NCBI GenBank assembly: GCA_963931495.1
Contig: OZ007020.1
Location: 600,001-632,000, forward strand
Direction of reading: 5' to 3'
DNA length: 32,000 bases
DNA from: an uncultured Alphaproteobacteria bacterium
GTDB lineage: Bacteria; Pseudomonadota; Alphaproteobacteria; Rs-D84
Shown: positions 1-32,000 of the stretch, piece by piece
Position numbering within the stretch: position 1 is the first letter of the stretch
Layout of the letters: each line of letters begins with the position of its first letter
Notes under the pieces: model-generated
Told to the model about the DNA's origin: nothing
Database searches by the model: none
What the model saw: the letters and a program-made list of their open reading frames with translations, nothing else
Translations under genes and position numbers: made by a program

Positions 1-307
1 CGGACAGACCGGCCTGGGCTTTACCACCCAGGTAACCGCCCAACACCGCGCCACCAACCGCGCCAATTGTCTGGGTTAACCCGTTGTCGCCCAGCATACT
101 GCCGGCAACACCGCCAACAATCCCACCGGCCGTTTGACCGATTTCTGTATCGTCGTCGGCAATGGTCACAGGACGTGCGCTTATTATCGTGCCACTGGAT
201 ACCGTGTTTACCGCCCCTGTGCCACTGGTGGCATAGTGATTTATGTCTAAATCAGCCCCGCATGCCGCCAGTCCCAGTGTTGTTATTAATAATAAAACTT
301 TTTTCAT
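1..307 (-). CDS. SlyB/Pcp-like glycine-zipper outer-membrane lipoprotein (3' end lies outside window)
   Basis: Runs off the left edge, so it is absent from the ORF track. The reverse complement of 1-307 translates to MKKVLLLITTLGLAAC/GADL (signal peptide plus lipobox LAAC). It continues SGTIISARPVTI...IGAVGGAVLGGYLGGKAQAG, the glycine-zipper pattern of E. coli SlyB. A GGGGGG SD lies 4 nt upstream of the ATG at 305-307. Confidence 0.75.
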   Translation of the reverse strand, partial: MKKVLLLITTLGLAACGADLDINHYATSGTGAVNTVSSGTIISARPVTIADDDTEIGQTAGGIVGGVAGSMLGDNGLTQTIGAVGGAVLGGYLGGKAQAGLS

Positions 308-335
308 TGCGCCCCCCGTGTTAGTTGTGCATTTC

Positions 336-806
336 TTAGCGTGAAAATTGCACGCGTGTGTTGTTGTGCAATACGTTCTTTAACGCCATTACTGGAATAC
401 CCGACATTGCCGAGTTGTGGTAAATACGTAATACCTTGGAATACATCAAGTTATTTGGGTTGATGATATTGCCGCGCGAATCAATTATGTTACGCAATTC
501 GTCCGTTTTCAGGGCATGGGCCAAATCCATAACCAATCCGGGATTCAGACCAGTTGATTCAAACGGATTTGCGTGTGTGGTATACGGCAAGTTATATTTT
601 GCGTGCACCTTGGTATATCCCGGCAGATTTTTGAACGATGACCATGACACAGGATTTATTTCATATATATCCCCAGATAAAACATAATCCTGGGCCGCCA
701 AAGATGTGCGACGAATCAAATCGGCATTGCGCGCATAGTATTGTGGACTTAATGTTTTCAGGCACATCGCGCGCAGTTCAAATATAGGCATTAATTTTGT
801 TTCCAT
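336..806 (-). CDS. hypothetical protein (156 aa), no recognisable motif
   Basis: ORF-track frame 336-887. The first ATG with a G-rich SD is at 806 (METKLMPIFEL...). No signal peptide. It has its own promoter candidate upstream and sits after the terminator of the upstream gene. Confidence 0.5.
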   Translation of the reverse strand: METKLMPIFELRAMCLKTLSPQYYARNADLIRRTSLAAQDYVLSGDIYEINPVSWSSFKNLPGYTKVHAKYNLPYTTHANPFESTGLNPGLVMDLAHALKTDELRNIIDSRGNIINPNNLMYSKVLRIYHNSAMSGIPVMALKNVLHNNTRVQFSR

Positions 807-845
807 GATACAACACCCCCATTGGTCTGTTAATTGCCATGTTGT

Positions 846-874
846 GTTATAGCACCCATAACGCCATTGGTCAA
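846..874 (-). promoter_or_regulatory. sigma70-type promoter candidate for ORF 336-806
   Basis: Minus strand reads TTGACC (874-869), a 17-nt spacer, then TATAAC (851-846). Confidence 0.4.
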
Positions 875-878
875 TATT

Positions 879-905
879 AAAAAACACCCCCGAATTCGGG
901 GGTGT
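879..905 (-). terminator. rho-independent terminator of the OMP gene
   Basis: Perfect 22-nt palindrome ACACCCCCGAATTCGGGGGTGT (884-905). It is followed on the minus strand by a T6 run (879-884) and lies 20 nt past the stop at 926. Confidence 0.7.
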
Positions 906-925
906 AATTCATGCATAAAAGATAC

Positions 926-1621
926 CTAGAATGTATATCTTAACCCCAGGTATACTTGGTGTGAACCATCAACGGCGATATCCATAGAATGTTCCTTGTT
1001 ATCAAATATCGTGTCCAGCATTGGGTCACCAGAATCGGCAAACGGATTTTCAAAATTTATGGTGCCATTGTTTAAGTATCTGTACCCTAAATCAATCGCA
1101 AATGCATCGGTTACATTATATGCGATACCGGCGCCAACCTGCCACGCCACGCCTGTGCCACCGGTCAGGTCCATATCGCCATCGGAAACGCTTGTCCAAC
1201 CATAACCAATACCGGCGGTTACATATGGTGTGATTGGTGTGCCTGTTTTGATGTCACCAGCCAGGTTGAACAGTGCGGTATGATTAAATATTTCCAGCGG
1301 TTCTGCATCGTCTGTTTGCAAGCCGTTGTATATGTATTCTAATTCCGCGCGGGCATTAAAATAATCGCTGGTAAAGAATGTTGCACCAACGGCGCCGCCA
1401 ACCATAAAACCACTTGTTTCCCATTCCAGGTCGTCGCGAAGGAAAGCTTTAAGTTGGTCGCCCTTCAGTTCCATAGATTCCCTTGTGAAAGAATCTACAC
1501 TCATATTCGTTTGGATGTCGTATCCACCGCGTACCGTAACATATGGATCAAATCCCACCGCGGCGTTTGCAGATGACACGGCGAAAACTGCTAATAAAGA
1601 GGTTAATAAATATTTTTTCAT
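926..1621 (-). CDS. outer-membrane beta-barrel protein (OmpA-like/opacity-porin-type 8-strand barrel family)
   Basis: Signal peptide MKKYLLTSLLAVFAVSSANA/AV, alternating hydrophobic beta-strand pattern with Gly/Tyr-rich strands, and a C-terminal ...YLGLRYTF ending in Phe. Strong SD AAAGGAGAAAAT. Confidence 0.8.
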   Translation of the reverse strand: MKKYLLTSLLAVFAVSSANAAVGFDPYVTVRGGYDIQTNMSVDSFTRESMELKGDQLKAFLRDDLEWETSGFMVGGAVGATFFTSDYFNARAELEYIYNGLQTDDAEPLEIFNHTALFNLAGDIKTGTPITPYVTAGIGYGWTSVSDGDMDLTGGTGVAWQVGAGIAYNVTDAFAIDLGYRYLNNGTINFENPFADSGDPMLDTIFDNKEHSMDIAVDGSHQVYLGLRYTF

Positions 1622-1670
1622 ATTTTCTCCTTTTTATAAATCGTGCACTGATTTTAACCAGTACGATATT

Positions 1671-1699
1671 ATTATGGAGTAAAAATTCCTGGTTGGCAA
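1671..1699 (-). promoter_or_regulatory. sigma70-type promoter candidate for the OMP gene
   Basis: Minus strand reads TTGCCA (1699-1694), a 17-nt spacer, then CATAAT (1676-1671). It directly abuts the thyA terminator. Confidence 0.5.
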
Positions 1700-1722
1700 G
1701 AAAAAACGCCCATGCGGGCGTT
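1700..1722 (-). terminator. rho-independent terminator of thyA
   Basis: Hairpin AACGCCCGCATGGGCGTT followed by TTTTTT on the minus strand, 9 nt after the thyA stop. Confidence 0.7.
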
Positions 1723-1730
1723 TCCAGAGC

Positions 1731-2684
1731 CTAGCGCGCGACATCGCCGCGTAATTTTTCATGACAGATATAATTTTTTAACTTAAATCCGCCGTTGGCC
1801 GACCAATCCAGCATGCCACGCCAATTATCATCCGGAATTTCAACCGTGGGCAATTTGTATGGCGTGCGCTTTAACTGTTCCCGAACCTGGGGGATATGAT
1901 TGGTATAGATATGTGCGTCGTGCAATTCGCCCTTTAATACGCCGGGTTTCAGATTGGCTTCTTTGGCGTATAACAGTAACAATAACGCATAACTGGCAAT
2001 GTTATATGGCACGCCCAAGAACATATCGCATGAACGCTGGGTCCAAATCAATGATACGGTGCCATCCCGTACGACCAGTTGGTGCATGACATGACATGGT
2101 GGCAATGCCATTTGCGGAATTGCCGCCGGATTCCATGCGCTGACCAATATGCGACGGTCGTTTGGATTGTTTTTTAATTTGTCTATGGCATTTTTTATCT
2201 GGTCAATGCCGGGTTTGCGGTGGTTGTAATTATCGGTTGGATCCTTGGCAATACGGATTTCGTCCCATTTATATTCACCACCGAAATGACGCCACTGGAA
2301 CCCATAAATTGGCCCCAGGTCCATTTCTTCGTCCATAATGTCGTTGCGCAGTTTTGTTTGCTGGGCCGGTGTCAGATTATAATTGCGTGATACCAGATTG
2401 TATTTTTCTTCAACCTTTATCGGATTGGCCCATTCGTCCCAAATGTGACAGTTTCTGTCTTGTAACCACTTTTTATCCGTGATGCCACGAATAAAGAATT
2501 CTAATTCAGTTGCGATGTTTTTTAATCCCATTTTTTTTGTGGTCATTAATGGAAATCCATCTGCCATATTGTGTTCAAACACCGCCCCAGATGATAACCC
2601 GATATCAGGAATGCCAGTGCGGTTATGGCGGATGTCTTTGCCATTGGTTAATATGTTGTCCAATATGTCCAAGTATGCTTGCAT
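1731..2684 (-). CDS. thyA: thymidylate synthase (long, insertion-containing ThyA form, 317 aa)
   Basis: MQAYLDILDNIL...NRTG, LMTTKK, and the active-site ALPPCH motif (LPPCHVMHQ). SAWNP and DAHIY motifs are also present. Confidence 0.95.
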   Translation of the reverse strand: MQAYLDILDNILTNGKDIRHNRTGIPDIGLSSGAVFEHNMADGFPLMTTKKMGLKNIATELEFFIRGITDKKWLQDRNCHIWDEWANPIKVEEKYNLVSRNYNLTPAQQTKLRNDIMDEEMDLGPIYGFQWRHFGGEYKWDEIRIAKDPTDNYNHRKPGIDQIKNAIDKLKNNPNDRRILVSAWNPAAIPQMALPPCHVMHQLVVRDGTVSLIWTQRSCDMFLGVPYNIASYALLLLLYAKEANLKPGVLKGELHDAHIYTNHIPQVREQLKRTPYKLPTVEIPDDNWRGMLDWSANGGFKLKNYICHEKLRGDVAR

Positions 2685-2703
2685 ATTAATTCACCTTTTT
2701 TAT

Positions 2704-2731
2704 GACACACGCGCCATGTGGCGCGTGTGTC
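2704..2731. terminator. GC-rich hairpin between thyA and tig (U-tract only on the plus strand)
   Basis: GACACACGCGCC-ATGT-GGCGCGTGTGTC forms a 12-bp stem. On the plus strand it is followed by AGTTGTTTTTT. On the minus strand (the tig direction) it is followed by ATAAAAAAGG, so there is no U-tract. Confidence 0.4.
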
Positions 2732-2740
2732 AGTTGTTTT

Positions 2741-4051
2741 TTAACGAACGTCAGCCTGTTGGAATAATTCGTTTGGTTTTACCGCTTTTTCCTTGGTCTT
2801 GACGTGGGTTAACATTGCATCCAGTGCTTTGCGTTCAAAAATCATGCCGCGCAACATTGCCAATGCGTTTTGATTTTTGTTGTAAAAATCAAATACTTGT
2901 TGCGGGTTTGGATATCTGGATGCTTCGGCCCAGATGGCGTGTTGTAAATCGTCGCGGGTGACTTCTATCTTGTTCTGGGTTCCCCATTCGGCCAGTATCA
3001 GCCCCAGTTTTACGCGGCGTTCTGCGTCGCGACGTTCTTTTTTGTCATCCCATTTGTGGTCGTGACCGCAATCGCCATCGCAATTTGCATGTTCGCGGTC
3101 GTGTTCTTGTTTGGCCATATTTAATTCTTGTTCAACCAAGTTTTCTGGCAAATCCAGTTTTATTTTATCGGCCAAGATATCTAATAATTCATTGCGCATA
3201 TCACGTTTAGATGCTTCGTCATATTGTTCGTTCAAAATATTGCGAACATGTTCACGTAACTTTTCCACGGATTCATGCCCAACAGATTTGGCCAAATCGT
3301 CATTCAGTTCCGGTAATTTGTGTTTGCGAACTTCGTGAACTTTGACCGCAAAACGTGCATCTTTGCCGGCCAGATTTTCTGCGTGATAATCAGATGGGAA
3401 TTTCACGTTTACGTCAAATTCATCGCCAGATTTATGACCAATGATTTGATCTTCAAACCCGGGGATAAATGATCCAGAACCTAAAACCAAATGGTGTTTT
3501 TCAGCGGCCCCGCCGTCAAATGCATTGTCGCCGATAAAGCCCGTAAAATCAATAACAGCCGTATCCCCATTTTGCGCGGCGTATTCTGGGGCCTGTTTTT
3601 CCGCAATGCTGCGTGATTTGCGGATGTTTTCCAATGACTTTTCAACTTCGGATTCGTCCAATTTTGTCGTCTTTTTCGTAACGGTGAATTTTTCTAAATC
3701 AATTGCCGGTAATGTTGGCAAAATGTCAAATTCCAATGAATATTCCGCATCTTGGCCCACCGCCCATTTTGACAGATCGGCCTTTGGCGAACCCGCCAGA
3801 CGAATTTTTTTGTCTGTTATGTATTGATTCAAATCTTGGTTCATTAATTTATCAATTGCTTCGGATAACGCCGATGCGTTATATTTCTGGCGCAGAATTG
3901 ACAATGGTATATGCCCCGGGCGAAATCCCGGCATTTTTGCCTTTTTGCCGTATTCAGTTAAAATTTCGTCCGCCATGTTTTGCAAGTCTGCGGCCGGAAT
4001 GACGCCAGTTACAGAATAGTGTAAATCTTTGATTTTTTCTTTTTTGAACAT
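2741..4051 (-). CDS. tig: trigger factor (ribosome-associated PPIase chaperone)
   Basis: N-terminal ribosome-binding signature GFRPGHIP, a central FKBP-type region (FIPGFEDQIIGHKSGDEFDV), and the C-terminal arm RRVKLGLILAEWG. The ATG at 4051 has the SD GGGGAAAA; the alternative ATG at 4063 adds MGKT. Confidence 0.9.
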   Translation of the reverse strand: MFKKEKIKDLHYSVTGVIPAADLQNMADEILTEYGKKAKMPGFRPGHIPLSILRQKYNASALSEAIDKLMNQDLNQYITDKKIRLAGSPKADLSKWAVGQDAEYSLEFDILPTLPAIDLEKFTVTKKTTKLDESEVEKSLENIRKSRSIAEKQAPEYAAQNGDTAVIDFTGFIGDNAFDGGAAEKHHLVLGSGSFIPGFEDQIIGHKSGDEFDVNVKFPSDYHAENLAGKDARFAVKVHEVRKHKLPELNDDLAKSVGHESVEKLREHVRNILNEQYDEASKRDMRNELLDILADKIKLDLPENLVEQELNMAKQEHDREHANCDGDCGHDHKWDDKKERRDAERRVKLGLILAEWGTQNKIEVTRDDLQHAIWAEASRYPNPQQVFDFYNKNQNALAMLRGMIFERKALDAMLTHVKTKEKAVKPNELFQQADVR

Positions 4052-4132
4052 TGTTTTCCCCATTAAAATTATGAATTGCCGAATGATTATACACAGTTTT
4101 TTTATAAACGCAATACACTTTTTTCGTAAAAC

Positions 4133-4162
4133 AAAAAAATCCGCCGGGTGGCGGATTTTTTG
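4133..4162. terminator. bidirectional-looking rho-independent terminator after rpsI
   Basis: AAAAAAATCCGCC-GGGT-GGCGGATTTTTT, with an A-run and a T-run flanking an 8-bp GC stem. Confidence 0.7.
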
Positions 4163-4174
4163 TTCGTAACAAAA

Positions 4175-4666
4175 TTAACGCTTGCTGAATTGGGTTGAAC
4201 GACGGGCCTTGTGATGACCAAAATGCTTACGTTCAACAACACGGCTGTCGCGTGTCAAGAATCCGGCCGCTTTTAATGTCGCGCGCAGTTCCGGTTCTGC
4301 TTTTTCCAGTGCCTTGGAAATACCGTGCTTTACGGCACCTGCCTGGCCCGACAGACCGCCGCCAGCAACAATTGCGTGGACATCGTATGCGGTGTCGCGC
4401 TTTGTAATTCCAAACGGCTGTGCGATAATCATTTGTAATACCGGGCGACGGAAATATTCTGCCATTGGGATTCCGTTAACAATAATCTGGCCCTTGCCCG
4501 CGATTAAGTACACGCGCGCAACAGAATCTTTACGTTTGCCCGTGGCATATGTTGCGTTTGACAACTTTACATCAGCCACCACTTTTTTTGCTGTTGTTTT
4601 TACTGGGGCCGCCTTTTTTGTTGTTTTTGCTGCTGGTTTCTTTGCAGTCTTTTTAGTTTCTGTCAT
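4175..4666 (-). CDS. rpsI: 30S ribosomal protein S9 with Lys/Ala-rich N-terminal extension
   Basis: [32 protein letters not shown] and the C-terminal RRSTQFSKR. Immediately downstream of rplM. Confidence 0.95.
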
Positions 4667-5139
4667 TATTCGCCCCTTTTGTTTTTACGGTTCAGTCCCG
4701 CGAAATCAATAACAATTGGATTTTGTGCGGCATGTTTGTGTTCTGGACCCGCATATACGTGCAGTTTGGTCAAACGTTTGTTCGCCAATGCAACCGCCGT
4801 GCGGCGTCCCATCATACGCTTTACCGCGTTGTACACCAGTTTTTCTGGTTTTTCACTGCGCATCTGGCCCAGGGTGCGTTCCTTGGTGCTGCCGGTCCAC
4901 AGAGAATGCCAAAAGAATTTGGTTTTGTCCGCCTTTTTCCCAGACAGTGCAACCTTGTCCGCATTGATGATAATAACATGGTCGCCGCAATCCATGTTCG
5001 GTGTCCATGTCGGCTTGTTCTTGCCGCGCAGAATGTTTGCGGTATATGCCGCCAAACGCCCCAGCGTGCAATCGGTGGCGTCAATCAGATACCATTTGGC
5101 ATCTAATTCGCACTTTTTTAACGATTTTGTCGCTGTCAT
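4666..5139 (-). CDS. rplM: 50S ribosomal protein L13
   Basis: [32 protein letters not shown] and [12 protein letters not shown]. Its stop overlaps the rpsI start by 1 nt. Confidence 0.95.
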
Positions 5140-5173
5140 AGTTTTTTACCTTTTTATTAAATTTTGCGGGGCT

Positions 5174-5202
5174 ATTATGCCCCAGCCCCGCAGAAAAGTC
5201 AA
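5174..5202 (-). promoter_or_regulatory. sigma70-type promoter candidate for rplM-rpsI
   Basis: Minus strand reads TTGACT (5202-5197), a 17-nt spacer, then CATAAT (5179-5174). Confidence 0.5.
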
Positions 5203-5250
5203 GAAAAATCATTATGGTATTATTATACCGCACTGTTATGTCGGCGAAAA

Positions 5251-6966
5251 TCACATTTCGTCTGGGATTTTTAATCCCATTAAATCAATTGTGGCGGCCA
5301 ATGTGTCGCGCGCAATACGGGCGATTTGTAAACGGTGGGTACGTGTGGCGTCATCCACGTCATCGCGCAAAATTGGGCAATTGTGATAAAATGTGTTGAC
5401 TGATTGACATAAATCATATGCGTAATTTGCGACTAGATCTGTTGCACGATTGTCAAATGCACTTTGTACAGTGCGTTCAAAATCCAATGTTGCAACCAGC
5501 AGATTGCGTTCTTCATCGGTTAAATTTTCAGACCGAAATTCCGTGTTTGCGGTGTCCCCTGCCCGTTTTAATATGCTGTTCAGGCGAACGGCAGTGTATA
5601 AAATGTACGGACCGGTGCGACCTTCAAAACTGGTGACAGAATCTGGGTCAAATATATAGTCAGAACGTAAATCATGCATCAAATCGTTAAACTTTAATGC
5701 CGCCAGTGCAATTGTATCAATTGTTTCAACGGGTAAATCTTTGCCTGAATCCGCAACGCGTTTCTGGACGGCAGTATTTATCATTTCAATTATATCGTTT
5801 AATCCAGCGGCGTTTCCGTCACGTGTCTTGAATGGACGGCCATCAGGGCCGTTTATTGTGCCGTATCCGATGTGTTCCATGTTTTCTGGGGGAAACAACC
5901 CGGTTAATTCAGCCACACGGAATAATTGTTCAAAATGCAGTTTTTGGCGAATATCGGTCAGGTATATAATTTTATCTGGATTGTCGGTAATTTTACGATA
6001 ATACAGTGCCATTATGTCGGTTGCGTCATATGGCACCGCACCACGCGAATTATAAAACATAACCGGTGGCATCGGTGCGGTGTCGGTATCTTTTTTTACA
6101 ACAATAACCTGGGCGCCATCACTTTCAACCAATAAATTTTTTTCGCGCAATAATTTTTCAACTGGTTCAATATACTTTGCCGCGTTACGTTCGCCCAAAT
6201 TGCGGTCAAATGGCATGATATTTAACCGTTCCACGGTTTTCATCATTGATTCCATAGATACAGGCAAAAATACGTTATACAGTGCGTTATATCCCGGGTG
6301 TCCACGCTGTAATTCCGCGGTGATTATGCGCGCATCATCCATGAATTGTTCATCTGATTTTGCCAATGCCGCGGCGGCGGGATAATATGTATCTAATTCG
6401 TCGGCCGACATTGCATATTTGCTGTAATCAGCATCAGGATTAAAATCGGGTTGAAAAAATGGCCAATCTGGATGATTCCGCTTTATCCATGCGATAACCA
6501 GCCCCATGGAACGCCCCCAGTCCCCCATGTGATTGTATGATATTGTTTTGTGGCCGATATATTTCGCAATGCGGTTTAATGTATCGCCAACAATTGACGT
6601 ACGCAGATGGCCAATGTGTAAAGATTTTGCCACATTATATGAACCATAGTCCATGTCTATTACCAGCGGGGAATCTGTTTTGATATTGTGCGGTTCGTTG
6701 GCACTGTGACAGATAAAATCGTCCCGTAATTTTATGTTGATAAATCCAGGCCCAGCAACCGATACATCAGAAATAAAGTCCAGTTCGCGTAATTTTGGTA
6801 ATATCTCTTCGGCCAATGCGCGTGGGTTTTTGCCCACAGATTTTGCCATTACCATGGCGGCGTTTGTTGAAAAGTCGCCATGTTCACGATTACGTGGAAC
6901 TTCCAAATTTGCCGAAAAACCCAATTTATCGTTTATTGATTCAGAAACGTATTTATATAAATTCAT
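5251..6966 (-). CDS. argS: arginine--tRNA ligase
   Basis: Class I HIGH motif (SLHIGHLRTSIVGD), the overall ArgS layout, and the characteristic C-terminal ...LMGLKIPDEM ending in Met. Confidence 0.95.
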   Translation of the reverse strand: MNLYKYVSESINDKLGFSANLEVPRNREHGDFSTNAAMVMAKSVGKNPRALAEEILPKLRELDFISDVSVAGPGFINIKLRDDFICHSANEPHNIKTDSPLVIDMDYGSYNVAKSLHIGHLRTSIVGDTLNRIAKYIGHKTISYNHMGDWGRSMGLVIAWIKRNHPDWPFFQPDFNPDADYSKYAMSADELDTYYPAAAALAKSDEQFMDDARIITAELQRGHPGYNALYNVFLPVSMESMMKTVERLNIMPFDRNLGERNAAKYIEPVEKLLREKNLLVESDGAQVIVVKKDTDTAPMPPVMFYNSRGAVPYDATDIMALYYRKITDNPDKIIYLTDIRQKLHFEQLFRVAELTGLFPPENMEHIGYGTINGPDGRPFKTRDGNAAGLNDIIEMINTAVQKRVADSGKDLPVETIDTIALAALKFNDLMHDLRSDYIFDPDSVTSFEGRTGPYILYTAVRLNSILKRAGDTANTEFRSENLTDEERNLLVATLDFERTVQSAFDNRATDLVANYAYDLCQSVNTFYHNCPILRDDVDDATRTHRLQIARIARDTLAATIDLMGLKIPDEM

Positions 6967-6987
6967 TTTTGTGTCCGTAATTGATTG

Positions 6988-8268
6988 CTATATTGGTAAA
7001 ACAATTCGTACTTTTAATCCACCCAGGTCACTGTTTTCCAAAAATAACTGGCCACCATGATTTTCAATGGCGGTTTGGGCAATAGACAGCCCCAGGCCAG
7101 TACCGCCGGTTTTGTCACTGCGTGCGTCGTCCAATCGTACAAATGGGCGCAGTGCATCGCGCTTTTTATCGTTTGGAATTCCAGGGCCGTCATCTTCAAT
7201 TATAATTTCTATTTGATCAGTGGTGTCTTTTTCCGTGATGCGTATTGTTTTATTGGCATATCGTGCGGCATTTTCAATGATGTTGCCAAACGCACGTGCC
7301 AGCGCCATCGGACGCGCATAAAATTGTGCCGGTTCGTCTGGGAAATCTGTTTCAATGTTTTTATCTGGGGCCGCGTCACGCGCCAGACGTATTAACATCG
7401 CGGGCAATTCTGTTGCTTGTTCAATTTCAGGCATTTCGCCACGCGCAAAAGACAGGTATCCGTTCACCATTTCTGTCATTCTGTCAATGTCGCGCAGCAA
7501 ATCTTGTTTTGTTGCCCCATCTGTCTCAACCGCCAACCGCATGCGGGTCAGTGGCGCTTTCAGGTCATGACTGACCGCGTTCAGCATATCACTGCGTGTG
7601 CGATTATAACGATTCAAGCGTTCTTTCATTGTAATCATTGCGGCGGCCGCTTCGCGGATTTCTTTGGAACCGCTGGGTTCAAATCCGGGTGCGTCCAGCC
7701 CACGACCAAAGCGACTGGCGGCCTTGGCAATTCGGCGTATGCTGCGCGTGTGCATGATAATGAACGGCGTAATTAGTATTGATACAATCAAGATAGAGCC
7801 AATCAACCATATAATAAATACTTCTGTACTGGTGGAATAAATGCGGTACAGCGATGTGCCAAATGTCGCAATCTGATTATCTTTGGTTGGTACGTCAACG
7901 AATACCAAGCGTTTGGCTTTATCAATATATATCTGGGCCGGACGCTTTAACCGACCGGACAGTTCGGTCGCCAATAACCCAGCTTCACGGGAAGAATTGT
8001 TGTTTTTGCTGGGGCGATTAAGTTTCGGGTTTACAGATATGTTTATGCCCATGTCGCGTGCCATTGTTTGCGCGGTTTGGATATCGCCATTGTCCATAAA
8101 ATTCATCATTGTGGTGATTTCAACCGCCAAACTGCGCGCCAGTGTCGCATGAACGCGCTTCCAATGGTTACCAAAAAACGCATTGGCAATTATAACCTCT
8201 GCCACTATCAGGGGTATCAGTATCATTAAAATTGTACGCCATAAAAAACTGCGTGGTGTCAATCTCAT
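6988..8268 (-). CDS. EnvZ-like sensor histidine kinase (2 TM + HAMP + HisKA + HATPase)
   Basis: H-box VSHDLKAPLTRMRL, N-box NIIENAARYA, and G-boxes DDGPGIP and GTGLGLSIA. There are two hydrophobic segments. The ATG at 8268 lies 1 nt after the regulator stop; the ORF-track start at 8310 would overlap the regulator by 41 nt. Confidence 0.85.
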   Translation of the reverse strand: MRLTPRSFLWRTILMILIPLIVAEVIIANAFFGNHWKRVHATLARSLAVEITTMMNFMDNGDIQTAQTMARDMGINISVNPKLNRPSKNNNSSREAGLLATELSGRLKRPAQIYIDKAKRLVFVDVPTKDNQIATFGTSLYRIYSTSTEVFIIWLIGSILIVSILITPFIIMHTRSIRRIAKAASRFGRGLDAPGFEPSGSKEIREAAAAMITMKERLNRYNRTRSDMLNAVSHDLKAPLTRMRLAVETDGATKQDLLRDIDRMTEMVNGYLSFARGEMPEIEQATELPAMLIRLARDAAPDKNIETDFPDEPAQFYARPMALARAFGNIIENAARYANKTIRITEKDTTDQIEIIIEDDGPGIPNDKKRDALRPFVRLDDARSDKTGGTGLGLSIAQTAIENHGGQLFLENSDLGGLKVRIVLPI

Positions 8269-8269
8269 A

Positions 8270-8935
8270 TTAATCCTGTTTTGTTGCGTTTGCGGGTGTG
8301 GATGTGTCAATTAATTTGTATCCATGTCCACGAACGGTAATAATATCTATGTTTGATAATACAATATTTAATTTGTTACGCAAGCGTTTTGCAACCATCG
8401 GTGCCGCCGGCGCAATATTGCCAACCGGATGGGTTAATTTTTTCAGTAATTTTTTTTCTTCCCCAGACAAGGCCAATAATTTTGGTTGCTGGTTTGCAGC
8501 ATGTGTATCAACAATAAAAAATTCGTTATCTGTATAAATCATGCCGCCAGGCATGCGAACGTTTGAAGTTTTGGTCGTTTTAATGATGTTGTTCAGCCGC
8601 AGAACCAGTTCGCGTAACTGGAATGGTTTCGCCAAATAATCATTTGCACCACCCGCCAGTCCGTCAATCGTGTTTTCTGGACCCGTCATCGCCGTCAGCA
8701 TAATAACCGGCGTCGTGTCACCATGTGTGCGCATCTGTTTCAAAAATGTTAAGCCATCCATTCCACCCATCATGCGGTCCAGCACAATGGCATCAATACT
8801 GGTGCGGGATAATGTCGCGGTTCCTGATTCTGCGTCGTTGGCCGTGATTACATTAAATCCTTCGTTACGTAATCCGCGCGCCAGTGTGTTGCGCAAAACA
8901 TCGTCATCGTCAATGATTAAAACAGTTCTGTTCAT
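8270..8935 (-). CDS. OmpR-family response regulator (receiver + winged helix)
   Basis: Acidic pocket IIDDDD, phospho-acceptor IVLDRMMGGMDG, and the MLTA and YLAKPF motifs. C-terminal wing TVRGHGYKLI. Confidence 0.9.
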   Translation of the reverse strand: MNRTVLIIDDDDVLRNTLARGLRNEGFNVITANDAESGTATLSRTSIDAIVLDRMMGGMDGLTFLKQMRTHGDTTPVIMLTAMTGPENTIDGLAGGANDYLAKPFQLRELVLRLNNIIKTTKTSNVRMPGGMIYTDNEFFIVDTHAANQQPKLLALSGEEKKLLKKLTHPVGNIAPAAPMVAKRLRNKLNIVLSNIDIITVRGHGYKLIDTSTPANATKQD

Positions 8936-8981
8936 TATGAAATTTTGTTGTTCTGGTTCGGAATTATATAGTGTTCCAGAA

Positions 8982-9908
8982 TTATTTTTTCAATGGTTCA
9001 ACCGCATATTCGCCCGGCTGGATTGTCATCATGGCGTTGTTTGCGCCCATGACATCATCTTCGCCAGTAACCGCCGCACGAAATTGCATGCCACCGGTTG
9101 TGAATTCTGTTTTGAATAATGCGTATCCGGTGCCGCCACCTGTTGTTGGACCCTGCATCCCCAGGGAATAATAGCCCCCGATAATGCCATAGTCCAAATC
9201 AATATAATCAACACTGACCATTAATGAAACATTGCTTAATCCATCGCTGGTCATGTTGCACGTGAATTCACGATTGGACAAAGTGGCCTGGGAATTAACA
9301 GGTACAACAATGTCCATGATTGTTGGTTCGCACTGACGATCAATGCCATTTACCAAAAATTCATATGTCATACCAACAGTGGCCTTGGACAATCCGGTTG
9401 ATAAATTAACCTGGGATATTGTTGCCTTGGGTATTTTAACCAGGGCATTTGCAATACCACTGCGTACCGGGAAAGATATTCCAGATTGCAAACAGTCACG
9501 TGAAAACGGGTCGGCTTCACATATATACAACCGTGAATGTGCGTTAACCATGAACATATTTGCCAAACTGTTAAATAAAAATGTCCGGGTTATACGGTCG
9601 TTTAACCGTGTGCATCCGAAATTACGGCATATAATCATGGGGCGATTTGCGAACATTACCCCCGGATGCATTTCGGATTCCATCTGGCGTGCCATTTCAA
9701 TGTTGTTGTCGTAATCCAGACTGTCTGCACGATTCATGAATTCTGTTTCCGGAATAAAATTCGGATCATCAGGATATGCATAATAAGATTGTACCGGTGT
9801 TTCCGTGTATATCGTTTGGAAATTGTCATATACAATTTCGTCTGTTGCCGCATTCGCGTTAAGCGCAACCAAACATGCAAAAACAGCCGTTAAAATAAAT
9901 CTTGCCAT
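8982..9908 (-). CDS. secreted hypothetical protein (308 aa)
   Basis: Sec signal MARFILTAVFACLVALNANA/ATDE, with 7 Cys in the mature part and a Gly-rich C-terminal region (GPTTGGGTGYALF). No family recognised. Confidence 0.6.
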   Translation of the reverse strand: MARFILTAVFACLVALNANAATDEIVYDNFQTIYTETPVQSYYAYPDDPNFIPETEFMNRADSLDYDNNIEMARQMESEMHPGVMFANRPMIICRNFGCTRLNDRITRTFLFNSLANMFMVNAHSRLYICEADPFSRDCLQSGISFPVRSGIANALVKIPKATISQVNLSTGLSKATVGMTYEFLVNGIDRQCEPTIMDIVVPVNSQATLSNREFTCNMTSDGLSNVSLMVSVDYIDLDYGIIGGYYSLGMQGPTTGGGTGYALFKTEFTTGGMQFRAAVTGEDDVMGANNAMMTIQPGEYAVEPLKK

Positions 9909-10060
9909 AATATATGCCCTTTTCTCTCTGATAAATCTTAAAACATTTGCGCCCGCCGTGTCAAAGCAAAAATTTATGTTGAAAAACAGATATAGTTTAG
10001 AGTATAAATACTTAACAGAATCTGATAAATATTGGTAATTTTTTTTAAGGCGGTGAAAGA

Positions 10061-10720
10061 ATGGTTGATATTATGATTGCCGGTGAAGCCGGAAAATTAC
10101 ATGCGGTGTATCATAAATCTGATACGCCCGCCGCGCCGTTGGCGGTTATTTTGTCGGGAAATCCACGTCAAAAGTATCATATGAACGATCGTGTGTCATA
10201 TGCGATGTTTCGGGCGTTTATGGATATTGGTTTTTCTGTGGTGCGATTTAATTATCGCGGCGTGAATTATTCCGAAGGTGCAATTGGAACCACGTCTGAA
10301 AATCTGTTGGATATTGCAACGGTTATTGACTGGATTCAAAATAAGAACGAAGACAGTGACAGAATATGGTTGGCGGGGAATCAACTGGGGGCGTGGTATG
10401 TGTTACAGGCCATGATGCGTCGTCCCGAAGTGTCGGGATTTGCGTTGGTGTCGCCAGACCCGGCGGTCGCAGATTTCGCGTTTTTGTCACCACGTCCAAA
10501 TCGTGGGCTGTTGCTGCAAGGTGCGGCGGAATCTGATGATGCCAAGGCGTTCGCAACACACTTGACCCAAATTTTGAAAAAACAGGCACAAATTGATTTG
10601 GAAACAATTCGTATCAAAAATGCGGATGAATATTATTCACAACCGGCTGATTTGCGCCAGATGTATAATGATTTAAAGGCATATGTCGGACGCGAAAATG
10701 CGGATGACAAACTGTTGTAA
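10061..10720 (+). CDS. COG2945-type alpha/beta-fold protein, nucleophile serine replaced
   Basis: Aligns by eye to the COG2945 pattern (...RFNYRGV..S.G...G..E..D......W......WLAG-x-S-x-GAW...MRRPE..GF..V.P). The nucleophile elbow reads [10 protein letters not shown] rather than GFSFGAW. Confidence 0.7.
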
Positions 10721-10731
10721 TTACAATTCAA

Positions 10732-11721
10732 ATGCAAAATACAGACAGATTTTTAGACCCAAACGTACCAGATGAAATGGCGGCGAATATCCGGCCACAT
10801 TTGTTGGCAGATTTTATCGGTCATGATGCGCTGAAACAGAATTTGTCTGTATTTATTTCAGGCGCAAAATCACGTGGCGAAGCCATGGATCATGTGTTGC
10901 TGTATGGGCCACCGGGACTGGGCAAAACGACACTGGCGCACATCGTTGCAAATGAACTGGGGACAAATTTTCGTGCGACGTCGGCCCCGATGCTGACCAA
11001 GCAAGGCGATTTGGCGGCAATATTGACCGCGTTGGAACCAATGGACGTTTTGTTTATTGATGAAATACATCGTCTGCCAACGGCCATAGAAGAAGTTTTG
11101 TATTCGGCAATGGAAGACTTTAAGCTGGATATCATGTTGGGCGAAGGGCCGTCGGCGAAAAGTGTGCGAATTGACCTGCCGCCGTTTACATTGGTGGGGG
11201 CGACAACGCGGACGGGGTTGTTATCTAATCCGTTGCGTGACAGGTTTGGAATTGATTTGCGATTGTCTTTTTATCCGTCAGATGATTTGGCGCGCATAGT
11301 TATGCGCAGTGCAAAAATACTGGGTACGCCGATTGATTCTGGGGGGGCGAATATGTTGGCACGCAGTGCACGTGGAACACCACGTATCGCAAATCGTTTG
11401 TTGAAACGTGCGCGTGACTTTGCGGCGGCGTTGGGCCAGAATGAGATTTCGGCCAATACAATAAAAACGACATTGGCACAGTTGCGTATTGATGAATCTG
11501 GCCTGGACGAGATTGATCGTGAATACATGAATGCAATTGTGCGGCATTATGCAGGTGGCCCGGTCGGAATTGAAAATCTGGCGGCGGCATTGTCTGAACC
11601 GGCCGATACCATAGAAGATGTAATTGAACCATATTTGATGCAGTTGGGATTTATTCAACGGACCCCGCGTGGACGTATTGTGACAGATGCTGGTTATGCG
11701 CATTTGGGATTAGAGAAATAA
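10732..11721 (+). CDS. ruvB: Holliday junction branch-migration helicase RuvB
   Basis: RP..L.DFIGH, Walker [10 protein letters not shown], Walker [10 protein letters not shown], sensor GATTRTG and [13 protein letters not shown]. Confidence 0.95.
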
Positions 11722-11727
11722 TTAATC

Positions 11728-12339
11728 ATGGAAAATTTAGTTGATTTTTTTGCAATCGCGGAAAAATTAGAATGCGAATACAGATTGACGCGGATGTCTG
11801 ATGGCGCACAACAGTCTGTTGCATCGCATTCGTGGAATATGACAGTAATGGCAATTGTTTTACGGCCATATCTGACGCATCCGGTAAATATGGAACGCGT
11901 TATGAAAATGTGTGCACTGCATGATTTGCCAGAGGCGATTACGCATGATGTCCCATTACATGAACAAACGTCAGATGTGCGTGCAAAAAAACATGCCCAG
12001 GAATCTGTGGCGGTTTCACAGATTACAAATTTGTTACACAATGATGATATTTGTAATGTTTTGGACGAATACGAAGAACGCAAATCACGCGAAGCGCGAT
12101 TGGTCAAAGCCATAGATGTTTTGGATACTGCTGTTCAACATTTGTGTGCAGCGGATTTGAAATATGTTTCTGAATACGATAATAATTTTTATTGGAAGTT
12201 GTTTTTTTCAGATAAAATGGCAACTGGGTTTGACTTTGAACCTGTGTTGCGTGGCGTATTTGATGAAATTCGCCGGCGGGTGTCCATGCGGATGAAAAAT
12301 GAACTGGGGATTGATTCAAGCATATTTATGGGGAAATAA
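11728..12339 (+). CDS. HD-domain phosphohydrolase (YfbR-like 5'-deoxynucleotidase family)
   Basis: The H...HD...D constellation: SHSWNM, ALHDLPEAITHDVP and KAIDVLD. Confidence 0.75.
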   Translation: MENLVDFFAIAEKLECEYRLTRMSDGAQQSVASHSWNMTVMAIVLRPYLTHPVNMERVMKMCALHDLPEAITHDVPLHEQTSDVRAKKHAQESVAVSQITNLLHNDDICNVLDEYEERKSREARLVKAIDVLDTAVQHLCAADLKYVSEYDNNFYWKLFFSDKMATGFDFEPVLRGVFDEIRRRVSMRMKNELGIDSSIFMGK

Positions 12340-12341
12340 AA

Positions 12342-12719
12342 ATGAAGACATATACTTTTCCGTTCGCAATTGCGTATGCGGACACAGATGCCGGTGGAAT
12401 TGCGTATCATGGGGCGTATATTGAAATCGCTGAACGGGCGCGCATGAATATATTGCGTGGAATAAAATTCCCAGATGGCGACATTGGGTTTGTTGTACGT
12501 GATTTGAATATTCGCTATGTTCGGCCGTTGTTTCTGGGTGATGAATTTGTTGTTGAAACAACAGTGACAAAATTTGGGGCGGCATCAATGTCTGTGGAAC
12601 AAAAGTTCGTGAAAAATGGTGAAATTTGTGCTATACTGTCGGGGACAGCGGCGTACATTGGTGCAAATATGATGCCACGGCGCATACCAAATGATGTGGC
12701 GGCACCATTCATGGAATAG
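12342..12719 (+). CDS. ybgC: Tol-Pal-associated acyl-CoA thioesterase (4HBT fold)
   Basis: YADTDAGGIAYHGAYIEIAERAR matches the YbgC catalytic-Asp motif (YEDTDAGGVVYHARY in E. coli). It lies directly upstream of tolQ. Confidence 0.8.
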   Translation: MKTYTFPFAIAYADTDAGGIAYHGAYIEIAERARMNILRGIKFPDGDIGFVVRDLNIRYVRPLFLGDEFVVETTVTKFGAASMSVEQKFVKNGEICAILSGTAAYIGANMMPRRIPNDVAAPFME

Positions 12720-12747
12720 TTAAATATAATATAAAGGAAGGAATAAT

Positions 12748-13254
12748 ATGGGTAACAGTTTTTCTTTGGTTAATTTGTTTACTGGCGATTGGATGACATT
12801 GTTTATATCGCTGGTTCTGGTTTTGGCCAGTATTATATCATGGGCGGTCATAATTGAAAAAATCCGTTTGTGGCATATGAACAAGAAAAATCCAGTAAAA
12901 ATTAAAAATGGCGATAATTTAACATTGATTGCAGATAAATTAATTCGGCCGTTTGATAAAAATTTGTGGTTTCTGTCAATGGTATCGTATGTTGCACCAT
13001 TTATCGGGCTGTTTGGTACGATTTGGGGCGTAATGGATTCGTTTGCGTCAATTGGTGTGAATCAGTCTGTGTCAATTGGTGTTATTGCGCCCGGGTTGTC
13101 AACTGCACTGGGAACAACCGCGCTTGGGTTGATTGCGGCGGTGCCAGCGGCGATTGCGTACCAGTATTTCAGTAAAAAGTCAGATGATTTATATGACGTC
13201 TTGACCGAACGTGTCAAAGAAATGAAATCAGAAAAACAGCACAAGGATAAATAA
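12748..13254 (+). CDS. tolQ: TolQ (MotA/TolQ/ExbB proton channel), short form 168 aa
   Basis: TM1 SIISWAVIIEK, then PFIGLFGTIWGVMDSF and APGLSTALGTTALGLIAAVPAAIAY. The cytoplasmic loop is much shorter than in E. coli TolQ (230 aa). Confidence 0.85.
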   Translation: MGNSFSLVNLFTGDWMTLFISLVLVLASIISWAVIIEKIRLWHMNKKNPVKIKNGDNLTLIADKLIRPFDKNLWFLSMVSYVAPFIGLFGTIWGVMDSFASIGVNQSVSIGVIAPGLSTALGTTALGLIAAVPAAIAYQYFSKKSDDLYDVLTERVKEMKSEKQHKDK

Positions 13255-13257
13255 ATT

Positions 13258-13665
13258 ATGACACGCAGAAGATACAGAAATACTGATGTCAATATATCAC
13301 TGACGCCGATGATTGATATTATGACGGTGTTGTTGGCGGTGTTTATGGTGACAACACCGATGCTGACCACGGGGATTGATTTGGATTTGCCAAATGCGGG
13401 AAATTCTGTGTTGTCTGGCAATGATCATGCAATTCAAATCAGTGTTGATTCCCAGGGGCGTTATTTTGTTGGTGAAACAGAACTGTCGCGTGATGATGCG
13501 GTGAAACGTGTTGTGGCGATGCGCGGCGAAAATCCTGATTTAACAATAATCATAAACGGTGATACGTCGGCGGATTATGGTGCGGTTATGTCAGTTATGG
13601 GACAATTAAAAGACGCCGGGTTCCAGCGTGTTGGATTGCGCAGTCGTGTCGGGCAAAAACAGTAA
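13258..13665 (+). CDS. tolR: TolR (ExbD/TolR family)
   Basis: DVNISLTPMIDIMTVLLAVFMVTTPML with the conserved Asp in the TM helix. The periplasmic domain contains DLTIIINGDTSADYGAVMSVMGQLKDAGF. Confidence 0.85.
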   Translation: MTRRRYRNTDVNISLTPMIDIMTVLLAVFMVTTPMLTTGIDLDLPNAGNSVLSGNDHAIQISVDSQGRYFVGETELSRDDAVKRVVAMRGENPDLTIIINGDTSADYGAVMSVMGQLKDAGFQRVGLRSRVGQKQ

Positions 13666-13666
13666 C

Positions 13667-14443
13667 ATGAAAATTGTGGACAGATTTTCATCAGAAAACT
13701 TATTAATATCAATATGCGGGCATTTGGTATTGTTGGCGTTAATGGTTACGTCATTTGTTGTTGTGGTTGATCGTGCACAATTGGTTGCCCCAGACAGGAT
13801 AGAGATACTGGAAATAGATTTGGATTCGGTTAATGTTGGTGGTGATGAAACGGTGCTGTACAACGTTGGCGACGATACAGAACCGATCCCAGAACCAGAA
13901 TTAAATCAAGATGTGGCGAATGAACCATCAACGCCAGAAATTCCAGAACCAGAAACAATTGAACCAGAACAAATTGTTGCCCCCAGTTTGGCTGATGTGA
14001 CACCGGTTGCCCCAGAAATTCCGGAACCGGTATTGAATGCGGTGGATGATGCAGGTGAAAAAATACCGACGCCAAAGAAAAAGAAATCCGTTGTGCGTGT
14101 TAATCGCGAAGTTGTGTCGCTGGACCGTACATTAACAGTGTCGGTTATTGACGCGTTGCGTGTTGCGATGACGCGCTGTTGGGTTATTGATACCCAGCGT
14201 ACCGATTTGGGTGATATTCGTGCGGTTGCGCACTTGACGATGCGGCGAAACGGAACCGTCCGTGACGTTTGGTTTGAATCCGCCGCGCGCGCAGAAACAG
14301 ATATGGCCTTTGCGTATGTGTTGGATACAATTCGTGCGGCAATAAATACGTGCCAACCGTTCAGGATGTTGCCGCCGGATGAGTTTGAAAAATGGGAAAA
14401 AATCCAATTAACATTCTATCCGACCCAGGGCAAGGTTATGTAG
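13667..14443 (+). CDS. tolA: TolA-like protein (TM anchor, Pro/Glu-rich linker, TolA/TonB-type C-terminal domain)
   Basis: The ATG at 13667 lies 1 nt after the tolR stop. TM segment LLISICGHLVLLALMVTSFVVVV, linker EPIPEPELN...PEIPEPETIEPEQI, and a C-terminus RCWVID...C.PF..LP..EFEKW..I.L.F.P typical of alphaproteobacterial TolA. Confidence 0.65.
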   Translation: MKIVDRFSSENLLISICGHLVLLALMVTSFVVVVDRAQLVAPDRIEILEIDLDSVNVGGDETVLYNVGDDTEPIPEPELNQDVANEPSTPEIPEPETIEPEQIVAPSLADVTPVAPEIPEPVLNAVDDAGEKIPTPKKKKSVVRVNREVVSLDRTLTVSVIDALRVAMTRCWVIDTQRTDLGDIRAVAHLTMRRNGTVRDVWFESAARAETDMAFAYVLDTIRAAINTCQPFRMLPPDEFEKWEKIQLTFYPTQGKVM

Positions 14444-14446
14444 CAA

Positions 14447-14481
14447 ACAAAAACCCGCGATTATATAATCGCGGATTTTTT
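14447..14481. terminator. bidirectional rho-independent terminator shared by tolA (+) and rnpB (-)
   Basis: AAAAACCCGCGATTA-TA-TAATCGCGGATTTTTT, with a U-tract available on both strands. Confidence 0.7.
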
Positions 14482-14820
14482 ATGTACAGACGCCCGATAA
14501 GCCGGATTCTGTTCTGCCCTGGCCTTGTTGTTGCCAACCAAAACCGGGGTAGCGAGCATAATTAGTCTGCATAATGTGTTACCACAATATGTCAAGCCTT
14601 CTACCCGTCCCCTTGTTTGGGACACACATTGGGGACCTATTTGAAGTTGCTGCGCGCAGAGATTGCCCGTTTCACCCGATATGTTTCAATCGATTCGTCA
14701 CTGTTGCTCTGATCGTCGGGTTGCCCCGCCCGGTCATTAGCCGGTACGCCGTCCCATGCAGTCCGGACTTTCCTCCAATTTTCCAAAGAAAATCAGCTAT
14801 GCTCTGTTCGTCTGCACTGT
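14482..14820 (-). ncRNA. rnpB: RNase P RNA, bacterial type A
   Basis: The reverse complement carries both universally conserved P4 strands: GGAGGAAAGUCCGGAC (14776-14761) and ACAGAAUCCGGCUUAUCGGGCG (14512-14491). It also carries GGGUGAAACGGG and GGGUAGAAGGCUUGA. The 5' UGCAGACG pairs with the 3' CGUCUGUA to form P1. The ORF-track ORFs 14574-14858 and 14672-14878 lie on top of it. Confidence 0.88.
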
Positions 14821-14825
14821 GGTGC

Positions 14826-14853
14826 ATTTTATCATTGATTTTGCAATTATCAA
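14826..14853 (-). promoter_or_regulatory. sigma70-type promoter candidate for rnpB
   Basis: Minus strand reads TTGATA (14853-14848), a 16-nt spacer, then TAAAAT (14831-14826). This places the start about 6-7 nt downstream, at the predicted P1 5' end. Confidence 0.45.
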
Positions 14854-14932
14854 TATAAATTGAATTTTTTACTTGCACAACATATGCCGTTTTTCATAAA
14901 ATGGGCGTGTAAAGAGAAAAAAAGTGAGAAGA

Positions 14933-15481
14933 ATGTCAAAAATTTTACGCATTTTTGCGTGTTTGTTTGCGTTGTTTTTTGTTGTTGATGCGTCTGGTGC
15001 GGGGTATACATGCTCTGCGTCGTCCAAGAAATATACATCATGCAAATCCGGATATTATATGTATGGTGGTACAGGTGCCGGAAATTCATGTAAAAAATGT
15101 CCGACGGGATATCCGAATTCGGCGGGTGGGAACATTGGTCAAAGCATGTGCTATAAGACATGTGAAGACATAGATATTACCGGTGGGACGAATGTACCGA
15201 CCAGTGGCACAGCGTATTATGGCAACAGTTGCACATATACGACGATTTGTGACGACGGGTATAATCTGACGGGGACAAACACGTGCAGCCAGTTATGTAC
15301 ACTGGGTGTGACCAGTCTGCGTACGGGCAATGGTGTGACGATACCGTTGTACAGTTCGGCATTATCCACGCCATCGTTAAACATTGGTACTGGTGGTGGC
15401 GTATGCTATGGCATATTGGAAAGTGGTGCGGGAACACTGAACATCCAATATGACGGCAAAACGTATCATGTAATTGATTAA
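14933..15481 (+). CDS. secreted cysteine-rich repeat protein (182 aa), paralogous to the N-terminal domain of ORF 22370-23698
   Basis: Signal peptide MSKILRIFACLFALFFVVDA/SGAG, with 11 Cys in the mature part. The motif SCKSGYY-x9-SCKKCPTGYPNSAGGNIGQSMCYKTC is present. The ATG at 14933 is preceded by AGTGAGAAG; the ORF-track start at 14924 is a GTG. Confidence 0.7.
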   Translation: MSKILRIFACLFALFFVVDASGAGYTCSASSKKYTSCKSGYYMYGGTGAGNSCKKCPTGYPNSAGGNIGQSMCYKTCEDIDITGGTNVPTSGTAYYGNSCTYTTICDDGYNLTGTNTCSQLCTLGVTSLRTGNGVTIPLYSSALSTPSLNIGTGGGVCYGILESGAGTLNIQYDGKTYHVID

Positions 15482-15494
15482 GAATATCAGTGAT

Positions 15495-15528
15495 AAAAAT
15501 ATCCGGTCATTTATGGCCGGATATTTTA
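15495..15528. terminator. bidirectional terminator between convergent ORFs 14933-15481 and 15539-15757
   Basis: AAAAATATCCGG-(loop)-CCGGATATTTT, with an A-run upstream and a T-run downstream. Confidence 0.6.
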
Positions 15529-15538
15529 TATATGTGTT

Positions 15539-15757
15539 TTATTTTCGGTGTTCCCCCTGGTGTCGGGCGGCAACCAATGCGGTGCGTAAAGATTGTTCGG
15601 CAATTTGACGGATCTTTTGTGCAAACGTTCGCATATTCATTGCGTCGGCAACCCCATCGGCAAAAATTTGTGATATATATTCAATTTGACTGGGGGCGAT
15701 AACAAAATGTTCGCTGGTTATATCAGATGGCTTTAATTTATATACAGATTCACGCAT
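15539..15757 (-). CDS. small hypothetical protein (72 aa)
   Basis: Strong SD GAGGGGG 5 nt upstream of the ATG. Predicted helical C-terminal half. Divergent from secA. No family recognised. Confidence 0.5.
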   Translation of the reverse strand: MRESVYKLKPSDITSEHFVIAPSQIEYISQIFADGVADAMNMRTFAQKIRQIAEQSLRTALVAARHQGEHRK

Positions 15758-15825
15758 TTTATCCCCCTCATTTTTATATTACAAGACTTGTTTGTTTTCT
15801 TATTTGCATTATATCATAAAGTATC

Positions 15826-15854
15826 TTGACCGCAAGGTGCAAAGTTGCTATAAA
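15826..15854 (+). promoter_or_regulatory. sigma70-type promoter candidate for secA
   Basis: TTGACC (15826-15831), a 17-nt spacer, then TATAAA (15849-15854). Confidence 0.5.
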
Positions 15855-15879
15855 TTATGGACAAAACAAGGATTGGGTA

Positions 15880-18489
15880 ATGTTAAAGAATTTTATTGGT
15901 AGATTACTTGGCTCGGCCAATGACAGAATTGTAAAGTCTTATGATAAAACAGTTTCGTTGATTAATGATTTAGAACCAAAATATCATGCAATGTCAGATG
16001 AAGAATTACGCGCACAGACGGATGTATTGCGTAATCGTCTGGCAAATGGCGAAAAAGAAAAAGATATTTTGGCGGACGCGTTTGCCGTCGTTCGCGAGGC
16101 GTCGTTGCGGTCAATCGGTCTGCGGCATTTTAATGTGCAATTAATTGGTGGAATGGTTTTGAATAATGGCCAAATTGCAGAAATGAAAACAGGTGAAGGT
16201 AAAACGCTGGTCGCGACGTTGGCGTTGTATCTGAAGGCTCTGCACGGGCGTGGTGCACATCTGATTACGGTTAATGATTATTTGGCGTCGCGTGACGCAA
16301 ACTGGATGGGGCAAGTATACAAATTTTTAGGCTTGACCGTTGGTATTATCCAACATGATATGACCGATGATGAACGCCGTGCAGCATATGCATGCGATAT
16401 TACGTATGTCACAAATTCTGAATTAGGATTTGATTATTTGCGCGATAATATGAAATTTACCAAGGCACAGCAAGTGTTGCGTCCATTATTCTTTGCCATC
16501 GTTGACGAAGTAGACAGCATTTTGATTGATGAAGCGCGTACACCACTGATTATTTCTGGGCCTGCCGAAGATACCAGTGAATTATATGAAAAAGTTGATG
16601 CGGTGGTGGCACAACTGGGACCAGACGATTACAAGAAAGATGAAAAAGATCGTCATGTAACATTGACAGAATCAGGGGTTGATACTGTAACAAAATTGTT
16701 GCAGGACGCAGGATTGCTAATCGGGGATAATTTGTATGCGTCTGAGAATGCCGCCGTGGTTATGCATATTCAGCAATCATTGTTGGCGCATCATTTGTAC
16801 CAGAAAAATGTTAACTATGTCGTGCGCAATGGTGAAATTTTAATCGTAGATGAATTTACCGGGCGTGTTATGACCGGACGCCGGTTTGGTAAAGGTTTGC
16901 ACCAGGCGATTGAGGCCAAAGAACATGTCAAGGTTCAGCCAGAAAATCAAACAGTGTCCAGTATATCTTACCAGAACTTGTTCCGGTTGTATCCAACATT
17001 GGCCGGAATGACCGGAACCGCCATGACCGAAGCCGCAGAATTTGAAGAAATTTATAAACTGCGCGTTGTGTCTATACCAACAAATCGGCCGGTCGCACGT
17101 GTTGACCATCATGATGAAATATATCGCAATAAAGAAGAAAAATATGACGCGATTATTAAACAAATTTCAGAATGTATGTCACGAAATCAGCCGGTATTGG
17201 TCGGAACCGTGTCAATTGAAAAGTCTGAAGAACTGGCCGCGATTGTACGTAAAAAATTAAATATTAACCCAGCCGTGCTGAATGCAAAACATCATGAATC
17301 CGAAGCAAAAATTGTCGCCCAGGCCGGTGCCCCAGGCGCGGTCACAATCGCAACCAATATGGCGGGCCGCGGAACGGATATTAAACTGGGCGGAAATGCC
17401 GAAGAATTAATTGCAGAACTGGATCCGGATGATGTGGATTTTGATGCAAAAAAACAAGAAATCTATGACAGAATAGAAAAAAATAAAAAACAGGTCTTGG
17501 ATGCCGGTGGCTTGTATGTAATTGGTACAGAACGTCATGAATCGCGTCGTATTGATAATCAATTGCGTGGACGCAGTGGACGTCAAGGTGATCCCGGTGA
17601 TTCAAAGTTCTTTTTGGCGTTGGATGACGATTTAATGCGTATCTTTGGGGCCGCACGGTTACAGGGAATGTTGACCACATTGGGATTAAAGCCAGGTGAA
17701 GCAATTACCCATCCGTGGATAACCAAGGCATTGGAAAAGGCACAAAAGCGTGTTGAAGCACGGTATTTTGAATCCCGCAAAGAATTGCTGAAATATGATG
17801 ACGTTATGAATGAACAGCGTGGCGTTGTTTACAAACAGCGCGATGATTTAATGGTGTCTGATGATTTGGCACCGCTGGCACGCGAAATGATTGGCGATGT
17901 CGTAGAACTGATTTGTGAAAACAATATCCCAGAAAAAGCACATCCGGCAGATTGGAATTTGCGCGGAATTCATGATGCAATGATGCGTGCATTTGCATTG
18001 GATATCACGGATATTGATAAATGGAAAACAGACGAAACAATATCAGAACATCGGGCGTATGAAATCTTGAATAATTTGGCAATGCGCAGATATCAAAGCC
18101 AGGCCGAAAAGTATGGCCCAGAATTAATGCAAATGGCGTCACGACAAATGATGCTTGGGGCGTTGGATACGGTATGGAAACGCCATTTACAGCAAATGGA
18201 CTATTTGCAGACGGCAATTGGACTGCGTGGGTATGCCCAACGAAACCCGTTGTATGAATATAAGCGGGAAGCATTAGGGTTGTTCAAAAATACGATTAAT
18301 AATTTCAAAATTATGTCTGTGTCGTATATTTGTCGGATGGAATTAACACGCGAAGATGTTGCTGCCACAGAAAAAGAACATGCGCGGCATGACGCGGCAT
18401 TAAACCAGGCGGGCGAAGCACGTCGGAATGCCCCATGCCCATGTGGTTCGGGCTTAAAATATAAGCATTGTTGTGGTAAATTAAAATAA
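15880..18489 (+). CDS. secA: preprotein translocase ATPase SecA
   Basis: MLKNFIGRLLGS.NDR start, Walker A MKTGEGKTL, DEVDSILIDEARTPLIISG and TNMAGRGTDIKLGG. C-terminal zinc motif CPCGSGLKYKHCCGK. The ORF-track start at 15826 is a TTG inside the promoter. Confidence 0.95.
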   Translation: MLKNFIGRLLGSANDRIVKSYDKTVSLINDLEPKYHAMSDEELRAQTDVLRNRLANGEKEKDILADAFAVVREASLRSIGLRHFNVQLIGGMVLNNGQIAEMKTGEGKTLVATLALYLKALHGRGAHLITVNDYLASRDANWMGQVYKFLGLTVGIIQHDMTDDERRAAYACDITYVTNSELGFDYLRDNMKFTKAQQVLRPLFFAIVDEVDSILIDEARTPLIISGPAEDTSELYEKVDAVVAQLGPDDYKKDEKDRHVTLTESGVDTVTKLLQDAGLLIGDNLYASENAAVVMHIQQSLLAHHLYQKNVNYVVRNGEILIVDEFTGRVMTGRRFGKGLHQAIEAKEHVKVQPENQTVSSISYQNLFRLYPTLAGMTGTAMTEAAEFEEIYKLRVVSIPTNRPVARVDHHDEIYRNKEEKYDAIIKQISECMSRNQPVLVGTVSIEKSEELAAIVRKKLNINPAVLNAKHHESEAKIVAQAGAPGAVTIATNMAGRGTDIKLGGNAEELIAELDPDDVDFDAKKQEIYDRIEKNKKQVLDAGGLYVIGTERHESRRIDNQLRGRSGRQGDPGDSKFFLALDDDLMRIFGAARLQGMLTTLGLKPGEAITHPWITKALEKAQKRVEARYFESRKELLKYDDVMNEQRGVVYKQRDDLMVSDDLAPLAREMIGDVVELICENNIPEKAHPADWNLRGIHDAMMRAFALDITDIDKWKTDETISEHRAYEILNNLAMRRYQSQAEKYGPELMQMASRQMMLGALDTVWKRHLQQMDYLQTAIGLRGYAQRNPLYEYKREALGLFKNTINNFKIMSVSYICRMELTREDVAATEKEHARHDAALNQAGEARRNAPCPCGSGLKYKHCCGKLK

Positions 18490-18516
18490 AACATCCGCCA
18501 ATTGGCGGATGTTTTT
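18489..18516. terminator. bidirectional terminator between secA (+) and tadA (-)
   Basis: AAAACATCCGCC-AATT-GGCGGATGTTTTT. Confidence 0.7.
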
Positions 18517-18529
18517 GTGTCAGATGAAT

Positions 18530-18973
18530 TTATTTACGACGTGCCACAAAAAAATCACGTAACATTTTTGCCGATTCTTTGGCATATGTTGTATCGTGGA
18601 TAACGTTCGGACGCCACAGATGACGGTCGTTGTCATATATACGTGCGTTGTGCGCGATTCCCCCGCCCTTTTCGTCTGTGGCGGCATAGTATATATTACG
18701 AATTCGGGCCAATGATATCGCCGTTGCGCACATCGCACATGGTTCCAATGTTACGTATATGTCACAATTATCAAGAAATTTCACCCCCAGTTTGCGGCAT
18801 GCGCGATTTATTGCGACAATTTCGGCATGTAGTGTTGGGTTCTGTTTCTGTTGCACTTGGTTTTCACCGCGCGCAATAATTTTATTGTCGCGCACAATGA
18901 CGGCACCAATTGGCACATCGTCGTGTGATTGGGCCCGAATTGCTGAATTAATGGCTTGCTTCATAAATATCAT
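18530..18973 (-). CDS. tadA: tRNA-specific adenosine deaminase
   Basis: CDA zinc motifs HAEIVAI and TLEPCAMCATAI. The start is ambiguous (ATG at 18973 or 18964; the ORF-track 19000 is a TTG). Confidence 0.85.
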   Translation of the reverse strand: MIFMKQAINSAIRAQSHDDVPIGAVIVRDNKIIARGENQVQQKQNPTLHAEIVAINRACRKLGVKFLDNCDIYVTLEPCAMCATAISLARIRNIYYAATDEKGGGIAHNARIYDNDRHLWRPNVIHDTTYAKESAKMLRDFFVARRK

Positions 18974-18990
18974 GATGTACACTGTAATGC

Positions 18991-19554
18991 ATGAATTCAA
19001 AATTGCAAATTATTTCAGGAAAGTTTCGCGGACGTAAATTATATCTGCCACCGAATGCGCGCCCAACCCAGCAGCGTGCGCGTGCAGCCTTGTTTAATAT
19101 GTTGGCATCTGGGGTTGTTGGCACGGACGGTTGTATAAACGTGTGGGATGCGTTTGCCGGCAGTGGCGCGTTCGGTATAGAATTTATATCGCGTTATCCA
19201 AATGCCAAGGTTGTTTTTACAGATGTTGCAAAAGAATCACTTGATACAATTCGGCGTAATCTGGCGATGTTGGGGGTTGGGAATTCTGGGACCGTTGTGG
19301 CCGGGGATGCGGTGGCGCTGGTGACACGGTTTGGCATGAATTCCGATGTTGTTTTTGTTGATGCACCATATTCAGATGCAGACGTGGCACGGATATTTGT
19401 TGCAAATTTGACGCGTGTTGCCCGTCCTGGTACGATTTTAATCTGGGAACAAGAAAATGAAAAATCAATAAATGACCCAGATGGCTGGGGGGTGTTGCGT
19501 GATAAAAAATATGGGCGGGCGCGATTTTTGATTTTACAGCGAACGACAGAATAA
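18991..19554 (+). CDS. rsmD: 16S rRNA (guanine966-N2)-methyltransferase RsmD
   Basis: IISGKFRGRKL..P....RPT..RAR.ALFNML, SAM motif DAFAGSGAFGIE, and VFVDAPY (a DPPY-type motif). Confidence 0.85.
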   Translation: MNSKLQIISGKFRGRKLYLPPNARPTQQRARAALFNMLASGVVGTDGCINVWDAFAGSGAFGIEFISRYPNAKVVFTDVAKESLDTIRRNLAMLGVGNSGTVVAGDAVALVTRFGMNSDVVFVDAPYSDADVARIFVANLTRVARPGTILIWEQENEKSINDPDGWGVLRDKKYGRARFLILQRTTE

Positions 19555-19654
19555 AAACCTTGATTTTTCAATATTTTTGATAAATAATATGCCCCGCACG
19601 GCACCCTTGGAGGTCGTGCAGCAATAAAATACCATATAAAAAAGGAAATATAAA

Positions 19655-20293
19655 ATGGCAATACAAATAAAAGCAAGTGTTCGCAACGCTGGTGGCAAGG
19701 GGGCCGCGCGTAGCATACGTAAAAACAAGAATGTACCTGGGGTAATCTATGGTGAGAAAAAGGCGCCAGTTGCGATTGAATTAAATGGGCGCGATTTTGA
19801 AACGTTGTTACAGACACCAAGTTTACGCACAAAGTTATTTGAAATTGATACAGAAAATGGCAAAGAAGATGCCATGCTGATGGATATTCAATATCATCCT
19901 GTTTCGGATAATGTTGTTCATGTTGACTTTAAGCGTATTGATGTTAAAAAGCCTGTTAACGTCAGTGTGCCAGTTGAAGTTATTAATGCTGATGTGTCCA
20001 AGGGATTAAAGTTGGGCGGCGTTTTGAACTTTGCGGTACGTAAGGTTGCATTACGTGGTTTGGTTCATGATATCCCAGAAAAAATAACAATTGATTTAAC
20101 AAATTTGAATGTCGGTGAATCTGTACACGGTTCTGATTTAGTGCTGCCAGATGGCGTAGAATTGGGACTGCACCAGGCGGAATTGGCGTTCGCGATAATT
20201 GGCGGGAAAATGCCTGATGAAGCAGATTCAGCCAGACCAGCATCTGCCCCAGCGGCAGCAGCACCGGCGGTATCAGATGAAGCCAAAAAATAA
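19655..20293 (+). CDS. rplY: 50S ribosomal protein L25, long Ctc form
   Basis: RNAGGKGAARSIRKNKNVPGVIYG and HPVSDNVVHVDFKRI, with an Ala/Pro-rich acidic tail. Confidence 0.9.
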   Translation: MAIQIKASVRNAGGKGAARSIRKNKNVPGVIYGEKKAPVAIELNGRDFETLLQTPSLRTKLFEIDTENGKEDAMLMDIQYHPVSDNVVHVDFKRIDVKKPVNVSVPVEVINADVSKGLKLGGVLNFAVRKVALRGLVHDIPEKITIDLTNLNVGESVHGSDLVLPDGVELGLHQAELAFAIIGGKMPDEADSARPASAPAAAAPAVSDEAKK

Positions 20294-20314
20294 AACAGGT
20301 GTTGTTTATGTCAC

Positions 20315-20340
20315 AACCGTCCGATTTGGACGGTTTTTTG
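20315..20340 (+). terminator. rho-independent terminator of rplY
   Basis: AACCGTCC-GATTT-GGACGGTT followed by TTTTG. Confidence 0.7.
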
Positions 20341-20361
20341 TTATTATTTTTTTCCTGTGGC

Positions 20362-20390
20362 CTTGAAATGATGTTTACGGTTAACTATAT
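20362..20390 (+). promoter_or_regulatory. dnaK promoter candidate with sigma32-like -35 element
   Basis: CTTGAAA (20362-20368), 14 nt, then AACTATAT (20383-20390). The -35 matches the RpoH consensus CTTGAAA. The -10 matches CCCCATNT only partly, and a TTGAAA-N17-TATATG sigma70 reading is also possible. Confidence 0.35.
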
Positions 20391-20434
20391 GCATACTAAG
20401 CAAAAACACAAAACAATTTGCAAGGAGTGAAAAA

Positions 20435-22327
20435 ATGGCAAAAGTATTGGGTATTGATTTGGGAACAACAAATTCTGCCATGGCTTTTATGGATGGCAGT
20501 GACCCAAAAATTATTGAAAATTCCGAAGGACAGCGCACAACCCCGTCTGTTGTTGCAATAACGTCGGGCGGTGAACAGTTGGTTGGTATTACCGCAAAAA
20601 ACCAGGCTGTGACAAATCCAGAAAATACAATATATGAAATTAAGCGTTTAATGGGATTGCGTTATGACAGTCCAGCAGTTAAAGAAATTGCGGCGCGTGT
20701 GCCGTATAAAATTGTCGCAGGCGATAATGGCGATGCATGGGTTGAAATTGACGGTAAAAAATATGCCCCGTCCCAGATTTCGGCAATGATTTTGGCAAAA
20801 TTAAAGAAAGATGCAGAAGCGTATCTGGGTGAAACAATTTCAGATGCAGTTATCACTGTGCCGGCATATTTTAATGATTCTCAACGCCAGGCAACAAAAG
20901 ACGCCGGACGTATCGCTGGGTTGAATGTTTTGCGTATTGTTAATGAACCAACCGCGGCGGCATTGGCGTATGGTATGGACAAGAATAAAAACGGAACCAT
21001 TGCGGTGTATGACTTGGGTGGTGGTACGTTTGATATTTCTATACTGGAAATTGTTGATGGTGTGTTTGAAGTTAAATCAACAAATGGTGATACCGCGTTG
21101 GGTGGTTCGGATTTTGACGCGCGTGTATTGAAATACTTGATTGATGAATTCAAATCCCAGACTGGTATTGATTTGTCTGGTGACAAATTGGCGTTGCAGC
21201 GGTTAAAAGAAGCTGCCGAAAAAGCCAAAATTGAATTGTCATCCAAGACGACGACGGATATCAATTTACCGTTCTTGACGGCGGATGCATCGGGTCCAAA
21301 GCACTTTAATACAACGCTGACACGTGCAAAATTGGAATCTTTGGTGGATGATTTAATTCAAAAAACAATTGAACCGTGTCGCAAGGCATTGAAAGATGCA
21401 GGGCTGGACAAAGGCCAGATTAATGAAGTTATTCTGGTTGGTGGCCAGACACGTATGCCAAAGGTTCAAGAAACAGTCAAAGAATTCTTTGGGCGCGAAC
21501 CACACAAAGGTGTTAACCCAGATGAAGTTGTTGCACTGGGGGCCGCAATTCAAGGTGGCGTGTTAAAGGGTGATGTCAAAGATGTATTGTTGTTGGATGT
21601 TACACCGTTGTCTTTGGGAATTGAAACGTTGGGCGGTGTGTTCACACGTCTGATTGATCGTAACACAACGATTCCAACCAAAAAATCACAAGTGTTCAGT
21701 ACGGCCGAAGATAATCAATCGGCGGTCACTATTCGTGTGTTCCAGGGTGAACGCGATATGGCGGCGGACAATAAATTATTGGGGCAATTTAATTTAGAAG
21801 GTATTGCACCTGCCCCGCGTGGTATGCCACAGATAGAAGTATCATTTGATATTGATGCAAATGGTATTGTTCATGTGTCTGCCAAAGATAAAGGCACCGG
21901 TAAAGAACAGGCGATTTCAATCAAATCAGACGGTGGATTGTCCGAAGATGAAATTAAACGTATGGTTGATGAAGCCGCCGCAAACGCCGATGCAGATAAA
22001 AAGAAACGTGAATTGGCCGAAGCGAAAAATAATGCAGAAACAGCCATATTTACGGTTGACAAGGCGTTAAAAGAACATGGCGACAAAATCAGTGCAGATG
22101 AAAAAACAGCCATAGAAAATGCCAAGAAAGAATTGGCAGACGAATTGGCGAAATCTGATGTAACCGCAGAAGTTCTGAAAGAAAAAACAGATGCGTTGAC
22201 CGAAAAGTCTATGAAACTGGGCGAAGCGGTATACAAGGCATCACAAGAAGCGGCGGCATCTGAAAACACTGACAGCAAGTCAAATGATGACGGTACGCGT
22301 GACGCAGATTTTTCTGAAAAGAAATAA
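20435..22327 (+). CDS. dnaK: molecular chaperone DnaK (Hsp70)
   Basis: [17 protein letters not shown], and the full-length Hsp70 layout with an acidic C-terminal tail. Confidence 0.97.
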
Positions 22328-22343
22328 TCGCATCGCCGTTAAC

Positions 22344-22371
22344 AAAAAATCCCGCAGTTGCGGGATTTTTT
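22344..22371. terminator. bidirectional terminator shared by dnaK (+) and ORF 22370-23698 (-)
   Basis: AAAAAATCCCGC-AGTT-GCGGGATTTTTT. The T-run overlaps the TAA stop (22370-22372) of the convergent gene. Confidence 0.75.
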
Positions 22372-23698
22372 ACATTGAATAAATTTTAATGTCACCCAGG
22401 TTAAAACAACCGTATTGGTCGCAAAAATTTGTGCCGCCATCAATGTAACATTCTTGTTCTGTTTTTGCACCAGCAGCAGATGTTGAACCCGCCGGACACG
22501 GGGTTTCTATGCCATTGGGGCAATAATATCCGGCCTTGCAATCGCGGTAATGCGGAACCAATACGCGTTGCAGTTCATCCGTGAACATAAATGTATCGTC
22601 GGGATAGTATTTGCTGGTTGCGCATGATGTTTTTTTTGTGTCCACAATAAAGCAGTCGTAATGTGTAAAAACTTTACCATGTTTATACCAAGTTTTTGGT
22701 AATGCTTTGACGGTACGTTCGGGCGCGTCGGAGTTATGTTTAACATTGAATGATACGTCGGCTTTGGTTGAAATATCGCCGCCGTTGTATTCTTGAAGAT
22801 ACCATATTTGGATATCATGTATTTCGTATTGTGCGTACAGATTTTTTTCGTCGTATGAACGCAAACTCATTTGATCAAATTCGCCAGATGTACTTATTAC
22901 AAGATTCACATCAGATGCATCGTCTGAGCTGGAATAATAGCCCAAGAATTTATAATATTCTGTGGATGGCTGGTTATATTTAGACGGCATATTGGATTGG
23001 CCATCTATGCCATTATCCCAAACCAATGTTATTGTTTGGTCAGAATATGTTTTTGGTAAATTTTCCGTATATGGATTATTATGTTTTAATGTAATTTTGT
23101 ATTCATTCGGTATGCAGCGATCGTCATGACCGTTGTTTGTACTGTTGGGCGCGGTTGAACCAGAACCAAAGAATTCCAAATCTTTATCATTTCCGTGATA
23201 TCCGTCGCGACATTTGTAACAGCCTTTTTCCGTGTTGTCCCAATAATATCCAGATTGGCACACCAGTCGCCATGGGCAATTGTCCTGTGTGTTACCATAT
23301 GCGTTCAGCAAATCGTCATCAAATGAATATTTTGTTGAATTATTTGGTGATTTTGGCGTACTGCAAGTATGGCTGCACATTGTTAAATCATGCAGCCCCG
23401 CTGATCCGGTACCTGCGGGTGGCAAGTATGTCCCAGGTTCGCACTGTAAGCACGAAAAGTTTTTTTGATCATATGAACATCCGGGGGCGCATTTGAATCC
23501 CACACTGCATGTGACAGACGGGTCATGCAATTCATTGCCACAATACAAATAACAAACTTCTGTGTTGGGGGGCCATGTGTCTGGCAGTAATGTTTCTGGA
23601 TCATCAGCACCCGCCGCAGCAAGCGCAGATTGCATTGCTGGTAATGTTGTGCATATCAGACAGAATGTATACGATATTATATTTTTTTTGATGTTCAT
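22370..23698 (-). CDS. exported cysteine-rich repeat protein (442 aa): N- and C-terminal Cys-rich modules flanking two Listeria-Bacteroides-type repeat-like units
   Basis: Signal peptide MNIKKNIISYTFCLICTTLPAMQSALA/AAG, with 22 Cys in the mature protein. Motifs: CLQCEPGTYLPPAGTGSAGLHDLTMCSHTC, CQSGYYWDNTEKGCYKCRDGYHG and CKAGYYCPNGIETPCPAGSTSAAGAKTEQEC. The middle region reads YKITL...YYKFLGYYSS...NLYAQY. Confidence 0.7.
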   Translation of the reverse strand: MNIKKNIISYTFCLICTTLPAMQSALAAAGADDPETLLPDTWPPNTEVCYLYCGNELHDPSVTCSVGFKCAPGCSYDQKNFSCLQCEPGTYLPPAGTGSAGLHDLTMCSHTCSTPKSPNNSTKYSFDDDLLNAYGNTQDNCPWRLVCQSGYYWDNTEKGCYKCRDGYHGNDKDLEFFGSGSTAPNSTNNGHDDRCIPNEYKITLKHNNPYTENLPKTYSDQTITLVWDNGIDGQSNMPSKYNQPSTEYYKFLGYYSSSDDASDVNLVISTSGEFDQMSLRSYDEKNLYAQYEIHDIQIWYLQEYNGGDISTKADVSFNVKHNSDAPERTVKALPKTWYKHGKVFTHYDCFIVDTKKTSCATSKYYPDDTFMFTDELQRVLVPHYRDCKAGYYCPNGIETPCPAGSTSAAGAKTEQECYIDGGTNFCDQYGCFNLGDIKIYSM

Positions 23699-23709
23699 GA
23701 GAATCTAAA

Positions 23710-24165
23710 TCAATGTTGTTTTTCTTGGTTGATTGTCCATCCATTTTGGATAAACCATAAACTGTCAGCAGGTATTTTAGATGCTTCGCCGGGGCGAAAA
23801 TCAAAATTGCCGTGTCCGCGAATTTTGGGTGACATGTTTATTATTGGTTCCAACTGTAAATGGCGCAGGCTGGTGATGTTGTTGTACATCATACGACGCC
23901 ATGAACCTGTGGCGTGCAGGTAAATTGTTTCTGTGCCAGGGTGTGACATATAATAGTCTAATATATCACTGGGGCGAATTGTGCCGTCACTGTTCATATC
24001 ATATACAGTTTGTGTGTTGTTAATATCAAACTGTATGGTGATTTCAGATGGTGCCGGTGCCCATGTTATTTCAGGGTCACAAGATGTTACCAGCCCTGCC
24101 CCGGCAATACCCAGTGCGGGTAATAATGTTTTTATTTTGTATGGTATAATTTGTTGAAACTTCAT
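23710..24165 (-). CDS. lipoprotein, paralog 2 (151 aa)
   Basis: MKFQQIIPYKIKTLLPALGIAGAGLVTSC (lipobox VTSC). The C-terminus GHGNFDFRPGEASKIPADSLWFIQNGWTINQEKQH is shared with the upstream paralog. The ATG at 24165 lies 5 nt after the upstream stop. Confidence 0.65.
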   Translation of the reverse strand: MKFQQIIPYKIKTLLPALGIAGAGLVTSCDPEITWAPAPSEITIQFDINNTQTVYDMNSDGTIRPSDILDYYMSHPGTETIYLHATGSWRRMMYNNITSLRHLQLEPIINMSPKIRGHGNFDFRPGEASKIPADSLWFIQNGWTINQEKQH

Positions 24166-24170
24166 GTCTG

Positions 24171-24614
24171 TTACCGTTGTTTTTGGTTGTTTATTGCCCA
24201 CCCATTTTGCACAATCCATGCACTGTCGGATGGTACTTTTGACGCTTCGCCGGGGCGAAAGTTAAAATTGCCATTCCCATAAATTTTTGGTGAATAATTT
24301 TTTGCTGGTTCAAGAACGTTTGTACGTAAATTATGTATATCGTCGCTGAATAACGTGTTATAGTTTCCAGATGCAACAATATAAACTGTGTCTGTATAAT
24401 CATAATCGGCGTATGAATATACCATATCCATAAATTCTTGATTGCCGTCGTTATATATGGAATTCGTTCCACCCGGCAGTATCAGTTGGATGCTGCGTTG
24501 CGGAACGGTTAACGGTTCATTTTTTTCACACGACGTGGTTAATCCACATCCGATTAACCCGAATATTGGGATGATATGTTTCAATTTATATGGCGTAATT
24601 TGTTTGAATGACAT
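24171..24614 (-). CDS. lipoprotein, paralog 1 (147 aa)
   Basis: MSFKQITPYKLKHIIPIFGLIGCGLTTSC (lipobox-like TTSC). C-terminus GNGNFNFRPGEASKVPSDSAWIVQNGWAINNQKQR. The ATG at 24614 is preceded by AGGGGA; the ORF-track start at 24650 is a TTG. Confidence 0.65.
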   Translation of the reverse strand: MSFKQITPYKLKHIIPIFGLIGCGLTTSCEKNEPLTVPQRSIQLILPGGTNSIYNDGNQEFMDMVYSYADYDYTDTVYIVASGNYNTLFSDDIHNLRTNVLEPAKNYSPKIYGNGNFNFRPGEASKVPSDSAWIVQNGWAINNQKQR

Positions 24615-24662
24615 ATGACCTGTTCCCCTTTGTCTTGTTTTATTTTTCAAGGATATAAAAAA

Positions 24663-24781
24663 CTGCCGAATCTAAACGGAGGTTTATATTCGGCACAAAT
24701 GGATAAATAAAAATGGCGGAATATCGGGTGTTTTTTTTTCAGTTAATGTAAATAAAAAAAACCTCCGTTTAGATTCGGCAG
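24663..24781 (-). promoter_or_regulatory. 119-nt palindromic leader element (22-bp arms, ~75-nt AT-rich interior) with flanking A/T runs; attenuator/terminator-like
   Basis: CTGCCGAATCTAAACGGAGGTT (24663-24684) is the exact reverse complement of AACCTCCGTTTAGATTCGGCAG (24760-24781). A T6 run follows the hairpin on both strands. An inner imperfect hairpin pairs ATATTCCGC with GCCGAATAT. The element lies between the promoter at 24805-24833 and the start codon at 24614. Confidence 0.55.
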
Positions 24782-24804
24782 GCTTTTTTGTTGTCTATGC
24801 ACTG

Positions 24805-24833
24805 ATTATATTGGCTTTTTAATCCATTGGCAA
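24805..24833 (-). promoter_or_regulatory. near-consensus sigma70 promoter for the lipoprotein/Cys-rich operon
   Basis: Minus strand reads TTGCCA (24833-24828), a 17-nt spacer, then TATAAT (24810-24805). It starts 13 nt after the pfk stop codon. Confidence 0.5.
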
Positions 24834-24845
24834 GAATTTTTTCGT

Positions 24846-25931
24846 TCATTTTTCTGTGCCGATATAAATACCAAGATTTCGGGCAATTTGTAACAGTGAA
24901 TCATCCGGCGCAACAAATGCGTCAGATGTCATCACGTCTGGGATATTCGGATCCGCAGATACATAACCGGCATCAAAAAAATCGGACAGACTGACCGTCT
25001 TGCATTCACAGTCATTTATTGCCGTCATGACGTACGTTTCGTTGTTTTCAATTGCGTTTAATGCGCAATCCGCCATGCGGGTTGCCAATATTCGGTCGTT
25101 CGCTGTTGTGTCGCCAACACGTTGGGTGTGTTCCGGATATGCTGTGCGATTTATAATGCCAGACGCAGTTAATTTACGCGATATCATATCAGCCGGTCGG
25201 CCAGAATGTCCACGCAGCGATATTCCTTCGGATACCAAGATAATGCCATAATCTTGGTGCGATTTGTTTATGTGTGATACCAGTTCATTGACATCAAATT
25301 TTATTTCTGGAATCAATATCGCCGTTGCACCAATCGCAACCCCGGCATGTAACGCCAATTGACCGCAGTCGCGCCCCATTGTTTGTACAACAAACCAACG
25401 ATGATGACTGCGTGCAGTCAGCATTAATTGGTCGCAAAATGTTGTTAATTGTTGGACCGCAGTGTCAAATCCGATTGTGCGACAGGTCAGTGGGATGTCC
25501 ATGTCAATTGTTTTAGGAATGCAGATTAATTGAACGTCTTGATATATATCGCGATTACACCATGCCAAAGATATACTGCCGTTGCCACCGATTAAAACCA
25601 ATGCGTCCAATCCTAAATCGCGTAATGATTTTTTCAGGCGACGATTAAAATGTGCCAGTCGTCCAGATGTTGCCGCAGTTTCAAAATTCAGGGCCCCTGG
25701 ATGACCGTTGTGCAAAAAACTGCCCGCCATGCGTGCACATTCTGTGGGCAGTGTATCCCAGTCAAACTTTATAATTCGGGGGGGCGTTGTGCATAATCCG
25801 TCGGTACCATCTTGGATTCCGATTACCCGCCATCCGCGTATCATGGCACCACGAACCAGGCGATGTATCGCAGTGTTCAATCCAGAACAATCACCGCCTG
25901 TCGTCATAATTCCAATCGTTTTTGATTTCAT
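24846..25931 (-). CDS. pfk: 6-phosphofructokinase family protein (divergent; phosphoryl-donor specificity unclear)
   Basis: The first ATG with a PFK-like N-terminus gives MKSKTIGIMTTGGDCSGLN. Also present: LIGGNGS, IPKTIDMDI, VVQTMGRDCG and EHTQRVG. The ORF-track extension to 26039 is an AT-rich, non-PFK sequence. Confidence 0.85.
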   Translation of the reverse strand: MKSKTIGIMTTGGDCSGLNTAIHRLVRGAMIRGWRVIGIQDGTDGLCTTPPRIIKFDWDTLPTECARMAGSFLHNGHPGALNFETAATSGRLAHFNRRLKKSLRDLGLDALVLIGGNGSISLAWCNRDIYQDVQLICIPKTIDMDIPLTCRTIGFDTAVQQLTTFCDQLMLTARSHHRWFVVQTMGRDCGQLALHAGVAIGATAILIPEIKFDVNELVSHINKSHQDYGIILVSEGISLRGHSGRPADMISRKLTASGIINRTAYPEHTQRVGDTTANDRILATRMADCALNAIENNETYVMTAINDCECKTVSLSDFFDAGYVSADPNIPDVMTSDAFVAPDDSLLQIARNLGIYIGTEK

Positions 25932-26051
25932 ATTATTGTTCCTGTATTTTACCACGTTGATTATATCATAAATTAAATTGACAAAGAATATATTTTTGCA
26001 ATAATTTGTCCAAACCAAGATGTTAATTTTTACCACCAAGGATAATCCATT

Positions 26052-27236
26052 ATGTTCAAAAATAATAAATCAAATATTGGAAAAACAAAGCGTTCAACGG
26101 ATGATTTGATTGACAGTGCCGTGGCACAACAAAATGCGTGGTTGGAAAATCGCCGTACGTTTGCACGACGCTTTTTGAAGACATTGAATATTTTTGCACG
26201 CCCATCGCCAAAGAAAGATTCTGATACAGTCGTTTCAACAGTTGTATCAGACAGCAAAAATAAAAAGCGTGGCGGTGTGTTGCGGGCATATTGGTTCCCA
26301 TTACTGTGTGCACTGTTTGCTGTTTGTGTTTTAATATGGGGGCTGTTTATTCGTGATAATTCAGGGGTGACAGTTATCATGACGCCGTCTGTGCCAGAAC
26401 CAATTGTACAGCCGGTGAATGATACTGTGCCAGATGCGGTTGTTGAACAACCGACTGTGCCCATGTTTGATATCGTGCGTATTGAACCACGTGGAACAAT
26501 TGTCGTTGCAGGTCGCTGGATGGCGGACAAGAATATTTCTGTGGTTATAAATGGTGAAATCGCATCCACTGGACGTACGGATGCAAATGGCGAATTTGTA
26601 TATGCACCACGTAATCCATTGGATCCAGGTAACTATACAATTTCGTTAATCGGTATTGACCCAGAAACAAAATCAGAAGACAGTGTGTTTGTCTATATTT
26701 CTGATTTCGGATATAAAAATTCTGTTTCGTTGTTGATGACCCCAGATGGCAGCACATTATTACAGACACCAACAATGTTGGTTGATGGTGATTTGTCTGT
26801 TTCCAAAATAGATTATTTGGATACCGGACGCATCGTTGTAACCGGGGACGCATTGCCGCGTATGCGCGTATCTGTATCGTTGGATGGGAAATACGTCGGA
26901 TTCGCCCGTGTGTCTGATTATCGGCACTTTGGTTTGGGGGCAGATGTCGGCGAATTAACCCCAGGCACCGAATATGAATTGACTGTTCGTTTGCATGATG
27001 GTGATGGACGTACAATATCACAAATTACACGCCAATTTATTATGCCAGAAATGACCGGTGATGACGATACATATTACACGGTTCGTCGTGGTGATTGTTT
27101 GTGGGTTATCGCGCGTAACTTTCTGCGTCGTGGTGTTTTGTTCAGCATAATTGCAGAACGCAATAATATTGAAAATCCAGATTTGATTTTTCCAGAACAA
27201 AATTTGAAAATTCCAACGGGTGGGGAAAATAAGTAA
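26052..27236 (+). CDS. membrane-anchored LysM peptidoglycan-binding protein
   Basis: Basic N-terminus and a single TM segment WFPLLCALFAVCVLIWGLFI. There are repeated beta-rich segments (GEFVYAP...PGNYTISL; GTEYELTVRLHDGDG). C-terminal LysM: YYTVRRGDCLWVIARNF...IAERNNIENPDLIFPEQNLKIP. Confidence 0.8.
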   Translation: MFKNNKSNIGKTKRSTDDLIDSAVAQQNAWLENRRTFARRFLKTLNIFARPSPKKDSDTVVSTVVSDSKNKKRGGVLRAYWFPLLCALFAVCVLIWGLFIRDNSGVTVIMTPSVPEPIVQPVNDTVPDAVVEQPTVPMFDIVRIEPRGTIVVAGRWMADKNISVVINGEIASTGRTDANGEFVYAPRNPLDPGNYTISLIGIDPETKSEDSVFVYISDFGYKNSVSLLMTPDGSTLLQTPTMLVDGDLSVSKIDYLDTGRIVVTGDALPRMRVSVSLDGKYVGFARVSDYRHFGLGADVGELTPGTEYELTVRLHDGDGRTISQITRQFIMPEMTGDDDTYYTVRRGDCLWVIARNFLRRGVLFSIIAERNNIENPDLIFPEQNLKIPTGGENK

Positions 27237-27493
27237 TGAATGAAAAACGCCAAGAAAAGCAACAATTTTTTAAGCCAACTGTTAATTCGCAACAGATTGA
27301 GTTTGCAGAAATTGTTGCATTGGCGGAATCATTGATTCGGCGTGCTGATGCAATTGGCGCATTCGCAATAATGCGTCAGTTGGAACAGTTGCGTAAAAGT
27401 CTGATGGTGACAAACGTCAATAAAAAAATGATGCGTGTTGCAGGTGCAAAGTTGGAGAAACTGGAACATGAATTGAATCAGAAAATCAGATAA
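27236..27493 (+). CDS. small helical hypothetical protein (85 aa)
   Basis: TAATG overlap with the LysM gene stop, with the SD GGTGGGGA upstream. The sequence is heptad-like and charged (LEKLEHELNQKIR). No family recognised. Confidence 0.5.
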   Translation: MNEKRQEKQQFFKPTVNSQQIEFAEIVALAESLIRRADAIGAFAIMRQLEQLRKSLMVTNVNKKMMRVAGAKLEKLEHELNQKIR

Positions 27494-27503
27494 GGATACG
27501 ATA

Positions 27504-27995
27504 ATGAAAAACATATTTGGATATTTTGTTGGTATTTTACTGTTTTTGGTGTTTTTTCCAGTGCTGATGTACATTGTGGCCGTTAATTTTGTTTTGCCCA
27601 TAAATTCATTGATTGCCAGTGTGATTGGTATAATTTTGGGATTGATTGGTGTATTCTTTATGATTTGGTCAAATATAGATATGGTAAGAATTGGGCGCGG
27701 TTGCCCAACAGATGGATTTAATATCGCATTGGGCGAACGTACCAAGAAATTGATTGTCCAGGGACCGTATAAATACACGCGTAATCCGATGCTGTTTGGT
27801 ACATTCGTTTTTTACGTCGGATTGGCGTTGCTGTTTAATTCTTATTCTGCGTTGATTGTGCCAATTGTATTTATTTCATATATGGTGTGGCATGTAAAAA
27901 AATTTGAAGAACCCAGATTGTATAATGATTTTCAAGAAGAATATGCCGAATATAAAAAAAGAACACCGTTGTTATTTCCAAAATTAAAAAAATAA
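27504..27995 (+). CDS. ICMT/PEMT-family membrane methyltransferase (isoprenylcysteine carboxyl methyltransferase-like)
   Basis: Multi-TM protein with the family signature GPYKYTRNPMLFGTFVFYVG ... EEPRLYNDFQEEYAEYKKRTPLLFP. Confidence 0.8.
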   Translation: MKNIFGYFVGILLFLVFFPVLMYIVAVNFVLPINSLIASVIGIILGLIGVFFMIWSNIDMVRIGRGCPTDGFNIALGERTKKLIVQGPYKYTRNPMLFGTFVFYVGLALLFNSYSALIVPIVFISYMVWHVKKFEEPRLYNDFQEEYAEYKKRTPLLFPKLKK

Positions 27996-28022
27996 AACCG
28001 ACGCTGGGGTCGGCTTGATTTT

Positions 28023-28096
28023 TGGTGCGGGCGAAGGGAATCGAACCCTCGTCTTCAGCTTGGGAAGCTGACGTGCTGCCATTATACCACGCCCGC
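28023..28096 (-). tRNA. tRNA-Gly (anticodon CCC), CCA-encoded
   Basis: The reverse complement is GCGGGCGTGGTATAATGGCAGCACGTCAGCTTCCCAAGCTGAAGACGAGGGTTCGATTCCCTTCGCCCGCACCA. It has a 7-bp acceptor stem, an anticodon stem TCAGC/GCTGA with loop TTCCCAA, and a T-arm GGTTCGATTCC. Confidence 0.9.
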
Positions 28097-28106
28097 GATG
28101 TGCCTG

Positions 28107-28135
28107 ATTCTATAATATGTATAAAAAAATGTCCA
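28107..28135 (-). promoter_or_regulatory. sigma70-type promoter candidate for tRNA-Gly
   Basis: Minus strand reads TGGACA (28135-28130), a 17-nt spacer, then TAGAAT (28112-28107). The tRNA 5' end lies 10 nt downstream. Confidence 0.45.
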
Positions 28136-28211
28136 GTTTTTATTTGTTGTTGATTTTTTTGTGGCATGGGCCTAGGATTTATAACTGCTATACCAATAAA
28201 GGGAGTTTATT

Positions 28212-29465
28212 ATGGCAAATGAAAATATGAATCCGTTAATTGGTGCCCAGCAACGTGTTAAAGTCGCATGTGAAAAATTGGGCATGCCGGCGGATGTTTA
28301 TGAAATTCTGAAATATCCACAACGTATCATAGAGGTTTCAATCCCTGTTAAAATGGACGATGGTTCTGTTCGTACGTTCACAGGGTTCCGGGCCCAGCAT
28401 AATACCGCCATTGGCCCGTCCAAAGGTGGTGTGCGTTTCCATCCAAATGTGACGCGTGACGAAGTTGCAGCACTGTCAATATGGATGACGTTCAAATGTT
28501 CTGTGACCGGTATTCCATATGGTGGCGGCAAAGGTGGAATAATTGTTGACCCAAAAGAATTATCTGATGGTGAACTGGAACGTTTGTGTCGCGGATATGT
28601 TGATGCGATTTATCCGATTCTGGGTGAAAAGCGCGATGTGCCGGCGCCAGATGTTAATACCAATGGTCAAATTATGGCATGGATGATTGACGAATATATC
28701 AAATTATCTGGCGAATCATCATTTGGTACATTTACTGGCAAACCGGTTGAATTGGCGGGTTCCAAGGGACGCAATGCCGCAACTGGTTTGGGAATTTCCA
28801 TCATCATCGCCAAAGCGTTGGAAAAACAAGGTAAAGAAATGCGCGGTGCACGCATTGCCATCCAGGGATTTGGCAATGTCGGCAGTTTTACCGCAAAATG
28901 CAGCCATGATATGGGCGCGAAAATCGTTGCAATTGCAGAATGGAATACAATACTGTACAACGAAGACGGGCTGGATATTGATGCGCTGATGAAATTCAAG
29001 GCAGATAACAAAGGCAGCATCAAGGGATTTCCGGGGGCATCTGAAATCAGTACGGATGAATTCTGGGGTTTAGATGTTGATGTGTTGTCGCCGTGTGCGA
29101 TGGAAAATACAATCAACAAAGATACCGCACCACTGATTAAAACAAAGTTGGTCGTTGAAGGTGCAAATGGCCCAACAACACTGGATGGCGAAGAAATATT
29201 GTTGAAAAACGGTGTTACTGTTATCCCAGATATCCTGGCAAATGCCGGCGGTGTGACGGTTTCTTACTTTGAATGGGTTCAAAATCGCTATGGTTATTAC
29301 TGGGGCGAAAAAGAAGTAGAAGAAAAAGAAGAAATCGCCATGAAAGATGCATTTGATGCAATTTATAAGATCAAAGAAGAATATAATGTGTCAATGCGCG
29401 AAGCCGCGTACATGCATTCTATTAAGCGTGTGGCGGGCGCAATGAAACTGCGTGGATGGTATTAA
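28212..29465 (+). CDS. gdh: glutamate dehydrogenase (Glu/Leu/Phe/Val dehydrogenase family, ~417-aa RocG/archaeal-type)
   Basis: Active-site region GPSKGGVRFHP and IPYGGGKGGIIVDP, plus the Rossmann motif IQGFGNVGS. SD AAGGGAG. Confidence 0.95.
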   Translation: MANENMNPLIGAQQRVKVACEKLGMPADVYEILKYPQRIIEVSIPVKMDDGSVRTFTGFRAQHNTAIGPSKGGVRFHPNVTRDEVAALSIWMTFKCSVTGIPYGGGKGGIIVDPKELSDGELERLCRGYVDAIYPILGEKRDVPAPDVNTNGQIMAWMIDEYIKLSGESSFGTFTGKPVELAGSKGRNAATGLGISIIIAKALEKQGKEMRGARIAIQGFGNVGSFTAKCSHDMGAKIVAIAEWNTILYNEDGLDIDALMKFKADNKGSIKGFPGASEISTDEFWGLDVDVLSPCAMENTINKDTAPLIKTKLVVEGANGPTTLDGEEILLKNGVTVIPDILANAGGVTVSYFEWVQNRYGYYWGEKEVEEKEEIAMKDAFDAIYKIKEEYNVSMREAAYMHSIKRVAGAMKLRGWY

Positions 29466-29485
29466 GACGTATGTTTGGTGTAAAT

Positions 29486-29516
29486 AAAAATCCCCGTTTG
29501 GGGATTTTTATTTTTG
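29486..29516. terminator. bidirectional terminator between gdh (+) and lipoprotein gene (-)
   Basis: AAAAATCCCC-GTTT-GGGGATTTTTATTTTT. Confidence 0.7.
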
Positions 29517-29531
29517 TTTGTTTTGCCAGAA

Positions 29532-29945
29532 TTATTCGGAACAAACTTCAACCGCATAGAATTGATTATTGTTCATGTCATCCGCGGTGCCACAGAACAG
29601 ACGGAATCCGCATTTGTTTTCTGGTGTTCCCATCATTTGCATTGTGTTGTCTGGGATTATGTTCAACAGACATTTGCCTTCGGTAACATATTGTGCCGGA
29701 TTGTCAATTGACATAAATGCAACAGTTTGTTTTTTATTTGCAATTTCACGCAGAACTTCTGTTTCTGGCAATGCGATGACATAGTCGCCACTGGTCCCCA
29801 ATGCAACAATTTGTGTCACGCCGTTTGTGGCCGCATCCTGTTGGATTTCTGTTTGGATGGCATTAAAGTCTTCGGGTGTTGGTGCGGGGGCATCGCATGC
29901 CGCCAATGTCACAGCAGCCAAGGCAAATAAAGATAATTTTTTCAT
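29532..29945 (-). CDS. hypothetical lipoprotein (137 aa)
   Basis: MKKLSLFALAAVTLAAC/DAPAPTPE (lipobox LAAC), with 4 further Cys near the C-terminus. SD AAAGGAGAG. Confidence 0.65.
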   Translation of the reverse strand: MKKLSLFALAAVTLAACDAPAPTPEDFNAIQTEIQQDAATNGVTQIVALGTSGDYVIALPETEVLREIANKKQTVAFMSIDNPAQYVTEGKCLLNIIPDNTMQMMGTPENKCGFRLFCGTADDMNNNQFYAVEVCSE

Positions 29946-30003
29946 TTTGTGCTCTCCTTTTTACGGTTTACGTCCGAATTATATCATAAAAATTTATTAA
30001 ATG

Positions 30004-30032
30004 TTGACTTTTTTATTTTTTACTGCATAATA
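30004..30032 (+). promoter_or_regulatory. sigma70-type promoter candidate for rpsP operon
   Basis: TTGACT (30004-30009), a 16/17-nt spacer, then CATAAT/ATAATA (30026-30032). Confidence 0.4.
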
Positions 30033-30044
30033 TCCCGTGCAAAT

Positions 30045-30140
30045 CCCATAAAAGATTGCCATTGTTGTAAATCCAGTGCGCGGTGCGCATGGTGCATCAT
30101 CCGACGAGTATTCGTCCTTGATGGCGGTTTTCTTTGTGGG
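30045..30140 (+). promoter_or_regulatory. structured rpsP 5' leader (possible attenuator)
   Basis: CCCATAAA (30045-30052) can pair with TTTGTGGG (30133-30140), and GCCATT with GATGGC. There are internal hairpins (GACGA-GTAT-TCGTC). The 3' side runs into GGCGGTTTTCTTT. Confidence 0.3.
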
Positions 30141-30173
30141 CAAACAGTTATATGAAGTTTAAGGAGCAAAATT

Positions 30174-30644
30174 ATGGCAACTGTTATCAGATTGGCGCGT
30201 TTCGGTGCAAAAAAGCGTCCGTATTATCATGTCGTGGTTACAGATTCACGCAATGCGCGTAATTCTGGAAATATTTTGGCAACTGTGGGAAAATATAACC
30301 CGATGTTACCACGCGATAATGAAAATCGTGTTGTGTTGAATGTTGATGAGGTCAAGTCTTGGTTGGCCAAGGGTGCAAAACCATCAGATCGTGTATATCG
30401 CTTTTTGGCGAATGCCGGATTGGTTGCAGCGCGCGTTGTCCCGAACCAAACGAAAAAGAATCAACAGTCTGAAAAGACATTGATGAAAATCAAAGATAAA
30501 CAAGAAAAATTGGCAAAAATAGCCGAAGAAAAAGCAGCCGCCGAAGCAGCCGCCAAGGCCGCTGCCGAAGCGCCAGCCGAAGAATCGGCACCGGCCGCCG
30601 CAGAAGATGCGCCAGCCGAAGAATCTGCGCCAGTTGCGGAATAA
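30174..30644 (+). CDS. rpsP: 30S ribosomal protein S16 with Ala/Glu/Pro-rich C-terminal extension
   Basis: MATVIRLARFGAKKRPYYHVVVTDSRNARNSG. The tail contains an exact 17-nt direct repeat GCGCCAGCCGAAGAATC (30570-30586 and 30609-30625) encoding APAEES twice. Confidence 0.95.
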   Translation: MATVIRLARFGAKKRPYYHVVVTDSRNARNSGNILATVGKYNPMLPRDNENRVVLNVDEVKSWLAKGAKPSDRVYRFLANAGLVAARVVPNQTKKNQQSEKTLMKIKDKQEKLAKIAEEKAAAEAAAKAAAEAPAEESAPAAAEDAPAEESAPVAE

Positions 30645-30652
30645 TTTTGCGT

Positions 30653-30682
30653 ATGCCCGGGGGTAACCCGGGCATGGTTTTC
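30653..30682 (+). terminator. hairpin with short U-tract directly after rpsP (partial terminator/attenuator)
   Basis: ATGCCCGGG-GGTAA-CCCGGGCAT (9-bp GC-rich stem) followed by GGTTTTC. Confidence 0.5.
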
Positions 30683-30706
30683 TGTTGAATAAAGGATTGT
30701 GTCAAT

Positions 30707-30895
30707 ATGCCAAAATGTCCGGTGAATCCTGATATAGAATGTGAATATTCTTTTCGTGCGTGGGAATGTCGTCGTCAAATTGATTTTGCCGCCGCGCGTA
30801 ATTATGAATACTATATTTATGAAAATGACGGTTGCCCTGCTATGCCGGAATATTGCAGTCGTTTGTACAAATTAAAGAAACAGCAGCAGAGGTAG
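30707..30895 (+). CDS. small Cys-rich hypothetical protein (62 aa)
   Basis: MPKCPVNPDIECEYSFRAWECRR...DGCPAMPEYCSR, with 6 Cys. AAGGA upstream. Sits between rpsP and rimM. Confidence 0.45.
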   Translation: MPKCPVNPDIECEYSFRAWECRRQIDFAAARNYEYYIYENDGCPAMPEYCSRLYKLKKQQQR

Positions 30896-30898
30896 ACG

Positions 30899-31141
30899 AT
30901 GCCAAAGAATAACAATCTTTGTCCATATGATATACTCGGTTCGTTGGCGTGTGATATGATATATCGTGACCAAGAACTGTATCGGCAAATGGATGTGCAA
31001 TTGAAGTCAGGGGCAAAAATAAATATGTTTTTCAGTGCGGATTTATGCGCATGCGCGTGCAATTCGGAATTGTGTTCGCGGTATACAGAACATTTGATAC
31101 GTAATTTGCGAAACTGTAAGAATCATTCAAATGGCCGATAA
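30899..31141 (+). CDS. small Cys-rich hypothetical protein (80 aa)
   Basis: MPKNNNLCPYDILGSLAC...DLCACACNSELCSR..NC, with 7 Cys. Good SD AGAGG 6 nt upstream. Its 3' end overlaps the rimM start by 11 nt. Confidence 0.5.
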   Translation: MPKNNNLCPYDILGSLACDMIYRDQELYRQMDVQLKSGAKINMFFSADLCACACNSELCSRYTEHLIRNLRNCKNHSNGR

Positions 31142-31595
31142 TAAAAAAATCTTGGTTGGTAAAATTGTCGCACCCCAGGGAATCCGTGGCGAGTTGCGCG
31201 TGAATACATATACAGCAAATCCAACAGATATGCGCGATTTGCGTGTCATGTCGTCGCATTTTGCCGATGGTGCATTCCATTTTGTGCGCGTGGTTCCATC
31301 GTCGTCGGTTATCATTGCGCACGTTGATGGTGTAAATGATCGGAATGCGGCTGAATCATTGCGTGGTACAGAATTGTTTATAAATCGTGATGATTTGCCA
31401 CAACTTGGTCCGGGGGAATATTACCAGGCGGATTTGGTTGGTATGCGGGTCATGCGAAATGGCGCGCAAATTGGTGTGGTGGATAATGTACAAAACTATG
31501 GTGGCGGTGATATCCTGGAACTGGATAGTGGTGATTTGATTGCGTTTAACAGTGTTGATGTAGATACAGAAAATAAAACAATTTATATTCGGTGA
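31131..31595 (+). CDS. rimM: 16S rRNA processing protein RimM
   Basis: ILVGKIVAPQGIRGELRV, GVNDRNAAESLRGTELFI, and LPQLGPGEYYQADLVGMRV (PRC barrel). Confidence 0.9.
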   Translation: MADNKKILVGKIVAPQGIRGELRVNTYTANPTDMRDLRVMSSHFADGAFHFVRVVPSSSVIIAHVDGVNDRNAAESLRGTELFINRDDLPQLGPGEYYQADLVGMRVMRNGAQIGVVDNVQNYGGGDILELDSGDLIAFNSVDVDTENKTIYIR

Positions 31596-31978
31596 TGAAT
31601 ATGAAACAGAAAATGCAAGGTTTGCCAAGAACTTTTATATCGGAATCCGAGAATTTTATTTATGCGTATATTCCGAAATTGCCGGTTGTTTGCAAGGATG
31701 GCAGACGATATGCGTCGTGCGTATTTGTGTGCCCACAGTTTATGAATTATGATGTGGATAAATATGGACGGCGGATTATTCCGAATTATGCGGTTTGTCC
31801 GTATGCCACCGAATTGACGGGACGTCCGGGCCAATGCGATGGCAAACGTGTTTGTTTGAATGGCGAAATTATAAGTGCGCTGTACAGATATAATCCTGTG
31901 AAACAAATAGGTGTTCCGGTACATGAATGGCAAATGATTAAGGCGGATTTAGCAAAAAGGAATCAAAATGGCAGATAA
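31595..31978 (+). CDS. hypothetical Cys-containing protein (127 aa)
   Basis: The ATG at 31595 overlaps the rimM TGA (TGATG); a GTG at 31592 is an alternative. 7 Cys, including VCPYATELTGRPGQCDGKRVC. Ends ...RNQNGR, overlapping the next start by 11 nt. Confidence 0.5.
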   Translation: MNMKQKMQGLPRTFISESENFIYAYIPKLPVVCKDGRRYASCVFVCPQFMNYDVDKYGRRIIPNYAVCPYATELTGRPGQCDGKRVCLNGEIISALYRYNPVKQIGVPVHEWQMIKADLAKRNQNGR

Positions 31979-32000
31979 AAAATCAGGTATTCAAGTGTTT
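31968..32000 (+). CDS. 5' end of next gene (MADKKSGIQVF...), identity not determinable; operon position suggests trmD
   Basis: ATG at 31968 with the SD AAAGGAA 6 nt upstream. Only 11 codons are in the window. The trmD guess is from the canonical rpsP-rimM-trmD-rplS order only. Confidence 0.3.
   Translation, partial: MADKKSGIQVF

Follow-up and report, generated by a model that had tools for sequence, protein, structure and literature searches.

Host-associated gut microbes are enriched in proteins carrying the Flg_new domain, or Listeria-Bacteroides repeat (PF09479); such proteins are regarded as adhesin-like, and the domain is characteristic of proteins at the surface or outside the cell (PMC9723798). 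The prototype of the domain, the B repeat of InlB, folds in a beta-grasp-like manner and shows a putative groove for a ligand (PMC8900821). Cysteine modules of the Ephrin_rec_like (PF07699) and TNFR types, such as those of ELAPOR1, the Chlamydomonas mastigoneme protein Mst1 and DR5, belong mostly to eukaryotic families. In the chlamydial OmcA/OmcB arrangement, a lipoprotein gene adjoins the gene for a Sec-exported cysteine-rich envelope protein, and OmcB has been reported as an adhesin too. The 32,000-nt stretch of an Rs-D84 alphaproteobacterial genome analyzed here (hereafter the window) contains a three-gene cassette that resembles each of these systems in part. Its cysteine-rich protein has two central domains homologous to Flg_new by profile comparison, together with the C..C..G.Y spacing and CPxGxYC..CPxG(S/T)TS motifs of the Ephrin_rec_like and TNFR modules, and the adjoining lipoprotein genes recall OmcA/OmcB, with a Sec-exported partner likewise of 400–550 aa. 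However, unlike the described Flg_new proteins, the window protein is not itself matched by the Pfam model and lacks LRR, GW, LPXTG and T9SS sorting parts; its Flg_new-like domains sit between TNFR/ephrin-like cysteine modules, and it is accompanied by dedicated lipoproteins. In contrast to OmcA/OmcB, the cassette lipoproteins are not cysteine-rich, the cassette cysteines look intradomain, and peptidoglycan-related genes lie near the cassette (a LysM protein in the window and PBP1A at the related locus L019).

The three minus-strand genes follow each other closely: lipoA (24171–24614), lipoB (23710–24165) and the gene for the cysteine-rich protein (22370–23698). The lipoA stop codon (24171–24173) is separated by 5 nt from the lipoB start (24165), and the lipoB stop codon (23710–23712) by 11 nt from the start of the last gene (23698), in agreement with the coordinates of a first-pass annotation. 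Mechanically delimited ORFs reach further upstream, to a TTG at 24650 for lipoA and an ATG at 24219 for lipoB; the shorter starts of that annotation were favored by alignment with 19 homologues, which gave an N-terminus of the form M-x-F-K-x-I-x-P-Y-K. The short gaps suggest translational coupling, and the three genes are probably co-transcribed. The terminator scan found no minus-strand terminator-like site within any of them, and a promoter-like site at 23703–23676, considered as a start for the cysteine-rich gene, was dismissed because its −10 falls inside that ORF. None of the three proteins matched an enzyme, transporter, secretion, defence or phage family in Pfam, NCBIfam, PADLOC or PHROGs, consistent with the earlier statement that no enzyme, transporter or secretion motif was recognizable. 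No dnaJ was recognized among the window ORFs examined; the first-pass annotation had remarked that the cassette takes the position next to dnaK that dnaJ usually has in bacteria.

A sigma-70-type promoter lies upstream on the minus strand (24805–24833), with a −35 TTGCCA (24833–24828), a 17-nt spacer and a −10 TATAAT (24810–24805), matching the consensus at 11 of 12 positions. Promoter-like sites are not in excess across the region (6 seen against 10.7 expected), and the same hexamers and spacing were found upstream of the cassette at locus L010 (8634–8662), with TTGCCT-17-TATAAT upstream of the L019 cassette (at 4808) and a TTGCAA variant at L021. The promoter is thus kept among loci despite unlike left-hand neighbors (pfk, dnaK, PBP1A and groEL). 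It is followed by a 5′ leader of ~185 nt (minus strand, 24615–24804), with a Shine-Dalgarno GGGGA ahead of the lipoA ATG. Its predicted folding is much more stable than that of shuffled sequence (MFE −51.2 kcal/mol, z = −5.58), owing to a 34-nt inverted repeat (arm 1, 24754–24787; arm 2, 24657–24690), of which the window holds no further copies. Each arm also makes a small hairpin of its own with a U run behind it (arm 1: −13 kcal/mol, then U8), and terminator-like hairpins occupy the equivalent leader position at L010 (−34 kcal/mol), L021, L041, L042/43 and L034. Short conserved leader blocks were seen in few sequences, TTCCGCCATTTT being shared by the window and L021, and GCCCGATTGGCCRCCATGCGAC by L041/L042. 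A hairpin and U run between promoter and first start codon, present in the window and in four other cassette lineages, are also found in attenuator and riboswitch expression platforms; however, neither a conserved aptamer-like core nor a leader peptide was found, and Rfam searches of leaders and terminator gave no family, returning only sub-threshold chance matches. The first hairpin in the window could simply be the pfk terminator, or double as one. The leader may gate or stabilize cassette expression, and the recurring hairpin could be a new regulatory element. At the other end, a bidirectional intrinsic terminator common to the cassette and dnaK (22341–22371; A-tract, GC stem and U-tract, −17.4 kcal/mol) overlaps the TAA stop codon of the cysteine-rich gene (22370–22372); this terminator is absent from the list of the simple scanner and was found by sequence, inverted-repeat search and folding. 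The near-consensus promoter, the long structured leader and the terminator shared with dnaK, all proposed at first pass, were thus borne out.

LipoA (147 aa) and LipoB (151 aa) are 44% identical (E 2e-42), which upholds the paralogy assigned to them. Both N-termini carry a lipobox cysteine, in accordance with the pattern [LVI][ASTVI][GAS]C preceded by a basic n-region and hydrophobic core: LipoA has LIGC (Cys23) and TTSC (Cys29), and LipoB has VTSC (Cys29). The cysteine in lipobox context is kept in all 21 members of the lipoprotein family, and lipidation at this residue is therefore predicted; since Cys23 of LipoA sits in the signal peptide, the lipidation cysteine is the sole cysteine of the mature lipoproteins (~115–140 residues). 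Conservation is far higher in a C-terminal motif, G[RK]G[DN]F..GEASKVP.DSLW.V.NGWT, than in the remainder. An RGD occurs within the G[RK]G[DN]F part in 11 of the 21 lipoproteins, but an RGD reading is not meaningful for the window locus, because both window lipoproteins lack it. No relatives were found in Pfam, NCBIfam or the PDB, and there was no similarity to secretins, usher-type or Slam-type proteins, or chaperones. The AF2 model of LipoA, from a two-sequence run, is of low confidence (pLDDT 51.8), and its PDB matches (APOBEC, DegV and others; E ≥ 0.06) were rejected as meaningless. As judged from these searches, the two proteins define a previously undescribed family of lipoprotein domains that lacks relatives in Pfam and the PDB. 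The LipoB orthologue at L010 is 45% identical, against 39–41% for cross-paralogue comparisons, and the duplication is therefore older than the split between the window and L010.

The cysteine-rich protein has 442 aa and 24 cysteines, 22 of them in the mature part. Its signal peptide (aa 1–27; minus strand, 23618–23698) ends in A-L-A, with cleavage probably after residue 27, and a signal peptide of the same type aligned in 30 family members, so that each of the three proteins carries an export signal, as the first-pass annotation had claimed. Residues 1–46 were modeled with pLDDT values below 50. The N-terminal cysteine-rich region (aa 48–197; 23108–23557) has 14 cysteines, invariant or near-invariant in the 30-member alignment, and consists of putative TNFR/ephrin-receptor-like modules. 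Ephrin_rec_like matched 13 of the 30 members weakly (best E 3.9e-5, in one member) and TNFR_ELAPOR1 matched 6 of 30, also weakly; the family profile gave weak matches to mastigoneme Mst1, ELAPOR1 and TNFR chains (E 0.04–0.9), and structures of these module types were weak matches of the AF2 model too. Ephrin_rec_like (PF07699) was not matched by the window protein (gathering score 23.1 bits), and more distant relatives scored 17.8–18.1 bits, under this cut-off. All matches are below or near threshold and the families mostly eukaryotic; the likeness may reflect convergence or a very remote relationship.

The central region comprises two tandem divergent Flg_new (InlB B-repeat, beta-grasp-like) domains, predicted by profile comparison and AF2 (aa 198–293 and 294–386; minus strand, 22541–23107), with pLDDT values of 80–98. 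In hhalign, the family aligned over its full length with P0047 at E 1.7e-43 (probability 100%). The Flg_new domain of P0047 passes the Pfam threshold (47.4 bits) and corresponds to window residues ~200–290; P0076 also has Flg_new, at 37.3 bits. Flg_new (PF09479; gathering score 27 bits) was not detected in the window protein at E ≤ 1, and weakly in only 2 of the 30 close family members. Foldseek searches of BFVD placed phage "tail protein" models, from gut phages, and an "Internalin B" model among the neighbors of the window model (E 4e-5 to 5e-3), and PDB fold matches, to tandem ubiquitin-like domains, were weak and not significant. The C-terminal cysteine-rich segment (aa 387–442; 22373–22540), CKAGYYCPNG..CPAGSTS..C..FCDQYGCFNL, contains C387, G390, C393, C401, P402, G404, T406 and C417, which are invariant in the family alignment; this stretch of ~55 aa is the best-conserved part of the family. 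The cysteine positions are kept across the 30 members at 25–38% identity, and the 22 mature cysteines are probably oxidized to about 11 intradomain disulfides.

The window cysteine-rich protein reaches no Pfam threshold, and its family, unnamed, comprises at least 95 sequence clusters from an exhaustive phmmer search, all unannotated, many of the weaker matches aligning only to residues ~380–437. Word-index searches with the cysteine-rich protein, with LipoA and with a chimeric lipoprotein plus cysteine-rich alignment returned only the cluster of the query itself. In genome scans, a six-sequence alignment of the cysteine-rich family gave patterns and the 30-sequence alignment was too variable; the two-paralogue LipoA/LipoB alignment gave no matches. 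The three proteins therefore did not fall into well-characterized, unrelated families: the lipoproteins are unmatched, and the cysteine-rich protein belongs to an unnamed family with domains of adhesin-type kinds.

The order lipoprotein-lipoprotein-cysteine-rich protein is repeated at L010, L019, L020, L041 and L042/43, and one to three lipoproteins with a cysteine-rich partner occur at L025–L029, L034, L035 and L038; L023 has a single lipoprotein and a divergent 32-cysteine protein. At least one lipoprotein gene lies directly upstream in all eight evaluable family members of ~400 aa, at no fewer than five different genomic locations, the neighbors of the cassette by locus being dnaK/pfk, PBP1A, groESL, fba..TolB and pth/OMP/polA. 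The promoter and the terminator-like leader hairpin accompany the genes across loci, and envelope genes (a Pom-like porin, DUF3078 and an OMP beta-barrel) lie near the cassettes of relatives. However, larger proteins of the cysteine-rich family in Ca. Enterousia MAGs have no lipoprotein nearby, and four lipoprotein loci, one adjoining a Bacteroidota-looking gene, have no cysteine-rich partner. With partner-less loci on both sides, the partnership is not universal. The check proposed at first pass, whether the lipoprotein pair always accompanies a cysteine-rich protein, thus came out in favor of recurrence at several unrelated positions with the same promoter, but not of a fixed pair or an invariable partner.

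L010 carries the entire cassette in inverted orientation at the shared dnaK-pfk site, and its proteins are 34–47% identical to those of the window, against 57–97% for the flanking proteins. Five strains of the same species differ from the window by 0–1 SNP in the 2229-nt cassette and by 0.33–0.43% in the flanks (P ≤ 0.0016), whereas a further strain shows 14 cassette SNPs (8 of them nonsynonymous) and 2 in 1772 nt of flank. On these comparisons, the evolution of the cassette is decoupled from that of its flanks. A site-specific invertible switch was ruled out, the orientation being constant in nine of nine strain contigs and the boundaries lacking common repeats. A phage origin was likewise ruled out, with no PHROGs match and no lipoprotein relatives on viral contigs (the one viral match to the cysteine modules was in a giant-virus MAG), as was a defence system (no PADLOC match).

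Since the cassette genes travel together across related gut bacteria, they probably act jointly at the cell envelope. We consider it close to an even prospect, if slightly under, that they form a self-contained, co-expressed three-gene envelope cassette presenting an adhesin-like cysteine-rich protein, the predicted domain make-up of which is that of adhesin-like proteins of gut microbes. The sigma-70-type promoter of the cassette would drive a single transcript opening with the long terminator-like leader. LipoA and LipoB would be exported by Sec, lipidated and inserted into a membrane, most likely the outer one; the cysteine-rich protein, also exported by Sec, would present two divergent Flg_new domains flanked by TNFR/ephrin-receptor-like modules. 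One or more lipoproteins, in putative physical contact with this non-lipidated protein, would hold or present it at the envelope, where it would be surface-exposed and its variable N-terminal and middle parts would bind a partner surface, whether microbe, protist or host material. The accessory envelope module of the first-pass annotation is partly supported, by co-conservation and by the family and domain searches; anchoring, chaperoning or partnering by the lipoproteins are candidate roles, and a lipoprotein pair is not obligatory, relatives having one to three.

In diderms, a Sec signal alone carries a protein to the periplasm only, and no outer-membrane export or secretion component was found near the cassette; the default location of the cysteine-rich protein is therefore the periplasm. 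By analogy with OmcA/OmcB, this protein and the lipoproteins could instead constitute a periplasmic or inner-leaflet scaffold that supports the envelope structurally or buffers it against stress, which we regard as unlikely. The combination of a lipoprotein and a large cysteine-rich protein in one operon recalls omcA-omcB, and at L023 and L034 the cassette adjoins genes for Pom-like porins, named after the Protochlamydia outer membrane protein. However, the chlamydial cysteine-rich OMP families of Pfam matched none of the three cassette proteins, 30 cysteine-rich homologues or 21 lipoprotein homologues. With the lipidation cysteine alone, the mature lipoproteins have no spare cysteine, so that disulfide cross-linking to the partner is improbable, and the even cysteine count and conserved TNFR-like pattern point to intradomain disulfides. 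Exposure would also explain more readily than a scaffold why the cassette diverges faster than its flanks, and Flg_new domains typically belong to proteins of the surface or the extracellular space (PMC9723798). The lipoproteins might also be dedicated export or maturation factors rather than anchors, acting as a holdase for the 22-cysteine protein or as an outer-membrane helper releasing a soluble factor. Their genes always precede the cysteine-rich gene, in one to three copies, and their C-terminal motif is conserved as expected of a docking or working surface, while the cysteine-rich family is itself best conserved at its C-terminus. Nevertheless, this conserved C-terminus is also present in relatives without a lipoprotein neighbor, and the lipoproteins are small and unlike known secretins, usher-type and Slam-type proteins or chaperones; we judge this role quite improbable.

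Immunity commonly involves small lipoproteins encoded next to a secreted protein, and the variable lipoprotein copy number and mobility of the cassette among loci would also suit a toxin or bacteriocin that is secreted and countered by lipoprotein immunity proteins. Such a system is nonetheless very unlikely: Pfam, NCBIfam, PADLOC and PHROGs revealed no toxin, enzyme, pore-forming or defence domain, the confident parts of the model appear to be beta-grasp and cysteine-module domains only, the lipoprotein genes precede rather than trail the putative toxin gene, and lipoproteins occur without a cysteine-rich partner too. Strongly disfavored, and barely credible in our view, is that the genes are mere neighbors without a functional link, or decaying accessory DNA. 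None of the three has a known function, and at L021/22 the lipoprotein gene is truncated and the cysteine-rich ORF split, but the order and orientation recur in at least five unrelated contexts with the same promoter, five further strains of the species keep the window ORFs intact and nearly unchanged, and the cysteine positions are maintained across the divergent family.

Rs-D84/Ca. Enterousia bacteria are common in human and animal guts, and to our knowledge the manner in which they contact their partners is not known. Their genomes are smaller than 1 Mbp, standard transporters are absent and dependence on a partner cell has been proposed (PMC12306168), a lifestyle with which the binding of a partner surface by the cysteine-rich protein would be consistent. 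The cassette, with a promoter and a terminator of its own, is a tangible candidate for partner contact in this lineage, conserved and apparently under selection. A more far-reaching version, which we hold to be improbable, is that of a lineage-specific attachment device by which an obligately partner-dependent bacterium would dock to its partner (bacterium, protist or host epithelium), in which lipoproteins of a new family would display a eukaryote-like TNFR/ephrin-type protein on the surface without a classical secretion system, a hitherto undescribed attenuator RNA would gate expression and the cassette would, as one unit, spread among strains and sweep. Were the surface-adhesin reading false, the cassette would still define a well-delimited envelope protein family with no assigned function; if it is true, it would provide a handle for finding the partner of this uncultured lineage, with the recombinant protein as bait or stain.

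The region between pfk and dnaK is best read as an envelope cassette of co-expressed genes, with at least one lipoprotein working together with a Sec-exported, disulfide-rich, adhesin-like protein. The cassette occupies the minus strand and comprises lipoA (24171-24614; ORF of 147 aa), lipoB (23710-24165; 151 aa) and a gene for a cysteine-rich protein (22370-23698; 442 aa). The gaps are 5 nt between lipoA and lipoB and 11 nt between lipoB and the Cys-rich gene, so the three closely spaced ORFs of the first-pass annotation were recovered at their coordinates. Upstream of lipoA, a TTGCCA-17-TATAAT promoter (24833-24805) is followed by a leader of ~185 nt that folds strongly (z = -5.6 against shuffled sequence) because of a 34-nt inverted repeat. 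On the 3' side of the Cys-rich gene and overlapping its stop codon, an A-tract/stem/U-tract hairpin (22341-22371) faces the end of dnaK. These elements match the near-consensus promoter, the structured leader and the terminator common to the cassette and dnaK that had been described from the sequence. Longer mechanical ORFs are possible from alternative upstream starts (TTG 24650, ATG 24219), and in public metagenome gene calls lipoB is a protein of 169 aa that begins at 24219 and overlaps lipoA. The family alignment with homologues from other loci favours shorter starts and thus supports a lipoB start at 24165 (151 aa), in keeping with the earlier choice of short ORFs.

The remaining genes of the window are housekeeping genes (thyA, tig, rpsI, rplM, argS, a two-component pair, ruvB, exbBD, secA, tadA, rsmD, L25, dnaK, pfk, a LysM protein and gdh). 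The sole other evident envelope or signalling genes are those for an OMP beta-barrel/Surface_Ag_2-like protein (926-1621) and a histidine kinase/response regulator pair (6988-8935), the regulator having a Pfam match to the receiver domain only. An ORF of 308 aa (8982-9908) and several of 137-271 aa had no Pfam match.

All three cassette products carry the export signal previously attributed to them. LipoA and LipoB are paralogues (44% identity, E 2e-42). Each has a basic stretch at the N-terminus, then a hydrophobic core and a lipobox cysteine that is kept in 21/21 collected family members. The mature domain, of 115-140 residues, carries a strongly conserved C-terminal motif, SPK..G[RK]G[DN]F.F..GEASKVP.DSLW.V.NGWTIN, in which the G[RK]G[DN]F element contains RGD in 11 of the 21 homologues and reads GNGNF and GHGNF in the window copies. 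Neither the two lipoproteins nor 19 homologues from related loci matched Pfam or PDB, singly or as a profile, and by this measure lipoA and lipoB are a new protein family. Structure prediction from a two-sequence alignment gave an alpha/beta model of low confidence (pLDDT 52), for which fold matches are meaningless.

The signal peptide of the Cys-rich protein ends in A-L-A and the mature part contains 22 cysteines. Searches with this protein yielded zero matches in Pfam, NCBIfam, PADLOC and PHROGs, and a word-index homologue search returned its own cluster and nothing else. Exhaustive phmmer searches retrieved 95 cluster representatives (33 with E < 1e-10), mostly of ~400 aa and aligned over their full length. 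In a 30-sequence alignment, the signal peptide was kept, the cysteines were invariant and a C-terminal segment was highly conserved, CPAGYYC..CPAG(S/T)TS..C..GTKFCD..GCF.LP. Taken singly, these sequences gave weak matches to Ephrin_rec_like (13/30), TNFR_ELAPOR1 (6/30) and Flg_new, the Listeria-Bacteroides repeat of InlB B-repeat type (2/30). The window protein itself fell under every Pfam threshold, and Flg_new domains exceeded the threshold in two distant family members, P0047 and P0076. Profile comparison linked the family to P0047 (probability 100%, E 1.7e-43) and aligned the Flg_new domain of the latter to residues ~200-290 of the window protein. The AlphaFold2 model built from the family alignment had a mean pLDDT of 79, with values of 85-98 across most of 140-430. 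Its PDB neighbours, none of them significant, were tandem ubiquitin-like domains, TNFR/DR5, Eph receptor, ELAPOR1 and mastigoneme structures, and a viral structure library gave gut-phage "tail protein" and "Internalin B" models (E 4e-5 to 5e-3). The fold of the InlB B repeat is beta-grasp-like and includes a putative ligand groove (PMC8900821), and microbes associated with the gut are enriched in Flg_new proteins, which are treated as adhesin-like (PMC9723798). On the basis of the profile, model and structure matches and this literature, we read the protein as a signal peptide, cysteine modules at aa 48-197, a pair of divergent Flg_new domains at aa 198-386 and a cysteine-rich C-terminal region at aa 387-442. 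The refuting outcome named in the first-pass annotation, placement of the three proteins in well-characterised, unrelated families, did not occur: the lipoproteins matched nothing, and the Cys-rich protein belongs to an unannotated family, although the kinds of domain in it are known. The sole match to this family on a viral contig, a giant-virus MAG contig from IMG/VR (L039, 6001-6159), is a single cysteine-module stretch with 40% identity over ~55 aa, which fits the eukaryote-like flavour of the cysteine modules.

Exact copies of the three proteins are found in numerous assemblies of gut metagenomes (42 index blocks). In the nearest genome of the species-representative collection, an "uncultured Alphaproteobacteria" MAG (L010), the order lipoA-lipoB-Cys is found between the same neighbours, dnaK and pfk, with the whole unit inverted relative to them. 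Promoter, leader and all three genes are included in both cassettes (window 22328-24845; L010 8598-11008), no shared repeats mark the inversion breakpoints, and the window orientation is shared by 9/9 contigs from strains of the window species. Window-L010 orthologues are 47% (lipoA) and 45% (lipoB) identical and cross-paralogue pairs 39-41%, so the lipoA/lipoB duplication is old.

Among ~400-aa Cys-family members with upstream DNA to inspect, a lipoprotein gene was directly upstream in 8/8. Two lipoproteins precede the Cys gene for P0007 (adjoining PBP1A) and P0010, one for P0012 and P0017, a lipoprotein and Cys gene make up the P0009 context, and P0004 belongs to a decayed copy behind groESL. 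When metagenomes were scanned with the lipoprotein alignment, 16 loci were found, 13 with some downstream sequence, and in nine of these 13 a Cys-family or related cysteine-rich ORF lies immediately 3' of one to three lipoproteins. At four lipoprotein loci a Cys-rich partner is absent; one of these adjoins a Bacteroidota-looking gene and another precedes a recombinase-like ORF. More distant Cys-family members occur in Candidatus Enterousia MAGs, and the larger relatives from these MAGs (520-630 aa) have no lipoprotein nearby. As judged from gene order, lipoprotein and Cys-rich genes are linked; the co-occurrence that the first-pass annotation set as a check was borne out from both sides, but not as a constant pair, since the number of lipoproteins varies from one to three and four loci are partnerless.

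Some loci show altered versions of this arrangement. L021 (2265-3902) and L022 hold a decayed cassette directly after groES-groEL, in which the lipoprotein is truncated (profile positions 63-148 only) and the Cys-rich gene has broken into a pair of overlapping ORFs. In L031 (849-1511), two lipoprotein genes are followed, in the place of the Cys-rich gene, by an ORF that by eye resembles a serine recombinase, which hints at a mobile context for some lipoprotein copies. At loci of the fba...TolB type (L018 1655-2562, L041 4222-5106, L042 6317-7198), two conserved small genes lie 3' of the Cys gene. By eye, one encodes a cysteine-rich putative lipoprotein of ~127 aa with an LAGC lipobox, and the other a product of ~127 aa with a signal peptide, two hydrophobic helices and a VirB2/TrbC-type pilin look. 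An exported protein of ~950 aa with many cysteines (~40) precedes the lipoproteins in L023 (5138-7981), L026, L027, L028 and L034; it is conserved at 52-56% identity, has no Pfam match and has no homologue within the window. Genes for a Pom-like porin (PF17251) and a DUF3078 protein lie divergently upstream of these loci, with pth, an OMP beta-barrel gene and polA downstream.

The promoter and leader are also found in relatives. L010 has TTGCCA-17-TATAAT directly after the dnaK terminator, L019 has TTGCCT-17-TATAAT, and L021 has a variant with TTGCAA. In the window, L041, L042/43, L034 and L010 (-34 kcal/mol in the last), a strong hairpin and its U run precede the first start codon by 35-65 nt, and L021 has a similar pair just downstream of the promoter. 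The leader inverted repeat of the window (24657-24787) is kept in L021 (2150-2300), where the leader leads straight into the truncated lipoprotein gene. The L021 hairpin has the same loop (GAAUCYAAA) and a different stem, with a matching change where the second arm begins, and both leaders have an identical 12-mer, TTCCGCCATTTT, between the arms. In L041 (1422-1875), L042 (3992-4414) and L034 (7672-8000), a strong TTGACA-type promoter is followed by a ~300-nt leader with the conserved block GCCCGATTGGCCRCCATGCGAC...GTCGTAATGGGGGG and a terminator-like hairpin and U run just 5' of the first lipoprotein gene. None of the cassette leaders, in the window or relatives, matched an Rfam family. From these comparisons, promoter and leader move together with the cassette genes, and the few sequences compared suggest that the leader is a regulatory or stabilising element. 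The first leader hairpin of the window could serve as the pfk terminator as well, and the L041/L042/L034 leader could be an unknown regulatory RNA acting in cis, or else a small RNA gene of its own.

Window proteins are 57-97% identical to their L010 counterparts in the flanks and 34-47% identical in the cassette. Strain contigs (L002, L004-L009) were compared with window 22370-24614. In five strains the flanks (8.4 kb) diverge from the window by 0.33-0.43%, and the cassette (2229 nt) has 0-1 SNP, a deficit with Poisson P <= 0.0016 each, the strains not being independent. Strain L008/L009 has 14 SNPs in the cassette (8 nonsynonymous) and, over 1772 nt of flank, 2 (Fisher P = 0.01); five of the nonsynonymous SNPs fall in residues 190-365 of the Cys protein. 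These differences indicate that the cassette and its surroundings have decoupled histories and, in this small sample, suggest a gene-specific sweep or allele exchange under selection.

Four other explanations may be weighed against a presenting role for the lipoproteins. That the three genes are chance neighbours is contradicted by their co-conservation, and a toxin-immunity pair would be expected to include a toxin domain, which the profile searches did not find in the cassette. A Sec signal in a diderm delivers a protein to the periplasm only, and no export component for the Cys-rich protein was found. The cassette might accordingly encode a periplasmic scaffold analogous to chlamydial OmcA/OmcB, but there is no sequence likeness to these proteins and the cassette lipoproteins, in contrast to that system, are not Cys-rich. 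The lipoproteins might also be export or maturation helpers.

We favour a model in which the lipoproteins would hold or present the Cys-rich protein at the cell surface, where it would bind a partner. This preference is based on the domains of adhesin type, on the rapid evolution of the cassette, decoupled from that of its flanks, and on the lifestyle proposed for the probable lineage of the window, Rs-D84, in which the window is placed by its nearest genome hits and the genome size. Ca. Enterousia and the order Rs-D84 are gut bacteria with genomes of < 1 Mbp, without respiration or standard transporters, for which a partner-dependent lifestyle has been proposed (PMC12306168). We infer that the Cys-rich protein is exposed at the surface and disulfide-bonded, that the lipoproteins are lipidated and interact with it physically, and that the leader has a function. 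The domain kinds of the Cys-rich protein and adhesin-like envelope proteins of gut microbes are known; the Cys family is unannotated, the lipoprotein family has no known relative, and the literature searched contained no description of this cassette of three parts that has a promoter and leader of its own. The interest of this cassette would rise to high if an attachment role were shown in a partner-dependent lineage.
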